From Blastocatellia bacterium (GTDB taxonomy: Bacteria > Acidobacteriota > Blastocatellia > RBC074): a DNA stretch of 64,000 bases. The stretch covers positions 18 through 64,017 of the forward strand of contig JBJXFR010000208.1 in the NCBI GenBank assembly GCA_046155785.1. Reading direction: 5' to 3'. Positions within the stretch are counted from its first letter, which is position 1. Each line of letters begins with the position of its first letter. The translations under genes were made by a program, and so were the position numbers. A model generated the notes under the pieces. That model worked only from the letters and a program-made list of their open reading frames with translations, ran no database searches and was not told where the DNA came from. This document shows positions 1 to 64,000 of this stretch, piece by piece.

Positions 1-150
1 GGTTTTGCGCCCGTTCGACAGGATGATTGATTCGTTCGAGACAATCGAGCCGAGGTTCTTTTTGATGGCATCCTTGATGCGCTCTTTGTGGCGATCCTGA
101 TCAATGATGCCTTTGCGTTGTAACGACCAATCGTTGCGTTGGACTGACAT
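1..150 (-). CDS. yhbH: YhbH/YeaH (DUF444) family protein, N-terminal part (runs off window start)
   Basis: Manual translation from ATG at 150: MSVQRNDWSLQRKGIIDQDRHKERIKDAIKKNLGSIVSNESII, the typical YhbH N-terminus. Lies directly downstream of prkA. Confidence 0.85.
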   Translation of the reverse strand, partial: MSVQRNDWSLQRKGIIDQDRHKERIKDAIKKNLGSIVSNESIILSNGRKT

Positions 151-239
151 ACAGTTTCCAGTTTCCAGCTACCAGTTTCCAGTTTCTTGCCCTGGCTTAC
201 TGTGTTGAGCTGGGAACTGGAAACCGGAAACTGGAAACT
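151..239. repeat. Inverted pair of heptamer tandem repeats (CCAGTTT)n / (AAACTGG)n
   Basis: acagtttccagtttccagctaccagtttccagtttc ... ctgggaactggaaaccggaaactggaaact between prkA and yhbH. Confidence 0.8.
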
Positions 240-245
240 TTGGGC

Positions 246-2177
<1,932 letters not shown>

Positions 2178-2455
2178 GCTGCTACTCCTGGCCGTTAGCT
2201 TGCTGTTCAGGGTTGGACAAACTGACAGCCTGTTGTGAATTGTTGTTGTTTCGGACGGGTGTTCCGAAAGTTTTTGAAAGAAGGGATGGCGCCGTTTGTA
2301 AAGGGTTTGGCGGCGCAATGAGTTTTCAATTGCTTTCCGTACGGTTTCAATTGACCGTTCCGTCGGAGAACCTGTTCACTCGGCAAAGGGAGTATACAGC
2401 GTTTCCAGATTCAGGCTGCAAGGGAAAATAAAGTTTCTTTCCTTGCTGTTGCGCG

Positions 2456-3406
2456 TCAATTTTCCGTCTGACCATTGAACACAACGCGCGGACGCCAGAC
2501 GCATCCAACCGAGTCGAATTCGGCAATCGCCAATAATTGCCTCTGCTTATCACACAACTTCGCTTGCTCGCCATCGCGCCAATTCCCTTCGCGCTGAATG
2601 GAACGTCCGTGAGCGACAGCATTGCATTCCATTTCCTCCAATTGAATTTCTTGGAAGGGAATCGCCTCTGACATCGGACTCACCACGTCATCCACCTGAC
2701 CGGCTTCCGCCAGTTCGCTCAATCGTTCCAGGGTTACGGATTGTTCAATCCTGCTGCCACCTGCGCGAGTTCGCCGCAATGCCGTCAAATGCGCTCCGAC
2801 TCCAAGCTGTTTGCCGATGTCTTCGGCCAATGTGCGGACATAAGTCCCGGATGTGGAAACGACTCGAAAGGTGAATTCTTGCGAGGGCAAATTGTCAGCC
2901 GATTCCACCAATTCCAACTCTTTGATTTCTATTTCGATTAGTTGACGCTCTATTTCTTCGCCGCGCCGGGCGAGTTCGTGCAATCGAACTCCCCCGATTT
3001 TTTTGGCGGAATACATTGGCGGAATTTGTTGAATGCGTCCGCGAAAATGCTTCAGGGCGTCATCTATTTGCTCAATAGTGATGTGGCCGGCATCAGCAAT
3101 CGGCGACAGAGCTTTGCCGGTGAAATCGCCCGTGTCAGTGGCGAAACCCAGTCGCATTGTCGCCAGATACTCTTTGTCATCGCCGGTCAGAAATTGAACC
3201 AACCGCGTCGCTCGATTGACGCACACAACCAACACCCCGGTCGCAAACGGATCAAGCGTTCCCGTGTGGCCTACGCGCCGAGTCCGCAAAATCTTTCTGA
3301 CTTTGGCCACGACATCGTGCGAAGTCCAATCGGCAGGTTTATCTATCACCAAAATTCCATCGTTGACGAAGGGAGCGGATTTTTTGGTTTCGATTTGTTG
3401 GTTCAT
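2456..3406 (-). CDS. truB: tRNA pseudouridine(55) synthase TruB
   Basis: DKPADWTSHDVV, GHTGTLDPFATGVL, PPMYSAKK and GTYVRTLAED motifs. Confidence 0.97.
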   Translation of the reverse strand: MNQQIETKKSAPFVNDGILVIDKPADWTSHDVVAKVRKILRTRRVGHTGTLDPFATGVLVVCVNRATRLVQFLTGDDKEYLATMRLGFATDTGDFTGKALSPIADAGHITIEQIDDALKHFRGRIQQIPPMYSAKKIGGVRLHELARRGEEIERQLIEIEIKELELVESADNLPSQEFTFRVVSTSGTYVRTLAEDIGKQLGVGAHLTALRRTRAGGSRIEQSVTLERLSELAEAGQVDDVVSPMSEAIPFQEIQLEEMECNAVAHGRSIQREGNWRDGEQAKLCDKQRQLLAIAEFDSVGCVWRPRVVFNGQTEN

Positions 3407-3442
3407 AAATGACGACTATCGCCCCGCCTACCTTATTTTGCC

Positions 3443-3490
3443 AGCAAAGCGAACGGGAGCAGTTTGATAGCCGCTCCCGTTTGCTTTGCT
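3443..3490. terminator. Hairpin terminator downstream of the M14 peptidase
   Basis: agcaaagcgaacgggagc ... gctcccgtttgctttgct inverted repeat. Confidence 0.6.
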
Positions 3491-3505
3491 GCATGGATTG
3501 TTAGC

Positions 3506-6500
3506 TTACTGATCCTGTTCGCCAGTCTGACCGGCTTGCGGCTGTCCGCCTCGGCGTGGAGTCGGACGGCCAACGTGCAGGTTGTCGAAGTTCAGCGCGG
3601 CATTAAACAGCAACGCAAAGCTGCCGTGAGTTTGATGCCGCCACATCGGATTGTTGGCGAACATCACCACGTGACCTTTGCCGACGGGAACGTCAATCAC
3701 TGCCGGTTTGTTGGCAAGCTCCGAACCACCGGCGAGCATGCCGCTGGCCAACAGTTCGCGTTCGTTTGACGCAAAGCGCAACACTACTCGCGGCTGTGAT
3801 TCCGGCGGAGGCAACTGGCCTTGCACCATTGCGCGGAACTCTTCGGGAATACCATCCGTGCTCGGCGGTCTGGGAGCAGCCGGTGGCAATGGCGCGCGAC
3901 CTTGAACCTCATCCGGATCGTTCAAACCTCCGCGACCGGTCGGACGGCCTTGAGTTTGTTGGCCAAAAGCTGCGGCTGCCCCTGCGCCAAAACCTCCAAA
4001 CCCGCCGGTTTGAAACAGCGGAGCCTGATTGAAGTACACTGCCAGTTTTTCGTCGTAGCCGTAAGAAATCGGGCTTTTGCGGTCAGCGAAGCTGGCGTTA
4101 ATCACCGAACCGCGCGCCATCAGCGCCCGCGATTCCTGAATCGAAACACCTTCGGTCAATCCGAAATCAATCGGGATCGAAGCGTTGCTGCCGATGGTGA
4201 CGAACAAACCGCCGCCTTCGATAAATTTTTGCAGGTTGGCTACGCCGACAACTCCCATACCGCCGCGCATGTCTGCGGAGGTGTCAGGCGACTGACCCAT
4301 GTTCGGAGTAATGTCGGATTTCTGCCACGGCACTGGCGGTTCGCCATCGCGTTTGGCTATGCCGCGAACCAGCGATTGCGCCGAACCTCCAACAGGCCCC
4401 CAGATAATCACGTCGAATTTGTCGCGCAGATTTGCGGTGTCGCGGATCACGTGATCCGAAATGTAAGTGTAAGGAATGCCCAGCCGGTCGAATTCGATTC
4501 GATACCAGCCTTCGTTTTGAGTGTTCGTCCAGGTGTGAACCAGCGCGATGCGCGGCACGGCCAGATTGTGGCTGGCGACTTTCGGCAGTTCATCAATTCC
4601 AACAGCCGAAATGCCAAGTTCTGTGACTTCTTTGGTCAGCCGAGCGGCGAGATCCGCTGGATTGCCTTCGGTTTTGATAATGAAGGAACCGGCGTTGAAG
4701 CTCCGTTCGCCGATTTTGAAAGTGTCTTCAGCGGCGGCGATCTTCACGTCTTTCAGCCGGAAGCGAAGTTGAGCCAGCGCGCTTTCGGCGTTGTGATTGA
4801 TGACCCAACCAGCTTTGCCACTACCCGCGACATTGCCTGTGACTTTGGCCATTCCGTTAATCAAAGTCATTGGCGCGTCCAGAACTTTTACGTCTTTGAC
4901 GCGAACGGTTTTGACGTTTCTGAGCGGCCCCAGCGTCCAGCCAGTATCGTCATACGGACGCGGATCGTTGACGTTGTAATACTGCGTATCCAGCAACATA
5001 TCGGCCATCCGCGAATACGGCTGATCCATACGAACGACGTAACTGCCCGCCGGAAACTTGCCTTCTTTGGTTTCAAATTCCTTGTCGGCTTTGTGAACTT
5101 CGCAACCTTGCAGCTTCAACAAATTGACCAGATCGGCGGCTTCGTTTGGACGCGGATCATTGCCAGGCAACACCCAGGCCGCCGGGCCTTCTGTGCGAGC
5201 CTTCGCCACAGAGCGTTTGCTCTTCAGGTAAAAGTTGCTCAGGAATTTTTCCTTGTTGTTGGCGACGTGATTCATCGCCAGCAATATGCCGCTCTGCTGC
5301 AAATTGACGTTATTACGAAGTGACCATTTCACGCGCGCCAGCGGCGGATTCGGGCGAAACCATGTGCGTTCGCTCTGGTTGCCAACTACGCGGTCTTGAG
5401 TGTCGGCTCCGCCGTTGCCGAAGGTTTCGTAAAAGCGGCCAATCGAATTGTGTCCGTTGGCGACGTAAAACATGTAATTCGGCGCCCAGCCATCGTAAAA
5501 GCCATGCGTCCACACGCCGGGCACGCCGCGTTTCGTCATCTCTTCGATCTCGTGATAAGCCAGGTCTTGCCATTCGCTGACGACAATCGGATCAAGCCAT
5601 GAATTGTACGGACCTGTTCCCGTAGAGGTGTAAAGGAACGGAACCGATTCGTGCAGGTCGTGCAGCACCGTCGGATGGTAATCCAGAAAATGCGCCATCT
5701 GGTTTCGCGTCAGCGCCAAAGCCATTCCCATCGAATCGCGGTTGTTGTCGTGGGCGACGTATTTGCCCCAGTACAACAACGACGGCGCGCGTTTGCCTTC
5801 GTTCGCTTTGCGCCAGTTGTACAGGTCAACCATCATGTCGCGCCCGTCAACTTCCAGCGTGGGCGTAATCAGCACGATCACGTTTTTGCGAATCTGCTGG
5901 ATGAAAGGCGATTCTTCGACGGCCAGCCGGTAAGCCATTTCCATCAACATTTCCGGGCTGCCAGTTTCTGGCGAATGGATCGAACCCGAAGCCCAGTAAA
6001 TGGCCTTGCCTTCGCCGATCAACGCTTTGGCCTGTTCGTCGTTGGTGCGGCGCGGGTCTGCCAGGCGCGCAGTGATGTCTTTGTATTTGGCCAGATTCGC
6101 AATCGAAGCCTCGTCGCCGACGGCAATCAACAACTGCTCGCGGCCAAGCTCGCTCTTTTCCGGCGCGGTGAAAACCTTGACGCGCGGCGTCGCCTTTTCC
6201 AGTTCGCGGTAATAACGAAACTGATCTTTGGTGTAAGTCAGCTTGTTCGGCGTGCCAACCGGATAACCGATGACTTTGGCCGGAGTCGGAACTTTGTCCG
6301 AAGCCGGAAGATGGTCAACGATCTCGGTCAGGAACTGTTTGTCGGTCGTGTTTTTGAGAATTGATTCGGTGTATTCCTTGTCAATTTGCTGTGGCTGATC
6401 GCTTTTGGCAGCGGGCGCTACCGTAGCTTTCTTTGCTCCCTGAGCAAACGCCGGATTGGTAACAAGCGAAACGAGCAAAGCGACAAGCGCAACATGCGCG

Positions 6501-6535
6501 ACGACGCTTCGCGGCTTAAATGGCGAGCGAGTCAT
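3506..6535 (-). CDS. Secreted M14 family zinc carboxypeptidase
   Basis: Signal peptide; IHSPE (HxxE), DNNRD and HDLHE zinc ligands. Start MTRSPFK behind GGAGG. Confidence 0.85.
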   Translation of the reverse strand: MTRSPFKPRSVVAHVALVALLVSLVTNPAFAQGAKKATVAPAAKSDQPQQIDKEYTESILKNTTDKQFLTEIVDHLPASDKVPTPAKVIGYPVGTPNKLTYTKDQFRYYRELEKATPRVKVFTAPEKSELGREQLLIAVGDEASIANLAKYKDITARLADPRRTNDEQAKALIGEGKAIYWASGSIHSPETGSPEMLMEMAYRLAVEESPFIQQIRKNVIVLITPTLEVDGRDMMVDLYNWRKANEGKRAPSLLYWGKYVAHDNNRDSMGMALALTRNQMAHFLDYHPTVLHDLHESVPFLYTSTGTGPYNSWLDPIVVSEWQDLAYHEIEEMTKRGVPGVWTHGFYDGWAPNYMFYVANGHNSIGRFYETFGNGGADTQDRVVGNQSERTWFRPNPPLARVKWSLRNNVNLQQSGILLAMNHVANNKEKFLSNFYLKSKRSVAKARTEGPAAWVLPGNDPRPNEAADLVNLLKLQGCEVHKADKEFETKEGKFPAGSYVVRMDQPYSRMADMLLDTQYYNVNDPRPYDDTGWTLGPLRNVKTVRVKDVKVLDAPMTLINGMAKVTGNVAGSGKAGWVINHNAESALAQLRFRLKDVKIAAAEDTFKIGERSFNAGSFIIKTEGNPADLAARLTKEVTELGISAVGIDELPKVASHNLAVPRIALVHTWTNTQNEGWYRIEFDRLGIPYTYISDHVIRDTANLRDKFDVIIWGPVGGSAQSLVRGIAKRDGEPPVPWQKSDITPNMGQSPDTSADMRGGMGVVGVANLQKFIEGGGLFVTIGSNASIPIDFGLTEGVSIQESRALMARGSVINASFADRKSPISYGYDEKLAVYFNQAPLFQTGGFGGFGAGAAAAFGQQTQGRPTGRGGLNDPDEVQGRAPLPPAAPRPPSTDGIPEEFRAMVQGQLPPPESQPRVVLRFASNERELLASGMLAGGSELANKPAVIDVPVGKGHVVMFANNPMWRHQTHGSFALLFNAALNFDNLHVGRPTPRRGGQPQAGQTGEQDQ

Positions 6536-6725
6536 AACTGGCCTCCGATGGAAATGTTGTTTCGTGGTTCGCGCGAATGAACTGCGCGGTTTGATGAGTT
6601 CAATTGCTCTGACGGGCGGCAGTATCTGGCGGTTACGAGCTTTAGGCAAGATGAGCCAAGTTATAGTGAAAATGGGTTTACAACCGCCTTTCTGAAATGT
6701 CAGAGTCAGCAAAGAGGAACACACA

Positions 6726-7577
6726 ATGACCGAGACAAACCAACGTCCATTTACCTTTTCCGACCTGGCGTTATCGCGCCGCCTGGAGCGCACGGAAGCA
6801 ACGGCTTGCGCTGAATTCGTAGAAGCGCGCGCCAAATTCTTTCCCGACAGCGGAGCTTGCTGGACTGAAGCGGCGGGAGCATACGCGATGTTTGATGGCG
6901 TGGGTTCGCCGTTGACGCAGACATTTGGACTTGGCGTGTTTGAACCGGTGACAGCGGAAGTACTCGACCAGTTGGAGACGTTTTTCCGTGAACACGGCTC
7001 GGATGTCTTTCACGAAATCAGCCCGATGGCTGATCAATCTTTGTTGACGCTGTTGGGCGAACGCGGCTATCAGCCTATGGAACTGACCAGCGTGATGTTC
7101 CGGCCAATTGAACGAGGCGTCGGTTTGTCGGCAAAGGTCAACGATCAGATCAACATTCGTCTGGTTGGAAAAGATGACGAAGCCAATCACGAATTATGGG
7201 CGCAAACCGGAGCCAAAGGCTGGAGCAGCGAAGGTGATTTCGGTGACATGATTTTAGAGCTATCCCGGCTGACGGTGAAAAAGGGAATTGTTCCGGCGTT
7301 TCTGGCGGAGCTTGATGGGCAGGCGATTGCCACTGGCGCTTTGAGCATTACTGACGGCGTGGCTTTGCTGGCGGGAGCCAGCACCATTCCCGAAGGCCGC
7401 AAACAGGGAGCGCAACTGGCTTTGCTGGACGCTCGGTTGCGATACGCGGCGGAACAAGGTTGCGATCTGGCGATGATGTGCGCCGCTCCGGGCAGCTCGT
7501 CTCAACGCAACGCCGAGCGGCAGGGATTCCGCATCGCTTACACTCGAATCAAATGGCAACTTGTCCAGGCCACGTAA
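6726..7577 (+). CDS. GNAT family N-acetyltransferase
   Basis: C-terminal T-x-P-x-x-R-x-x-G-AQ acetyl-CoA loop and SSSQRNAERQGF motif. Confidence 0.8.
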   Translation: MTETNQRPFTFSDLALSRRLERTEATACAEFVEARAKFFPDSGACWTEAAGAYAMFDGVGSPLTQTFGLGVFEPVTAEVLDQLETFFREHGSDVFHEISPMADQSLLTLLGERGYQPMELTSVMFRPIERGVGLSAKVNDQINIRLVGKDDEANHELWAQTGAKGWSSEGDFGDMILELSRLTVKKGIVPAFLAELDGQAIATGALSITDGVALLAGASTIPEGRKQGAQLALLDARLRYAAEQGCDLAMMCAAPGSSSQRNAERQGFRIAYTRIKWQLVQAT

Positions 7578-7599
7578 ACGTGCAGGAGCATTTCAAAAG

Positions 7600-7627
7600 A
7601 AACGGCGACCACAGTGGGTCGCCGTTT
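7600..7627. terminator. Rho-independent terminator, probably bidirectional
   Basis: aaacggcgacc-acagtg-ggtcgccgttt between convergent genes. Confidence 0.7.
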
Positions 7628-7674
7628 TGAGTTTTAGCAATTGCCGGTTTTTACCAGATCAGTTTTCAGTTTGG

Positions 7675-7749
7675 TGTAGGGCAGATTTTTCAATCTTCCT
7701 GGAGTCTCGCATTGCTGAGACATCAGCAGGTTAGAAAACCTGCCTTACA
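7675..7749. repeat. GTAG-type REP doublet
   Basis: tgtagggcagatttttcaatcttcc ... gcaggttagaaaacctgccttaca: inverted, GTAG-headed imperfect palindromes. Confidence 0.55.
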
Positions 7750-7766
7750 TTCATTTGCAAACCTAC

Positions 7767-9407
7767 CTAAGCCGTCTTATTTCTTAGCTTGCTGTGTTTG
7801 TAGCCATAAACGAAGTAAAGCAATAAACCAATTCCCATCCATACAATCAGACGAATCCAGGTGTCTTTGGGCAGGCTGGCCATCAGCAAAATGCTGGTGA
7901 TGGCTGACAGCGGAGCCACAATCCAGACTGCCGGTACTTTGAACGGGCGATGCAAGTCGGGTCTGGTTTTTCTGAGTACCAGAATGCCGATGGACACAAT
8001 CACAAACGCGAACAACGTTCCGATGCTGACCAGTTCGCCCAGCAAGCTGATCGGAACCAGCGCGGCCATAATTGCCACAATCCCGCCGGTAATCAACGTC
8101 GTGATCCACGGAGTGCGATACTTCGGGTGAATAACGGCTGCCCATTCAGGCAACAGACCATCTTTCGCCATTGAATAAAACACGCGAGGCTGGCCCATCA
8201 TCATCACGACCATTGTCGAACTCAGTCCCAAAACCGCGCCAGCTTTGATAATCAGCGAAAACGAGCTTAGCAACCAGCTTATGACCGAACCGCCAACAGC
8301 TTGTTTCGCAGCAGCGTCAATGGCCACGGCAATCGGAGCCGCAGCTTCTTTGAGCTGGGTGTAAGAAACCAGTCCAACCATGATTCCCGAAACCAGAATG
8401 TAAAGAACGGTGCAGATCAACAACGAGCCAATGATGGCTCTTGGCATATCCTTCTGCGGATTTTTGGCTTCCTGCGCGGCAGTCGAAACCGCGTCGAAAC
8501 CGATGTAAGCAAAGAAAATGACTGCGGCTCCGGTGAAAATTCCGCTGATGCCGAATTCGCCAAAAACACCAGTGTTGGGCGGAATGAACCTGGCGCAATC
8601 ACCAACGCCGGGCGTGCATCCCATTCCCAGATTGTGCGTATTGACGTAACCGATTCCCGCGATGATGAACAGAACTACGACCGTGATTTTGACCATCACG
8701 ATGACGGAGTTGAAATTGGCCGATTCCTGAATTCCTTTGACCAGCAACAAGGTGATGGCAATGGAAATAATGAAAGCCGGAAGATTGAAAACTGCTGTTT
8801 CAATCGGCGCGCTGATGCCAGCTTGTGACAAAGCCTGGCCCAGTTCAGTGGTCAAGGTGTTGAATCCGGCTGCGGGGTGCAAGATCGTGTCGCCGATTTT
8901 GACGTTATCGAGTTGGGTGGCCATTGCCTCTGTCAAATTGACGAATTTGATTCCCGGAGCCGCGCTCAGCTTGATCGGAAATTGAATGCCAAAGTTCCCC
9001 AACAAACTGACAACATTGCCAGACCAGCCCGCTGCCACTGTCGCCGCGCCAAAAGCGTATTCAAGAATTAAATCCCAACCGATTATCCATGCGACGAATT
9101 CGCCCAGGGTGGCGTACCCATACGCATAAGCCGAACCTGAAATCGGCACACTGGCGGCAAACTCTGAATAACAAAGGGCGGCAAACAGACTGACGATGCC
9201 CGCGATAATCATTGAAATGACAACCGCTGGCCCGGCGTGCTTGCCCGCAGCCTGTCCGGTCAGAACGAAAATACCTGTGCCGATGATTGCGCCGATTCCC
9301 AGCATCGTCAGCGCAGTAACGCTCAGGGTTTTCTTCAGAGTTTGTTCGCCTTCGGCTCCGGCCTCGGCGATGATTTGGTCAATTGGCTTGGTAGCAAACA
9401 ATGACAT
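7767..9407 (-). CDS. APC family amino acid permease (cationic amino acid transporter-like)
   Basis: [34 protein letters not shown]; many TM helices. Confidence 0.92.
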
Positions 9408-9664
9408 CCTAGTCCTCCTTAGCCTGATTAGAAGCAGGCCGGTTCGAGTTTACTCAAGTAATGCTGTGTTCAGCAGAGAAATTGTTTTGAAGTTCGACTG
9501 CGTGTGGGATCGCGGTGTGATCAAAAGCGTTTGGCGATCCCGAAGTGGTGCATACTCTAAACGCAACCTTCGGAAAGCGTCAATGTCTTAACAGAAATCA
9601 TCTTTGAGGCTGGCGCAGCGCCACCACGCGCTAAAAGCCGTTTTTCCATTCAGCCAGCCGCTTG

Positions 9665-11209
9665 CTACGCTCGCGGTACCGCGGGTGCGCGCCAGAAAAA
9701 GTAAACCGGCACGCCCGATAACACGATCAACAACCCCGGCCAGGTCGTCGCCGTTTGATAAGCAAACAGCACAATCAGAATTACCGCCGCTCCGATGATG
9801 TAAAGCGCGGGCACGACCGGATAGCCAAACGCTTTGTAAGGACGATCAGCGTTTGGTTGTTTGCCGCGCATCACGAAGATTCCGGCAATCGTCAAAATGT
9901 AAAAAATCAAAGCCGCTGAAATCACGTAAGTCAGCAGGTCTCCGTATAGATTGCCGTAACTGCCATCGGATTTGATTGTGCGAGGCAAAACCAGCACAGC
10001 CGCCAGCAAGCCTTGAATCCACAATCCCCAGGCCGGGACAGCATTGTGGTTCAACTCGCCTGCTCGCTTGAAAAACAATCCATCGCGCGACATCGCGTAA
10101 TAAGCTCGCGCCCCGGCCAGAATCAATCCGTTGTTGCAGCCAAAGGTCGAAACCAACATCACCGCCGCCATCAGCGTCGCGCCAAAGCCTGGAAAAACTA
10201 CGTTGGCAGTCGCGGCAGCAACTCGGTCGCTGGGAACTTGCTGAATGGTTTCCAGCGGCAGCGAAACCAGATAGGCAACATTCGCCAGCAGATACAGAGT
10301 AATGACCAGTCCGGTTCCCATCGCCAGCGAGAGCGGGATGTTGCGTTTTGGGTCTTTCACTTCTCCGGCGGTGAAGGTGATATTGTTCCAGGCGTCGGCG
10401 GAAAACAGCGAATTGGTTTGCGACACGCACAAGCCGACAAACAATCCGAAAGTCGTCGCAGCGGTCAAACCATGGCCGACATCCTGCAAAGCGCCACGCA
10501 CCGACCATAAGTTGTCGAAGTTCGCGTGAATGGCTTCAGAGTTCCAACCGACAAACACGCCCAGCACTATCAGTGCGATCAAACCGCCTGTCTTGGCTAC
10601 TGTAAAAACGTTTTGAACCAGTTTGCCCAACTTCAGCCCGCGAGTGTTCATCCACGTCAGCAGCGCGATCAGCAGCATGCCGACAAGTTGCGCCGTTGAA
10701 AGCGAAACGGCATAACCGGCTCCCAGATTTATCGGTTTGACGATGTAATTCGTTTCAGAAACCCCTGGCCACAGCACGCCCAGAAAGCGCGCAAAGCCCA
10801 CGGCCACCGCCGCTATCGTTCCGGTTTGAATAACCAGAAACAGCGTCCAACCATAAAGAAATCCCCACAGCGGAGAAAAGGCTTCGCGCAGATAAACGTA
10901 TTGGCCGCCGGCTTTTGGCATCATCGCGGCCAGTTCGCCATAACTGAGCGCGCCGACAATTGTTAGAAAGCCGGTCACTAACCAGGCCACCAGCAACCAT
11001 CCGGGTGAACCGACTTGCCGAGCCATATCCGCCGAAACAATGAAGATGCCCGATCCGATCATCGAACCCGCGACGATCATCGTCGAATCCAGCAAGCCCA
11101 AGCCACGAACGAATTTTTCTTCCTGAGCCATAAGCGAAGTAAAAAGGGCGATTCGTTTCCGAACCGCCCTTGGTGTTTGGATTGTCGCGTCGAGCGACAC
11201 TTCCCCCAT
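9665..11209 (-). CDS. APC family amino acid permease (alternative start ATG at 11131)
   Basis: GSMIGSGIF, PKAGGQYVYL, DAWNNITFTAGEVKDP, RPYKAFGYP. Confidence 0.9.
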   Translation of the reverse strand: MGEVSLDATIQTPRAVRKRIALFTSLMAQEEKFVRGLGLLDSTMIVAGSMIGSGIFIVSADMARQVGSPGWLLVAWLVTGFLTIVGALSYGELAAMMPKAGGQYVYLREAFSPLWGFLYGWTLFLVIQTGTIAAVAVGFARFLGVLWPGVSETNYIVKPINLGAGYAVSLSTAQLVGMLLIALLTWMNTRGLKLGKLVQNVFTVAKTGGLIALIVLGVFVGWNSEAIHANFDNLWSVRGALQDVGHGLTAATTFGLFVGLCVSQTNSLFSADAWNNITFTAGEVKDPKRNIPLSLAMGTGLVITLYLLANVAYLVSLPLETIQQVPSDRVAAATANVVFPGFGATLMAAVMLVSTFGCNNGLILAGARAYYAMSRDGLFFKRAGELNHNAVPAWGLWIQGLLAAVLVLPRTIKSDGSYGNLYGDLLTYVISAALIFYILTIAGIFVMRGKQPNADRPYKAFGYPVVPALYIIGAAVILIVLFAYQTATTWPGLLIVLSGVPVYFFWRAPAVPRA

Positions 11210-11217
11210 TGTTTCGA

Positions 11218-12654
11218 TTACTTGCCCGGTGATGGGGCAGGCGCTGGTTGTTGAGTTGGTTGCTGAACCTGTGCCGGAGTTTCTTTCTTGACGAACTTGT
11301 CTTGAATCAATCGCCAGCCGTCATTGCCGAATACGAACACCATCAGCGCCAGAACAATCACCAACCCAACGCTTTGAATTCGTTCGCGCAATCGCAACGA
11401 CATCGTCAATCCAATCAACCCCATCAACCATTCGATAAAAATCGTGACGATCATTCCGCCATCCAGCACGGGGATTGGCAGCAAATTGAACACGCCCAGG
11501 TTCAAGCTAATCATCGCTGCCCAAGGGATCAGTCCAACCCAGCCTTCGCTTTCAACGACGTTGCCAGTTTGCCGAGCCATATCAATCGGGCCTGACACAG
11601 TGTTACGAACCGAGCGCTTACCTTCAAAAATCTGACCGAAGGCAACGCCGGTGATTCGCAAAATTCGCCAGTTGTAAGCCCATCCATATCGCAGAGCTTC
11701 AACAAGCGAAGAAGTTTTCTGCATGACCAAATCGGTCGCCAACGGCGCGCGTTCAAACCCCAGCCGATACTCTCCTGAAACCAGCGCGGGCGTGGCCTGA
11801 ATATCCAGGCCCTGGTCGCCACGTTTAACTTGCAATGTGACGGGTTGGCCGTTGCTCTCATTCAACGCATTTTTGAATTGATGCCACGATGTGATTGGCA
11901 GGCCATTGATTCCGACGATCCGGTCTTTGGATTGAAGCCCCGCCAGAGCCGCGGGCTTTCCGGCTTCAACAGCTTTCACGCCGATTTCTTTGATGCTGAC
12001 AAGGGGCTGAAATCCGGCGTCTCCCACTTTGTCACGCCCGGAATCCACAGAGGCAGGCGTCAACGTCAGACTCAGAGTTTGTCCGTTACGATCCACCGTC
12101 AACGGTAATGGGTCGCTGGGTTTGACGTGAATTTGCAGCAGCAAATCATCCCAAGTCGGCTTCTTCATTCCGTCAAACGTCAAAATCTTGTCGCCCGGCA
12201 ATAGCCCGGCTTTTTCTGCCGCTGAGCCTTTGTCAACGTACCCGACCACGGGTTGCTGCATTTGATCGGCGCTGACCCTGAACCCAATCAGAATGGCGAC
12301 GGTTGGAATCGCCAGCGCAAACACGATGTTGAACGCTGGGCCTGCCAGAGCCACCAAAAAACGTTTCCATTTGGGGTGGGAGTTGAATTCGTCTTCGGGA
12401 GCGTCGCTTTTGCCCTGCAACATCTCCATATTTTCGCCGCGAAAGCGGACGTAACCGCCCAGCGGAATCAGGCTCAGACGAAAATCCGTGCCTCCGATTT
12501 CGATTCCCCACAACCGTTTGCCAAAACCGACTGAAAAAACTTCAGCGCCGATGCCCAGCATCTTGGCGACAATGAAATGGCCGAATTCGTGAATCACGAC
12601 CAAAACGCACAGCACAATGGCAAAGGGGATAATCGTGTTAAATAGAACTTGCAT
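11218..12654 (-). CDS. rseP: RIP metalloprotease RseP (M50, two PDZ domains)
   Basis: HEFGH, AGPAFN, NLLPIPVLDGG; two PDZ-like segments. Confidence 0.95.
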   Translation of the reverse strand: MQVLFNTIIPFAIVLCVLVVIHEFGHFIVAKMLGIGAEVFSVGFGKRLWGIEIGGTDFRLSLIPLGGYVRFRGENMEMLQGKSDAPEDEFNSHPKWKRFLVALAGPAFNIVFALAIPTVAILIGFRVSADQMQQPVVGYVDKGSAAEKAGLLPGDKILTFDGMKKPTWDDLLLQIHVKPSDPLPLTVDRNGQTLSLTLTPASVDSGRDKVGDAGFQPLVSIKEIGVKAVEAGKPAALAGLQSKDRIVGINGLPITSWHQFKNALNESNGQPVTLQVKRGDQGLDIQATPALVSGEYRLGFERAPLATDLVMQKTSSLVEALRYGWAYNWRILRITGVAFGQIFEGKRSVRNTVSGPIDMARQTGNVVESEGWVGLIPWAAMISLNLGVFNLLPIPVLDGGMIVTIFIEWLMGLIGLTMSLRLRERIQSVGLVIVLALMVFVFGNDGWRLIQDKFVKKETPAQVQQPTQQPAPAPSPGK

Positions 12655-12969
12655 GACTTCCTCACTCCTTCAGTACAGGCTATTACCACTTTGATTGCCG
12701 CCTAGCCTAAAAAAAACGGCGGCTGCGGTGTTCAAATCCTCTTCTCCGACGCACTGCCAAGCAGTCTATTTCAGCCCGGCAACCGTGTCAAAGTCGCGGT
12801 TATAAAGTCAGTACGAGCCTTTCTTTACAAGGCACTACCGTAATTTGTGTGGGAAGTAGCAATATTCTCGAATAGGTATAGTAATCCGCCTCTCTGAACT
12901 TGATGGGGTTAAACGATCTAAATCTAACAGAATCAACACTGCGATCTATCACTATTACAGAGGCAAACA

Positions 12970-13295
12970 GGCTTGTTGAAACCGTCACGCTCCGACGGCA
13001 ACGTGCGTCTGTACACCGACGAAGATGTGGAGCAACTGGAATTGATCCTGAATCTGACGCGAGACTTGGGCGTCAATCTGGCCGGAGTCGAAATCATCCT
13101 GAACATGCGCGAAAAAATGGATCAGATGCAGCAGGAGTTCAATCGCTTCTTCGGGATGCTGCGCGATTAATGGCCAACCAAACCGCCATCGAACACGATC
13201 CGCACACCAGCCAGGCTCTAGTGCTGACACGTCGCCCCGCTACTTCGCGCCCTTCAACCCGCCGCAACATCAAGATTGAAGAGCCTGAAGATTGA
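12970..13295 (+). pseudogene. hspR: HspR-like MerR family regulator pseudogene (5'-truncated, frameshifted)
   Basis: GLLKPSRSDGNVRLYTDEDVEQLELILNLTRDLGVNLAGVEIILNMRE matches the HspR core. The N-terminal HPQTLR helix is absent (in-frame stop at 12925). The C-terminal tail continues in another frame after ~13167. Confidence 0.7.
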
Positions 13296-13321
13296 AACCG
13301 ATTCCAAAGTAACAAAAACAG

Positions 13322-13357
13322 AAAGGCTCGAACTGATCAAATCGGTACGAGCCTTTT
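13322..13357. terminator. Rho-independent terminator
   Basis: aaaggctcgaactgat-caa-atcggtacgagcctttt. Confidence 0.65.
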
Positions 13358-13471
13358 GGCAAATCAAATTCAATACCAGAAAATAACTGGCTGTCACAAT
13401 GTTTGTTGCTCTGATTTAGTCGTGACCTTATCTAAAGTTGGGTGATGGTTAGCACAATAAATCAAGAGGGT

Positions 13472-14398
13472 TCAGCCAGTCTTACGAACAAGCGCAATTT
13501 GGTTCATGGTGGCCGTGCTAATGAAATCAATCGCTGCCTTGTCGCCGAGTCGTTCGCGTTCACTCATCACACGCAAAGCAAGCTGTTGCCTAGCAACTTC
13601 ATAAGCATATCCTGTGCTTCTCATGCGTTCCCGGAAATTTGGATACTTGCTTTCCAAAGCCTCTTTTGTCACTTTTGCCTCTGTGCTGGCCTGTGCAAAA
13701 AATGCCACGGGGTCACCTGTCTTCTGCGCGAGTTCTGCAACCAAATCTCGTGTACCTTTTATCTCTGATTGAAGAACATTGAAAAATCCGGCATTGTCCG
13801 GGCCAACATACAAACCATTGCTGAGTAGCAGGCCGTCAATTTCAACCGTCCACCTGACGCTTTGAGCAAGCAGTTCGTTTAACCTATTGATCAGTGTCTG
13901 TGTGTACTGATCGTCTTTGATCTCTGTTATCCGATTAAACTCCCCGCCGAGACCCATGTCTCTGGATAACAACGACATTCCGCGCGACGCATTGCTGGAT
14001 TCGATAAGGTTAACCGACGCTGTGTTACTGAAGATATTATCCAACGCGGTAAACGTAAAAGTCTGGGGAATTGGAGCGCCTGCAGAAGGGTAAAAGCGCC
14101 AAATGATCGTCAATGACATGATACGCTGCGGCGACTGATTACGAATGATAACTGAATACTTCACAAGGTCATTCATCAAATTCGCTGGCGCGGAATAAAA
14201 GCTGGCAAGCTTGCTGCTGAACTGCAGCGATGAAGCGTCTTCAAGGGTAACGCCGTAGTTATTTAGATTATTGATTACTTCCAATTGCATACCAGCATAC
14301 GGTTTGAGCGACTTCTTCAGGCTCGCAATGCTAGAGCCGGCAACAAAGGCTGCGATCACAAGTAAACACGAAACGGCTAATATCACTCTTTTGTTCAT
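13472..14398 (-). CDS. Secreted or membrane-anchored hypothetical protein (DG...G.YVGPD motif)
   Basis: 308-aa ORF with N-terminal signal/TM segment and AGGAG RBS; 11 nt downstream of the Cys-rich gene. Confidence 0.75.
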   Translation of the reverse strand: MNKRVILAVSCLLVIAAFVAGSSIASLKKSLKPYAGMQLEVINNLNNYGVTLEDASSLQFSSKLASFYSAPANLMNDLVKYSVIIRNQSPQRIMSLTIIWRFYPSAGAPIPQTFTFTALDNIFSNTASVNLIESSNASRGMSLLSRDMGLGGEFNRITEIKDDQYTQTLINRLNELLAQSVRWTVEIDGLLLSNGLYVGPDNAGFFNVLQSEIKGTRDLVAELAQKTGDPVAFFAQASTEAKVTKEALESKYPNFRERMRSTGYAYEVARQQLALRVMSERERLGDKAAIDFISTATMNQIALVRKTG

Positions 14399-14409
14399 AA
14401 AATTTTCTC

Positions 14410-15177
14410 CTATTTGGTTGGTGTTGGTTTGGGAAGCTCAGGTGGCTCATTTGTAAATTGTCGCGGACAAACTCCGACGCCAATGCGCGAATTTCGCTCG
14501 CCATTGCAATTCATATAGGACCATCCCTCAACCAAGATACGATCCCGCCAAGTACAGCTCCCCGATGCAAAAGTGCCTAAAACATCAGCATCGGATAATA
14601 CACTGCAACCAACGCCGGAAATCAAACACCCATGAGATGCTGTCAACCCTGCAGCGACATGCGGAAATTGACATGCACCCGGAATACAATCTGCCGATGT
14701 TACACAAGTTACTAGCGATGTAGAAGAAAATTGGTAGCAACGCCCGCTGTCCCTATATGTTCGGCATTGGCTGCAAGGATATCTCCGCACATCACGAATA
14801 ACCCCGCCCAAGCAAAGCTGACTTTCGTTGAAACGGTAAAAGTTTTCCTGGCTAGTAAGGCCTTCTATGCTTACGTGCGCATTCACTTCATAAGAGCCAG
14901 CGACGGCTACAGTGCGAGCATTGACTATGGCCGGCTCAGGGCAGAAATTCGTTCCTAAAGCTATCGCAATAAGCGGGAAGCTAGTGCCGGGCGTGAACAA
15001 CGGACAATTCGGGCCGCAGGTTCCAGTTGTTACGCAGCTTGCGATTTGCAATCCAGTGTCAATGCACAAACCCGAACTGTTAATGATACGACAATGCTCC
15101 TGCTGCGCAGGTGCTGACCTGGCTAAAAACACAATGAGCAGTAAGAACACTGCCGGCATAAAAAGTTTGAAGCGCAT
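14410..15177 (-). CDS. Secreted cysteine-rich protein with an internal two-fold domain repeat
   Basis: Start MRFKLFMPAV behind AGGAG; signal peptide ending APA; 18 Cys; repeated CRxxxxSGxC...CVTxxxC motif. Confidence 0.75.
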   Translation of the reverse strand: MRFKLFMPAVFLLLIVFLARSAPAQQEHCRIINSSGLCIDTGLQIASCVTTGTCGPNCPLFTPGTSFPLIAIALGTNFCPEPAIVNARTVAVAGSYEVNAHVSIEGLTSQENFYRFNESQLCLGGVIRDVRRYPCSQCRTYRDSGRCYQFSSTSLVTCVTSADCIPGACQFPHVAAGLTASHGCLISGVGCSVLSDADVLGTFASGSCTWRDRILVEGWSYMNCNGERNSRIGVGVCPRQFTNEPPELPKPTPTK

Positions 15178-15342
15178 AAAGATGGTGCTCCTATGTATGT
15201 TGGTGGTTAGGCGTTTTGTCATAAGATCGTTGCCATTCCTGGTAAGATATTGTTGACAAATTGCTGAAGGCTGACCCCAGAGCGAGTTTCAGCACAGTTT
15301 GCAAGTAGTTCAGCATTTCAGAAGCTATTCCATTTGGCTTCT

Positions 15343-15381
15343 GATGGTACGGCGAAGATGGTACGGCGAAGATGGTACGGC
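15343..15381. repeat. 14-bp tandem repeat (GATGGTACGGCGAA) x2.8
   Basis: Read directly from the sequence. Confidence 0.9.
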
Positions 15382-15575
15382 TCGTAACAACTTCAAACCA
15401 TCACAGTAACATCCAGTTGAATAGGGTGGCGAGGCGGAAAATACGCTGGCATCAATAACCTGTCAATCGTTTTTTTTGCAAAATTCTAAACTAATTTGAA
15501 GGCCAGAAATGCTCTTACAAAAACGGCAAACTATCCTCAGCAAAATAACATTCGTGAGGTTCGCCTCTTGTCAGG

Positions 15576-18500
15576 TTATTCTTGGTTATTGGCTTGTAGT
15601 GTGGTCAGCAGCAGCTTCAACTCGGTAAACACCCGCTTATCGTTCAGCTCCTCTGACGCCAATTTCAGCTTCAACACGCCCGTCGGCGCAAAGCTGGCGG
15701 AGCTATTTTCTTCCAGCAGCTTCATCAATTTTTCGGGATCAATTTTGGCTTTCTCGCTGAGCTTGATTGAAAAACTGTCTTTGACTCGATCAACAGAAAG
15801 AATGCCGATGCTTTCGGCGATGCGGCGGACAGCGGCGTATTCAAACAGGTTTTCGACCGAATCCGGCAAGCGCCCGTAACGGTCAGAGATTTCTTCGTGA
15901 ATGCGCGTCAGGTCTTCGTCGTCTTTGGCGGAGGCGATGCGTTTATAAGTTCGCAACCTGTGGCTCATATCGAAAATGTATTCGTCCGGAATTCGCACGT
16001 CCACGCCCAGGTTGAGCTGAGCGCTGATGTCTTCTTCGATTTCTTCGCCGCGCAATTCCTGGACGGTGCGTTCCAACATGGTCGTGTACAAATCGAATCC
16101 GATGGCGTCAATGTGGCCGGATTGCTGCCCGCCGAGCAGATTGCCTGCTCCGCGCAATTCCAGATCAAGCGCAGCGATGCGGAAGCCAGCTCCCAAATCA
16201 GAAAACTCACGAATCGCGGCCAGCCGCTTTCTGGCAATCGGAGTCAGTTCGCGTTCGGAAGGAATCAGCAGGTAAGCGTAAGCTCGGCGGTTGGAACGCC
16301 CGACTCGGCCACGCAATTGATACAACTGCGACAAGCCGTAATTGTCTGCGCGGTTGATGATGATGGTGTTGGCGCGCGGAATGTCTATGCCGTTTTCGAT
16401 GATGGTAGTCGCCACCAACACGTCGTACTTGTAATCCACAAAATCCAGCACGGCCTGCTCCATCTCTTTTTCGCCCATCTGTCCGTGAGCGACAACGAAA
16501 CGCGCAGTCGGCACGAAGCGTTGCAACAGCGCGGCGATTTCGTGAATGGATTCGACTCGGTTGTGAACGAAAAAGACCTGACCTTGCCGCTGCAATTCCT
16601 GTTCGATGGCGCTGCGGACGATTTGTTCGTTGAACGGCACAACGTTGGTTTGAATCGCCAGCCGGTCGCGCGGCGGAGTTTCAATCAACGACATATCGCG
16701 CACACCCAGCAAAGACATGTTCAGCGTGCGCGGAATTGGCGTGGCGCTCATGGTCAAAACGTCCACGCGCCTTTTCAAATGCTTCAACCGTTCTTTGTGC
16801 GCCACGCCAAAGCGTTGTTCTTCGTCAACTACGACCAAGCCCAAATCCTTGAAGTTTAAATCGCGCGACAGAATGCGATGTGTGCCGACGACTATGTCCA
16901 CCTTTCCGGCTTCGATGGAGGCGACGACTTCTTTTTGTTCTTTGGGCGAACGAAAGCGTGACAGCAATTCAATGCGCGCCGGAAACGCGGCAAAGCGCGA
17001 ACGGAAGTTGGAAAAGTGTTGGTATGCCAACACCGTTGTCGGAGTCAGCACGGCGACTTGTTTGCCTTCCATCACTGCTTTGAACGCGGCGCGCATGGCG
17101 ACTTCGGTTTTGCCGTAACCCACGTCGCCGCACAGCAAGCGATCCATCGGCATTGGCTGTTCCATATCGCGTTTGGCGTCTTCGATGGCTTTGGCCTGGT
17201 CAACGGTCAGTTCGTAAGGGAACGACGCTTCAAATTCCTGCTGCCACGGAGTGTCTCCGCTGAAAGCGTAACCCGTGACCAGTTTTCGCTGGGCGTAAAG
17301 CTTCAACAGTTCTTCGGCCATGTCGCGCATGGCGCGTTTGGCTTTGGCTTTGGTTTTGGCCCAGGCAATGCCGCCGAGTTTATCCAGCGAAGCCGAACTT
17401 ATTTCTCCGCTCGAAAATTTCTGAACCAGATCAAGCCGCTCAACCGGAACATAAAGCCGGGCGCCATCGGCGTAAGTCAGCAGCATGAATTCGCGCTTTG
17501 GCTTTTCGACCTTTTGCGCCTGACCAACCATCCGCGCGTAAATCTCTGCCGCAGTTTCTTCGCCTTCGGTGTCAATCTGGATCAAGCCTTGAAACTGGCC
17601 AATGCCGTGGTCAATGTGGACGACATAATCGCCGACCTTCAAATCGCGGAAGTCTGAAATGAAGGCGGCGGATTGCGCGCGTTTCTTTTTGGAAGTTTTT
17701 GGCGGCTTACCAACCAACGCGGCTTCGTCAAAAATATCGGCTTCGGTGTAAACGCTCAGGTTGGCCGTGGGGATGGAAAACCCAACGGAAACATCGCCGA
17801 CAATCAACGTGATTGCGGATTGCGAAACTCCGGCCTGCGGCGTGTCGGTAATCCACAATCCGAAGTCGGCAATTTCAACGCCCGGCACTTCGTATTCGCC
17901 AAGCATTTTGCGAATGCGGTCGGCGACTCCATTGCTGGGCAAGACGAACACAGTGTGATTGCCAACCAGCGTTTGCTGTTTCAGGTCGCGCGCGAGGTCG
18001 GCAATGTGACCGTGCCAGCGCCGAACCGAGCGCGAGATGATTTCAACTTCGTTGAGTTCGGGTTCGGGCGGAAATAGAAACAGCGGGGCGGATTGATCTC
18101 GATTGGCCAGCGCCGCGAATTTGTTTTGAGCAGCGCCTTCCGGCTGCGCGTTCGTAGTTCCGCCTTCAGGCGGCGTCACCGTTTCGACGCTCAGTTCTTC
18201 TTGAAGCTCAAGCGCCGCGCTGCCTAACAAACGCAACTCAAGGCGCTGAATCTTTTCAATCCGGCTTCGCAATTCGTCCGGCGTCAGAAACAGTTTTTCA
18301 GGCGCGAGCGCCAATTCATCAATGGATTCAGCACGTTCAAAGCCAAGCTGCACTTCGTCAATCGTCGAACGAATCTGCTTTTCCAACTCCGCCGGTTCGT
18401 CCACGACCAGCACTGTGTCCGACAGGTAATCAAAAATCGAAGCCGTCAACGGCGCGGCGAGCGGCATCAGGTATTCCCAGCCCTGAAACTCCTCGCCTTC

Positions 18501-19322
18501 ATCGGCAAAGACCAGCCGGTCGCGCAACGCGCGTTCATACCGTTCATCGCTCCAATGATCTTTTGCCAGCTTTGCCCAGCGACGGAAATCGTCTCGGCTG
18601 GCGCGTTCGTCTCGCATCGGAGCGATCAGGGCTTCTTTGACTTCGCGCAACGACCGTTGAGTTTCAGGATCGAATTCGCGGATCGAATCAATTTCGTCGC
18701 CAAAAAACTCAACGCGCATCGGAAACGGCACGCCGTCTTCTTTGTTTAAACTCGCGCTGGGCGAGTAAAAATCCAGAATGCCTCCGCGCGAAGAAAACTC
18801 GCCGACGCCGCCAACCGGGTCAGAGCGCACATAACCGACCGCCATCAGATGTTCGATCAAATAATCCAGCGGCAATTCTTCGCCGGGTTTGAGTGAGACA
18901 ACGGCTTGTTTGATTTCGTCCACAGCGACGAAACGGCGCACGAGCGACCGTGCGCTCAGCAACACAATGTCGCCCATCCCGGCGGTCAATCGCCACAAAG
19001 CCAACGCGCGACGTTCCAAAATCTCCGCGTGCGGCGAAGTCCCGCTGTAAGGATCGCTTTCAGAAGCAGGCAAGGTGAAAATTTCGTTTTCGCATTCTTC
19101 GCGGTTGTGAAGCTGGCAGTAAAAAAAGCGCAGGTCTCGCTCAAAATCTTCCAGATCACGATTGCGCTGGCTGACAACGGCCAGCCGTTTGCCGGTCGCG
19201 CGTTGCAACGTGGCGAGCATCAAAGCCTTTGCGCCGCCGCCCAATCCGGCGATGGAGACGACTCGGCGTCCGGCGCTGATGTCGGCAAACAATCGCTGAA
19301 GAGTTTTGTTCGGTTGAAGCAC
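15576..19322 (-). CDS. mfd: Transcription-repair coupling factor Mfd
   Basis: [11 protein letters not shown] (RID), [38 protein letters not shown] motif. Confidence 0.98.
18150..18179. repeat. GTAG-type REP (GTAGTTCCGCCTTCAGGCGG) inserted in-frame in mfd
   Basis: 27/30 nt identical to the reverse complement of 62309..62338; both encode [10 protein letters not shown]. Confidence 0.75.
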
Positions 19323-19334
19323 TGCTTGGATTCC

Positions 19335-19814
19335 TTACTGGTTGGCGAATCGCTGAGCGATGCGTTCGATCACATCCGTCGTCGAACAGCCTTCGACAAA
19401 AGCCAGGCTCATGACTTTGCCGCCTGCGGCTTCGACCTCTTCGCGGCCAACGATGGCGTCAACGCCCCAATCGCCGCCTTTGACCAGCACATCCGGCAAC
19501 AGCGCCGAGATGATTTCACGCGGAGTCGGTTCGTCAAACACCGTCACAAAATCCACGCAAGCCAGCGCGGCCATCACTTCGGAGCGTTCGGCTTCGGTCA
19601 GAATCGGGCGCTTGTCGCCTTTCAATTCGCGGACACTGCGGTCGCTGTTCAGGGCTACGATCAAGGCGTCGCCAAGCGCACGGGCTTGCTGCAAATACCG
19701 CACGTGGCCAGGATGCAGCAGGTCGAAACAGCCGTTAGTGAAAACGACAGTCTTTCCGGCTTGGCGCAGCAATTCGCGTTCGGTTTTGAGTTGATCCAGC
19801 GGCAGGCTTTTCAT
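19335..19814 (-). CDS. rfaE2: D-glycero-beta-D-manno-heptose 1-phosphate adenylyltransferase
   Basis: [34 protein letters not shown]. Confidence 0.93.
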
Positions 19815-19931
19815 AAGTCGCGCATCTTAGATGAAGCTTCGGCAGCTAAACAAGCACGTAGGCTTTACTGAAGCGATTGGTTGTTTGAGAATGCGCGCTC
19901 GTTTTTCGACCAATTCATCACAGGGGGGGCC

Positions 19932-20342
19932 TTGAGTATCAACGATCCAAAAGCTATCGAAACCATATTGAACGAATGCCGCAGCGTTGCCGTTGTCGGT
20001 TTGTCTTCCAACCCGATACGGCCAAGTTATGACGTTGCCGCTTATTTGCAGCGAAACGGCTATCGCATCATCCCGATCAATCCGAACGAAACCGAAGTCC
20101 TGGGCGAACGCGCTTATGCCAGCTTGGCCGATGTGCCAGGGAAGTTTGATCTGGTAGACATCTTTCGCCGCTCGGAAGAAGCCGGGCAGTACGTGGACGA
20201 AGCAATTAGTTTGGGCGTAAAAGCCGTCTGGATGCAGGATGGCGTTATTGATGACGCGGCGGCTGAGCGAGCCGTAACAGCAGGTTTGATGGTGGTGATG
20301 GACGATTGCATCTTGCGCCAGCACGTTCGGCGGCGGAGATAA
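19932..20342 (+). CDS. CoA-binding protein (YccU-like)
   Basis: VAVVGLSSNPIRPS, DLVDIFRR, VWMQDG, VVMDDC; TTG start after a G-rich RBS. Confidence 0.88.
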   Translation: MSINDPKAIETILNECRSVAVVGLSSNPIRPSYDVAAYLQRNGYRIIPINPNETEVLGERAYASLADVPGKFDLVDIFRRSEEAGQYVDEAISLGVKAVWMQDGVIDDAAAERAVTAGLMVVMDDCILRQHVRRRR

Positions 20343-20357
20343 GCGGCAAAGTAAACG

Positions 20358-20400
20358 CAACAAAGGGCAGCTTGAGAAATTCTCAAGCTGCCCTTTGTTG
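20358..20400. terminator. Long perfect hairpin, bidirectional terminator
   Basis: caacaaagggcagcttgaga-aat-tctcaagctgccctttgttg between convergent genes. Confidence 0.75.
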
Positions 20401-20426
20401 TTCAGACACGGGTTGAGGCAAAACGT

Positions 20427-21293
20427 TTACATTCTGCCAACCGACAAATAGTTCAGCGGATTGACCGGACGGTCGTGCAAGCGGACTTCGTAATGGCAAT
20501 GCGGCGCGGTGGAACGGCCTGTGCTGCCGACTGCTCCGATTTGTTTGCCACGAGCGACTCGTTGGCCGACCTCCACGTCAATGCGCGACATGTGGCCATA
20601 CCGGGTAGTGATTCCGTAACCGTGGTCAATCACGACGATGTTTCCGTAACCGCCGAAGACTCCGGCAAACAGGACGATTCCATCTGCGGTCGCTTCGATG
20701 GCGGTTCCGTGATTGGTGGCAATGTCCAATCCGCCGTGGGATTCACCGCCACCTCCGCCAAAAGGATTCCGCCGCCAACCAAATCCGTCAGTGATGTATC
20801 CGCGAACCGGCCAGCCGCTTGGCGTCGAAGCCAGTTTGACCTGATTTTTGTCGAACACATCTTTGATCTGGCGAAGCTCGCTTTCCAGCGCAGCCGTGAC
20901 ACGCTCCATATCACTCAGACTGGCGTCGCTGTCAGGACCGCCCTGACCAATGTTTGTGTCAATGTCGGATTGACGGTTGATGCCGGAGGCTTTGGCCAAT
21001 TCGCGTTGAGTCGTATCCAAAGCCGCCAGACGGTTTTGCAACACGTCATATTTGCTGTTGGCTTCCTGATTCTTTTCGCGCAGCAGCCGGTTTTCGTTCT
21101 GCATCAGGTTGAGTTTGGCGACGACCACAGCGTGTTGAGCCAGCCTATATCCGCCGTAAACGACGGTCAGCAACCCGACAGCGGCAAAGCCAAGAATGGC
21201 GTATAAAACTTCATGCGGGACATTGAATTTTCGGAGAGTTGATTTGGCAGTCGGAGCAAAAACAAACGTATAAAACCGCTTTTCTTCTTTCAT
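20427..21293 (-). CDS. M23 family metallopeptidase with TM segment and coiled coil
   Basis: HGGLD (HxxxD), YGH, STGRSTAPHCHYEV. Confidence 0.92.
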   Translation of the reverse strand: MKEEKRFYTFVFAPTAKSTLRKFNVPHEVLYAILGFAAVGLLTVVYGGYRLAQHAVVVAKLNLMQNENRLLREKNQEANSKYDVLQNRLAALDTTQRELAKASGINRQSDIDTNIGQGGPDSDASLSDMERVTAALESELRQIKDVFDKNQVKLASTPSGWPVRGYITDGFGWRRNPFGGGGGESHGGLDIATNHGTAIEATADGIVLFAGVFGGYGNIVVIDHGYGITTRYGHMSRIDVEVGQRVARGKQIGAVGSTGRSTAPHCHYEVRLHDRPVNPLNYLSVGRM

Positions 21294-21830
21294 CGAACAA
21301 ATCCCTTGGCTCAACAAATCCAAACTTCAGATTGCGAGCACGGACAGAGCCTCACTGCGATAGAGGGATACCAATTTCAGCGGGCTACAAATTTATGAAT
21401 AAGTTATTTCTGCCGTCGGGGTTACTTACGGGACTTCAAAATCGGTGACGACAGCGTCAGAACGATGGCAGAAGCTAACACAGCCCTGTCGTTTCTTTCA
21501 ACCAAACTTTCCCCTGCAAAAGCCCCGATCAGACTAAGTGTAGAAATAATAGGAGATAGCTTTTGCGGCAACGAGGTAAAGATTCTTCCGAAATCCGAAT
21601 TTTCGGAAGTCGCAATCCAGATTTTCGTAGTTCCGTTATTGTTCGGCGAGGTAAGAAAGAGCTTCCGCGTTCGTTCATTGGGTGATTTCTTTTTAGCTCT
21701 GGCAAACAGCTTTCCACTGGGAAGGCCATTTGCTAGACTCCGGTTCATCTGACCGAGGTGAATCCGCTGCAATTCCTGCTGCTTACAAAACTTGAGTGGT
21801 CAACTGGCCACTGAAAAGTGAGGTAATGAC

Positions 21831-23093
21831 ATGAAACTCCGTTTGAATCTGAAACTGGTTGCTGGTTTGGCAATCGTGCTTGCTGTGGCGCTCAGCCTCA
21901 GTCCGTTGCTGGTCAACGATCAGGCTTATGCTCAGGCCGGGCGAAAGACCTCGGAAAACCAAAAGAAGAATCCTGGCGCCAGTTCCGATCCACAGGAAGC
22001 GCAAAAAGAGCAGGAGAAAAAAGACCGCGAGAAAATAGACAAAACCCAGCCGCCGGTCAGTTTGAAAATTGACACCAACGTCGTCAACGTCGAAGCCGTC
22101 GTTTATAACAAAAAGACCGGCGCGATTATTGGCGGGCTGAAAAAAGAGAATTTTGAAATTTATGAAGACGGCATCAAGCAGGAACTCGAAAATTTCTCCA
22201 CGCCGCAAGCTCCGGTGACGATGGTGATGGTGCTGGAATACAGCAAGTTGGTGGATTTGCTTGGGGCTTTCACGGGAGGATATTTTGAAAATGGCCGCAT
22301 TGAAATTCTTCGTCCGGCTTATGAGTTTGTGAACCGTTTCGTCCAACCCAAAGACTTCATTTCAATTGTCGCTTACGACATGCGCCCAACGCCGATTGTG
22401 GATTTCACCGACGACAAAAGTAAGTTGATGGGGGCGGTAAATTTGCTCATCCGCAACAATCCGGCCTTCAGCGAAAGCAATTTGTTCGACGCCATGAGCC
22501 TAGTATTGAAAGGTGGCATCGGCGACAGTGTGGTGCTGGATGACAGCAAAGACAAAAAAGAAAAGACTGATTACGGCGGATTGGAAGAAGTCGAAGGCCA
22601 CACGGCGATTTTGCTGATCGGTTCCGGGCTGGATACTTTCAGCAAAATCAACTTCGATCAGGCTCGCAAGATTGTCGAAAACGCTGGCGTGCCGGTTTAT
22701 TGCATTGGCACAGGAAATCTTTTCCTGAAAATGATGGACAACGATCCACGCATGGATCCCAGCCGCGGCGGTATGCTGGCTTCAGGTGGAATCAGGCTTG
22801 ACCGGCTGTCGCTGCTCCAAGCTCAAAACACGTTGAAAACTTTTGCGGATTCAACCGGCGGCAAATACTTCCCTGTGACCTTTCCCGGAGAAATTCCCAG
22901 CGTGATGCAATCCATTTCGGCGCTGGTTCGTAACCAGTACAGTTTGGGCTACACGCCAACCAACACTCGGCAGGAAGGCAAACGCCGCAAGATTCAGGTC
23001 AAAGTCAATTTGGGCGACCAGATTGATCCGAAGCTGATTGTCATTCAGCATCGCCAAACTTACGTCGAAGAAAAAGTTGGGCAGAAGAAGTAA
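21831..23093 (+). CDS. Secreted VWA domain protein (acidobacterial VWFA-related type)
   Basis: Signal peptide; VNVEAVV...GLKKENFEIYEDGIKQEL; TGG and QYSLGYTP motifs. Confidence 0.85.
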   Translation: MKLRLNLKLVAGLAIVLAVALSLSPLLVNDQAYAQAGRKTSENQKKNPGASSDPQEAQKEQEKKDREKIDKTQPPVSLKIDTNVVNVEAVVYNKKTGAIIGGLKKENFEIYEDGIKQELENFSTPQAPVTMVMVLEYSKLVDLLGAFTGGYFENGRIEILRPAYEFVNRFVQPKDFISIVAYDMRPTPIVDFTDDKSKLMGAVNLLIRNNPAFSESNLFDAMSLVLKGGIGDSVVLDDSKDKKEKTDYGGLEEVEGHTAILLIGSGLDTFSKINFDQARKIVENAGVPVYCIGTGNLFLKMMDNDPRMDPSRGGMLASGGIRLDRLSLLQAQNTLKTFADSTGGKYFPVTFPGEIPSVMQSISALVRNQYSLGYTPTNTRQEGKRRKIQVKVNLGDQIDPKLIVIQHRQTYVEEKVGQKK

Positions 23094-23104
23094 CAGGGCA
23101 GAAA

Positions 23105-23788
23105 TTGCAGAAACGACTGGAAGCCATCAACCAACGAATCGCGGCTGCGTGCGAACGCGCAGACCGCGATTTTTTTGACGTGACGCTGGTTGCGGTCAGC
23201 AAGACCGTCGAACCGGCGCGCATTCGCCAGGCCATCGAAGCCGGTGTCCGTGTGTTGGGAGAAAACCGCGTGCAGGAAGCCGCCGGAAAAATGCCCGAAC
23301 TTGCCGACATCGTCGCCAAACACAATGTCGCCTGGCAATTGATCGGTCATCTCCAATCCAACAAGGCTCGGCGCGCTGTGGAGTTGTTTTCGGCGATTCA
23401 ATCCGTTGATGGTTTCAAACTGGCAGAGCGATTGGACAACGCCGCCGCCGAATTCGGCAAGCGGTTGCCGGTGTTTATCGAAGTCAATTTGGCGAACGAA
23501 GAATCGAAAGCAGGCGCAACGCCCGACGAAGTTTTGCCCCTTTGCGAACGAATCGCTAAACTCGGCAATCTGGAATTGAAAGGATTGATGGCCGTGCCTC
23601 CGTTTTTTGAGGACGCCGAATTGGTTCGGCCATTCTTTCGCCGGTTGCGAATGTTGCGCGATCAAGCTCAACTCAAGGAACTTTCCATGGGCATGAGCAA
23701 CGATTTTGAAATCGCCATCGAAGAAGGCGCAACGCTGGTTCGCATCGGCACGGCGCTGTTTGGCGAACGCGATTACTCTCAAACCTAA
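23105..23788 (+). CDS. yggS: PLP homeostasis protein YggS/PlpBP
   Basis: LVAVSKT, GENRVQE, IGHLQSNK, LSMGMSNDF, GATLVRIGTALFG. Confidence 0.95.
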   Translation: MQKRLEAINQRIAAACERADRDFFDVTLVAVSKTVEPARIRQAIEAGVRVLGENRVQEAAGKMPELADIVAKHNVAWQLIGHLQSNKARRAVELFSAIQSVDGFKLAERLDNAAAEFGKRLPVFIEVNLANEESKAGATPDEVLPLCERIAKLGNLELKGLMAVPPFFEDAELVRPFFRRLRMLRDQAQLKELSMGMSNDFEIAIEEGATLVRIGTALFGERDYSQT

Positions 23789-23792
23789 ACTT

Positions 23793-24428
23793 ATGTCATC
23801 ACTGAGTTCTGCCGGATTATTTCTTCAAGACCAGGCCATCACGCTACTTTCGCTGACTAGAACTACGGCCAAAATCGTGTTGCTCGTCGCCGTTGCGCTG
23901 ATCCTGATTCGCGTGTTGGTGGATAAATACGATTTCAATCCGTTTGGCCGGCTGATCTATTACCTCTGCCGCCCGACCAATCGCTGGTTTTATGAAGTCA
24001 GAAGCTCGCCGATTTATCGCCCGGTCAAAAACGCGCTTCGGTTCGATCCGGCTGGGCTTTTGCTGTTGCTGGCCGCTGCCGTCATGTATTTTCTGGTGAC
24101 TGATCTGGTGAATGACGCGCTGACTCTGTTGTTGTGCGTGGGCAGAACTCTGGTGGGATTCGGGACAGGGGCGATTGCGTTCGCAATCAAGGCTTTGATC
24201 GGAACCGCGCTGCTGGCTGTGATTTATTTTCTGACGGCGTTGATGACCGTGCTGGTGATTCATTCGTGGTTCGGATTGTTCGACCGCTGGGCGTACAAAG
24301 CCGGCCAGCACATTTATCCGCTGATCCACAAACTGGATCGAAACAATCGGCTTGGCCCATTCGCGTTTTTGATCGCCTTTCTGTTGCTGGGAGTACTTGC
24401 GAACATCGTTCTTCGCGCTTTCTTTTGA
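23793..24428 (+). CDS. YggT-like membrane protein
   Basis: Hydrophobic multi-TM ORF between yggS and DUF167, the usual position of yggT. Confidence 0.65.
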   Translation: MSSLSSAGLFLQDQAITLLSLTRTTAKIVLLVAVALILIRVLVDKYDFNPFGRLIYYLCRPTNRWFYEVRSSPIYRPVKNALRFDPAGLLLLLAAAVMYFLVTDLVNDALTLLLCVGRTLVGFGTGAIAFAIKALIGTALLAVIYFLTALMTVLVIHSWFGLFDRWAYKAGQHIYPLIHKLDRNNRLGPFAFLIAFLLLGVLANIVLRAFF

Positions 24429-24430
24429 AG

Positions 24431-24730
24431 ATGGTAAAGCTGGCGGTTTCCGACAATTCGATCACGTTCGCTGTGCGCGTTCAGCCCAGAGCCTCGCGCA
24501 GCGAAATTGTTGGAGAATTTGGCGATGCGTTCAAAATCCGGTTGGCGGCTCCACCTGTTGACGGCGAAGCGAACGAAGAATTGATTCGATTTCTGGCCAA
24601 ATTCTTCGGCGTCGCCCGCGCGCAAATCTCCATTCGCTCCGGGCAAACTTCCAAAAACAAATTGATCGCGGTGACTGGGATTTCGGCTGACGAAGCCGAG
24701 AGCGCGGTGAAATCCGCGCTCGGTGATTGA
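24431..24730 (+). CDS. yggU: DUF167 (YggU) family protein
   Basis: VRVQPRAS, APPVDGEANEEL, SGQTSKNK. Confidence 0.9.
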   Translation: MVKLAVSDNSITFAVRVQPRASRSEIVGEFGDAFKIRLAAPPVDGEANEELIRFLAKFFGVARAQISIRSGQTSKNKLIAVTGISADEAESAVKSALGD

Positions 24731-24752
24731 TATGGCTTGAACGATTTATGGC

Positions 24753-25442
24753 TTAATCTAACTTCGGCATGTGTCCGGCGTGGCCGTTGTGTTTGGAAAT
24801 TTTGTGGCCAATGGCGCGTTTTTCGTAATCGTCGGCGATGTCGGCGACCAACCGGTTCACTTTCCGCAATCGTTTCCGAGTGTCTGTCATTTCCAACAAC
24901 CCCTGTTTGTCGTTAGCGTCAATATCCAGATACGCCGCCAGAATGAATGACAACGGCTGAGCGTCATCCGGCAAATCCATCACTTCATTATCCTCGTCTG
25001 GCCTGTTTTCGTCCTTCAATTTTCGAATAGCTGCGGACAAGCGCTTAAAGATTTTTTTGGCTTGCTCCACGTCTTCCGACAAATCGTCGAATTCCAGATC
25101 GTCGTCAAACAATTCCACCTTCGCCTGCCAATAAGGTTCGCCTTCGACGTAACTGAGCAAGCTGAATCGCGATACGCCGACGCACAAAATGTTGGAGCGA
25201 CCGTCTGGCAACTCCTGTTGAATGGCGACTTCGACGACGCAGCCGATGCTGCCCACGGGCAAGCGTTCAATGTCCAGCATCGCTTTGTCATTGCGATAAA
25301 CGATGCCAAAGGTTTTATCGCCGTCCGCCACATCCTTGAGCATCTTGCGATACCGGTCTTCGAAAATATGCAACGGAGTGATTGCGCCGGGAAACTGAAC
25401 CAGCGGTAGCGGGAAAATTGGAATGACGCGATGCGAGTCCAT
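24753..25442 (-). CDS. LON peptidase substrate-binding (N-terminal) domain protein
   Basis: IPIFPL, PLHIFEDRYRKM, LPDGRSNI. Confidence 0.88.
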   Translation of the reverse strand: MDSHRVIPIFPLPLVQFPGAITPLHIFEDRYRKMLKDVADGDKTFGIVYRNDKAMLDIERLPVGSIGCVVEVAIQQELPDGRSNILCVGVSRFSLLSYVEGEPYWQAKVELFDDDLEFDDLSEDVEQAKKIFKRLSAAIRKLKDENRPDEDNEVMDLPDDAQPLSFILAAYLDIDANDKQGLLEMTDTRKRLRKVNRLVADIADDYEKRAIGHKISKHNGHAGHMPKLD

Positions 25443-25467
25443 ATGCCCGGCATTCTACGACCATTCC

Positions 25468-26058
25468 TTATGACTGGCCAACAACTCTTCGGGCAATTGC
25501 CCGATGCCAAGCCATTGGAATGTCGGCTTCGTATCCATTGTTTTCGCTGCCGACGCTGCGGATGCGACCTTCCATTCGCCCTTCAATCTGAAAGCCCAAC
25601 TTTTGATAAAACTCGATGGCTTTGCGATTGCTTTCGCGGGCAATCAACTCGACGCGCAAAATGTCCTGGCGTTCCTGTTCGACGCAACGAAGCAATTCGG
25701 CAAACAGCGCCTTGCCCACGCCCAATCCTTGTTGAGATGGATGCACCGCGATGGTCAGTTCCCCCAGCACGTGCGAAAACACTCGCGGGCCGAGCGGGTA
25801 GCTGTGAATCTCGCCAATGACGGGGTCGCCAGCGGATTCACGAGCGACCAGAATGATTCCACCCGCCAGCGATTTACTCAGAAAGTGAGTGACGTATTCA
25901 TCAGAAATTTCCGCCGCAGTTCTGGCCAGTCCGCCTTCGATGGCGGCGACAGTTCGGTACAGCGCCACGATTGCGCCGTGATCTTCAGAAGTCGCTGAAT
26001 TGATAATCAAATCTGATTTCCTCCGACTGAGATTTTCCACGCTGGCTTGATCTTTCAT
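25468..26058 (-). CDS. GNAT family N-acetyltransferase
   Basis: VHPSQQGLGVGKAL, NRKAIEFYQKLGF. Confidence 0.85.
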   Translation of the reverse strand: MKDQASVENLSRRKSDLIINSATSEDHGAIVALYRTVAAIEGGLARTAAEISDEYVTHFLSKSLAGGIILVARESAGDPVIGEIHSYPLGPRVFSHVLGELTIAVHPSQQGLGVGKALFAELLRCVEQERQDILRVELIARESNRKAIEFYQKLGFQIEGRMEGRIRSVGSENNGYEADIPMAWHRAIARRVVGQS

Positions 26059-26219
26059 GACGCGGCAGTTTGTTGCATGAAACTTTTGGCGGCAAGCGCT
26101 GGACAGATTGAGCCCGACACTGCATTGTAAATGGCGAACAATTGGGCTTGCAGTAGAATCCGCGCCACGACAATCCCACATTCCTATCAACTGTCGAACA
26201 AAAACAGGAGGCCCGCTTT

Positions 26220-26903
26220 ATGAACAAGCATGTCGCCAACATCACCTTTTTCAGCGTTCTGCTGATTGCTGCTTATGTTCACGCATCTGCCCAGGCTCGC
26301 GTAGATTTTTCCGGCACATGGACGCTGGATGCGAAAAAGACGCGAGACGTTTCTGCTGATCTGAAAAGTTATCAACTGACCGTCAAACAGGACGACAAGC
26401 AAATCTCTGTCGAATCAAAGGTGGATGGAAACCTGTTGCCCGCGACAGGAAACGATCATCCCAAACCAGCTCAAAGCGCGGCACAACACGCCGTCAACAA
26501 CGCTGCTGCCGGAGGCGGCAGTAGCACTGGCACAGTGGGCGGCGGAGCGGGTGACAGCGTTTCCGGCGGCAACAAAGTCGTTTTCGCGCACGGACGCGCA
26601 TTGGCTACAGTCTTCCGGCGGTTTAGCTGCGACCTGGACGGAAAGGAAGCCATTCGTGAAACCAGCGGCCTTTCTCCAGGCAAAATGAAACGCCGTGCTT
26701 CGTGGAAAAAAGGCGAAAAGGCGTTGGAAATTTACTTGGAACGCGATTTCGAGGTTCAGGGAAATCTATTCACTTCTTACGTCAAAGAGGTTTGGGAGCT
26801 GGCCGACGGCGGCAAAGTTTTGAAGATCAAACGCACCGTCAACTTGTTGGCCGGTTGGGATGAAACGACTCTGGTGTTCAACCGCGAATCAGCCAAACCT
26901 TAA
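26220..26903 (+). CDS. Secreted hypothetical protein (DFSGTW, lipocalin-like barrel)
   Basis: Signal peptide; DFSGTWTLD N-terminus; AGGAGG RBS. Confidence 0.7.
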   Translation: MNKHVANITFFSVLLIAAYVHASAQARVDFSGTWTLDAKKTRDVSADLKSYQLTVKQDDKQISVESKVDGNLLPATGNDHPKPAQSAAQHAVNNAAAGGGSSTGTVGGGAGDSVSGGNKVVFAHGRALATVFRRFSCDLDGKEAIRETSGLSPGKMKRRASWKKGEKALEIYLERDFEVQGNLFTSYVKEVWELADGGKVLKIKRTVNLLAGWDETTLVFNRESAKP

Positions 26904-27920
26904 GGCCGCAAACTCGTGGCCGAATTTTTCTTCCATCGCAACGCGCGCCGGTTCTGGCAACAAACTGGCGCGCACTGCGTTGATGACCAGTCGTTCGATG
27001 GTTTCGACGCCAAAGCCAAAAATGTCAGCGATTTTCAGGTATTCGTCGGTCAGCGTAGTGTTGAACATTGGCGGGTCGTCGGAATTGATCGTCACGTAAA
27101 GTCCTGCTTCCAACAAGCGCGGCAACGGATGTTCGGCGATGGAAGCGGCTACGCCTAAACAAACGTTGCTGGTGGGGCAGACTTCCAGCGGGATTTGCCG
27201 CTGGCGCAATTCGGCAACCAACTCGGCGTCTTCCAAACAACGAACTCCGTGACCGATGCGTTGCGCGCCCAAAATGGTCAGCGCATTGCGGACGCTTTCG
27301 GCTCCGACAGTTTCTCCTGCGTGGGGCACGCTGGCCAATCCCGCAGCCAACACTCGATTAAAAGCTTCCGCGAATAATTCCGGCGGATTGCCGATTTCCG
27401 GTCCGCCCAAACCCAGAGCGACAACACCGTGTTCTTTTCCGCTGATAACCCAATCGGCGACGGTCAAGCCGTGTTCAATCGGGCGCACGTTGCGCGAAAT
27501 ATCCAACACCCAACCCACGCTGACGTCTAACTCCGCTGCCGCCCAGGCGCGCGCGCGGCTCAGCGCGGCCAGTTGATCGGCAAACGCAATGCGCCGGTTC
27601 AAACTGAAATGCGTGTATGGCGTGAAGGTGACTTCGCTGTGCCGGATGTTTTGCGCCGCCTGACCGCGCAGAAATTCGCGGGCGATCAATTCGATGTCTT
27701 GCGCCGAACAGATGCAGGATGAAATGGTGACGTAAATTTCGATGAAGTGCGCGAAGTCCGTGAAGGTGTACCACTGGCGCAATCCTTCAACGGTTGTGGC
27801 GGGCAGCGTGACTTGATTGCGCCTGGCCAGTTCAAGCAGCGTTTCGGGTTGGATCGAACCTTCCAGATGAACATGGAGTTCGACCTTGGGCATTCGGCGG
27901 ATGAAAGTTTCCAGGTGCAT
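26889..27920 (-). CDS. add: Adenosine deaminase
   Basis: PKVELHVHLEGS, HAGE, RIGHG, CPTSN, NSDDP. Confidence 0.93.
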   Translation of the reverse strand: MHLETFIRRMPKVELHVHLEGSIQPETLLELARRNQVTLPATTVEGLRQWYTFTDFAHFIEIYVTISSCICSAQDIELIAREFLRGQAAQNIRHSEVTFTPYTHFSLNRRIAFADQLAALSRARAWAAAELDVSVGWVLDISRNVRPIEHGLTVADWVISGKEHGVVALGLGGPEIGNPPELFAEAFNRVLAAGLASVPHAGETVGAESVRNALTILGAQRIGHGVRCLEDAELVAELRQRQIPLEVCPTSNVCLGVAASIAEHPLPRLLEAGLYVTINSDDPPMFNTTLTDEYLKIADIFGFGVETIERLVINAVRASLLPEPARVAMEEKFGHEFAALRFG

Positions 27921-28042
27921 TGCGGTGTCAGGCCAGATTTTAAGCTAGGTTTTAAGAGAATAGGACTTAGGCAAATCTGGGTACGCCCCCGGCTGCTGTA
28001 AAAGACGCGCGAAGCTTCTTTTTTCTCTGTTTTGCGTAAGTC

Positions 28043-28873
28043 CTAAGAGAGATATTTGACGAACATCAGTTCGTTGCGGCGTTCGTTGTAAACCAGTTCG
28101 TCCACCAGTTGATTGACCATCAGGATGCCGAAGCCTCCGGCGCGCAATCCCTTTTCATCGCGGATGCTGACGTGGCGGAACGGGTCTCCGGCTGGGTTGT
28201 TGACGGCGGCGTGTTCCAGTTGCGCCGGGTTGAAGCCTTCGCCTGGGTCTTTGATCCAGTAAATGATGGCGCGTTTGGTTCGGACGCAGGCCACTTCGAC
28301 AAACTTTGTCGGGTCGAGTTTGCCACCGTGTTCGATGGCGTTGTTCAGCATTTCGCGGAAGGCGTAAGCCATCGCTTCGCGCGTTTCTTCAGGCAAATCG
28401 GCCTTCAATTGCATCAGCAATTTTTGCAGGATTGGCACGGCTGCCAAATCGCAGGGCACGCGCAATTGAACCCAATGCGGATCAGCGGAAAGGACCTCGA
28501 TTTGGACTGGAATTTCATCGCCGAGCGCGGCTCCGACAGTGGCTTTCAGGTCGGCAATGCTGAACGGTTTGGTCAGGAAGTCGCACACTCGTTTTCGCAT
28601 GGCGACCAGCACGGCTTCTGGCATTCCGAAAGCGGTAATCATAACGGCTCGCAGATCGGGATGATCGCGCCGCAACTCTTCCAGAAACTCGCCGCCGTCC
28701 ATTTCCGGCATGACGAAATCAATAATCGCCAGATCGAATTGATCGCGCCGCAACATATCCAAACCCTCACGCCCGCTGAAAGCATGTAGCAATGAATGAC
28801 CATCGCCGTTTAATGCGCCCTTGATCAGTTCGTGCAAGGTTGGATCGTCGTCCACTACGAGAATCTGGCTCAT
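28043..28873 (-). CDS. Response regulator receiver fused to an RsbW-like HATPase (anti-sigma factor) domain
   Basis: ILVVDDD, D-x-x-MP, TAFG and KPF, followed by EMLNNAIEHG, DPGEGF and GGFGI. Confidence 0.85.
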   Translation of the reverse strand: MSQILVVDDDPTLHELIKGALNGDGHSLLHAFSGREGLDMLRRDQFDLAIIDFVMPEMDGGEFLEELRRDHPDLRAVMITAFGMPEAVLVAMRKRVCDFLTKPFSIADLKATVGAALGDEIPVQIEVLSADPHWVQLRVPCDLAAVPILQKLLMQLKADLPEETREAMAYAFREMLNNAIEHGGKLDPTKFVEVACVRTKRAIIYWIKDPGEGFNPAQLEHAAVNNPAGDPFRHVSIRDEKGLRAGGFGILMVNQLVDELVYNERRNELMFVKYLS

Positions 28874-29031
28874 TGACTCCCTCTCGCGTCGTCGCGTTCG
28901 CCTGTTGACAGAAAATAACCGCTTACCGAAAACGCGGGTATTATGCCCATCGCGTTTTGGTTTGGCCAGCCGGTTGGCTGGAAAGGCAATGACAGTAACT
29001 GTGACCTGTATGAACTGAACGAGGTAATTCA

Positions 29032-29628
29032 ATGAAAGAAGCTCGAAGATCATTTTTACTGGAACCGGCAGACGCGCCACTCACCGCCGCACAAGCTTTT
29101 GTGCGGCACGCGCGCTTTCGTTTAAGCCAGGATTATCCTGTCAAAATTTCCGGAGCGTTGGCGGAACTCACAGACGCGCAACTGTGGTGGCGTCCGAACG
29201 AAGCCAGCAACAGCATCGGCAATTTGATTTTGCATCTGTGCGGAAACGTCCGGCAGTGGATGATTGCCGGAGTCGGCGGCGCAACTGATACCCGCGACCG
29301 CAACCACGAATTCGTGGAGCGTCGTCAAATCGGCAAAGACGAATTGCTGATCTTGCTGAAAACAACGCTGGCCGAAGTTGACGCCGCGCTGGAAAAGCTG
29401 GAACAGGAACTGATTGCTGGCTCTGACGCTCCGCTGCAACGACAAATCACGCCGCAAGGCTTTGCTCAAACCGTGCTCGATTCGGTCTTTCACGTTGTCG
29501 AACATTTCAGCTATCACACTGGGCAAATCGTCTTCATCGCCAAGCTGCTGGCGGGCGAACGCATTCGGTTTTATGACGACAGGCAACTGGATGTGCGAAG
29601 TGAACCGCGCTTGCCTCACCTGCATTGA
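29032..29628 (+). CDS. DinB/DUF1572 family protein
   Basis: RPNEASNSIGNLILHLCGN, RDRNHEF, HVVEHFSYHTGQI. Confidence 0.85.
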   Translation: MKEARRSFLLEPADAPLTAAQAFVRHARFRLSQDYPVKISGALAELTDAQLWWRPNEASNSIGNLILHLCGNVRQWMIAGVGGATDTRDRNHEFVERRQIGKDELLILLKTTLAEVDAALEKLEQELIAGSDAPLQRQITPQGFAQTVLDSVFHVVEHFSYHTGQIVFIAKLLAGERIRFYDDRQLDVRSEPRLPHLH

Positions 29629-29639
29629 TGGCTTACATT
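29611..29639 (+). promoter_or_regulatory. Sigma70-type promoter of the tRNA gene
   Basis: TTGCCT-N17-TACATT followed by a GC-rich discriminator just upstream of the tRNA. Confidence 0.55.
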
Positions 29640-29683
29640 ACGCCGCGTTGCTCCCGTAGCTCAGTGGATAGAGCATCTGCCTT

Positions 29684-30335
29684 CAACATAAATAGGAGCC
29701 TGTACGAAGAATAAGTAATTCGTACAGTGGAGGGTGCTGTATCGGTGAATCTCTAAGGAAGCTTTTACGGCTTCTATGACAACACCGAGGAAACCTTGTG
29801 AAAATCGTTTTGAGGATTTGATGCGATGGGAACAGGAATAAAAACTCATCACACCAAAAACAAAGGCGATTTGGGAGTGGCAAAGGCTTTCTGTGACTTG
29901 GTTGAAAAAGGATATTTAGTTTTATTTCCATCAACCGAGCATGCGCCATTTGATTTGGTAGCTTATGACGGAGAACGTTTCGTCAGGATACAAGTCAAAT
30001 ATCGGAGCGCCGTGAAAGGAGTCCTACAAGTTAATTTAGTTAGCTGGTGGGCAGACAAAAACGGTTCTCACGGAAATCCTGTTGATAAGAGTCAGATAGA
30101 TGTTTTCTGCATTTACTGTCCGGAAACGGATAAGTGTTATTACGTAAAGGCAGAAGACATCAATGTAGGTTTGACTCTTAGAATTGCCGCTCCGAAAAAC
30201 AATCAGCAAAAGAATGTTAAATTTGCTGAAAGTTACACCGGGGTTCCGTAGAGGCCATACGCATCCAGGCTGAAATGCCTAAGATATGGTCCAGACCACA
30301 ACTCATACGAGGCCAGGGAAATCTGGAGTGGTAAG
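29684..30335 (+). mobile_element. Group I self-splicing intron with a homing endonuclease ORF in the P6 extension
   Basis: Exon ends in U and intron ends in G. IGS UAGGAG (29693-98); P2 ctgtacgaa/ttcgtacag; P3 ggtgctgta/tacgcatc; P4 tcggtg/caccga; P6 ggaaacc/ggttcc; P7 ggcca/tggtc; S element AAGATATGGTCC. Confidence 0.92.
29826..30251 (+). CDS. Group I intron-associated PD-(D/E)XK homing endonuclease (I-Ssp6803I-like)
   Basis: TKNKGDLG ... PFDLV ... RIQVK ... DVFCIY pattern resembles I-Ssp6803I (TKLKGDIA/YDLV/KVQVK); AT-rich; lies inside the intron. Confidence 0.88.
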   Translation: MGTGIKTHHTKNKGDLGVAKAFCDLVEKGYLVLFPSTEHAPFDLVAYDGERFVRIQVKYRSAVKGVLQVNLVSWWADKNGSHGNPVDKSQIDVFCIYCPETDKCYYVKAEDINVGLTLRIAAPKNNQQKNVKFAESYTGVP

Positions 30336-30484
30336 CTAAGCAGAGGGTCGCTGGTTCGAGTCCAGCCGGGGGTATCACGAAGACAAGCAGTAACGGGCAT
30401 CAACACAGATGCCCGTTCTGCTTTTTCCATCCATCTTCAAACCATCAAGCAGTTCATCCATTCACTTCTTCACGAAGGGGCGCG

Positions 30485-31540
30485 ATGAGATTCATCATCC
30501 ACGGAGCAGGGGCTTTAGGCAGTCTGGTTGGCGGAATGCTGGCAGAAAGCGGCGCTGAAGTTGTCTTGATTGCACGACCGGCGCATGCCGATGCCGTCAA
30601 TCGTACTGGCTTGCAAATCAAGTCTCCGAAAGGCGACCGCGTGGTGAAGCTGGTAGCCGTGACTTCGCCCAGAGAGATTATCCCGCGCCCGGATGATGTT
30701 GTTTTCCTGACGGTCAAAACATCTCAAACTAAAGCTTCAGTGCAAGCCTTGCGCGAAGTCTTCCTGGAAGCGACGCCTGTGTTCTGTTTGCAGAATGGAA
30801 TCCGAAACGAAGAACTGGCGGCTCGACGTTTTCTGACCGTTTATGGGGCGATGGCCGCGTTGAGCGTGACGTTTCTGTCGCCGGGCATCATCGCGCACAC
30901 GCTGCACAACACGATTTCAGTGGGAAATTACCCGCTCGGATGTGATGAACTTGGCCAGCAAGTCGCGGAACAACTCAGCAAGGCCGGTTTCCGAGCTATG
31001 ACTCATGATTCCATTATGGCCGTAAAATGGAGCAAGTTGATCCTGAATTTGCACAACGCCACGTTTGCCATTCTGGATAACCACTTGCAGCTTGGATTGG
31101 TAACGCCTGCTATCAGCCGGTTTATGGCCGATGTTGAAGGCGAAGCCTTACGTGTGCTGGAAATCGCGGGCATTTCTCTGACCGATGCGAACAATCCGAT
31201 TGAATTCGATAATCGCTTGAACGGGCTTCGCTGTGTGGTCGAAGACCCGCAGAAGACTTACGAAGCCGCTCTTATTCCTTTCGAGCTTCGCACCTATCCG
31301 TCAACCTGGATGGATTTGCGGCAACAACGTGGCGAGACAGAGGCGAGTTATTTCAACGGCGAAATTATTTTGCTTGGCGAAAAATATGGAGTACCGACGC
31401 CGTACAACTCCACGCTGCTTAACATCGTGGAAACCATGGCCGCTGAAAAAACCTTGCCCGGATTGATGACGATTGATGAATTGATGGACCAGGTCGAACA
31501 GCGGCGATTGATGATGTACCACAGCCAGGAAACCCAATAA
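30485..31540 (+). CDS. panE: 2-dehydropantoate 2-reductase (ketopantoate reductase family)
   Basis: GAGALG, VKT, LQNG, KWSKLILN, STWMD, ETEASYFNGEI. Confidence 0.85.
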   Translation: MRFIIHGAGALGSLVGGMLAESGAEVVLIARPAHADAVNRTGLQIKSPKGDRVVKLVAVTSPREIIPRPDDVVFLTVKTSQTKASVQALREVFLEATPVFCLQNGIRNEELAARRFLTVYGAMAALSVTFLSPGIIAHTLHNTISVGNYPLGCDELGQQVAEQLSKAGFRAMTHDSIMAVKWSKLILNLHNATFAILDNHLQLGLVTPAISRFMADVEGEALRVLEIAGISLTDANNPIEFDNRLNGLRCVVEDPQKTYEAALIPFELRTYPSTWMDLRQQRGETEASYFNGEIILLGEKYGVPTPYNSTLLNIVETMAAEKTLPGLMTIDELMDQVEQRRLMMYHSQETQ

Positions 31541-31628
31541 TCCTAAACAGAACGCGAACAGTGTAGACAGGTTATTGAATCTGTTTGATAACAAACTCAA
31601 TCATCTATGGACAACCGTGCGCGTTCTG

Positions 31629-31820
31629 TCGGGTGGGGTATCTCACGACTAAGTGCCACCTCGCATCGTAAGGACACCCTCAAAACTTGATGTGATTGAT
31701 TGTTGGAAAAGAAGCTGCGCCGACAAGGATAACGATTGCGGGTTCGCCGAAAGACTGAAGCCTGTCAAAACAAAGGCAGGAGGGAGACCCCACATTCTCC
31801 CTCCTGCTCTGGCCACCCGA
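31629..31820 (+). ncRNA. Candidate structured small RNA, copy A (GGUGGGG...CCCAC-loop...GGCCACCC)
   Basis: Closing stem tcgggtgg/ccacccga, nested stems with + strand G-U pairs, 12-bp hairpin with loop ccccacat; layout shared with 50297-50433. Confidence 0.5.
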
Positions 31821-31907
31821 ATTGCATCTTTAAACGCAATGGTTTGGGGGAGGCCATAAGCGATATTGATCGTGCCGTTATACCCGCCCCCAAAACTATG
31901 CCCACCA

Positions 31908-31946
31908 TTGCGCTTGGAAGACACCAAAGGTGTCTTCCAAGCGCAA
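31908..31946. terminator. Perfect 18-bp hairpin (terminator or RNA domain)
   Basis: ttgcgcttggaagacacc-aaa-ggtgtcttccaagcgcaa. Confidence 0.5.
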
Positions 31947-32079
31947 ACACCAACGACAACCTGCAACTCAAGTGAAAATCAATTGCGTCTTTCTGTGACG
32001 CGCTCAATGTCGCACGGCATCTGGATCGCGGCTATACGTAGTTTTACCTGTTTTGGCGAGGGTTGTTGTCTGACAGGAT

Positions 32080-33480
32080 TTAGGCGGCAAAATTCAAGCG
32101 GGTCAAAGCCATCAGGATTTCTCTTTCGGCTTCGGGGCTGACGGTACGAAGATCAACGACCAGTTTGTCATCAACAATACGAGCAATGATCGGCGGGGAG
32201 TTTCGTCGCAATCGTTCTTCCAGTTCATCCGGGCCGAATTGCGAGGCGGTTACGGCGATGAGCGTCGTCGGCAATTGCGTTTCCGGCGCGGAACCTCCAC
32301 CGATGACTGAATAACCATCAATCAGTTTCAGCGTCAAATTTGTGTCCAGGTTTTGGGCTTGGCTGACAAATGCAAGCGAGCGTTCGGTGATGCTTCCTTT
32401 CGTTGCGTGCAGCGCAGCCTGAACAGGAATTTCCGTCAACGCGCGTCCTGCCAGATAAGCCGCGAAGGTTGCTTCCAGCGCGGCGAAAGTCAGCTTGTCC
32501 ACTCTCAGCGCGCGCATCAACGGGTTGGACTTGATGCGTTTGATTAACTCGGCTTCTCCCAGAATGATTCCGGCTTGAGGCCCGCCCAGCAGTTTGTCGC
32601 CGCTGAACGCCACAACCGAAGCCCCGGCTTTGACGGCTTGCGCGACAGTCGGTTCGTCGTGAATGCCCAGCGGGTTCAGGTCAATCAAACAACCGCTGCC
32701 CAGGTCGTCAAACAGCGGCAAGCCGCGCTCGCGCGAAAGTTGAGCTAAATCCTCCAAAGCAGGTTTTTCAGTGAAGCCAATGACGCGATAGTTCGACGGA
32801 TGTGCGCGTAAAATGACTTTGGTGTGTTCGTTGACGGCTTTTTCGTAATCGCTCAGCCGGGTTCGGTTCGTCGTGCCGACTTCGCGTATTCGCGCGCCCG
32901 ATTTGGCGATCACGTCCGGGATGCGAAAGCTGCCGCCGATTTCGATCAATTCGCCGCGCGAAACTATGACTTCGCCACCTTCAGCCAAAGTGTTTAGCGT
33001 AATCAAAACCGCAGCCGCGCAATTGTTGACGACTGCTGCCGCTTCGCAATTGAGCAATTCGCGCAAGCTGGCTTCCAGCCCCGTGCCGCGTTTGCCGCGT
33101 TTGCCTGAAGCCAGATCGTATTCCAGGTTGCTGTAATCGCGGGCGACTTCGTTTATCGCGGCAATCGCCGCCGGGCTGAGTGGCGCTCGGCCAAGATTGG
33201 TGTGCAGCACGACTCCGGTGGCGTTGATGACTCGCTGAGTTTGAGCCTGCTGACGGCTGGCGAATCGCGCGGCCAATCGCCGTTCGATTTCTTCCGCCAG
33301 TTTTGCGGCATCGCCGAAAGAATCGTTTTGGTCACTCAATTCGCGCCTGAAATCTTCCAAAACTTCGCGCAATCGGTCGCGCACGGTTTCTCGCCCGACT
33401 GAGTCAATCAGCGGTTGCAGGGCTTCTCGCCTCAGCAATTGGTCAATCGAAGGCAAATTTCTCAAAAGGTTTGTGCTCAT
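32080..33480 (-). CDS. selA: L-seryl-tRNA(Sec) selenium transferase
   Basis: LRNLPSIDQLL, VINATGVVLHTNLGRAPL, SRGELIEIGGSFRIPD, FSGDKLLGGPQAG, RALRVDK. Confidence 0.96.
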   Translation of the reverse strand: MSTNLLRNLPSIDQLLRREALQPLIDSVGRETVRDRLREVLEDFRRELSDQNDSFGDAAKLAEEIERRLAARFASRQQAQTQRVINATGVVLHTNLGRAPLSPAAIAAINEVARDYSNLEYDLASGKRGKRGTGLEASLRELLNCEAAAVVNNCAAAVLITLNTLAEGGEVIVSRGELIEIGGSFRIPDVIAKSGARIREVGTTNRTRLSDYEKAVNEHTKVILRAHPSNYRVIGFTEKPALEDLAQLSRERGLPLFDDLGSGCLIDLNPLGIHDEPTVAQAVKAGASVVAFSGDKLLGGPQAGIILGEAELIKRIKSNPLMRALRVDKLTFAALEATFAAYLAGRALTEIPVQAALHATKGSITERSLAFVSQAQNLDTNLTLKLIDGYSVIGGGSAPETQLPTTLIAVTASQFGPDELEERLRRNSPPIIARIVDDKLVVDLRTVSPEAEREILMALTRLNFAA

Positions 33481-33606
33481 ATCGGTGTGTGCCGGAGCAT
33501 AATTCATCACTTGCCGAGCGGCAAATTCTTGCCAGAACTGACAAAAAATCAGACCGGTCAACCGTTGATAAGATCAAACACGCGTTCATAAAACTCTGGA
33601 GGAATT

Positions 33607-35535
33607 ATGCAAGCATTTATGCAAACGGGTAGACAAGCGGGCAGACAGGCAGGCAAAAAATGGTTTGTTGTTTCAATTGCGCTGGTCGCTTTTGGCTTTT
33701 ACCTGTTCGGCAATGACAACTTTGCTCACGCCAAAATCAGCCCGGGGCCGCCACTTGGATTCACCGGCGCTCCCGGCGAAGGCAATTGCACCGGATGTCA
33801 TTACACCTTCGGGCTGAATTCTGGCGCAGGCAAAGTCGAAATCACGGGTTTGCCCGCCAGCTACGTTGCCGGCCAAAGTTACACCGCGACCGTGACGGTT
33901 TCACATCCGACCGCCAGAGCCTGGGGATTTGAACTGACCGCGCTTGACGGAAACGGAACGTCTGCAACCATCGGGGCGCTGACCGCCAGCAACGCGACAA
34001 CTACGTTAAAGCGCGAATCCGGCGCGTCAGGTCAGCAACGAACTTACCTTTCCCACAGCGGCGAAGCGGGCGTCGCTCAGGGGAAAACAGCGTCAAACAG
34101 TTGGTCATTCACGTGGACGGCTCCGGCCAGCGGAGTTGGTGACATCACGTTTTACGCCGTGGGCAACGCCGCCAACAATCAGATTTCGCCCGAAGACGAT
34201 TACATTTACACCACGTCGGTCAAAGTTCTTTCGCCTGCTGGCGCTAACCGCCCGCCGATTTTTGCCGCAACGCCTGACCGATTTTTGGCCGTAGGCGACC
34301 GAATCAGTTTCACAGTCGTGGCCAGCGATCCTGACAACAATCCGCTAACCATCACCGCCGGAACTTTGGCCAACGCGACTTTCGATCAACCCAGCAAACG
34401 ATTCACTTTCACGCCCGCAGCCAATCAGCTTGGCAATCAGCAAGTGAGCTTCACCGCCAGCGACGGACAGTTGCAAACTCAGCAAACGCTGAAGTTCCAG
34501 GTGGTCAGCGAAACCTCGCAAGCCTTGACCACGCTTGCCAAAACCAGTGGCCCTTCGCCATTTCTGGATTTCAGCGGAGCTTCCGCAATTGAATTAACCG
34601 CGCTCGGTTCGTTCGGAGCCAACGCTGCGATTTTGTTCAACGGCTTGCCGCTGAATTCGCAAACCGTTGCTGGTGGATTATCTGCGATGATTCCCGGTAG
34701 TGAACTTAACAACGCCGGAGCCTTTGTCGTCCGCATTCGCCTAGCTTCGGGAACGCTGACCAACGCGCGGGCGTTGGCGCTGACTTCGGCCTTTGCTCCG
34801 CTGACGGCGGCAACGGTCGAAGCCGCCAGCTATTCGGCGACCGTGGCTCCAGGCGAAATCGTGGCGCTATTTGGCAATGAGTTGATCGCAGGCAGCGGCA
34901 TTGCCGTGGCCAGTGGATTTCCGTTGCCGCGCTCATTGCAGGCTACGTCGGTGTACGTCAACGGCATCGTCGCGCCGCTGTATTTCACGGCGAAAACTCA
35001 GATCAATTTTCAGGTTCCTTATTCGACTGCGGCGGGGGCGGCTTCAGTTGTTGTCCTGCGCGATGACGGCATTGCGTCTTACGGTTTGGCGAATGTCGCT
35101 GCCGCTGCGCCTGCGCTGTTTTCCGCCGCCGCTTCGGGCAAGGGGCAAGCAGCCGCGCAAAACTCCGACTTTTCTCGCAACGGCGATCCGGCAACGAACC
35201 CGCAAAGCAAACGCGCTCGCAAAGGCGATTACGTCGTGCTGTATGGCACAGGCGCGGGCGCTTTATTCGTCAACGCCAGCAACAACAATCCGCTGACCAT
35301 CAAAGACGGCGAAGCCGCCACCGGCAGCCCCTTGGCGGCAACAGCCAGCTTGCCAACGGTCACGATTGGCGGAAAACCGGCGACGGTTTATTTCAGCGGA
35401 TTGGCTCCGGGATTTGTGGGTTTGTGGCAATTGAATGTGCAAGTTCCGGCTGACGCTCCAAGCGGAGCAAGCGTTGAAGTGGTTGTCAGCTTTGGCGGGA
35501 AAACTGCCAACCCCGTAACGATAGCAGTGGAGTAA
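33607..35535 (+). CDS. Secreted protein: Reeler-like (choice-of-anchor V) domain, Ig-like domain and C-terminal TIGR03437-type domain
   Basis: TGAPGEGNCTGCH; GFELTA; WTAP; NRPPIF; APGEIVALFG, QINFQVP, GLAPGFVGLWQLNV. Confidence 0.8.
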   Translation: MQAFMQTGRQAGRQAGKKWFVVSIALVAFGFYLFGNDNFAHAKISPGPPLGFTGAPGEGNCTGCHYTFGLNSGAGKVEITGLPASYVAGQSYTATVTVSHPTARAWGFELTALDGNGTSATIGALTASNATTTLKRESGASGQQRTYLSHSGEAGVAQGKTASNSWSFTWTAPASGVGDITFYAVGNAANNQISPEDDYIYTTSVKVLSPAGANRPPIFAATPDRFLAVGDRISFTVVASDPDNNPLTITAGTLANATFDQPSKRFTFTPAANQLGNQQVSFTASDGQLQTQQTLKFQVVSETSQALTTLAKTSGPSPFLDFSGASAIELTALGSFGANAAILFNGLPLNSQTVAGGLSAMIPGSELNNAGAFVVRIRLASGTLTNARALALTSAFAPLTAATVEAASYSATVAPGEIVALFGNELIAGSGIAVASGFPLPRSLQATSVYVNGIVAPLYFTAKTQINFQVPYSTAAGAASVVVLRDDGIASYGLANVAAAAPALFSAAASGKGQAAAQNSDFSRNGDPATNPQSKRARKGDYVVLYGTGAGALFVNASNNNPLTIKDGEAATGSPLAATASLPTVTIGGKPATVYFSGLAPGFVGLWQLNVQVPADAPSGASVEVVVSFGGKTANPVTIAVE

Positions 35536-35539
35536 AGAA

Positions 35540-35640
35540 CATTAGCCATTAACCATTGCCCATCATCCATTATTGGTCAGGGTAAATCGCTTTCCTTACC
35601 CTTTCGGTTAATGGCTAATGTGCAATGGTCAATGGTTAAT
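35540..35640. repeat. Inverted pair of degenerate heptamer repeats (CCATTAA-like / AATGGTT-like)
   Basis: cattagccattaaccattgcccatcatccatta ... taatggctaatgtgcaatggtcaatggttaat. Confidence 0.7.
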
Positions 35641-36769
35641 TGGCGATCATTGCCAGAATTTGTCTTGCCGCGCGTTCGGAAGCGTTTGCTTCGCCCAGCT
35701 TGTCGCGGACTTCGGCTAGATCGCTTCGCGCCTGAGCCAGTCGAACCGAATCGCCAAGAAAATCCACAACCTCTTTCGACAGCCGGTCGGCGTTCAGATC
35801 GTCTTGCAACAATTCCGGCGCGATTTCTTTTCCGGCAATCAGGTTCGGCATTCCGACAAATTTCGTGTTAATCAGCGGCCAGAAAATTCGCCAGTTCAAC
35901 GATGAAGCCCGGTACACGACAATCAGCGGCGTTCCGATGATGGCCGTTTCCAGCGTAGCAGTTCCGCTGGCGACGACGGCCAAATCAGCAGCCGCGACGG
36001 CGTTGTAAGTGTCGTGTTCAATCAGCGTCAGGTTTTTAAGCTGTTGGATTTCAGCGGCGACTTCCGCCCGGTTGAACGTTCGCGCCAGCGGCAGAATCAG
36101 TTGGATGTGCGGATGTGTTTGCCGAAGCTTCGCCGCCGTTTCCAGCAGCGGCGGCAAAATGTATTTCAATTCGGAATGACGGCTGCCGGGCAGCAGAGCA
36201 ACAATCGGTTTTGCCGAATCAAGTTTGTGCTGCGAACAAAACTCTTCGCGGGTGGCGGTGACGCGAACGCTGTCCAGCAGCGGGTGGCCTACGTATTCGA
36301 CTTCGACGCCGCGCCGTCGGTAATAATCCTGCTCGAAAGGAAGGATGACCAACATCTTTTCCACGTCGCGCCGGATGCCGCGAATGCGATAACTCCGCCA
36401 AGCCCAAATCTGAGGGCTGATGTAATACGCGACGCGATGGCCGTCTTGCCGCAAGCGTTTTGCCAGCCGCAAATTGAACTCCGGCCAATCAATCAGCACA
36501 ACCAGATCAGGATTTCGCTCGTTGGCTGCTTCGCGCAACCGGCGAAAGACGCGCAGGAATTTCGGCAAGGCTTTTGCGACTTCCAGCGCGCCCATAATTG
36601 CAACTTCGCGCGCATCAACCAGCGTTTCAACTCCCGCCGAGCGCATCTCGTCGCCGCCCGCGCCAAAGAATTCAAATGACAAATCCGGTCGCAAAGCTCG
36701 CAATGCCGCCGCCAACTTCGCGCCGTGTTTGTCGCCGGAAGCTTCGCCCGCAACAATCATCAGCTTCAT
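35636..36769 (-). CDS. lpxB: Lipid-A-disaccharide synthase
   Basis: AGEASGD, YISPQIWAWR, VGHPL, LLPGSR, SGTATLE. Confidence 0.96.
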   Translation of the reverse strand: MKLMIVAGEASGDKHGAKLAAALRALRPDLSFEFFGAGGDEMRSAGVETLVDAREVAIMGALEVAKALPKFLRVFRRLREAANERNPDLVVLIDWPEFNLRLAKRLRQDGHRVAYYISPQIWAWRSYRIRGIRRDVEKMLVILPFEQDYYRRRGVEVEYVGHPLLDSVRVTATREEFCSQHKLDSAKPIVALLPGSRHSELKYILPPLLETAAKLRQTHPHIQLILPLARTFNRAEVAAEIQQLKNLTLIEHDTYNAVAAADLAVVASGTATLETAIIGTPLIVVYRASSLNWRIFWPLINTKFVGMPNLIAGKEIAPELLQDDLNADRLSKEVVDFLGDSVRLAQARSDLAEVRDKLGEANASERAARQILAMIAN

Positions 36770-37773
36770 TAGTAAATCTCCGGCTCGCTTTCTGGCCGAG
36801 TTCGCCAGCGGCGATGAATCCACAGCCATTGGTCAGGGTAACGGCGAACGACAGCTTCAATCGCTTTGGCGTAATTAGCGGTGTTCGTTTGCACGTCCTG
36901 GTCGCGGTTGCCAGTCGAGATGGTTTCAATCGGCGGTTCAAAATGCAGTCGGTGAATCTTCGCGGCTTCGTCCCAGACGATGTAACCGGGCAAAACGATT
37001 GCGCCCGTTCTCAGCGCCAGGGTTGCCACACCGGCAGTCGTGCAAGCCGGAACGCCGAAGAAGTTGCAAAAAACGCCTTCTTCGCGCGAAGCGTTCAGGT
37101 CGGCCAGAATGCCCACGACTCCGCCGGATTTCAGCGTTTTCAGGACTTCGCGCACGGAGTTCTTTTTATCAATGCTGCGATTGCCGAAGCGCGTGCGGTT
37201 CGATTCGGCCAGACGTTCAACCAGCGGATTGTCCACTCGTCGGGCCAGAAACGACATCGGATGGCCATAAATCGAGTGCGCGAAAACCGATAGTTCCCAG
37301 GCTCCGATGTGACCGGTCAGCAAAATCACGCCACGCCCCGAAGCTTCCGCCGCCAGGTAATTTTCCAGGCCGACGTAACTGACCACTGATTCGATGTTTT
37401 GCCGATTGAGTTTCGGGAACTGGCTGACTTCGCCCAGCAAGCGGCCAAGGTTACGGAACGTTCCGCGTTTGATTCGTTGGCGTTCGGCTTCATTGAGTTC
37501 AGGAAATGCCAATCGCAAATTGGCTTCGGCGTGGCGGCGCAAGTGCGGCAAAACGGCGTGAGCAAGCGCGCCAACCAGCAACCCGCCCTTGATCGCAAAC
37601 CAGCGCGGCAACAGCCGGACGCCGTGCAAAATCACCCAGGCGACAGCAAATTCGACGTAACTACGGGCTACGCCGCGCCGACGAATCGCGGCTTTCACCG
37701 CTTCTTTGGCCGCTTTGGGGTTGTCTTGATTGTTTTCCAATGCCACTTGATACAAGCAGGGCGAAGCTATCAC
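36769..37773 (-). CDS. lpxL: Lipid A biosynthesis lauroyl/late acyltransferase (HtrB/LpxL family); start uncertain
   Basis: [24 protein letters not shown]; TAATG stop/start overlap with lpxB. Confidence 0.85.
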
Positions 37774-37815
37774 GCGCTGTAAAAAGCTGTCAATTTACGC
37801 TTCCAATCGCGCGGA

Positions 37816-37852
37816 ACTTGCCTTGACAGAGTTTGAAGCCATCGGCTACTTT
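37816..37852 (+). promoter_or_regulatory. Sigma70-type promoter of rpmE
   Basis: TTGACA-N18-TACTTT. Confidence 0.5.
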
Positions 37853-37954
37853 CCCGCCTTGTCGTTATTGGCAATTATTTCATTGAGCCTGAGATGCGGT
37901 CATTATTCGCGGCTTTCGAGGCTTAAAATTCGTCACAAAAAGGAGATTACGAAA

Positions 37955-38173
37955 GTGAAAGAAGGAATCCATCCCAAATATATCGAATGCAAAGTGCATT
38001 GTGCCTGCGGAGCCGCGTGGACGACACGCTCAACCAAAAATGAAATCCAGGTGGAAATTTGTTCGAACTGCCACCCATTTTTCACCGGCAAACAAAAGCT
38101 GATTGATACAGCCGGTCGCGTTGAACGCTTCCAGAAAAAATACTCTCGGAAAACCGAACCGGCGGCAGCTTGA
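37955..38173 (+). CDS. rpmE: 50S ribosomal protein L31 (zinc-binding type)
   Basis: [26 protein letters not shown]; GTG start behind AGGAG. Confidence 0.97.
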
Positions 38174-38297
38174 TTGCGGAATGCGGATTTTAGATTGCGG
38201 ATTTGCGATGAAGATTACACAGGATATTTTGCCGTTAATCATTTGGCGTAGTTCTTGCGCCGAACAATCCGCAATCCGCAATCCGCGATCCGCAATC
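38173..38297. repeat. Inverted pair of heptamer repeats (TTGCGGA)n / (TCCGCAA)n
   Basis: attgcggaatgcggattttagattgcgga ... caatccgcaatccgcaatccgcgatccgcaatc. Confidence 0.85.
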
Positions 38298-38432
38298 ATT
38301 TGCGGTCATCGTTAGCTTCTAAAAAACCAAAGCCACAACGCCCACAAGCGTTGGCAGTCCGGGCTTTCCGGTTCACTGCTAGCAATTGTGAGTTGCGTTG
38401 TGGTTTTCTTTTTGTTCACAAGGCAGGTTGTT

Positions 38433-39566
38433 ATGAGCCAGGAAAAAGAAATCATCGTTGGCGGACAGGCCGTGATTGAGGGCGTGATGATGCGCGCTCC
38501 GAATTCGTATGCAGTCGCGGTTCGCAAACAGGATGGCAGCATCGTGTTCAAAGCCGAGCCGTTGCCAAAGCTGAGCGACAAATATCCGATTCTGAAAGTC
38601 CCAGTGTTACGCGGCAGTGCAGTGCTGATTCATTCGATGATTCTGGGCGTCAAGGCGCTGAACTTTTCCGCCACAGTCGCTTTTGAGGACGCCGAAGCGG
38701 AAGACGCCAAAGTGTCAGGTTCGGCCAAAGCTGTTGCCGCGACCGGCGCGCTGGCGACAACGGCTCACGTCATTGATTCGCCAGCCGAGTTTATTCAGGA
38801 ATCCAACCAGCCTGCAACTAAAGACAAACCCAGCAGCGCCGGAGCGACGGCGACTGCGGCGGGTTCGTTATTGTTCGCTCTGTTTTTCAACGTGATGTTG
38901 TTCATCGTGCTGCCTCTGTTGCTGACCAACGTCATGTTCATTTACTTCGGTTGGGGAGACGCGCCGCAGCCCGTGGTTGAACAGGCCGCCGGACAAACCT
39001 GGTATCAATCCGCGTGGGCTTGGTCGCAAGCGTACATGAAACCGGTTCGCCCGTCGTTTTCGTTCAACTTCATTGACGGCGTTATCCGAATGATTTTCTT
39101 CATCACGATGATTTACACGTTTTCGCGGCTGAAGGACATCAAACGAGTTTTTGAATATCACGGAGCCGAACACAAAACCGTCTTCACCTGGGAAATGGGC
39201 GAGGAACTGACCGTGGCCAACGCTCGCCGTCATCCGCGCCAGCATCCGCGATGCGGAACCAGTTTTCTGATGGTCGTCATGCTGGTTTCGGTGGTGTTGT
39301 TTTCGATCATCAAGTTCGATTCGCTGTTGTTCAATCTGCTGTCGCGCATTGCGCTGATTCCGTTGATTGCGGGCATTTCGTATGAAGTTATTCGCGCTGC
39401 TGGCAAAAAAGAATCCGGCGCGATTTTTCGCTCAATGACTTTGCCGGGCATCTGGATGCAAAACCTGACCACGCGCGAACCAGACGACCAGCAATTGGAA
39501 GTCGCCATTTACGCCTTGAAAGAATCCTTAAAGCTCGAACCCAAAAACGAACCTCAGCCAGCATAG
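38433..39566 (+). CDS. DUF1385 domain membrane protein
   Basis: [34 protein letters not shown]; conserved rpmE-DUF1385-prfA-prmC order. Confidence 0.93.
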
Positions 39567-39624
39567 AAATCGGCTGCAACTCAAGACTCGGAAGAAAACT
39601 ACTGACTTCTGTCTACTCTGATTT

Positions 39625-40713
39625 ATGTTTGAAAAACTCGAAGCCATTGAAGAAACCTACGAAGAACTGACCCGGCAGATGACCGACAACGAAGTCATCA
39701 GCGACCAGTCGCGTTACACCAAAATCGCCAAACAGCACCGCGATTTGGAAGCAATCGTCATGAAGTTCCGCGAGATGAAAAAGCTGGACAACGACATTGC
39801 GGGCAACCGCGAAATCCTGCGCGATGTGGACGACGCCGAAATGCGCGAACTAGCTGAAATGGAATTGCCCGAACTGGAAGCGCAACGCATCAAGGCCGAA
39901 GAAGATTTAAAAGTGTTGCTGTTGCCCAAAGACCCGAACGACGAAAAGAACGTCATTCTGGAAATCCGCGCAGGCACGGGCGGCGAAGAGGCTTGTTTGT
40001 TCGCGGGCGAAGTTTTGCGAATGTATGCCCGTTATGCCGAACGACAGGGCTGGAAGTTGCAAATCACCGAATCCGCCGAAACCGGATTGGGCGGCATTCA
40101 AAAGGCCGAAGCCATCATCGAAGGCGACCGCGTTTACTCAAAACTGAAACACGAATCCGGCGTCCACCGCGTCCAGCGAGTCCCGCAAACCGAAACCAGC
40201 GGGCGCATTCACACTTCGGCCATCACCGTTGCCGTCTTGCCCGAAGCCGAAGACGTGGACGTGAAAATTGAAGCCAAAGACATTCGCACTGACACGTTCT
40301 GTTCGTCCGGCCCCGGAGGCCAATCGGTCAACACCACTTATTCGGCTGTGCGATTGACTCACATGCCCAGCGGGTTGGTCGTTTCAATGCAGGACGAAAA
40401 GTCGCAAATCAAAAACCGCGAAAAAGCCATGCGCGTGTTGCGTTCGCGTCTGTACGAACTGGAGCAACAAAAACAGCACGACGCCATCGCCGCCGAGCGC
40501 AAATCCATGGTCGGCAGCGGAGACCGGTCAGAAAAAATTCGCACCTACAACTTCAAAGAAAACCGAGTCACAGACCACCGCATTGGCCTGACGTTGCACC
40601 AGCTTGATTTGATTATGGAAGGCGGGATTGACGAAATCATCGCCGCCGTCGTCACGCACTTCCAAGCGGAAAAACTGAAAGCCGAAACCGACAAACAAGC
40701 GGCCAGAGCGTAA
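39625..40713 (+). CDS. prfA: Peptide chain release factor 1
   Basis: GGQ motif, VPQTE (PxT), RTYNF. Confidence 0.98.
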
Positions 40714-40717
40714 GCCG

Positions 40718-41581
40718 ATGCCTTCCCAGACAATTGCCGAAACTCTGAAACAGGCCAGCCAGCAATTGCGCGCCGCGTCCGTTGCCAATGACGTGTTGGA
40801 CGCGCAAGCGTTGCTGGCTGAAGCCCTGGACAAAGACCGCACCTACTTGATCGTCAATTTCAACGAACAACTTGGCGAAGATTTGCTGGCGAAGTATCAA
40901 GCCTTGATTGTTCGCCGCTCATCGGGCGAACCGCTGCAATACATCACCGGCCATCAACAGTTTTTCGGCCTGGAGTTTGAAGTCACTCCTGACGTGTTGA
41001 TTCCTCGCCCAGAAACCGAGCTGATCGTTGAAGAAGTCATTCGGCTGGTTGAAGCCGACAAGCTCGCCGCTCCGGTCATTGTTGACGTTGGCGCTGGTTC
41101 CGGCTGCATAGCTGTCGCGTTGGCGCGCGAACTGGAAGACGCCGAAATCACGGCTTGTGATATTTCTGAAGCGGCGTTGATCGTTGCCAGACGCAACGCT
41201 GCCAAACACGATTTGGCCGACCGTGTTCGGTTCATTCATTCCGATTTGCTTTCGGCGTTTCCTGAAACGGAGTTCGCTGATTTCATCCTGTCCAATCCGC
41301 CATACATTTCCGAAGCTGAAATACCCACGCTGCAACGCGAAGTCCGTAATTGGGAGCCTCACTTGGCCTTGACCGATCACAGCGACGGGCTGAGTTTTTA
41401 TCGGCGCTTGCTGGAACAATCACCCGCTCGATTGAAGCCCGGCGGTTATTTGATTTGCGAATTGGGTTACGCGCAATCCGAAGCGGTGACGGCGATGGTG
41501 GATTTGAAGATGTGGGAAGCTCCGCGTTTGCTGGACGATCTGCAAGGCATTCCGCGCACGCTTGTGCTCATTAAGTCCTGA
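40718..41581 (+). CDS. prmC: Release factor glutamine methyltransferase
   Basis: [28 protein letters not shown]. Confidence 0.96.
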
Positions 41582-41730
41582 TTTTTCTCCCCCCTCAGTC
41601 GGCGACAATTGCGCAAAGCCCGCAAAACCCGGCCTTTGCAAAAAGCCAGACCGCTGATTATGATCCCGCCTCATTTCGGCGCTTAAAGCATTCAGCAATC
41701 AATAAATTTATGGCATTTATAGAAGATCGT

Positions 41731-41800
41731 CCGCGAAGATCACGAAGAGACACGACGGAATTTTACCGCTTAAGCCGTGTCCCTTCGTGTCCTTCGCGGA
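41731..41800. repeat. Inverted short tandem repeats (CACGAAG-like / CTTCGTG-like)
   Basis: ccgcgaagatcacgaagagacacg ... cgtgtcccttcgtgtccttcgcgg. Confidence 0.55.
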
Positions 41801-41819
41801 TTTTTCCAGAAGGAGACCA

Positions 41820-43220
41820 ATGGCAGAACAATTTGACGTGACAGTTATCGGAGCAGGCCCCGGCGGGTATGTCGCCGCCATTCGCGCGGCTCAGGTGGGT
41901 TTGAAAACGGCAATCATCGAACGCGACAAAGACCTGGGTGGAACCTGTTTACTGCGAGGTTGCATCCCCACCAAAGAGTTGCTGCACGCGGCTCACGTTT
42001 ACGATCTGGTCAGCGACCCCAAAGAATTCGGAATCAGCATCGAAGGCGTCAAACTCCATTTCGACAAAGTCATGGCGCGCAAAAACAAAACCGTCGGCGG
42101 GCTGTCGAAAGGCGTCGAGTTCCTGATGAAAAAGCACAAGATCACCGTGTTCAAAGGTCAGGGCAAGCTGGAAGGCAAAGGCCGCGTCACAGTCACCGGA
42201 GCCGACGGCAAAGTCACAGAAGTCCCAACCAAAAACGTGATTATCGCTACAGGCTCGGCTCCGCGATTGTTGCCTGGAATGCAGGTTCAATCGCCTCGCA
42301 TCGTCACCAGCGACGAACTGCTGGATTTCGATCACGTTCCGAAATCAATGGTCGTTTTGGGCGCAGGAGCAGTCGGCGTCGAATTCGCTTCGGTCTTCAG
42401 CCGATTCGGTTCTGAAGTCACTGTCGTCGAATTGTTGCCACGTCTGGTTCCCATCGAAGACGAAGAAACCTCCGCCGAACTGGCCAAAGCATTCCGCCGC
42501 CGCAAGATCAATGTCCTGGTCAACACTCGGTTTGAGTCAGCCAAAATCGTCGGCGACAAAGTCGAAGTGAAATTCACAGACTCTGACGGTAAGCCGGGTT
42601 CGATCACAACTGACACGTTGCTATCAGCGATTGGACGCCGCCCTGTGACTGACGGACTTGGTTTGGAAAACACCAAATGCGAGGTTGATCGCGGCTACAT
42701 CAAAGTTGATGAATTCATGCGAACCGCCGAACCGAACGTGTACGCCATCGGCGATGTTGTGCCGACTCCGTGGTTGGCTCACGTCGCTTCAAAAGAAGGC
42801 TGCGTTGCCGCCGAACACATCGCCGGACGCAATCCGCGTCCGATCAATTACAACCTGGTTCCGAATTGCACTTACTGCGAACCGGAAATCGGTAGCGTCG
42901 GCCTGACCGAAGCGAAGGCGAAAGAAAAAGGCTACACGGTGAAGGTCGGCAAGTTCCCGTTCACGGCTCTGGGCAAAGCCAAAATCCTGGGCGAAACCGA
43001 AGGCTTCATCAAAGTCATCGCCGACGCCAAATACGACGAAGTTCTGGGTGTTCACATGATCGGCGCTCACGCGACGGATTTGCTGGCTGAAGCCTGCGTG
43101 GCCATGGGATTGGAGGCCACGGCTGAAGAGCTTGGCCACATCATGCACGCTCACCCAACGCTGAGCGAAGCCGTGATGGAAGCCGCCGAAGCCGTCCACG
43201 GAATGGCCACAAGCATGTAA
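41820..43220 (+). CDS. lpdA: Dihydrolipoyl dehydrogenase (E3)
   Basis: GAGPGGY, GGTCLLRGCIPTK, HAHPTLSE. Confidence 0.97.
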   Translation: MAEQFDVTVIGAGPGGYVAAIRAAQVGLKTAIIERDKDLGGTCLLRGCIPTKELLHAAHVYDLVSDPKEFGISIEGVKLHFDKVMARKNKTVGGLSKGVEFLMKKHKITVFKGQGKLEGKGRVTVTGADGKVTEVPTKNVIIATGSAPRLLPGMQVQSPRIVTSDELLDFDHVPKSMVVLGAGAVGVEFASVFSRFGSEVTVVELLPRLVPIEDEETSAELAKAFRRRKINVLVNTRFESAKIVGDKVEVKFTDSDGKPGSITTDTLLSAIGRRPVTDGLGLENTKCEVDRGYIKVDEFMRTAEPNVYAIGDVVPTPWLAHVASKEGCVAAEHIAGRNPRPINYNLVPNCTYCEPEIGSVGLTEAKAKEKGYTVKVGKFPFTALGKAKILGETEGFIKVIADAKYDEVLGVHMIGAHATDLLAEACVAMGLEATAEELGHIMHAHPTLSEAVMEAAEAVHGMATSM

Positions 43221-43269
43221 TGGCTGACGTTTTGACAAAGAATTTGAATGAAATTTTAAGGAGAGTTGA

Positions 43270-44622
43270 ATGGCTACTGATGTTTTGATGCCCCAGATGG
43301 GCGAATCTATTGCTGAAGGCACAATTGTTAAATGGCTGAAAAAAGTCGGCGACACCGTCGGACGCGACGAACCGTTGCTGGAAATTTCTACCGATAAAGT
43401 TGACGCCGAAGTTCCATCGCCCGCCGCAGGCGTGCTGGTGGAAATTCTGGCCAAAGAAGGCGAAACAGTTCTGGTCAACGCCATCATCGGTCGTTTGGGC
43501 GAAGCTGGTGAAGCAAGCGCTCCTGCTGCTGCCGCTCCCGCGCCGGTTGTCGAAACTCCAAAACCAGCGCCTGCGCCGGAACCTGTTGCGGCTCCTGCTG
43601 CTCAGCCTGCGCCTGCCGCATCAGCGCCAGCAGGCAGCGAAGAATCAGAAGGCGGCAAGGTTCGTTCTTCGCCTCTGGTTCGTAACATTGCACGCGAACA
43701 CGGAGTCAATTTGGAACAAGTCACCGGCACAGGCCTCGGTGGTCGCGTCACCAAAGAAGACATTCTGGGCTTCATCGAACGCGGCAAAGGCTCTGCTGCG
43801 CCAGTTGCCGCTCCGGCTGTTTCCGCCGCGCCAGTCGCCGCGCCAGTTCAAGTTGCTGCGCCCGCGCCAGTTGCCGCTCCGCCGGTTCCGGTCGCTCCGG
43901 TGTTCGCCGCTGGCGACCGAGTCACCATCGAACCAATGACGAATATGCGCCGCCGCATCGCCGAAAACATGCTCAACAGCAAACGCACTTCGGCTCACGT
44001 GACCACTTTCTTTGAAGTGGATTTCACGAACATTGCCCGTTTGCGCGACAAGGTGAAAAAGAGCTTTGAAGCACAAAACGGAACCAAGCTGACCTTCCTG
44101 CCTTTCGTCATCAAAGCGACGATTGACGCGCTGAAGGCTCTGCCGATCGTCAACTCTTCGGTCGAAGGCGACAGCATCGTATACAAACACGATTACAACG
44201 TCGGCATCGCCGTCGCGCTGGATTGGGGATTGATCGTGCCGGTTATCAAACAGGCCGACGCCCTGAGCATCACCGGCCTGGCTCGCGCTTCTCAGGATTT
44301 GGCCAATCGCGCGCGCGCCAAACAGCTTAAACCCGATGAGATTTCAGGCGGAACTTTCTCAATCACGAACTTTGGGCTGTATGGCGGATACACGGCGACT
44401 CCGATCATCAACCAACCGCAAGTCGCAATTCTGGGAATGGGCGGCATCCACAAAAAACCGTGGGTGATTGAAACTCCGGCGGGAGACGCTATTGCCATCC
44501 GCCACATCGGCGTGATGAGCCTGTCGTTCGATCATCGGATCATTGATGGAGCTGTCGGAGATCAATTCCTGGCTCACATCAAAAAGACGATTGAAACGAC
44601 TGATTTTTCAGCGTTGCTTTAA
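43270..44622 (+). CDS. sucB: 2-oxo-acid dehydrogenase E2, dihydrolipoamide acyltransferase (SucB/DlaT-like)
   Basis: Lipoyl domain STDKV, E3-binding SPLVR..GTGLGGRV, catalytic FDHRIIDG; substrate specificity not determinable from sequence. Confidence 0.8.
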   Translation: MATDVLMPQMGESIAEGTIVKWLKKVGDTVGRDEPLLEISTDKVDAEVPSPAAGVLVEILAKEGETVLVNAIIGRLGEAGEASAPAAAAPAPVVETPKPAPAPEPVAAPAAQPAPAASAPAGSEESEGGKVRSSPLVRNIAREHGVNLEQVTGTGLGGRVTKEDILGFIERGKGSAAPVAAPAVSAAPVAAPVQVAAPAPVAAPPVPVAPVFAAGDRVTIEPMTNMRRRIAENMLNSKRTSAHVTTFFEVDFTNIARLRDKVKKSFEAQNGTKLTFLPFVIKATIDALKALPIVNSSVEGDSIVYKHDYNVGIAVALDWGLIVPVIKQADALSITGLARASQDLANRARAKQLKPDEISGGTFSITNFGLYGGYTATPIINQPQVAILGMGGIHKKPWVIETPAGDAIAIRHIGVMSLSFDHRIIDGAVGDQFLAHIKKTIETTDFSALL

Positions 44623-44629
44623 GGTGATT

Positions 44630-44694
44630 GGTGACAGGTTGTAGGTTGCAGAAGTTCTCTCAGCCTACAACCTGCCACCTACAACCTGCCACCT
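44630..44694. repeat. Inverted heptamer repeats (AGGTTGT-like / CCTACAA-CCTGCCA)
   Basis: ggtgacaggttgtaggttgcag ... cctacaacctgccacctacaacctgccacct. Confidence 0.75.
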
Positions 44695-45351
44695 ATGACA
44701 GTTTGCGAAACACGTTATCTCGGCTTGATGCCTTACGGCGAAGCGCACGAACTGCAAAGGCAGTTAGTTGAGCAACGCAAAGCTGACGAGATTCCTGACA
44801 CGTTTTTGCTGCTCGAACATCCGCACGTCATCACTCTGGGGCGAGCGGCAGACCGAACAAACATTCTGGCCGACGAAGCGAAACGCGCTCAGTTCGGGGT
44901 TGAGCTTCACGAAACAGGGCGCGGCGGAGACGTGACGTACCACGGCCCCGGACAGTTGGTTGGCTATCCGATTTTGAAGCTGGAACCCGGTCGCCAGGAC
45001 ATTCGCCGTTATGTGCGGGATTTGCAGGAGGTGTTAATCCGAACTGCTGCCGATTTCGGAGTCACGGCAGAACCGCGCGGCGGAGAGTTCGTCGGCGTTT
45101 GGGTCGGCAACGAAAAGCTGGCGGCAATCGGCATTCGCATTTCTCGGTGGGTGACGATGCACGGGTTTGCTTTTAACGTCACCACAGATTTGAACTACTT
45201 TCGATTGATCGTGCCGTGCGGCATCAAACCCGATGGCGGACACGGTGTCACTTCACTCCAACAACTCATCGGCAAGCAGTTTGCCACGCAGGAAGTCGCC
45301 GAACGTGTGAAACACCACTTCGGCGAAGTGTTCAACCGCTCAATCCACTGA
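44695..45351 (+). CDS. lipB: Octanoyltransferase LipB
   Basis: LEHPHVITLGR, RGGDVTYHGPGQLVGY, KLAAIG, HGFAFN, IVPCG. Confidence 0.96.
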   Translation: MTVCETRYLGLMPYGEAHELQRQLVEQRKADEIPDTFLLLEHPHVITLGRAADRTNILADEAKRAQFGVELHETGRGGDVTYHGPGQLVGYPILKLEPGRQDIRRYVRDLQEVLIRTAADFGVTAEPRGGEFVGVWVGNEKLAAIGIRISRWVTMHGFAFNVTTDLNYFRLIVPCGIKPDGGHGVTSLQQLIGKQFATQEVAERVKHHFGEVFNRSIH

Positions 45352-45360
45352 TAAACGACT

Positions 45361-46854
45361 ATGCCAAAACTCTCGCTCACCCAACAGATTTTCATCGGAC
45401 TGATTATCGGAATCATCGTCGGCTACTTGATTCATAGCTCAGACCGCGCGCCTGGCGCGAAACAGCAATTGATTGAAACGGTCAATCGTGTTGACGCTGA
45501 TTCCCAGGCCAAATCGGATGTTCTGGCGGCGTTGAATAAAGTGGACACGCCCACGAAAGCCGCCGATTTTGTGAAAACCATTGGTCAGTCCACTGCGTTG
45601 TCGGCCACTGCCAAAGAGCAAGTCGTGGCTTCAGCCAAAGAACTCGACGCGGCTTACAAACACAAAGAAGAATGGATTCAGTGGGTGCGCGTGCTCAGCC
45701 GTATCTTTCTCAATCTGATTAAGATGCTGATTGCGCCGTTGATCTTTTCCACGTTAGTTGTGGGCATCGCCAGTGCAGGCGATATGCGAAAAGTCGGACG
45801 TATCGGCGTCAAAGCGATGGCCTATTTCACCATGGCCACACTGCTGGCGCTGGTCATTGGTCTGGTAGCGGTCAACATCACCAAGCCCGGTCTGGGCGTC
45901 AACCTGCCCAGCGAACAAAGCGCCGAAGCCAAAGAGATCGCCGCGAACGCCAGCAAGATGAGTCCGCAAAACCACATCGTCAACGTTTTTCCGACCAGCC
46001 TGATTAAGTCCATGGCGGATAACGATGTGCTGCAAATCGTGGTGTTCAGTTTGATCTTCGCCGTCGCGCTGGCGGGCATAGGTGAAAAAGCAAAACCGAT
46101 GATCGCCTTTTGCGAATCGCTTTCAGAGGCGATGTTCAAGTTTACAAACTACGTCATGAAGTTTGCGCCGTGGGGGGTCGGCGCGGCCATTGCCGTCACG
46201 GTCGGAGGCAAAGGCTTATGGGTATTGTGGAATTTGGCTAAGCTAATTTTGACGCTTTATGGCGCGCTGGCCGTTTTCATTCTGATCGTATTGTTGCCGG
46301 TCGCCATCATGATCCGTTTACCGTTCAAACGATTTTTCCAGTTGGTCAGAGAACCGGCCACGTTGGCATTCGTGACAACTTCCAGCGAATCGGCTTTCCC
46401 GAAAGCGTTGGAAAACATGGAGCGATTGGGCGTGCCGCGCCGCATTGTCAGTTTTATTTTGCCGCTCGGTTATAGCTTCAACCTGGACGGTTCGACGCTG
46501 TATCTGTCGCTTGCCGCGATGTTTGTCGCCCAAGCCGCCAACATACATCTTTCTGTCGGCCAGCAAATTACGATGTTATTGACCTTGATGCTTTCAACCA
46601 AAGGCATTGCCGCCGTGCCGCGAGCTTCGCTGGTGGTGTTGGCCGGAACCCTGGCGCAATTCGGATTGCCGCTGGAAGGCATCGCGCTGATTCTTGGCGT
46701 GGATGAATTCATGGATATGGCTCGGACGGCGACAAACGTCATCGGCAACTGTTTGGCGACGGCGGTTGTTGCTCGCTGGGAAGGCGAATTCAATGACGCG
46801 GGTAATGACATCATCGCCCCGCTTGACCCAAGCATTACGCCTCACAGTCATTAG
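45361..46854 (+). CDS. Dicarboxylate/amino acid:cation symporter (GltP/DctA family)
   Basis: TTSSES, GYSFNLDG, KGIAAVPRAS, DMARTATNVIGN. Confidence 0.92.
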   Translation: MPKLSLTQQIFIGLIIGIIVGYLIHSSDRAPGAKQQLIETVNRVDADSQAKSDVLAALNKVDTPTKAADFVKTIGQSTALSATAKEQVVASAKELDAAYKHKEEWIQWVRVLSRIFLNLIKMLIAPLIFSTLVVGIASAGDMRKVGRIGVKAMAYFTMATLLALVIGLVAVNITKPGLGVNLPSEQSAEAKEIAANASKMSPQNHIVNVFPTSLIKSMADNDVLQIVVFSLIFAVALAGIGEKAKPMIAFCESLSEAMFKFTNYVMKFAPWGVGAAIAVTVGGKGLWVLWNLAKLILTLYGALAVFILIVLLPVAIMIRLPFKRFFQLVREPATLAFVTTSSESAFPKALENMERLGVPRRIVSFILPLGYSFNLDGSTLYLSLAAMFVAQAANIHLSVGQQITMLLTLMLSTKGIAAVPRASLVVLAGTLAQFGLPLEGIALILGVDEFMDMARTATNVIGNCLATAVVARWEGEFNDAGNDIIAPLDPSITPHSH

Positions 46855-46883
46855 ACGGCTGCTGAGGCTATAATCGGTTTGTT

Positions 46884-47852
46884 ATGAGATCACTAAAAGA
46901 CAGATTGCCGAAACCGGAATGGTTGAAGATCAAACTCAACATGGGCGAAGACTTTCTGGAAGTCCGCCGGATGATGAACGATCTGAACCTGAACACGGTT
47001 TGTCAGGAAGCTCGGTGTCCGAACATTTACGAATGCTGGTCGAACCGCACGGCGACTTTCATGATTGCGGGCGATGTTTGCACACGGCGCTGCGGTTTTT
47101 GCGCCGTCAGCAAGGGCGAACCTAAGCCGCTGGATGTTGGCGAACCTATGCACGTCGCCGAAGCCGTCAAAAAATTGAACCTGCAACACGCCGTCATCAC
47201 AGGCGTCAACCGTGACGACAAAACCGATGGCGGAGCCGAACACTGGGCGGCAACCATCAAAGCCGTTCGCGCCGTGAATCCCGAATGCAAAGTTGAAGTT
47301 CTAATTCCTGATTTTGAAGGCAATCAGGAAGCCTTGCAGGTCGTGCTTGACGCTCAGCCTGACGTGCTGAATCACAACACGGAAACCGTTCCGCGCTTGT
47401 ATCGCCGAGTCCGTCCGCATGCCCAATATGCCGAATGGACAATGACCTTGCTGCGTCGAGCCGCCGATTACCGCAATCGCGTGATGCCAACGATGTTGAC
47501 GAAATCAGGAATCATGGTCGGTTTGGGCGAAACGACTGAAGAAATCGTTGAAACCATGCGCGATCTTCGCGCAACGGATTGCGACATTCTGACCATCGGC
47601 CAATATCTGCAACCGTCGGAGCGCCGTTTGCCGGTTGAAAAGTTTTACACGCCTGCAGAGTTCGCTGAATTCAAACGCCTTGGCCTGGAAATGGGATTTC
47701 GTTATGTCGAATCCGGGCCGCTTGTACGATCAAGCTATCACGCTCACGAACACAAACCGGAAAACGCCCACAAACTGAGCGAAGCTCTTTTTGAACAACC
47801 AGCAAATCCGCGCGAACTGCGCGTGCTGAACAACTTCAATCTGGCAACATAA
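46884..47852 (+). CDS. lipA: Lipoyl synthase
   Basis: [24 protein letters not shown]. Confidence 0.97.
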
Positions 47853-47887
47853 AGCCAGGCAAACTTTATCAGGAGAGATTTTTTTCG

Positions 47888-48634
47888 ATGTACAAATTGG
47901 TTTTGATTCGCCACGGCGAAAGCGCCTGGAACAAGGAAAACCGTTTTACCGGTTGGACGGATGTTGATCTGTCTGACAAAGGCCGCGAAGAAGCTAAAGC
48001 TGCTGGCGAAACGCTGAAAGCCGAAGGCTTTACGTTTGATGTGGCGTTCACTTCGGTGTTGAAGCGCGCGATTCGCACTTTGTGGACGGTGTTGGACGGA
48101 TTGGATTTGATGTGGATTCCGGTTCACCATTCCTGGCGGCTGAACGAACGCCATTACGGCGCGCTGCAAGGTTTGAACAAAGCCGAAACTGCCGCCAAGT
48201 TTGGCGACGATCAAGTCAAAATCTGGCGGCGCAGTTACGACATTCCTCCACCAGATTTGGAAAAGACAGACGAACGTTATCCGGGCAACGATCCGCGTTA
48301 CGCCGATCTGACCGAAGCCGAGCTGCCGTTGACCGAATGCTTGAAAGACACTGTCGCGCGAATGCTGCCGCACTGGCAAGATCAGATTGCTCCGGCAGTC
48401 AAAGCCGGAAAGCGTGTGATTGTCGCTGCACACGGTAATAGCTTACGCGCGCTGGTCAAATATCTGGATGACATGTCCGAAGAAGACATCATTAACCTAA
48501 ACATTCCGACAGGTATTCCTTTGGTTTACGAACTGGATGAAAACCTGAAACCGATAAAACACTATTACCTGGGTGACGCCGAAGCGATTGCCAAAGCCGC
48601 TGACGCCGTCGCCAATCAAGGCAAAGCAAAATAA
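47888..48634 (+). CDS. gpmA: 2,3-BPG-dependent phosphoglycerate mutase
   Basis: [28 protein letters not shown]. Confidence 0.98.
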
Positions 48635-48737
48635 CCTGGGTACGCATCGCTTCCAGCGTGCGGTCTTGGCAAGAGATGTTTTGGCGGCCAATGATCGAAT
48701 GGCCGAGACTGCGAGCCGGAGGCATCGCGTACCCAGG
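48635..48737. repeat. REP/MITE-like palindromic element with terminal inverted repeats CCTGGGTACGC/GCGTACCCAGG
   Basis: 11-bp perfect outer IR with imperfect inner arms (cggtcttggc/gccgagactg); partial CTGGGTACGC also near 27977. Confidence 0.6.
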
Positions 48738-48750
48738 ATGGAGGTTCCCA

Positions 48751-50082
48751 ATGCCGATCCGCTGTCTGTTGATATTAACGTTCCTTTGCGCTTCATCAAT
48801 CATCGTCAATGCTCAGGATCGCTGGCCGCAATTTCGCGGCGCGCAATCTCTGGGCGTAACCGAAGACCCGGCTCTGCCTGAAAAGTGGAGCGCGACGGAA
48901 AACGTCGCCTGGAAAACCGATATTGCTGGCATCGGATGGTCTTCGCCGATTGTCTGGGGCAATCAGGTGTTTCTGACTTCGGTCATCAACACTGGCGACA
49001 CTGAACCGCCGAAGAAAGGGTTGTATTTCGGCGGCGAACGTCCGGTTCCGCCTGCTGAGCATCGCTGGATGGTTTACGCCGTTAATTTCCAAACCGGCAA
49101 GGTAATGTGGGAACGCGAAGTTTATAAAGGTATCCCGAAATTTTCGCGGCATTTGAAAAACAGCTTTGCTTCGGAAACGCCGGTCACTGACGGCGAACGT
49201 GTTTACGCTTACTTCGGCAACGTCGGACTGTTCGTCTTTGATATGAAAGGAACCCTGTTGTGGAAACAGATGTTCGACGCCAAGAAGACTCGTTTCGGAT
49301 GGGGAACGGCGGCTTCGCCTGTGGTTTACAAAGACCGCATTTTCCTCGTCAACGACAACGACGAACAATCGGCATTGCTGGCTTTGGACAAAAAGACTGG
49401 CAAGCAAATCTGGAAAGTTGACCGCGAAGTCGGAACCAATTGGGCTACGCCGTACATTTGGGAAAGCGGCCAGCGCACGGAGTTGGTGATTCCGGGAACG
49501 AAAGCCGTTCGCTCTTACGATCTGGATGGCAAGACGCTGTGGGAATTCAAAGGCATGTCGTCCATCGCCATTCCGGTTCCGTTTTCAAAATTTGGTTTGC
49601 TGTATATCGCTTCAGGTTACGTCGGCGACCAGCATCGCCCGGTGTACGCAATCAAACCCGGAGCCTCGGGCGACATTTCGTTGAAGGAAGGCGAAACCAG
49701 CAACCAATTCATCGTCTGGTATCAGCGACAGGCTGGCCCTTATAACCCTTCGCCGATTGTTTACGGCGATCTGTATTACACCTTGCTTGATCGAGGTTTT
49801 TTCACGGCTCACGACGCCAAAACCGGCAAGGAAGTTTACGGCAAACAGCGTATTGATCCGGCGGCTGGAGCTTTCACGTCTTCGCCCTGGGCTTACAACG
49901 GCAAGCTTTTTGCCTTGAGCGAAGATGGCGACACTTTCGTCATTCAAGCAGGCAACGAATACAAACTGGTCGGCAAAAACTCGCTGGATGAAATGTGCAT
50001 GGCGACCCCGGCGATTGCCAAAGGCAGTTTGATTATTCGCACGGCGACGAAGCTTTATCGCATCTCGAAAAGCGGCAAGTAG
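48751..50082 (+). CDS. Secreted PQQ-like (BamB-type) beta-propeller protein
   Basis: Signal peptide, WPQFRG, repeated SSP/TP motifs and GKxxW repeats. Confidence 0.88.
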   Translation: MPIRCLLILTFLCASSIIVNAQDRWPQFRGAQSLGVTEDPALPEKWSATENVAWKTDIAGIGWSSPIVWGNQVFLTSVINTGDTEPPKKGLYFGGERPVPPAEHRWMVYAVNFQTGKVMWEREVYKGIPKFSRHLKNSFASETPVTDGERVYAYFGNVGLFVFDMKGTLLWKQMFDAKKTRFGWGTAASPVVYKDRIFLVNDNDEQSALLALDKKTGKQIWKVDREVGTNWATPYIWESGQRTELVIPGTKAVRSYDLDGKTLWEFKGMSSIAIPVPFSKFGLLYIASGYVGDQHRPVYAIKPGASGDISLKEGETSNQFIVWYQRQAGPYNPSPIVYGDLYYTLLDRGFFTAHDAKTGKEVYGKQRIDPAAGAFTSSPWAYNGKLFALSEDGDTFVIQAGNEYKLVGKNSLDEMCMATPAIAKGSLIIRTATKLYRISKSGK

Positions 50083-50272
50083 TGTTTTGCAAACGGAGAT
50101 GCTGCGACAGGCAAAGAGCGCTTACCGATTGCAAATTTTCCATAGCGATTTTGGGTGGAAGAGGTAAGTTTTACAGAAAGTCGTTTGGCCTTAGTTTGAG
50201 CTTGATGCCATGAAACGCGAAAAAAGCCTGTCGTTATTGAGCTTAAGCGCTTTTTTCAATATCGCCGCACTC

Positions 50273-50288
50273 TGGCATCGTGGTTGCA
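50273..50288 (+). promoter_or_regulatory. Sigma54 (-24/-12) promoter
   Basis: TGGCATCGTGGTTGCA matches TGGCA-N6-TTGC with exact GG-N10-GC spacing; no credible ORF follows. Confidence 0.65.
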
Positions 50289-50296
50289 CTAGCTTA

Positions 50297-50433
50297 GGTG
50301 GGGCAACGAGATACCAGGTGGTTAATCCCACTGACGGTGTCAGCGGTTATCATCGGTGAGGAAGGTAACCGCACTTATCAGGCGCGACAGGCAATCCCAC
50401 GACTGTCGCGCCTATTTCTTTTTCCGGCCACCC
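50297..50433 (+). ncRNA. Candidate sigma54-dependent small RNA, copy B (three hairpins, repeated AAUCCCAC)
   Basis: Hairpins at 50311-50340, 50343-50372 and 50380-50413 followed by a U-tract; AATCCCAC at 50324 and 50393; ends GGCCACCC. Confidence 0.6.
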
Positions 50434-50437
50434 CTTC

Positions 50438-51361
50438 TCAAGCCTTCGGGTGCGCCTTGTCATAAACTTCCATCAATTTGTCAGTTGAAACGTGTGTGTA
50501 TTTTTGTGTGGTCGAAAGCCGCGCGTGACCTAGCATTTCCTGAATCGCGCGCAAATCCGCTCCCGCATCCAGCAAATGGGTGGCGAACGAGTGTCGCAAG
50601 CTGTGCGGGCTAATGTGCTGAATCTCCGCGCACATCTTGACGTGCTTATCCACCATTCTGCCAACCGAACGCGGATTTATGCGCGTGCCCTGATAATTGA
50701 AAAACAATGTTGATGGGTCGCGTTTGTCTTCATCTGCTTCAATCAACAGCTCGCCGCGCACAGCCAGATAATTCTGCAAAGCCGTCAGTGCGTGATTACC
50801 AAACGGAACTATGCGCTCTTTCCGTCCTTTGCCTTTGACGCGGACGGTTTGGTTAGGGAAATCAACGTCGGTCAGGTTCAAGCCAACCATTTCCGATACG
50901 CGCAATCCGCTGGCGTAAAGCAATTCCAACATTGCGCGATCACGTTTGCCCAGCAGGGTTTCAGTATCCGGCGTTTCAATGAATCGAATCATCTGTTCGA
51001 TGGTCAGGTGCTTTGGCAACGTGCGTTCGACGCGCGGCGAAGCGACCAGCTTGGCAGGATTCATTTCCATCACGCCTTCGCGACACAGGTAGCGAAAGAA
51101 GCTTCGCAAACTGGCGACTTTGCGATGGATGGAGCTTTTCTTTTTCTTCTTCTCGTACAGCGAAGCCAGGTATTCACGGACAGTCAAATGGTCTATGTCG
51201 CGCACGTTGACTGTGCGTCGCTTGCCGTCTTCATCCGGCGGAGCCACGTAATCGTAAAACTGACTCAAATCGCTTTCGTAATTCCGCAGCGTGTGCGGAG
51301 AAGCATTCCGCTCGTATTTCAAATGCTTCATGAAATCATCCAGGTGATTTTGCACAGGCAC
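50438..51361 (-). CDS. xerC: Tyrosine recombinase XerC
   Basis: [55 protein letters not shown]. Confidence 0.93.
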
Positions 51362-51384
51362 ACTCCGTAAATCTGAAATTTAAT

Positions 51385-52386
51385 TCAACGCGCGTCCGCC
51401 ATGCTAAGCAACACGGCTTCTGTCGCCACTTGGCGATTGATGTTAATGCGAAGGCTTTTGCGAACCTCGCCGATTTTCTCGCTCCAAATTGCGACGCGCG
51501 ATAAGCCAACCGTTTCGGCAAGCTGTTGCAAACGATCCACAATATCTACATTGACGATCTGATTTTGTGAGCCTCCGCCAGAGAGCAAAAGCAGATCGCG
51601 CAACAGCGAAGTCAGCAAGTCGAGTTCTTTTTCAAATTCGTCCCGTTCTTTTTTGCCGATGTATTCGGCGGCTTTCAACAAACGAACTCGATCTTGTCCC
51701 TTTGCAATGAGTTCCAGCAACTCCATCAATGTGCGGCGCTCTTGCCGGTAAAACGACAGATCGAACGCTGTCGCTTGCCCGACACGGCCTTCGGTCACGC
51801 GAGCCAGCAACGCATTGTCAGCAGCCGGGCGCGGATAATTTTCAGCCAAAAACTTTTCCATCTCGTCGGTTGGCAATGGCGCAAAGTTGATGCGCTGCGC
51901 CCGCGAACGAATTGTTTGCAGCAACGAATTAGGGCGCGCGGTCAGCAAGATTAACGTCGAGGTCGCTGGCGGCTCTTCCAAAGTTTTCAGCATTGAATTG
52001 GCGGCTTCATCGCGCAAACGATCCGCTTCATCAAGAATGAAAAAGCGTTGCCGGCCTTCGCGCGGCCGGTAATAAACCTCTTCGGCCAACGCGCGCGTTT
52101 GAGCAATTTTGATGAACTGGCCGTCGGGTCGAATCGTCGTGACATCGCCATAAACGCCTTCGTCAATTCGCCTACAAACCGCGCATTCATCGCAACTGTC
52201 GGTGGCAAATGAATCGGCGGGGGCTTTCAGGCAATTGGCGGCTTTGGCCAGAGTCAGCGCGAACTGGCGCTTGCCGACTCCGTCAGGCCCGGCAAAAATC
52301 ATGGTCGCCGAAATGCGTTTGTTGCTTAGCAAACGTCGCAGAAGTTCTTTGTTACGGTCGTTACCGATCAATTGGGCGAAAGACAT
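51385..52386 (-). CDS. holB: DNA polymerase III subunit delta'
   Basis: FAGPDGVGK, C-x-CDECAVC zinc module, AANSMLKTLEEPP, TIRSR. Confidence 0.93.
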   Translation of the reverse strand: MSFAQLIGNDRNKELLRRLLSNKRISATMIFAGPDGVGKRQFALTLAKAANCLKAPADSFATDSCDECAVCRRIDEGVYGDVTTIRPDGQFIKIAQTRALAEEVYYRPREGRQRFFILDEADRLRDEAANSMLKTLEEPPATSTLILLTARPNSLLQTIRSRAQRINFAPLPTDEMEKFLAENYPRPAADNALLARVTEGRVGQATAFDLSFYRQERRTLMELLELIAKGQDRVRLLKAAEYIGKKERDEFEKELDLLTSLLRDLLLLSGGGSQNQIVNVDIVDRLQQLAETVGLSRVAIWSEKIGEVRKSLRININRQVATEAVLLSMADAR

Positions 52387-52467
52387 GGTGTCAATTTATC
52401 GGCGCAACCAGCATTGTCAACCGCTGAAAGCGACGGCGGTAATGAAAATAGATATCGCCTGATTCAG

Positions 52468-52503
52468 ACTTGCCTTGACACAGTTTAGGTCGGTCTGTAC
52501 GCT
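52468..52503 (+). promoter_or_regulatory. Sigma70-type promoter of the ffh-rpsP operon
   Basis: TTGACA-N17-TACGCT. Confidence 0.55.
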
Positions 52504-52562
52504 TTGCGTTTTGCGTTTACCGCCAGATTGCCCTCTTGGCAGTTATCATCGGTTCAAATTCT

Positions 52563-53975
52563 ATGTTCGAGGCGTTATCAGACAAACTCAAAAAGGTAAT
52601 CAAAGACCTGCGTGGCGAAAGTCACCTGACGCCGGAGCATCTGGATTTGGCAATGCGCGAAATTCGCATTGCGTTGCTGGAAGCCGACGTTAATTTCAAG
52701 GTCGTTCGTGATTTTGTTGAGCGAGTTAAAAACCAAGCCATTGGTCAGGAAGTTCTGGATCAGCTTTCTCCAGGCCAGCAAGTCATCAAGATCGTCAACG
52801 ACGAGCTGATTTCGATGCTGGGCGGAACTTCCAGTCGTTTGCTATTCACGTCGAGGCGACCGAATTCCGTCATGATCGTCGGGTTGCAAGGATCGGGTAA
52901 AACGACTTCAACGGGCAAGCTGTCGAAGTGGCTTTACAACAATCAGAATCGCAATCCGCTGTTGCTGTCTGTGGACGTGTATCGCCCGGCGGCGCGCGCT
53001 CAACTGGAGGTCATCGGTAAGGCCGTCAATATTCCGGTCTTTGAAGGTCAGGGAATCAACGATCCGCTGGAACTGGTTAAAGCTGCGCGTTTGCATTGTG
53101 AGCAAGTCGGCTTTGACACCTTGATGATTGACACGGCAGGGCGGCTGCACATTGACGACGCGCTGATGGATGAATTGCAGCGCATCAAAGCGGAAATGCA
53201 GCCGGTTGAAACTCTGTTCGTCGCTGACGCGATGACCGGTCAGGACGCGGTTAAGAGCGCGAAAGAATTTCACGACCGCATAGGAATTAGTGGCGTCATT
53301 CTGACCAAGATGGATGGCGACGCTCGCGGAGGCGCGGCGCTTTCGATCAAGGAAGTCACTGGCCAACCTATCAAATTCGTTGGCGTTGGTGAAAAGTACG
53401 ACGCGCTGGAGCCGTTTTATCCTGACCGTATTGTGTCGCGCATTCTGGGAATGGGCGACGTGCTGTCGCTGATTGAAAAAGTCCAGGCGGAAGTTGATGA
53501 ACAAAAAGCGATTGAGCTGCAGGACAAGATGGAGCGGAATGCGTTCACGCTCGAAGATTTCCGCGATCAGCTCTCGCAAATGAAAAAGCTCGGCTCGATG
53601 GAAAGCCTGCTGAGCATGTTGCCCGGTGATCTGCTTGGCGGAATGCCAAAAATGACGCCGGAAATGTCCGCGCAAATGGAATCCGAGATGAAGCGCACCG
53701 AAGCGATCATCAATTCGATGACGCTGAAAGAACGCGACAATCATTTGATTCTTGGCCCATCACGGCGCAAACGCATTGCCCTGGGCAGCGGGACTAAACT
53801 CAGGGATGTTGATAACCTGTTGAAGCAATACATCGAAATGAAGCGCATGATGCAACAGATGATGGGCGGCGGTGACGGAATGCTCGGCGGGTTACGCGGA
53901 AAGGTTGTTCGCAAGCTGACAGGCGTCGGTTCGCGCAAAAAGAAAGACAAACGAAACAAGAAGAAAAGACGGTAG
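52563..53975 (+). CDS. ffh: Signal recognition particle protein Ffh
   Basis: GLQGSGKTT, DTAGR, TKMDGDARGG, Met-rich M domain. Confidence 0.98.
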   Translation: MFEALSDKLKKVIKDLRGESHLTPEHLDLAMREIRIALLEADVNFKVVRDFVERVKNQAIGQEVLDQLSPGQQVIKIVNDELISMLGGTSSRLLFTSRRPNSVMIVGLQGSGKTTSTGKLSKWLYNNQNRNPLLLSVDVYRPAARAQLEVIGKAVNIPVFEGQGINDPLELVKAARLHCEQVGFDTLMIDTAGRLHIDDALMDELQRIKAEMQPVETLFVADAMTGQDAVKSAKEFHDRIGISGVILTKMDGDARGGAALSIKEVTGQPIKFVGVGEKYDALEPFYPDRIVSRILGMGDVLSLIEKVQAEVDEQKAIELQDKMERNAFTLEDFRDQLSQMKKLGSMESLLSMLPGDLLGGMPKMTPEMSAQMESEMKRTEAIINSMTLKERDNHLILGPSRRKRIALGSGTKLRDVDNLLKQYIEMKRMMQQMMGGGDGMLGGLRGKVVRKLTGVGSRKKKDKRNKKKRR

Positions 53976-54077
53976 GTGGGAAGTCGTCGGCGTCATAGTT
54001 TCTACGACCTGACAACCCAGCGCCTGTCATCTATACTTCATCAGCTTTTAACTACAGTTTTTTTGGAGGTATTTGCT

Positions 54078-54344
54078 TTGTTAGCAATCAGACTGACCAG
54101 AGGTGGCGCGAAAAAGAAGCCTTTTTATCGCGTCGTTGTGGCCGAAAAGCGCAGCAAGCGCGATGGCCGTTGTGTCGAAATCGTTGGCTATTACAACCCT
54201 TGCCGCGAACCAGTTGAATTGAAGCTCAACCACGACCGCATTAGTTATTGGATGAAATGCGGCGCGCAACCGAGCGACACGGTTCGCAGCTTGATTCGCA
54301 AAAGTGAGCAGGAACAACCCGTCATCAGCGAAGCCGGTAACTAA
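54078..54344 (+). CDS. rpsP: 30S ribosomal protein S16
   Basis: [26 protein letters not shown]; TTG start behind GGAGG. Confidence 0.97.
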
Positions 54345-54376
54345 CCGCTTGCTGATGTTTGGTCGGAGAAATCGCA

Positions 54377-54607
54377 ATGAAGGAATTGGTTGAGTTAATC
54401 GCCCAGTCACTGGTTGATAGCCCGGATGATGTCAAAGTCAAAGAGATTGAAGGACATCAAGCGACAGTATTGGAACTCCGCGTGGGCGACGGCGATTTGG
54501 GAAAAGTCATTGGCAAACAGGGACGCACGGCTCGCGCAATTCGGGCGGTGCTCAATGCTTCCGGCACTAAGCTGAAAAAACGATTCGTGCTGGAGATTTT
54601 GGAGTAA
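54377..54607 (+). CDS. khpA: KH domain RNA-binding protein KhpA
   Basis: [17 protein letters not shown]. Confidence 0.93.
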
Positions 54608-54609
54608 GT

Positions 54610-55134
54610 TTGCCCGACAATCCTGATGAACTGATTAGCATTGCCCGCATCGCGCGTCCGCAGGGAGTTCGCGGTGAAGTTATTGCCGATCTGTTGACGG
54701 ATTTCCCCGACCGGTTTTCTAAGCTTGATGCCACGCTGGTGAAAAAAGCGAACGGCGAGTTGGTGTCGTTGCAATTGGAAAATGCCCGACCTCACAAAGG
54801 TAGAATCCTTTTGAAGTTTGCGGGGTTTGGGGACATGAACGCTGCGGAGGCGTTGCGCGATGCTCGCGTGATGATTACCGCCGATCAATTGGTCAAACTG
54901 CCTGCGGACAATTACTACGAATTTGATTTGGTTGATTGTGCCGTGACAACTGTTGCTGGCCAGTTTGTGGGGCAAGTGACAGGCGTTCAGAATTTCGGCG
55001 CGGCACCATTGTTGGTAGTGAGAGACGGCGACCGCGAGCGTTTAATTCCGTTGGTTTCCCGCATCTGCCTTGAAGTTGACACCGCGCAAAAGCGAATTGT
55101 CGTTGATCCACCGGATGGACTTTTAGATTTGTGA
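54610..55134 (+). CDS. rimM: Ribosome maturation factor RimM
   Basis: PQGVRGEV, YYEFDLV, LIP, PDGLL; conserved operon position. Confidence 0.93.
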   Translation: MPDNPDELISIARIARPQGVRGEVIADLLTDFPDRFSKLDATLVKKANGELVSLQLENARPHKGRILLKFAGFGDMNAAEALRDARVMITADQLVKLPADNYYEFDLVDCAVTTVAGQFVGQVTGVQNFGAAPLLVVRDGDRERLIPLVSRICLEVDTAQKRIVVDPPDGLLDL

Positions 55135-55135
55135 G

Positions 55136-55223
55136 ATTGGTGGCTGACGGTTGGTAATCGGTAATCGGTAATTGGCGAGAGAGTTTCACAACCGGCCACT
55201 AACTACCGTTAACCGACCACTGA
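55136..55223. repeat. Inverted degenerate heptamer repeats (CGGTAAT-like / ACCGACC-like)
   Basis: ggttggtaatcggtaatcggtaattggc ... accggccactaactaccgttaaccgaccact. Confidence 0.65.
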
Positions 55224-55224
55224 T

Positions 55225-55998
55225 ATGCGCTTTGATCTGCTGACCATCTTCCCGGAGTTTTTTGTCGGGCCTTTTGAACACGGCATCATTCGCCGAGCGC
55301 GTCAGCAAAACCAGATTGAAGTTACGATTCACGATCTTCGCTCTTTTACAGATGACAAGCATCACGTCGTTGACGACCGGCCTTTTGGCGGCGGCGACGG
55401 GATGGTTCTGAAGCCGGAACCGATCTTCCGAGCCGTTGAAACGTTGCTGGCCGATGAGCAACCGGAAACGCTGCCCGGCGATGAGCAGAAGCGAACGGCA
55501 ATTGTGTTGATGTCGCCCCAGGGAAAAACCTTTTGCCAGGCGGAAGCGCAAAAGCTGGCGCAGGAATGTTCGCGCATGATTTTGCTCTGTGGGCGGTACG
55601 AAGGCATTGACGAACGAGTAGTGCAGCATTTGGTGACGGATGAACTTTCCATTGGAGATTACATCCTGACAGGCGGAGAAATTCCCGCGATGGTGGTGGT
55701 GGATGCTGTGACGCGATTGTTGCCAAATGTGTTGGGTAGCGAAACGTCTGCGGTTCACGATTCATTCAGCGCCGAACACGACGGCCTGTTGGATTATCCC
55801 CACTACACTCGTCCCGCTGATTTTCGTGGATGGCAAGCGCCGGAAGTTTTGATCGGTGGCCATCACGGCGAAGTCGCAAAATGGAGACGGCGAGCGGCTC
55901 TGTTGAAAACTTTGGAGCGTCGCCCGGAACTTTTAGAAAACGCCGCGCTGACAAACGAAGAGCGGCTCTGGCTGGCCGAACGCCAGCAACAAACCTGA
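55225..55998 (+). CDS. trmD: tRNA (guanine37-N1)-methyltransferase
   Basis: [40 protein letters not shown]. Confidence 0.97.
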
Positions 55999-56039
55999 AT
56001 TTTAAGATTTGAATTTTTGATACCAGAGAGGTGATTGCC

Positions 56040-56438
56040 ATGTATGCATTGAGTAATGTTGAACAATCTTATTTAAGAAATGACATTCCTGATTTCATTC
56101 CCGGAGACACTGTCCGCGTTCATGTGCGGATCAAGGAAAGTGAAACCAAGGAACGGTTACAAGCCTTTGAAGGCGTCGTCATCGCGCGCGCTGGCAGCGG
56201 CGTCCGCGAAACCATTACCGTCCGCAAGTCGTCCTTTGGCATTGGCGTTGAGCGTATCTTCCCGCTGAACGCCACGATCATTGGGCACATCGAAGTCATT
56301 AAACGTGGCCGTGTTCGTCGCGCCAAGCTTTATTACCTGCGCGCACTGCGCGGCAAGGCGGCTCGTATCCGCGAACGCGACACCCGCGTGACCGCGGCGA
56401 ACAAAGCCGCCGGTAAAGCTCAAAAGAAAGCTGAGTAA
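56040..56438 (+). CDS. rplS: 50S ribosomal protein L19
   Basis: [31 protein letters not shown]. Confidence 0.98.
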
Positions 56439-56462
56439 ACACGCCTTTAATTTCTGAAGAGA

Positions 56463-56492
56463 GAAGGCCGGGGCGTTTGCGCTCCGGTCTTC
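56463..56492 (+). terminator. Hairpin after rplS
   Basis: gaaggccggggcg ... cgctccggtcttc. Confidence 0.5.
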
Positions 56493-56657
56493 GTCGTTCC
56501 TCGCCTCACAATTTCCTGCTCAGATTGCTCACTGATCGCTTGCAGGGAAGATGCCTTTCGCCAGTTGGGCATCGGCTGAATAATCGTTTTGCCACCACTG
56601 GCCTCGTTGAATTCTCATCGATGTTTATCAACGCAGTCTTCATCAGGTTGAATTCCT

Positions 56658-58340
56658 ATGTCTGAATCAATCAACGAGCAAACCCATTCGGTTGAAGAAT
56701 CTGAATCAGTTCAACCATCGCCAAATCCCCTGAAAATTGCCGGGCCGGTCAGCCTGATCGCCTGTTTGCTGATTTATGTGCTTCGATTGGATCGTGTCGT
56801 TGGGCTTTTCGTTGATGATGGCTGGTACATACTGCTGGCCAAATCGCTGGCCACGGGGCAAGGTTATTCGCTGATCAACTCGCCTTCCTCTGGGATTTTG
56901 CCGCTCTATCCACCGGCTTACCCGTTCCTGTTGTCGCTGTTTTATCGAATTTTGCCGGACTTCCCAGACAACGTCTGGCTGTTGAAATCGGTTTCAATCG
57001 TGGCAATGATGGGCGTTGGCGTTATTGGCTACAGATACTTTGTCAAAGAGCGCGAACTGCCGCCGATGCTGGCGTTGGGAATTTGTGTCGCCGCTGTTAT
57101 CAGTCCGCCGCTGGTGTTTATGGCGACTTCGACAATGATGTCGGAATGCGTGTTTGCTCTGCTCTTTTTGACGACGGTAGTTGTGATCGAAAAATGCGCG
57201 CGAAGCGAAACGGCGTCGCGCCAATTGCAATTGGCCGCCTTCGGAGCCGTGTTGGCTTCGATTGGATTCCTGACCCGCTCAATCGCGATTAGCGTGATCG
57301 CCGCCGGATTTTTTTACCTGTTGAAAAACCGATTGATTAAACCCGCCATCGTTTTCACCATAATCGTCGCCGCGTTGTGTGGTCCCTGGATGATTTACAC
57401 ACGGCTGCATACGCCTACCCCCGCGCAACAAACTGAACAGGGCGGCCACATCGTGTTGCCTTACACCAAGCAGTTTTGGCAGAAACGCGCGGGATTCAGT
57501 TTTTCTGGAGAGATCACCGCCGCTGAATTGCCGGAGCGCGTTCTGAATAACTCCATCGAAATCAGCGGGCGCGACATTGGACGCATAGTTGTCACGCCGC
57601 TCTTTGAAGCCTTGCGCGATCCTTATCAGGAAGCGCAAAAAGAAAGCGTCAAACAAGGCGGCAGAGGCGACACCTGGAGCGTGTCGTTCTTCCTCAGCAT
57701 TTTTGCCATCATTGGCTTAATCGCCACGGCGCGCCGAAAAATGACGATGGCGGAATTTGCCGTGCCGCTGTCGTTGGCCGTGACCGTGCTGTGGCCCTGG
57801 GAAACCTTCCGTTTCGTGTTGCCGCTGATACCGTTCGTCATTTTTTATTTTGCGCTGGGAATTCGGGAGTTGGTCGCGCTGATTCAACGATCCAAGCCAG
57901 CTACCAATGGGGCGTTGCAATGGCAAGCCGCGCTGCTTGTCGTGGCGTTGATTGCCGCAGTGAACCTGTACGGCAACGTTAATTACATTTACAAAAGCGG
58001 CGACCTGCGTGAGCGTCCGCAATGGCTGCAAACTTTTGACGAAGCCGAGGCGATGTTGAAATGGGTGAAAGCCAATGTCGCGCCGAATGACGGGATCGCT
58101 ACGCTGAACCCACCGTTGGTGAATTTGTACACCGACCGCAAAACCATCGCGTCGGATTTTCCGGCTCAAAACTGGGAAAACTGGAAACGGCTGGGCATTC
58201 GTTATGTCGTCAAAGCCGCCGTGTACGGAGAAAATCCCGATCCGAACGAGCAGAAATTCAAGATCGTTTACCGCGCTCCCGGCAGAGTCAATTTCCGCGT
58301 TGTGGATTTGGGGCCTGTCGAATCGCGCCCGAACTGGTAA
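56658..58340 (+). CDS. Multi-TM GT-C-type glycosyltransferase (ArnT/PMT-like), paralog 1
   Basis: DDGWYILLAKSLATG, YPPAYP, MSE and TR motifs; many TM helices. Confidence 0.7.
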   Translation: MSESINEQTHSVEESESVQPSPNPLKIAGPVSLIACLLIYVLRLDRVVGLFVDDGWYILLAKSLATGQGYSLINSPSSGILPLYPPAYPFLLSLFYRILPDFPDNVWLLKSVSIVAMMGVGVIGYRYFVKERELPPMLALGICVAAVISPPLVFMATSTMMSECVFALLFLTTVVVIEKCARSETASRQLQLAAFGAVLASIGFLTRSIAISVIAAGFFYLLKNRLIKPAIVFTIIVAALCGPWMIYTRLHTPTPAQQTEQGGHIVLPYTKQFWQKRAGFSFSGEITAAELPERVLNNSIEISGRDIGRIVVTPLFEALRDPYQEAQKESVKQGGRGDTWSVSFFLSIFAIIGLIATARRKMTMAEFAVPLSLAVTVLWPWETFRFVLPLIPFVIFYFALGIRELVALIQRSKPATNGALQWQAALLVVALIAAVNLYGNVNYIYKSGDLRERPQWLQTFDEAEAMLKWVKANVAPNDGIATLNPPLVNLYTDRKTIASDFPAQNWENWKRLGIRYVVKAAVYGENPDPNEQKFKIVYRAPGRVNFRVVDLGPVESRPNW

Positions 58341-58395
58341 TTGGCCTGCGTCTGCAATCCGCGCGCAGGCGTGAATCTTTCAATCAATCCTTTCA

Positions 58396-60144
58396 ATGCG
58401 AACGAAAAAAACATCTGAGCGAAACAAGGTTGCCCAATCCGAAGTTGACGCCGCAACCCTTCAAAACAACGACCATCCGGCAACTCGCAATTTTGTCTTC
58501 GCCAGTTTTGCCATTGCGCTGGCCGTCTTCCTGGCGGTTTACTTGCTGCGACTGGATCGCATTGTAGGGCTGTTTGTTGACGATGCCTGGTATGCGCTGC
58601 TGGCCAAATCGCTGGCGACCGGGCAAGGCTATCAACTGATTAACTCGCCTTCGCCGGGAATCCTGCCGGTGTATCCGCCGATTTATCCTTTCCTGATGTC
58701 GCTGGCTTATCGCTTGTGGCCAAGCTTCCCGAACAATGTCTTGCTGCTGAAATCAGTTTCGGTGGTGGCAATGTTTGTCGTCGGCGTAGCCAGTTACAAA
58801 CACTTCCACCGCGACCGCGAGTGGCCGCATTTGTTGTCGCTGATTTCGGCGTTGACAGTCACCTTGATGCCAAGCCTGGTGTTTTTGGCAACTTCGTCCA
58901 CGATGTCCGAATGCGTGTTCGCCGCGTTTCAACTGCTGGCGGCGCTGGTTGTCGAATCCGCCGCGCGCGCTGAAGACGACAAGGCTGGGCTTCGCCATGC
59001 GGCGTTTGGCGGCGCATTGGCGGCCATTGCGTTTCTGACGCGCTCTATTGGGTTGGCAATTATCGGAGCCGGATTCCTTTATCTGGTGAAAGAGCGTAAG
59101 TGGCGAGCGGCAGCGGCGTTTACTCTGGCGGTGATGATTGTTGCCGGGCCGTGGGTCGTTTATTCGCGCATAAACCAGCCGACTGCTGAACAGCGCGCCG
59201 AACAAGGGGGAATGATCGTTCAGGATTATTCCACACAGTTTTGGCAAGCAAGCGCGGGTCTTTCTTCCGCCGCAGTAATTCATCTGGACACGTTGCCGGA
59301 TCGTATTTTGGGTAATGCCAAGCAAATTGTTGGCAATAACATGGCCAAGGTCTTTACCCCGACGTTTTACCGCTCTCCAAAATTGAGCGGAGAAGAAACT
59401 CTGGAAGCAGGTAAAGTAACTCATGGCCTGTCCTATTTGTTCAGTCTGATCTTGCTGTTTGGTTTTGTAATAACAGTCAGGCGTCGTCTGCGTTTGGCCG
59501 AAATTACGGTTGTGCTTACTTTGTTGATTACTTGCGCCTGGCCCTGGGACACTTTCAGGTTTCTGTTGCCACTGATGACGTTTCTGCTTGCTTATCTATT
59601 GGAGGCGCTGCGCGGATTGCGCGAGTTAATTGAGCAGAAACTTGAATTGAAAATGGCAGGGCAGTCCTGGCGATTTATGGGCTTCGTTACGGGATTACTG
59701 CTGGCTTTGTTTTTGTACGACCATTCGGTTTATCTGGCAAAACGCTCCGACCTTTCGCGCGCAGAGTATCTGCCGTGGCGTGCGATATTCAACGAACATC
59801 TGGAGGCATTGAACTGGATAAAGGAAAAGACGCCTGAAGACGCCGTGGTCTGCACTCAAAATCCGGCAATGGTTCATTTGTACGCTAATCGCAAAAGCGT
59901 TGCTGGCGACAACCCCCAAGGCAATTGGGAAAACTGGAAGCGGTTGAACGTTCGTTACCGAGCATATATGTCAGTTTACGCAATTGCCGAGGCCGGATTA
60001 GACGAAGGGCGATTCAATCATGTTTATCGTTCAAAAGGGCCGTTGAAGTTCCGTATCCTGGATTTGGGACGCAAGGAATCTCGGTTGCCGTGGACAGCCT
60101 TTGGTACAACAGGCGGCTCCATCCGCATGGACAATGTGAAGTAA
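58396..60144 (+). CDS. Multi-TM GT-C-type glycosyltransferase, paralog 2
   Basis: DDAWYALLAKSLATG, YPPIYP; colinear with the upstream paralog. Confidence 0.7.
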   Translation: MRTKKTSERNKVAQSEVDAATLQNNDHPATRNFVFASFAIALAVFLAVYLLRLDRIVGLFVDDAWYALLAKSLATGQGYQLINSPSPGILPVYPPIYPFLMSLAYRLWPSFPNNVLLLKSVSVVAMFVVGVASYKHFHRDREWPHLLSLISALTVTLMPSLVFLATSSTMSECVFAAFQLLAALVVESAARAEDDKAGLRHAAFGGALAAIAFLTRSIGLAIIGAGFLYLVKERKWRAAAAFTLAVMIVAGPWVVYSRINQPTAEQRAEQGGMIVQDYSTQFWQASAGLSSAAVIHLDTLPDRILGNAKQIVGNNMAKVFTPTFYRSPKLSGEETLEAGKVTHGLSYLFSLILLFGFVITVRRRLRLAEITVVLTLLITCAWPWDTFRFLLPLMTFLLAYLLEALRGLRELIEQKLELKMAGQSWRFMGFVTGLLLALFLYDHSVYLAKRSDLSRAEYLPWRAIFNEHLEALNWIKEKTPEDAVVCTQNPAMVHLYANRKSVAGDNPQGNWENWKRLNVRYRAYMSVYAIAEAGLDEGRFNHVYRSKGPLKFRILDLGRKESRLPWTAFGTTGGSIRMDNVK

Positions 60145-60163
60145 CGAATCGAAAGTAGACAGG

Positions 60164-62665
60164 ATGAACAAGACTGGCCAGGATGATTCGTCATCCGCAA
60201 ACCTAAACCCATTTCGCCATCTTGTTGAATCGTTTCAATCTCGCTTGAAAACACTTTCGCCGCGCGCCAAAGACTGGCTGGCCCGTTTGTTTCTATTCTT
60301 CCTTGTGCCGATTTTCTTTTGGCGAGAAACGCTGGGCCGAATAACGCTGGGCGATCAAGACGCCGTCTTCTGGTTTTTTCCCGCTTATAAATTCTCCGCA
60401 GAGCAAATCCGCTCTGGCTCCTTCCCGTTCTGGAACCCCAATCAATACGGTGGCATTCCGTTTTTCGCCGAATGGCAATCGGGCGCGCTTGATCCGCTGA
60501 ACTGGATTCACTGGTTTGGAGCGACTTCGCGCACGCTGACGCTTTCAATTGAATTGAGTTTCGCCATCGCGTTGTTGGCGATGTTCAGTTACGCGCGCAG
60601 TCTGAATTTCACTCGTCGAGCCAGCGTGTTCGCCGCCGTTATTTTTGGACTGAGCGGGTTTCTGGTTGGCCGAACTCTGTACCCCGGCTTCGTTCGCATC
60701 GTGGCTCTGGCGCCTCTTGTTCTCTGTTTTACCGAACGGCTGAGCCAGCGCGGACGTTGGCGTGACGTAGTTTTTGGCGCGCTGATTATCACTTGGCAAA
60801 TCTTTGCCGCTCATCCGCAACCGCTGATTTATTCCTCGCTGCTGGCCTGCGCCTACGCGCTTTTCAGATTTCAAATTTCGGATTTGAAAAGATCGTTTGG
60901 CTTCTTGCTGAAATTCTCATTGATGTTCATTGCCGCAATCGGCCTGGCTGCAATCCAGCTTTTTCCCGCTTTTGAGTTCGCCACAAAATCCGTTCGGCAG
61001 GAATGGCCGTTTGAATTGTTCACGTTGCATTCGCTGCATCCGGCGTCTTTGCTGGTGACGCTGTTTCCGTTTCTGCACGGATCGGGCAAGGGGATTTATT
61101 CGCTGCCGTACTGGGGAACGTATTGGCATCACAACGAAGCGCAGATTTATCTGGGCGCGTTGACGTTGTCATTGGCCGTGGCGGGAACGATTGCTGCGTG
61201 GAAGTTTCGGTTCAGTGTCGGCAAGTTTTGGAGCGTGGTCGCCGTCATTGGAACCGTGTTGGCGCTGGGCAAATACTCCGGCATGGTTGCCAAGCTGCTG
61301 TTTCACTTTCCATTGGTCAGCCATTTTCGCAGCCCCAACCGTCACTGGATGGAAGCCACAATCGCCGTCGCAGTATTAGCCGGGTACGCGGTGGATCGGT
61401 TGATTCAGGCGGAACAGGAATCGGAATTCGTCCGTCGTTGTTTGCAAGCTGCTTCAACCGTGATTGTGTTGTTCGTTTTGAGTGTTGGAGGTTTGGCGTT
61501 TTGGCAAAGAACGGCATTTGAAAATCTGCTGCGTTCGTTGACAGGTTTGAATCATTTGTCTGCTGGGTTTTTGCAATCCGCCAAGTGGGAGTTTCTGCTG
61601 CCGATGATTACGTCGGTGTGCGCCTATGTGGCGACGATCATCTTTTGCCGAGTCAGCGCTATGACCGATAGGAAGCGAGGCTTACATAAGACAGCCTATT
61701 CGTTGCTGTTGGCCGCTTTGCTGATAGATTTCAATCTGTATGCGGCCTTCGCGCCGATCAACAATCCCGCCAAGCTGGAAACGCTGATTGGCCAGGCCAT
61801 GCCGCTGGAACTGGCAGCCGAGCAAAATTCGCTTCAGCCGTTTCGATACCAAATGATGCTGAATGTTGCGACCGGCGAATTCAGTCCGTATTGGTTTTAC
61901 GGCCACGAAATGATGGCGGGTTACGATCCGGTGTTGACCGAGCGGCAAAAAGTTTTCAGCGGATTGGACGAAGCCGGACGTTCGTTCAATCAGACAATGC
62001 TGGAAACGCAAGACCGCACGCTGGATATTTTCAATGTGCGTTATGTGTTCGTGCCGCCTGGCATGATTAACGATCACCTTAATGACGAAACTCGTTGGCG
62101 CGAAGTCGTTATCAAACGCGACCCTGCCAGGCCTTACGCCGATTACCGCATCTTTGAAAATCTGCGCGCGTTGCCGCGTGTTTGGCTGGCCGGAAAAATA
62201 AAAACGGCCTGGGAAGGCGATCAGCTTAAATTGATTCGCGGCCAGATCATTGACCCGGACTTCGATCCGCGAACGACGGCATTGATTGATCCAGACACGG
62301 CGGCCAAAGTAACACCGCCAGAAGGCGGAACTACGAACGGAGTCGCAATCGTTCGCCGCTCGCCGAACGAGTTTGTGATTGAAACGAATGCCGACAACGC
62401 TTCAATGCTGGTGATGAGCGAGATGTTTTATCCAGGCTGGAAGGTGAAGATTGACGGCGTTGAATCGGAATTGCTGCGCGTGAATTACAACTTGCGCGGT
62501 GTGCAGGTTTCAGTGGGCAAACATATTGTCGAATTGAATTATTGGCCGGAATCGCTAACAAAAGGGGCGGCCATCAGCTTGATGACCGCCCTCGGTTTGC
62601 TTGGGATTTTGCTGTGGGAAAGACGCCGCGTTACGGGCGTGGGCGCGGAGTCGGCGTCGGTTTAG
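60164..62665 (+). CDS. YfhO family membrane glycosyltransferase-like protein
   Basis: PFWNPNQYGGIPF, HPQ, FRSPNR, N..ALPR, LVMSEMFYPGW..G.H C-terminus. Confidence 0.85.
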   Translation: MNKTGQDDSSSANLNPFRHLVESFQSRLKTLSPRAKDWLARLFLFFLVPIFFWRETLGRITLGDQDAVFWFFPAYKFSAEQIRSGSFPFWNPNQYGGIPFFAEWQSGALDPLNWIHWFGATSRTLTLSIELSFAIALLAMFSYARSLNFTRRASVFAAVIFGLSGFLVGRTLYPGFVRIVALAPLVLCFTERLSQRGRWRDVVFGALIITWQIFAAHPQPLIYSSLLACAYALFRFQISDLKRSFGFLLKFSLMFIAAIGLAAIQLFPAFEFATKSVRQEWPFELFTLHSLHPASLLVTLFPFLHGSGKGIYSLPYWGTYWHHNEAQIYLGALTLSLAVAGTIAAWKFRFSVGKFWSVVAVIGTVLALGKYSGMVAKLLFHFPLVSHFRSPNRHWMEATIAVAVLAGYAVDRLIQAEQESEFVRRCLQAASTVIVLFVLSVGGLAFWQRTAFENLLRSLTGLNHLSAGFLQSAKWEFLLPMITSVCAYVATIIFCRVSAMTDRKRGLHKTAYSLLLAALLIDFNLYAAFAPINNPAKLETLIGQAMPLELAAEQNSLQPFRYQMMLNVATGEFSPYWFYGHEMMAGYDPVLTERQKVFSGLDEAGRSFNQTMLETQDRTLDIFNVRYVFVPPGMINDHLNDETRWREVVIKRDPARPYADYRIFENLRALPRVWLAGKIKTAWEGDQLKLIRGQIIDPDFDPRTTALIDPDTAAKVTPPEGGTTNGVAIVRRSPNEFVIETNADNASMLVMSEMFYPGWKVKIDGVESELLRVNYNLRGVQVSVGKHIVELNYWPESLTKGAAISLMTALGLLGILLWERRRVTGVGAESASV
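62309..62338. repeat. GTAG-type REP copy in-frame within the YfhO gene
   Basis: gtaacaccgccagaaggcggaactacgaac encodes [10 protein letters not shown]. Confidence 0.7.
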
Positions 62666-63557
62666 CCTTCGAGTCTTCTTTTTTTACGTCGCCCGGTTTG
62701 GGCGCGGCGTCGGGTTTCGCTTTGTCGTCGGCTTTTGGTTCGTCTTTGACCTCTTCGGCGTCCAGGAACTTGATGTCGGATTGGAACCGGCGATAGTTTT
62801 TGTACTTGACGATCATGCGAATGTGCAGCGGCGGCCCACCATCAAAGAACAATTTGTCATCGCCATACGTGTAGGTCGGAAACCAATAACGGCCGTCAAT
62901 GTTTTCGCGGTACGTCTCGAATTTCGGAAACCGCTGTCTGAATTCCGGCACAACTTTGCCAGCGGTTTTAACGACTTGCATGTCTTCGTCGTCCACCCAG
63001 ATTCGGCCTTGAAAGAATTTGCCTTCGACTTTTTGATCCTTCAGCTTCTTCAATTCGCGTTCGTTCGACATGACTTTTGGAACCACGTCAAAGACGTACG
63101 TGTTCAGGTCGTCCACTTTTTCTCTTCCAACGTAACTGATCGTGTACAGCGGCAAATCCTTGGTGGTCAGAGCGAAAGGCTGCAAGTTGGTCAACGCGTT
63201 TTTGTCTTCGTAAGTCAAAACGCCTTCGCGTTCCAAATCAGAAATGGGAGCTTTGACAATTTTTTGCTGGCGTTGACCGGCGTCGTTAAAGACGAATTCC
63301 GAGACTTGATAAAACTCGCCCGTGACGGTTTTGGCTTGCCCGATTCGTTGCATCTTGGATTCCTGCACGTAGGAATACTCTTTCCAGACTTCCAACAATT
63401 CGCTTTCTTTGGCAGCGAAGCGTTTGATTATTTCTTCCGGCGCAAGTTGCGGCGATGTTTTCTGAGCGGGCGCTCCTGCCGGTTGTTGGGCCGCCGCCGA
63501 CCACAACGAAGCCGCCAGCGTCAGCGCGATTATCAAAGCGAATAGAATTCTTTTCAT
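62631..63557 (-). CDS. Secreted conserved hypothetical protein (beta-rich, LolA/MucB-like fold possible)
   Basis: Signal peptide; YVFDVVPK, FQGRIWVDD, YWFPTY; Lys/Pro-rich tail overlapping the YfhO 3' end. Confidence 0.75.
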   Translation of the reverse strand: MKRILFALIIALTLAASLWSAAAQQPAGAPAQKTSPQLAPEEIIKRFAAKESELLEVWKEYSYVQESKMQRIGQAKTVTGEFYQVSEFVFNDAGQRQQKIVKAPISDLEREGVLTYEDKNALTNLQPFALTTKDLPLYTISYVGREKVDDLNTYVFDVVPKVMSNERELKKLKDQKVEGKFFQGRIWVDDEDMQVVKTAGKVVPEFRQRFPKFETYRENIDGRYWFPTYTYGDDKLFFDGGPPLHIRMIVKYKNYRRFQSDIKFLDAEEVKDEPKADDKAKPDAAPKPGDVKKEDSKAKPTPTPRPRP

Positions 63558-63643
63558 CTCGATTTCCCCCTTCAAATTTTTTGCAGTGTCGAATTGATAA
63601 CGGACAGCGTGGGTTGAACGACGCCGGGCAAATCGGCTTGCAA

Positions 63644-64000
63644 TCAGTCAAACGCTGTCTCTGCTTCAGACGCGTCAACGCTTTTCCCGGCTTCGCGGAC
63701 TTTTCGCCGCACCAGATCGTAACTAAACCCTCGTCGCATCAAATAATCGAACAGCTTCTTTGCGGCTTCGGGCGTGGTTGGCGCGCCCTTCAGTCGTAAT
63801 CGTTTGGCGATGGCTCGGTCAATCAATTGTTCTTCGGCGTCGCCGTCATAAATCTGATCCAGCGTTTGTTCGGTGACTTCGCGTGACAGCTTTTTGCGCT
63901 GCAAATCCTGACGCAATCGAGTTTTCCCCAGCGGTCTGACCGTCAATCTGGAACTGGCGTAACTGGCTGCAAACTGTTCGTCATCCAAATATCGAAGTTC
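63644..64000 (-). CDS. recX: Regulatory protein RecX, C-terminal part (starts beyond window end)
   Basis: YLDDEQFA, GKTRLRQDLQRK, YLMRRGFSY. Confidence 0.88.
   Translation of the reverse strand, partial: ELRYLDDEQFAASYASSRLTVRPLGKTRLRQDLQRKKLSREVTEQTLDQIYDGDAEEQLIDRAIAKRLRLKGAPTTPEAAKKLFDYLMRRGFSYDLVRRKVREAGKSVDASEAETAFD

Follow-up and report, generated by a model that had tools for sequence, protein, structure and literature searches.

Several group I introns of bacterial tRNA genes bear comparison with the locus described here. In Synechocystis PCC 6803, an anticodon-loop group I intron of tRNA-fMet(CAU) carries a small nuclease of family PF11645, I-Ssp6803I (structure 2OST), which to our knowledge is the only characterised homing endonuclease of that family. 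The classic tRNA-Leu(UAA) introns, mostly ORF-less, share with the present intron the insertion point between positions 34 and 35 after a U, in a different tRNA. In the tRNA-Ile(CAU) gene of Azoarcus and the tRNA-Arg(CCU) gene of Agrobacterium, the intron follows anticodon base 36 and contains no ORF; the Agrobacterium tRNA is a different isoacceptor from the Arg(UCU) tRNA considered here. The present intron presumably shares the build of these two IC3 introns (small, with P2, without P5abc and with GAAA on P9), and its likeness to the Azoarcus and Anabaena tRNA introns is the sole basis for a tentative placement in subgroup IC3. The target and tetramer of I-Ssp6803I are known experimentally (PMC3384342), whereas the nuclease reported here is known from its sequence and a structural model. 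Arg-TCT introns have already been reported in the Beggiatoaceae 'Maribeggiatoa' BOGUAY and 'Ca. Thiomargarita nelsonii' Bud S10 (PMC4853749, citing MacGregor et al. 2013). They interrupt the same isoacceptor and were likewise missed by annotation, in Gammaproteobacteria, unlike the Acidobacteriota-type host here; with its insert the Bud S10 gene is 324 bases long, so it has no nuclease gene. The 22-49-nt "group I introns" given for cyanobacterial tRNA-Arg(ACG), Gly and Lys genes in PMC5733544 were set aside as too short for group I. A search of published articles found no paper reporting that a tRNA-Arg(UCU) intron carries a PD-(D/E)XK gene, and none on such introns in Acidobacteriota.

We examined a locus in a 64-kb stretch of DNA (the window) whose nearest relatives are Acidobacteriota assemblies (Pyrinomonadaceae/Blastocatellia), as expected from the Acidobacteriota-like host that a sequence-only reading had proposed. 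With introns allowed, ARAGORN (-i) reported a tRNA-Arg(tct) gene at 29650-30374 on the plus strand, in which 652 nt of intron separate ...GCCTT from CTAAG..., in agreement with the two rejoining halves of that reading. Its expectation that standard annotators would miss the gene was also borne out: default ARAGORN found 0 tRNAs in the window, and the Rfam tRNA model in gathering mode did not detect the gene there. The insertion point follows U34, between positions 34 and 35, and the exact borders were confirmed by an intron-less gene at the syntenic site of a genome of the same genus (G012). In the BLAST comparison with this genome, the two pieces abut at query 2185/2837, placing the break at window 29684/30336 and coinciding with the ARAGORN -i borders. 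The Rfam tRNA model assigns 72.6 bits to the intron-less gene, which equals the predicted ligated exons save a few bases, and the 5′ exon shows 100% identity to the corresponding half of the intron-less genes found in congeneric genomes. Synteny of the locus was found in all five congeners tested. The CCA of this tRNA is not encoded in the gene. The U that had been proposed to end the 5′ exon and the G proposed to end the intron are both right, and both are invariant in an alignment of 38 homologous loci. The features are collected in Table 1.

Table 1. Coordinates, in the window, of the tRNA-Arg(UCU) gene, its intron and the intron's RNA and protein features
Feature	Position	Strand	Details and evidence
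tRNA-Arg(UCU) 5′ exon	29650-29683	+	positions 1-34, U34 last; ARAGORN -i
Group I intron, 652 nt	29684-30335	+	ARAGORN -i borders; G012 BLAST junction; covariation
Internal guide sequence	29693-29698	+	UAG for P10, GAG for P1; pair counts
P1	GAG with 5′ exon CUU 29681-29683	+	U34-G29696 wobble; 99.1% paired
P10	UAG with 3′ exon CUA 30336-30338	+	83.8% paired
P2 hairpin, 9 bp	29700-29727	+	both-side changes in 6/9 pairs
P3 5′ strand	29732-29737	+	partner 30261-30266; 4/6 pairs change on both sides; 100% paired
P4 (29742-47/29783-88) enclosing P5 (29757-62/29770-75)	29742-29788	+	A-rich J4/5 and J5/4
P6/P6a/P6b 5′ strands	29789-29800	+	partner 30236-30247; P6a/b, 6/6 pairs change on both sides
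Predicted homing endonuclease ORF, 141 aa, PF11645 (PD-(D/E)XK, I-Ssp6803I family)	29826-30251	+	in P6 extension
P6b/P6a/P6 3′ strands	30236-30247	+	overlapped by last ORF codons
P7 5′ strand, GGCCA	30253-30257	+	partner UGGUC 30287-30291; pseudoknot with P3
P3 3′ strand	30261-30266	+	covariation alignment
P8 hairpin	30267-30280	+	2/3 outer pairs change on both sides
J8/7 (AAGAUA) and P7 3′ strand, "S element"	about 30281-30292	+	RF00028 consensus match
P9a (30302-04/30309-11) and P9 (30313-17/30322-26)	30302-30326	+	invariant GAAA loop
Terminal G of intron (omega-G)	30335	+	invariant 38/38; alignment position 687, first row
tRNA-Arg(UCU) 3′ exon	30336-30374	+	C35 to discriminator A73; ARAGORN -i
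Terminator-like hairpin and T run	30392-30427	+	downstream of tRNA; consensus scan only

Similar misannotation extends beyond the window. ARAGORN labels many of the homologous loci as Ser-gct, SeC, Leu-caa or Stop because the junction is wrongly placed; by their exon sequences all of the mislabelled loci are Arg(UCU). Across the whole genome ARAGORN -i made 19 intron-bearing calls, three of which were accepted after inspection (the Arg-tct gene, a "Leu-caa" on contig C129 and Leu-taa on contig C357), while the other 16 are probably false. Default ARAGORN and the Rfam tRNA model also miss the Leu-UAA gene and a CAU tRNA gene of the same genome. The Leu(UAA) intron of this genome, inserted at 34/35 like the classic ones, carries an HNH gene, and its core, ...GUCCAGAC.ACAA, is similar to that of the Arg(UCU) intron.

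For the 38 aligned loci, a P1-P10 group I structure of 79 pairs was drawn, taking in both the P3/P7 pseudoknot and the intron-spanning anticodon stem. These pairs are 96.8% paired, against 32-44% with the partners slid, a proportion of paired cells that is inflated because the drawing took the window's sequence as its template. Pairs that change on both sides number 37 (8-18 in the slid controls), in 321 cells (20-78 when slid), and of 500 shuffles none came up to the real alignment on four of the five measures, while three did so on the remaining one. Compensatory changes occur in every drawn helix from P2 to P9 except the invariant P4 and P6. Thus P4 is invariant or varies by G-U only, P5 changes on both sides in four of five pairs, and P9 does so in three of five, with an invariant GGAAA. 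P7 occurs as GGCCA/UGGUC in 17 sequences and as GACUA/UAGUC in 21, a covarying pair without mixed forms in which one pair changes on both sides; its G30253-C30291 pair, which we take to be the G-binding site, is G-C in all 38. All of the elements named in the sequence-only reading (P2, P3, P4, P6, P7, P8 and the S element) could be drawn, as could P5 and P9. The guide pairing that it had proposed holds fully for P1, where 37-38 of the 38 sequences have a standard pair at each position and U34-G29696 is U-G in 37 and U-A in one. For P10 it holds at two pairs, both conserved in 38/38 (in one of them with three G-U), and only 17 of 35 form the third. Covariation across the intron extends to the anticodon stem (29676-80/30340-44), with both-side changes in three of five pairs and 98.9% of cells paired.

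The ORF lies where it had been placed, between the P6b strands 29798-29800 and 30236-30238, and its UAG stop (30249-30251) falls in J6/7. The suggested search against the Pfam profile PDDEXK_5 (PF11645) gave E 4.3e-41 and 140.6 bits (cut-off 26.1) over positions 1-136 of 138, nearly the full length. An AlphaFold2 model (mean pLDDT 74.8), of the restriction-endonuclease type in its fold, retrieved the four 2OST chains at Foldseek ranks 1-4 in the PDB (TM 0.56-0.63, E 1.7e-7 to 3.6e-5), and 2OST was also the only PDB sequence match. A catalytic-type D ... (D/E/Q)xK motif is kept. In 35 sequences its D43, Q56 and K58 do not vary; they align with D37, Q50 and K52 of 2OST; following the I-Ssp6803I literature, we assume these to be the catalytic residues. 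The median dN/dS is 0.11 against 20 measurable relatives, so that the nuclease is under purifying selection, and the ORF is broken in six of the 38 loci. Compared with the Synechocystis system, the present element occupies an Arg(UCU) gene in another host phylum, its nuclease is only about 20% identical to I-Ssp6803I, and its ORF extends into P6 and J6/7. No NCBIfam family covers the nuclease; in some NCBI records, homologues are already entered as "group I intron-associated PD-(D/E)XK endonuclease". The site had been called unusual for a tRNA intron; Flood et al. provide a precedent, and the element is common, with 928 homologous proteins. The site itself is little studied.

The suggested survey of relatives for intron-plus and intron-minus alleles found both types within the genus. 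Among 21 other genomes of the same genus, the site holds this intron with the PD-(D/E)XK gene in four and the intron with a LAGLIDADG gene in one; it is intron-less in 11 and could not be resolved in five. ORF-less and HNH versions of the intron occur in wider relatives, and two genomes (G032 and G033) contain ORF-deleted derivatives with nuclease remnants. The same intron loop thus holds, in relatives, a LAGLIDADG gene, an HNH gene or no gene. Presence/absence polymorphism at an orthologous site among close relatives is one mark of a mobile intron and is directly observed here; the intron-plus, ORF-less and intron-less alleles strengthen the earlier suggestion that the element is possibly mobile. 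The nearest non-intron relatives of the nuclease are free-standing genes adjoining intact tRNA-Arg(UCU) genes. In the Actinomycetota-type group (53-64% identity), the distance to an intact tRNA-Arg(tct) gene is 41-199 nt at all 42 loci; in phages (43-54% identity) it is 7-68 nt in all three records. Nocardioides and Aeromicrobium strains are among the sources of such relatives, as is the cyanophage Sf-FR1. A nuclease tree separates Acidobacteriota cleanly from Actinomycetota, a split that fits long vertical descent equally as well as transfer.

The sequence-only reading had proposed a check against the Rfam group I model, and this check failed. RF00028, with a gathering score of 50 bits, gave 0 matches in the whole window at that score and none at E<=10 on 29550-30450, where the search returned only chance-level matches besides a fragmented tRNA match (15.7 bits); each intron half searched separately also gave no match. 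Two natural ORF-less derivatives (L087 and L088) remained without an RF00028 match at E<=1, which means that the ORF insert explains the failure at most in part. In a local alignment, the 5′ core (29728-29800) matched three other tRNA introns no better than shuffles did (z -0.3 to 0.7). The failure of the model on the window and on both derivatives is what would be expected if the insert were some other nuclease-bearing insertion in which group I helices have been over-read, a reading that we consider scarcely credible. The P3/P7 pseudoknot covaries perfectly, the U-G wobble, terminal G and guide sequence are all conserved, and the borders are base-exact against the intron-less allele. The J8/7-P7 3′ strand fits the RF00028 consensus AAGAUAUAGUC, with 19 of 21 core bases shared with another intron of this genome, to which the model gives 57.7 bits, and an ORF-less intron at the same site in another genome (L089 in G058) reaches 29.5 bits, E 3e-5, below the gathering score. 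The earlier reading had let its case fall if there were neither a covariance-model match nor a spliced product. Both absences were seen and the finding is nonetheless upheld; we judge that test too strict, since the evidence for the intron comes from covariation and from the intron-less orthologue.

The RNA data concern the second absence. Twenty-two runs contain part of the stretch, none of them half of its sampled words. In metatranscriptome contigs from four runs of three studies, coverage is confined to about 29652-30372, with zero depth at 29450-29634 and 30375-30485, and no spliced joint across the intron was found in these contigs, which rarely capture tRNAs; they attest to presence in RNA libraries and not to splicing. 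A loose contig end at 29684 was traced to another organism's intron-less tRNA. If the split gene were a dead tRNA and its insert a decaying relic, the lack of a spliced product in the contigs would follow, and AGA could be read by another, divergent gene resembling tRNA-Arg(UCU), which lies on contig C261. That gene belongs to a tRNA cluster conserved in at least 13 congeners, for which reason contamination was rejected as its source, and its existence in the genus means that splicing need not be essential. A dead tRNA is nevertheless highly improbable: the exon halves are conserved, the anticodon stem covaries across the intron, and the ribozyme helices covary too, which a relic would not have kept. 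It is also conceivable, if rather unlikely, that the intron splices and is no longer mobile, its nuclease having been kept for another role such as RNA folding or having simply not yet decayed, with vertical descent and repeated precise loss accounting for the distribution. The nuclease tree does track host group and exon type, congeners show synteny at the locus, and broken ORFs and ORF-deleted forms exist. However, the low dN/dS and the invariant D...QxK residues indicate that a working nuclease has been kept, we know of no PD-(D/E)XK maturase that would lend substance to a folding role, and the presence of three unrelated nuclease families (PD-(D/E)XK, LAGLIDADG and HNH) in the same loop among relatives requires repeated invasion.

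Overall, the identity proposed from the sequence stands: an intact group I-like intron at 34/35 of tRNA-Arg(UCU) with an intact I-Ssp6803I-family nuclease. The intron is real and probably mobile, a further case of a known type of selfish element. Considering its anatomy, the conserved and covarying RNA, the family and fold of the protein, the selection on it and the polymorphism of the site, we regard it as very likely that a group I intron that splices from tRNA-Arg(UCU) is homing by means of its encoded PD-(D/E)XK nuclease; from these observations we infer splicing, cleavage, the target site and present-day mobility. The gene would be transcribed as a precursor of about 727 nt in which the 652-nt insert would fold as a group I ribozyme of the kind known from bacterial tRNA genes. 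P1 would present the U34-G wobble at the 5′ splice site for attack by an external guanosine, after which P10 would align the 3′ exon, the terminal G30335 would be exchanged and the exons would be joined to give a normal 75-nt tRNA. The nuclease would likely target the uninterrupted anticodon arm of tRNA-Arg(UCU) genes, and the intron would spread when the break is repaired on the template of an allele that carries it.

The genomic neighbourhood of the free-standing relatives allows a more tentative suggestion. The PF11645 branch may be a nuclease lineage dedicated to tRNA-Arg(UCU), free-standing next to the intact gene on Actinomycetota chromosomes and in phage tRNA clusters and intron-borne at the anticodon in Acidobacteriota. 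F-CphI, at the site of the cyanophage psbA intron, is reportedly likewise a free-standing endonuclease beside its target, whereas the target here is a candidate. A further parallel is the model that Bonocora and Shub reportedly proposed for the origin of mobile introns. If the free-standing enzymes do cut tRNA-Arg(UCU) at or near 34/35, the loci would form a natural series, with all stages open to experiment, showing how an intron that already occupies the cleavage site of a free-standing endonuclease unites with that enzyme as a mobile intron.

For annotation, genomes of this group will appear to lack Arg(UCU), Leu-UAA and CAU tRNAs because default ARAGORN and the Rfam tRNA model miss them. 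For the nuclease family, the clade offers a predicted second, distant PF11645 specificity (about 20% identity), directed at a different tRNA anticodon arm. Within one genus the site is empty, occupied by the PD-(D/E)XK intron or occupied by the same intron with a LAGLIDADG gene; together with the ORF-less and HNH forms and the free-standing relatives in other phyla and phages, these states would give a compact system in which to test how mobile introns arise and turn over.

We identified a single tRNA gene in the window using ARAGORN with introns allowed, namely tRNA-Arg(tct), whose anticodon loop is split by 652 nt. The junction (...GCCTT / CTAAG...) falls between U34 and C35, the 34/35 position named in the sequence-only reading. 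As that reading had anticipated, standard annotators miss the gene: ARAGORN with default settings reported no tRNA in the 64-kb window, and no Rfam family of any kind matched the whole window at the gathering score. The 727-nt stretch was then used as a query against 60 relatives. An uninterrupted gene, with both exon halves matching abutting positions, was found in 11 of the 21 other same-genus genomes; the Rfam tRNA model gave the gene of one such congener, G012, a score of 72.6 bits, and this gene differs from the predicted ligated exons by a few bases. With a 5-kb query, synteny around the site was kept in all five congeners tested, and the gap in the G012 alignment lies at query positions 2185 and 2837, corresponding to window positions 29684 and 30336. 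The tRNA gene is real and its intron borders are exact. A terminator-like hairpin is located 3′ of the gene.

Coordinates of the split tRNA-Arg(UCU) gene, associated features and related loci (window positions unless a contig or locus is named)
Feature	Position	Remarks
tRNA-Arg(UCU) exons	29650-29683 and 30336-30374	ARAGORN with introns allowed
Intron	29684-30335	652 nt; ARAGORN with introns allowed
Nuclease ORF	29826-30251	141 aa; sole long ORF in the insert
Outermost P5 pair	29757 with 29775	columns 110 and 134 of A2, the alignment containing the window's intron
Terminator-like hairpin	30392-30417	consensus match
tRNA cluster with the second tRNA-Arg(tct) gene, own genome	C261:212-746	L097
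Second intron-split tRNA gene, own genome	C129:7088-7443	L002, L085; outside the window
Third intron-split tRNA gene, own genome	C357:18907-19696, minus strand	L086; outside the window
Closest public relative	L003:1331-2125	96% protein identity

The nuclease profile, run against a single genome of each species, yielded 80 loci, 38 of which were of the intron type: in 37 the same tRNA gene is split and both junctions are present, and one locus is truncated on its 5′ side. Judging from record titles, these are mostly Acidobacteriota (Pyrinomonadaceae, Blastocatellia), and the other labels borne by three of them may reflect binning errors. The window and the 37 complete loci were aligned, the tRNA and P1-P10 were drawn from the window sequence, and pairs were counted. 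Across the 79 pairs drawn, 96.8% of cells were paired, compared with 32-44% when the 3′ partners were slid by 1-3 columns, a measure favored by deriving the structure from one of the aligned sequences. Two-sided changes, which are free of that bias, affected 37 pairs (8-18 when slid) and 321 cells (20-78 when slid). Among 500 shuffles, none reached the observed value on four of the five measures, and three did so on the fifth. P7 occurs as GGCCA/UGGUC in 17 sequences and as GACUA/UAGUC in 21, and mixed forms are absent at its covarying pair; its pseudoknot partner P3 showed two-sided changes in four of six pairs, and covariation was also found in P2, P5, P6a/b, P8 and P9. The tRNA anticodon stem, formed by strands separated by 652 nt, covaried in three of its five pairs. 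U34, the U-G wobble of P1 (37/38), the terminal G (38/38), the first G-C pair of P7 (38/38) and the GAAA loop of P9 were kept across the alignment. The pairing of the guide with the 3′ exon (P10) held for two conserved pairs, but the third was present in just 17 of 35 sequences, making P10 weaker than the sequence-only reading had implied. At the outermost pair of P5, 22 sequences have G-U and 16 have A opposite C, and none of the 38 has a Watson-Crick pair; the pattern suggests a conserved wobble geometry and perhaps a site of tertiary contact. In the closest public relative, P8 contains a string of N and a duplicated segment, most likely an assembly artefact.

The proposed check against the Rfam group I model turned out negative: RF00028 gave no match on the window, on 29550-30450 at E<=10, or on either half. 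The ORF is not the sole reason for this failure, because two natural ORF-lost derivatives (L087, 327 nt; L088, 257 nt) also had no match at E<=1. The ORF-less intron that G058 carries at this site (L089), which is more distant, reached 29.5 bits (E 3e-5), with the gathering score set at 50, and a tRNA intron on contig C129 of the window's own genome scored 57.7 bits. Over J8/7-P7'-J7/9, the window and C129 introns are identical at 19 of 21 bases (z 7.3 against shuffles), and their 5′ cores share no significant plain-sequence similarity. Anatomy and covariation place the window's intron lineage in group I, although the general Rfam model in its present form does not capture it.

Two further tRNA genes of this genome are split by introns. 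The C129 intron is an ORF-less group I intron of 280 nt, and its host tRNA was labeled Leu(caa) by ARAGORN; based on the U...G splice rule and the short variable loop, we interpret this tRNA as one with anticodon CAU, interrupted after U33. Only two CAU tRNAs were reported in the genome by default ARAGORN, and no Leu(taa). On C357, tRNA-Leu(UAA) is split between U34 and A35 by a 703-nt intron, which has no Rfam match and carries a gene for a 163-aa HNH endonuclease (PF13392, 27.5 bits).

The PD-(D/E)XK assignment of the 141-aa ORF was borne out by a match to PF11645 (PDDEXK_5; E 4.3e-41) covering the whole profile; no NCBIfam model matched the nuclease. I-Ssp6803I (2OST) was the only PDB sequence match (E 0.37, aligned end to end). 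The best four PDB matches of an AlphaFold2 model (mean pLDDT 74.8) were the four 2OST chains; SPARDA nuclease chains and archaeal Hjc resolvases ranked next. D43, Q56 and K58, which we take to be the catalytic residues, are invariant among 35 sequences and correspond to D37, Q50 and K52 in 2OST. The reading frame is full-length and open in 32 of the 38 loci and broken in six. Between the window's gene and 20 measurable relatives, the median dN/dS was 0.11 (range 0.06-0.18), with synonymous sites near saturation and 10 further pairs undefined. The ORF begins 25 nt 3′ of the P6b 5′ strand and reads through the P6b, P6a and P6 3′ strands; its UAG stop codon, located in J6/7, does not vary among the 38 loci. 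A review states that ORFs extending into core sequence require controlled expression, as folding would otherwise be disturbed (PMC3984707). Pyrinomonadaceae homologues are named 'group I intron-associated PD-(D/E)XK endonuclease' in databases, so the protein side has already been recognized.

The intron-bearing gene may not be the sole AGA reader, because the genome contains another, highly divergent tRNA-Arg(tct) gene, clustered on C261 with Arg(acg) and Arg(cct). Contamination was considered for this cluster and rejected, since it is kept in at least 13 same-genus genomes. The cluster duplicates isoacceptors present elsewhere in the genome. Metatranscriptome contigs from four runs of three studies cover approximately 29652-30372, with variants, and leave the flanking genes uncovered; none of them contains the exon-exon joint. 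This coverage gives a weak hint that the tRNA-intron region is present as abundant RNA.

Surveying relatives, as the sequence-only reading had suggested, revealed both intron-plus (5) and intron-minus (11) alleles among the 21 other same-genus genomes. Four genomes have the intron with the PD-(D/E)XK gene, 87-91% identical; one (G001, L090) shares the intron flanks but has a gene for a 147-aa LAGLIDADG protein in P6 (PF00961, 27.2 bits, cut-off 23.1); 11 are intron-less; and five, in which one exon half or nothing matched, were left unassigned. Beyond the genus, G026 (L091) has the LAGLIDADG form (proteins of 147-148 aa in G001 and G026), G032 and G033 contain ORF-deleted introns retaining recognizable scraps of the PD-(D/E)XK gene, G058 and G039 have ORF-less introns, and in G057 (L092) an HNH gene (PF13392, 44.1 bits) replaces the PD-(D/E)XK gene in a homologous intron. 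The LAGLIDADG and HNH genes stop at the same J6/7 UAG as the PD-(D/E)XK gene. The homing cycle predicts such a mixture of empty sites and of nuclease genes that are intact, in decay, lost or replaced; the pattern does not prove present mobility. Identity to congeners is 87-91% in the intron and 71-86% in flanking DNA; since the intron contains conserved RNA, this difference does not count as evidence for recent transfer.

By analogy with I-Ssp6803I, whose recognition site within the tRNA-fMet gene is pseudo-palindromic (PMC3384342), the nuclease target is probably the uninterrupted anticodon arm of the tRNA-Arg(UCU) gene, whose stem forms an inverted repeat around 34/35. We count as new indirect support the adjacency of free-standing homologues to tRNA-Arg(tct). 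In the remaining 42 of the 80 loci (L040-L042, L044-L082; 41 labeled Actinomycetota and one Sphingomonas), a homologue with 53-64% identity is located outside any intron, and in all 42 an intact tRNA-Arg(tct) lies divergently on the opposite strand, its 5′ end 41-199 nt from the homologue's first aligned codon. A J8/7-like motif occurs in only one of them. Two anticodon-arm types are found beside these homologues: ...GCCTTCTAAGC..., resembling the acidobacterial target, and ...GGTTTCTACC..., present in many Mycolicibacterium. In the genus of one free-standing carrier, PF11645 is patchy and decaying, being detected in 14 of 81 genomes (E<=0.001), with five full-length copies and four truncated or containing stops among those 14. 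A quick tree of 77 proteins, excluding four rows (three with stops, and L076), separated the 35 Acidobacteriota intron proteins (branch support 98) from the 41 free-standing proteins (support 93), with the sole Chloroflexota-labeled intron protein between them; no direction of change was read from it, because the root is the midpoint.

Phage homologues (43-54% identity) lie on the same strand as a phage-encoded tRNA-Arg(tct): 7 nt upstream in an uncultured viral contig from IMG/VR (L098), 68 nt downstream in Synechococcus phage Sf-FR1 (L099, 54%) and 22 nt downstream in Acinetobacter phage Herod (L100, 43%). More distant members (28-32% identity) occur 8 nt from tRNA-Asp(gtc) in Streptomyces phage Forrest (L101), 197 nt from tRNA-Ala(CGC) in Haloarcula tailed virus 2 (HATV-2; L103), and in Salmonella phage SPJ41 (L102), where the examined stretch has no annotated tRNA. 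Association with tRNA genes may be a general trait of the nuclease family. In literature searches of the accessible texts, we found no description of a PD-(D/E)XK nuclease in a tRNA-Arg(UCU) intron, of such introns in Acidobacteriota, of three-family nuclease turnover at the tRNA-Arg(UCU) site, or of tRNA-Arg(UCU) genes with a free-standing relative next to them. As a kind, PD-(D/E)XK homing endonucleases carried by tRNA group I introns are already known.

Follow-up and report, generated by a model that had tools for sequence, protein, structure and literature searches.

The window, that is, the whole stretch of DNA analysed (64,000 nucleotides of a Blastocatellia genome), carries a short noncoding segment between two protein-coding genes. 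The upstream neighbor, a PQQ-like beta-propeller gene, extends to 50082, and the downstream neighbor is a convergent tyrosine-recombinase (xerC-like) gene with its stop codon at 50438. A preliminary description of this segment had claimed a sigma-54 promoter with three hairpins and a U-tract after it on the + strand, and all of these elements were found in place (Table 1). The + strand folded with -60.8 kcal/mol (z = -4.85; 0 of 200 shuffles were as good), and the fold of the - strand was weaker (-53.0 kcal/mol, z = -3.36). In addition, many G-U pairs fit the + strand only, in agreement with the strand proposed earlier. The letters directly 3' of the hairpin 3 stem read ATTTCTTTTT / AUUUCUUUUU, which is the U-tract. 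With a G+C-rich 11-bp stem followed by this tract, hairpin 3 qualifies as an intrinsic terminator; a simple terminator scanner missed it, its loop being 12 nt long and the scanner limit being 8.

Table 1. Features of the RNA locus and its upstream region in the window
Feature	Position	Strand	Basis
Sigma-54 (-24/-12) promoter TGGCATCGTGGTTGCA	50273..50288	+	Read from the letters; conserved in homologues
Predicted sRNA transcript, ~125 nt	50299..50423	+	Predicted start from promoter geometry, predicted end from U-tract
Invariant single-stranded 5' end UGGGGCAA, candidate seed	50299..50306	+	GGGGCA in 70/70 aligned homologues; unpaired in covariation-supported structure
Hairpin 1, two-part stem	50310..50341	+	Arms 50310-50315/50336-50341 plus 50317-50321/50328-50332; from the fold
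Hairpin 2	50343..50372	+	Stem 50343-50351/50364-50372; loop with invariant GGUGAGGA at 50355-50362
Hairpin 3, intrinsic terminator	50380..50423	+	Stem 50380-50390/50403-50413; loop UCCCACG 50395-50401; U-tract 50414-50423
Proximal enhancer-like site GTAAGTTTTAC, GT-N7-AC palindrome	50164..50174	+	110 nt upstream of the -24 GG
Distal enhancer-like site GCAAATTTTCC, degenerate in the window copy	50131..50141	+	33 bp upstream of the proximal site; placed by position relative to homologues
Conserved block AAGCCTGTCGTTATTGAGC between enhancer and promoter	50224..50242	+	Common to the four copies in the host genome

The RNA had been called unannotated, and the Rfam scan proposed along with that claim returned no family match: nothing reached the gathering threshold anywhere in the window. 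At E values up to 10, the region 50100-50500 matched Qrr (15 bits) and AsdA (13 bits) and nothing else, and fifteen divergent homologue loci gave chance matches only at E values up to 1. A full-text literature search found no paper on an sRNA of Acidobacteria or Blastocatellia. Metatranscriptome contigs (from four of the five runs found, which had small word shares) were 151 to 250 nt long and lay thinly on the flanking genes, with none over 50096-50428.

The host genome contains four copies of the RNA gene, which were retrieved with 50200-50500 in a BLAST search of its own assembly. They are located on contigs C115 (the window), C135, C314, and C87, the last of these copies being cut by the contig end. 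The copies are 88 to 91% identical from the promoter through the U-tract, and their flanks are unrelated except for short upstream blocks. No neighbor genes are shared among the four. The window copy lies between the beta-propeller gene and xerC, the C135 copy beside an acyltransferase and an ABC-2 permease, the C314 copy beside a 521-amino-acid (aa) open reading frame (ORF) without a Pfam match that is followed by aroB, and the C87 copy among phage-tail-collar genes. The window and C135 copies each face a convergent gene, and neither has a co-oriented gene downstream.

Sixty-one related genomes were searched with a query that also included part of xerC. Its RNA part (from 50270 or 50273 to 50423) had matches in all 36 other genomes of the host's family, among them the unpublished G023, with 1 to 5 copies each, mostly 3 to 5. 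The xerC part of the query matched elsewhere in these genomes, away from the RNA copies, indicating that the link to xerC is local and recent. A covariance model (R1) built from 29 copies of the host's family and a second one (R2) built from 70 diverse homologues scored the predicted transcript at 160.5 and 128.4 bits, respectively. With R1, full-length matches were detected in 95 of 151 sampled genomes of the class Blastocatellia (the 95 include the unpublished G147). They fell into four families, namely, f1, the family of the host (37 of 38 genomes), f6 (33 of 34), f9 (8 of 9), and f3 (16 of 38), and none was detected in the 31 genomes of families f2, f4, f5, f7, f8, and f10. When R2 was applied to 151 genomes from across the phylum, the RNA was found in 7 of the 12 members of Blastocatellia and in none of the 139 Acidobacteriota genomes outside this class. 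Outside f1 the copy number was usually one or two.

In three families, one copy of the RNA gene is located upstream of aroB and in the same orientation. In f1 and f6, an ORF of 495 to 521 aa without a Pfam match separates the RNA from aroB (the ORFs at C314:19529-21094 in the host genome G000, equivalent to L147:4529-6094 on the - strand, and at L269:4439-5926 were noted). In f3, the RNA lies between glmM and aroB and directly abuts the latter. This synteny indicates that the gene was inherited vertically from a common ancestor and was later duplicated in f1, and the window copy is, as judged from sequence, one of the f1 duplicates.

A 22-nt pattern taken from the 5' portion of the RNA was matched exactly in at least 115 stretches of a species-representative genome collection. 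The titles of the matches listed were those of Acidobacteriota/Blastocatellia metagenome-assembled genomes or read "Heliomicrobium" or "Heliobacteriaceae" (e.g., L034, L038, L044, L049, and L051). NCBI taxonomy places the latter two names in Bacillota, and these titles probably reflect mislabelled assemblies rather than the presence of the RNA in Firmicutes.

To describe the structure, sixty divergent loci and ten copies from the host's family were aligned to the covariance model, giving 70 sequences. In this alignment, 96.2% of the cells could pair, compared to 79.8% in column shuffles and 30 to 55% with slid partners, and compensatory changes were present in 29 of the 31 base pairs. None of 500 shuffles reached any of these measures. 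Fitting the alignment to the model favors the structure, but swaps between families are nevertheless visible in the raw alignment, for example, from GCGG/CCGC to GUGG/CCAC and from GCGCGACAG to GCGCUGCAG. The sequence of hairpin 1 varies from family to family, and its two helices had 88 to 91% of cells paired and compensatory changes in 10 of 11 pairs. For hairpin 2 the values were 99.2% and 8 of 9 pairs, and for hairpin 3 they were 99.3% and 11 of 11 pairs. The conservation of structure in relatives that had been named as a check is thus borne out by a covariation-supported three-hairpin fold in 70 homologues. Together, the copies, the homologues, the promoter, and the covariation constitute strong comparative evidence for what the preliminary description had proposed, a stand-alone + strand sRNA with three hairpins and a start near 50297-50300. 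An independently transcribed gene for a structured RNA is, judged by these patterns, very highly probable.

The unpaired segments of the RNA were conserved to different degrees. The GGGGCA(A) right after the promoter was unpaired and unchanged in all 70 homologues, which represent all four families. The hairpin 2 loop contained GGUGAGGA in 69 of the 70, and the single exception reads GGUGAGAA. The terminator loop UCCCACG was present in 64 homologues; the six without it comprise the second paralogue type of f6 and a few f3 copies, and they still carry the 5' motif and the loop 2 motif. The preliminary description had drawn attention instead to an octamer, AATCCCAC, that occurs at 50324 and again at 50393. 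Five matches to this octamer were counted in the window, compared to 1.49 expected, and five or more were obtained in 3 of 100 shuffles. Both copies of the repeated AAUCCCAC do exist, but the repeat could not be upheld as a functional unit, as the loop part of the first copy varies within the family. Since the first copy (50324-50331) divides into a loop half (AATC) and a stem-arm half (CCAC), and its loop part is variable, the repetition is partly accidental. On the evidence of the aligned letters, the conserved unpaired elements are the 5' GGGGCAA, loop 2, and mostly loop 3, and not the repeated AAUCCCAC.

The pattern TGGCAYN5TTGCW matched once in the 64-kb window, where 0.25 matches were expected, and at least one match was obtained in 23 of 100 shuffles. 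By itself, the promoter pattern is therefore within chance as a sequence match, and its significance rests on conservation among homologues. GGCA[CT]N5TTGC was kept in 67 of the 69 homologues for which upstream sequence was available, and the remaining two read CTCGC and TTGT. The distance from the end of the promoter to GGGGC was 12 nt in 57 cases and 13 nt in 9 cases, and it was unusable for one of the 67 promoter-bearing homologues. The usual geometry of sigma-54 promoters fixes the start position relative to the -24 and -12 elements. This geometry would place the start at about 50299 and make GGGGCAA the 5' end of the RNA. The host genome encodes rpoN (one Sigma54_DBD match above the cutoff) and 21 strong Sigma54_activat proteins, each with an E value of 1.5e-48 or better. 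The promoter kept at a fixed spacing and the presence of rpoN agree with the sigma-54 promoter as first read, and the RNA gene is, on these comparisons, most probably sigma-54 dependent.

The sequences upstream of the promoter could not be aligned between families, yet they have in common a G[AT]A-N5-T[AT]C site, examples of which are GTAAGAATTAC, GTATTTTTTAC, and GAAATTTCTAC. In 44 of 68 homologues, the first position of such a site lies between -115 and -106 relative to the -24 GG, and in 51 of 68, by a hand count from the site listing, two such sites are located 21 to 33 bp apart. The paired enhancer-like sites near -110 and -133/-143 correspond to the usual 80- to 150-bp range of activator sites and are predicted to be bound. 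The distal site of the window copy breaks the strict pattern at two positions. Among 247 promoter-like matches in the genome, a GTA-N5-TAC site at -110 to -112 was found only at the sRNA copies, of which the three with intact upstream sequence were counted; one weaker, off-consensus promoter match has such a site at -107. The AAGCCTGTCGTTATTGAGC block recurs as a YTTTATTGRG-like sequence in most copies of the host's family and may be a DNA-bending site. In family f6, another conserved block, ACCGGAATGAGTG, immediately precedes the -24 element.

Candidate activators were compared in a tree of 140 proteins from four RNA-bearing genomes (the host and three from other families) and three RNA-less genomes. 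Of the 143 sequences extracted for this set, 3 were removed because their length was below 300 aa. One gene with an internal stop was also dropped, and 5 of the 35 matches of genome G039 had no locus and were left out. Only one single-copy orthogroup (support, 100) was present in all four RNA-bearing genomes and in none of the three RNA-less genomes. In the host it is a 470-aa protein with the domains Response_reg, Sigma54_activat, and HTH_8, encoded at C300:18430-19839 (genome G000). The best matches over the 151 class genomes fell into an orthologue level of 53 to 95% identity and a paralogue level of 42 to 48%. When the RNA and protein searches over the same genomes were cross-tabulated by hand, an orthologue (at least 53% identity) was found in 90 of the 95 genomes with the RNA and in 3 of the 56 without it. 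The five RNA-bearing genomes without an orthologue were three of f6, one of f9, and one of f3, the last with a weak RNA match. In one of the three RNA-less genomes with an orthologue, a fragmented f1 assembly, only a piece of the gene is present, and three more RNA-less genomes gave ambiguous matches of 47 to 48%. The link to this regulator is a lead only, since the genomes compared share ancestry, provide few independent contrasts, and may owe the pattern to a small number of gains or losses. That the C300 response regulator activates the RNA gene, as its distribution suggests, is a proposition that we regard as evenly poised.

No activator gene was found within about 6 kb of the four copies of the host or within about 4.5 kb of eight homologue loci. 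The neighborhood of the regulator gene was inspected in three genomes. A histidine kinase gene follows it in G070 and G096, which belong to two other families, and none is adjacent to it in the host genome. In G096, the divergently oriented gene for a 1,008-aa TPR-Sigma54_activat-HTH_8 protein (L412:4197-7223) adjoins the candidate regulator and the kinase. In five f3 genomes (G155, G058, G160, G123, and G105), the regulator orthologue matches from residue 133 to 145 onward, with ORFs of 363 to 385 aa, and these proteins seem, from their sequences, to be without a receiver domain; the regulator is full length, at 53 to 57% identity, in other f3 genomes. Two further ideas about the regulation were dropped. 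The GT-N7-AC sites could be read as NorR-like, and the one GAF-type activator (L150) was considered accordingly, but its orthogroup occurs in an RNA-less genome and is missing from one RNA-bearing genome. Feedback of the RNA on the regulator mRNA was considered for a perfect UCCUCACC at -22 in G070, which is absent in G000 and G096 and hence unconserved.

The explanation that we favor, and consider probable, is that the locus encodes a trans-acting sibling sRNA of the Qrr/Pxr kind, driven by sigma-54 and vertically inherited through much of Blastocatellia. According to this analysis, 50273-50423 would be the complete gene for a noncoding RNA of about 125 nt, one of four paralogues. In the sequence of events that we infer, from transcription through the identity of the activator to base pairing as the mode of action, the sigma-54 polymerase would start at about 50299, so that GGGGCAA would form the extreme 5' end. 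Initiation would need an enhancer-binding ATPase at the two GT-N7-AC-like sites about 110 and 133 to 143 nt upstream, the best candidate being the NtrC-type response regulator on contig C300. The third hairpin and the U-tract would stop transcription. The released RNA would then most likely act in trans on other transcripts, pairing via GGGGCAA, GGUGAGGA, and UCCCACG, probably together with Hfq, in a circuit comparable to that of Qrr in Vibrio or that of Pxr in Myxococcus.

Qrr comprises five homologous Vibrio sRNAs that are reported to need sigma-54 and a single activator of the response-regulator type, LuxO (10.1101/2021.07.01.450815; PMC3730234). The RNA described here is like Qrr (RF00378) in having several sibling sigma-54 sRNA genes per genome (four here and 1 to 10 in relatives), in its length of about 110 to 125 nt, and in its series of hairpins, of which the last is an intrinsic terminator, with unpaired segments that do not vary; the host genome also encodes Hfq. 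This likeness is one of design, not of descent. There is no homology to Qrr, as the match of 15 bits compares with a gathering score of 50 and has an E value of 4.1, and the aligned stretch CCACUGACG lies in a hairpin 1 arm that is unconserved outside the host's family. The RNA further differs from Qrr in its phylum, its three helical elements, its enhancer motif, and the lack of an adjacent activator gene, such as luxO beside qrr1.

Pxr of Myxococcus is reported to have a coding region of 108 nt (PMC5568312; PMC5684412), and one of the reports also describes a sigma-54 promoter, a triple stem-loop, and a location downstream of the regulator gene nla19 (PMC5568312). In Cystobacter, Pxr paralogues each with their own sigma-54 promoter are described (PMC5568312; PMC5684412). 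Compared with Pxr as described there, the RNA shares the sigma-54 promoter, the three stem-loops, and paralogues each with their own promoter, but in contrast to the pxr-nla19 arrangement, its copies are mostly dispersed and have no activator adjacent. It was set apart from Pxr by this description, and the Rfam scans gave nothing relevant. GlmY/GlmZ and CrcZ/CrcY are paralogous pairs with sigma-54 promoters under a dedicated two-component activator, and they titrate RapZ or Hfq/Crc via known motifs. None of these motifs is evident in the RNA described here, which gave no match to these families in Rfam at E values up to 10. It belongs to neither Qrr nor Pxr, as its phylum, sequence, and enhancer motif are different and no regulator is adjacent, and it apparently represents an undescribed, class-restricted family of sigma-54 sibling sRNAs.

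If the RNA acts at all, it must do so in trans, since a convergent gene lies opposite two of the four copies. The host genome has an Hfq gene and the RNA has a terminator U-tail; Hfq is a candidate partner. Base pairing via the invariant unpaired motifs would be the most economical reading of the conservation pattern, and we lean toward it slightly. Target scans were carried out in the host genome alone with crude ORF-based 5' windows. Complementary k-mers in these windows were at most 1.7-fold above expectation, and ranking by duplex energy gave isolated outliers with no common theme and no coherent target set in this genome. A peak of CGTGGGA at start codons was an artefact of GTG being called as the start. 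G-rich invariant motifs such as GGGGCAA and GGUGAGGA are also unusual for seeds that block ribosome-binding sites, so protein binding or tertiary contacts would suit them equally well.

The same sigma-54 RNA gene might instead act by titrating a protein, with the invariant loops as recognition sites. GlmY, CrcZ, and 6S RNA work by binding or titrating a protein. The invariance of loop 2 and the 5' GGGGCAA across families while the stems changed freely would fit such a function, as would the lack of enriched complementary sites in the target scans. However, neither CsrA (PF02599) nor ProQ was found in the host genome, which is 96.4% complete, and the RNA has a single GGA-bearing loop, compared to the many in CsrA sponges of the CsrB/RsmZ type. 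No candidate partner protein was linked to any copy examined, and we consider titration unlikely, while still giving it real weight.

A more unusual possibility, which we rate as rather improbable, is a dedicated two-component/sigma-54 circuit of independent origin in Acidobacteria, in which the response regulator would control essentially only the sibling sRNAs, as LuxO does with qrr. There would be no ordinary seed pairing in such a circuit. Instead, UCCCAC of loop 3 would toggle between two internal mimics, the 5' GUGGGG and GUGAGGA of loop 2, which would make the RNA a new kind of regulator that gates itself or titrates a protein.

The alternation of loop 3 between the 5' GUGGGG and GUG(A)GGA of loop 2 could also be that of a compact, tertiary-folded sensor or switch. 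Loop 3 is complementary to the former and, with one bulged A, to the latter. Pairing of loop 3 with the 5' end, as a pseudoknot, is possible in 95.4% of the cells and the kissing pair between loops 2 and 3 in 98.0%, and RNAalifold offered an alternative in which the 5' GGGGC pairs with the 5' arm of hairpin 2. On the other hand, both long-range pairings had zero covariation and scored like the shuffles, because these columns hardly vary. Moreover, U-to-C changes in the 5' motif were uncompensated in loop 3, and the 6 of 70 homologues without the loop 3 motif keep both of its would-be partners. A switch of this kind has a low probability.

It is very unlikely that the element acts in cis, be it at the ancestral locus, as leader or attenuator for the aroB operon downstream, or in the window, as no more than the xerC terminator. 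The co-oriented copy upstream of aroB in three families would suit the former, and the distance of 24 nt between the end of the hairpin 3 stem and the xerC stop codon would suit the latter. Every copy, however, has its own strong terminator, and the window and C135 copies have no co-oriented gene downstream to act on. Adjacency to xerC is confined to the closest relatives, and TGATAAGTG, not a U-tract, comes after the hairpin on the - strand. That the hairpins serve only as the xerC terminator, which would have spoken against the original proposal, is excluded, as the other three copies and the homologues elsewhere are not beside xerC.

Still less probable is a dispersed repeat or mobile-element remnant without a function of its own. 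The RNA is multicopy, with up to 10 copies per genome and some in tandem about 2.8 kb apart. In contrast, its place beside aroB is syntenic in three families, compensatory evolution in all stems indicates selection on the RNA, the promoter and enhancer are conserved, and no terminal repeats or transposase were noticed incidentally beside the copies examined. A small protein is hardly tenable: a 55-codon ORF with a leaderless GTG start (50298-50465) overlaps the RNA in the window copy, contrary to the earlier remark that no credible ORF follows the promoter, but the frame is unconserved across the 70 homologues, being open for 6 to 80 codons, starting with GCG or TCG in some, and diverging by frameshift after a few residues, with variation that tracks base pairing and not codon logic.

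Acidobacteriota are abundant in soil and wastewater and are hard to grow. The module in hand consists of a covariation-supported RNA, a conserved sigma-54 promoter with its enhancer, and a single candidate response regulator, and it can be studied in those members of the class that are in culture or after reconstruction in a heterologous host. The arrangement in which one sigma-54 activator controls several sibling sRNAs has been described in Vibrio and Myxococcus, and the module would be a further, independent case. The alignment and the model could seed a new Rfam family for the annotation of Blastocatellia genomes.

Two variants of the family were noted in addition. The f1 genomes G143 and G106 have 10 and 7 copies, respectively, and some pairs are separated by about 2.8 kb within a contig; the copy number in these two genomes is expanded, partly in tandem. 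Family f6 has a second paralogue type (L230, L231, L241, L247, and L252), in which the UCCCACG loop is missing and hairpin 1 differs. It keeps the sigma-54 promoter, the 5' GGGGCA, loop 2, and the paired upstream sites, which are shifted to about -76/-98 or -89/-111. In both loci examined (L270 and L276), this paralogue is located beside an OmpA-family gene.
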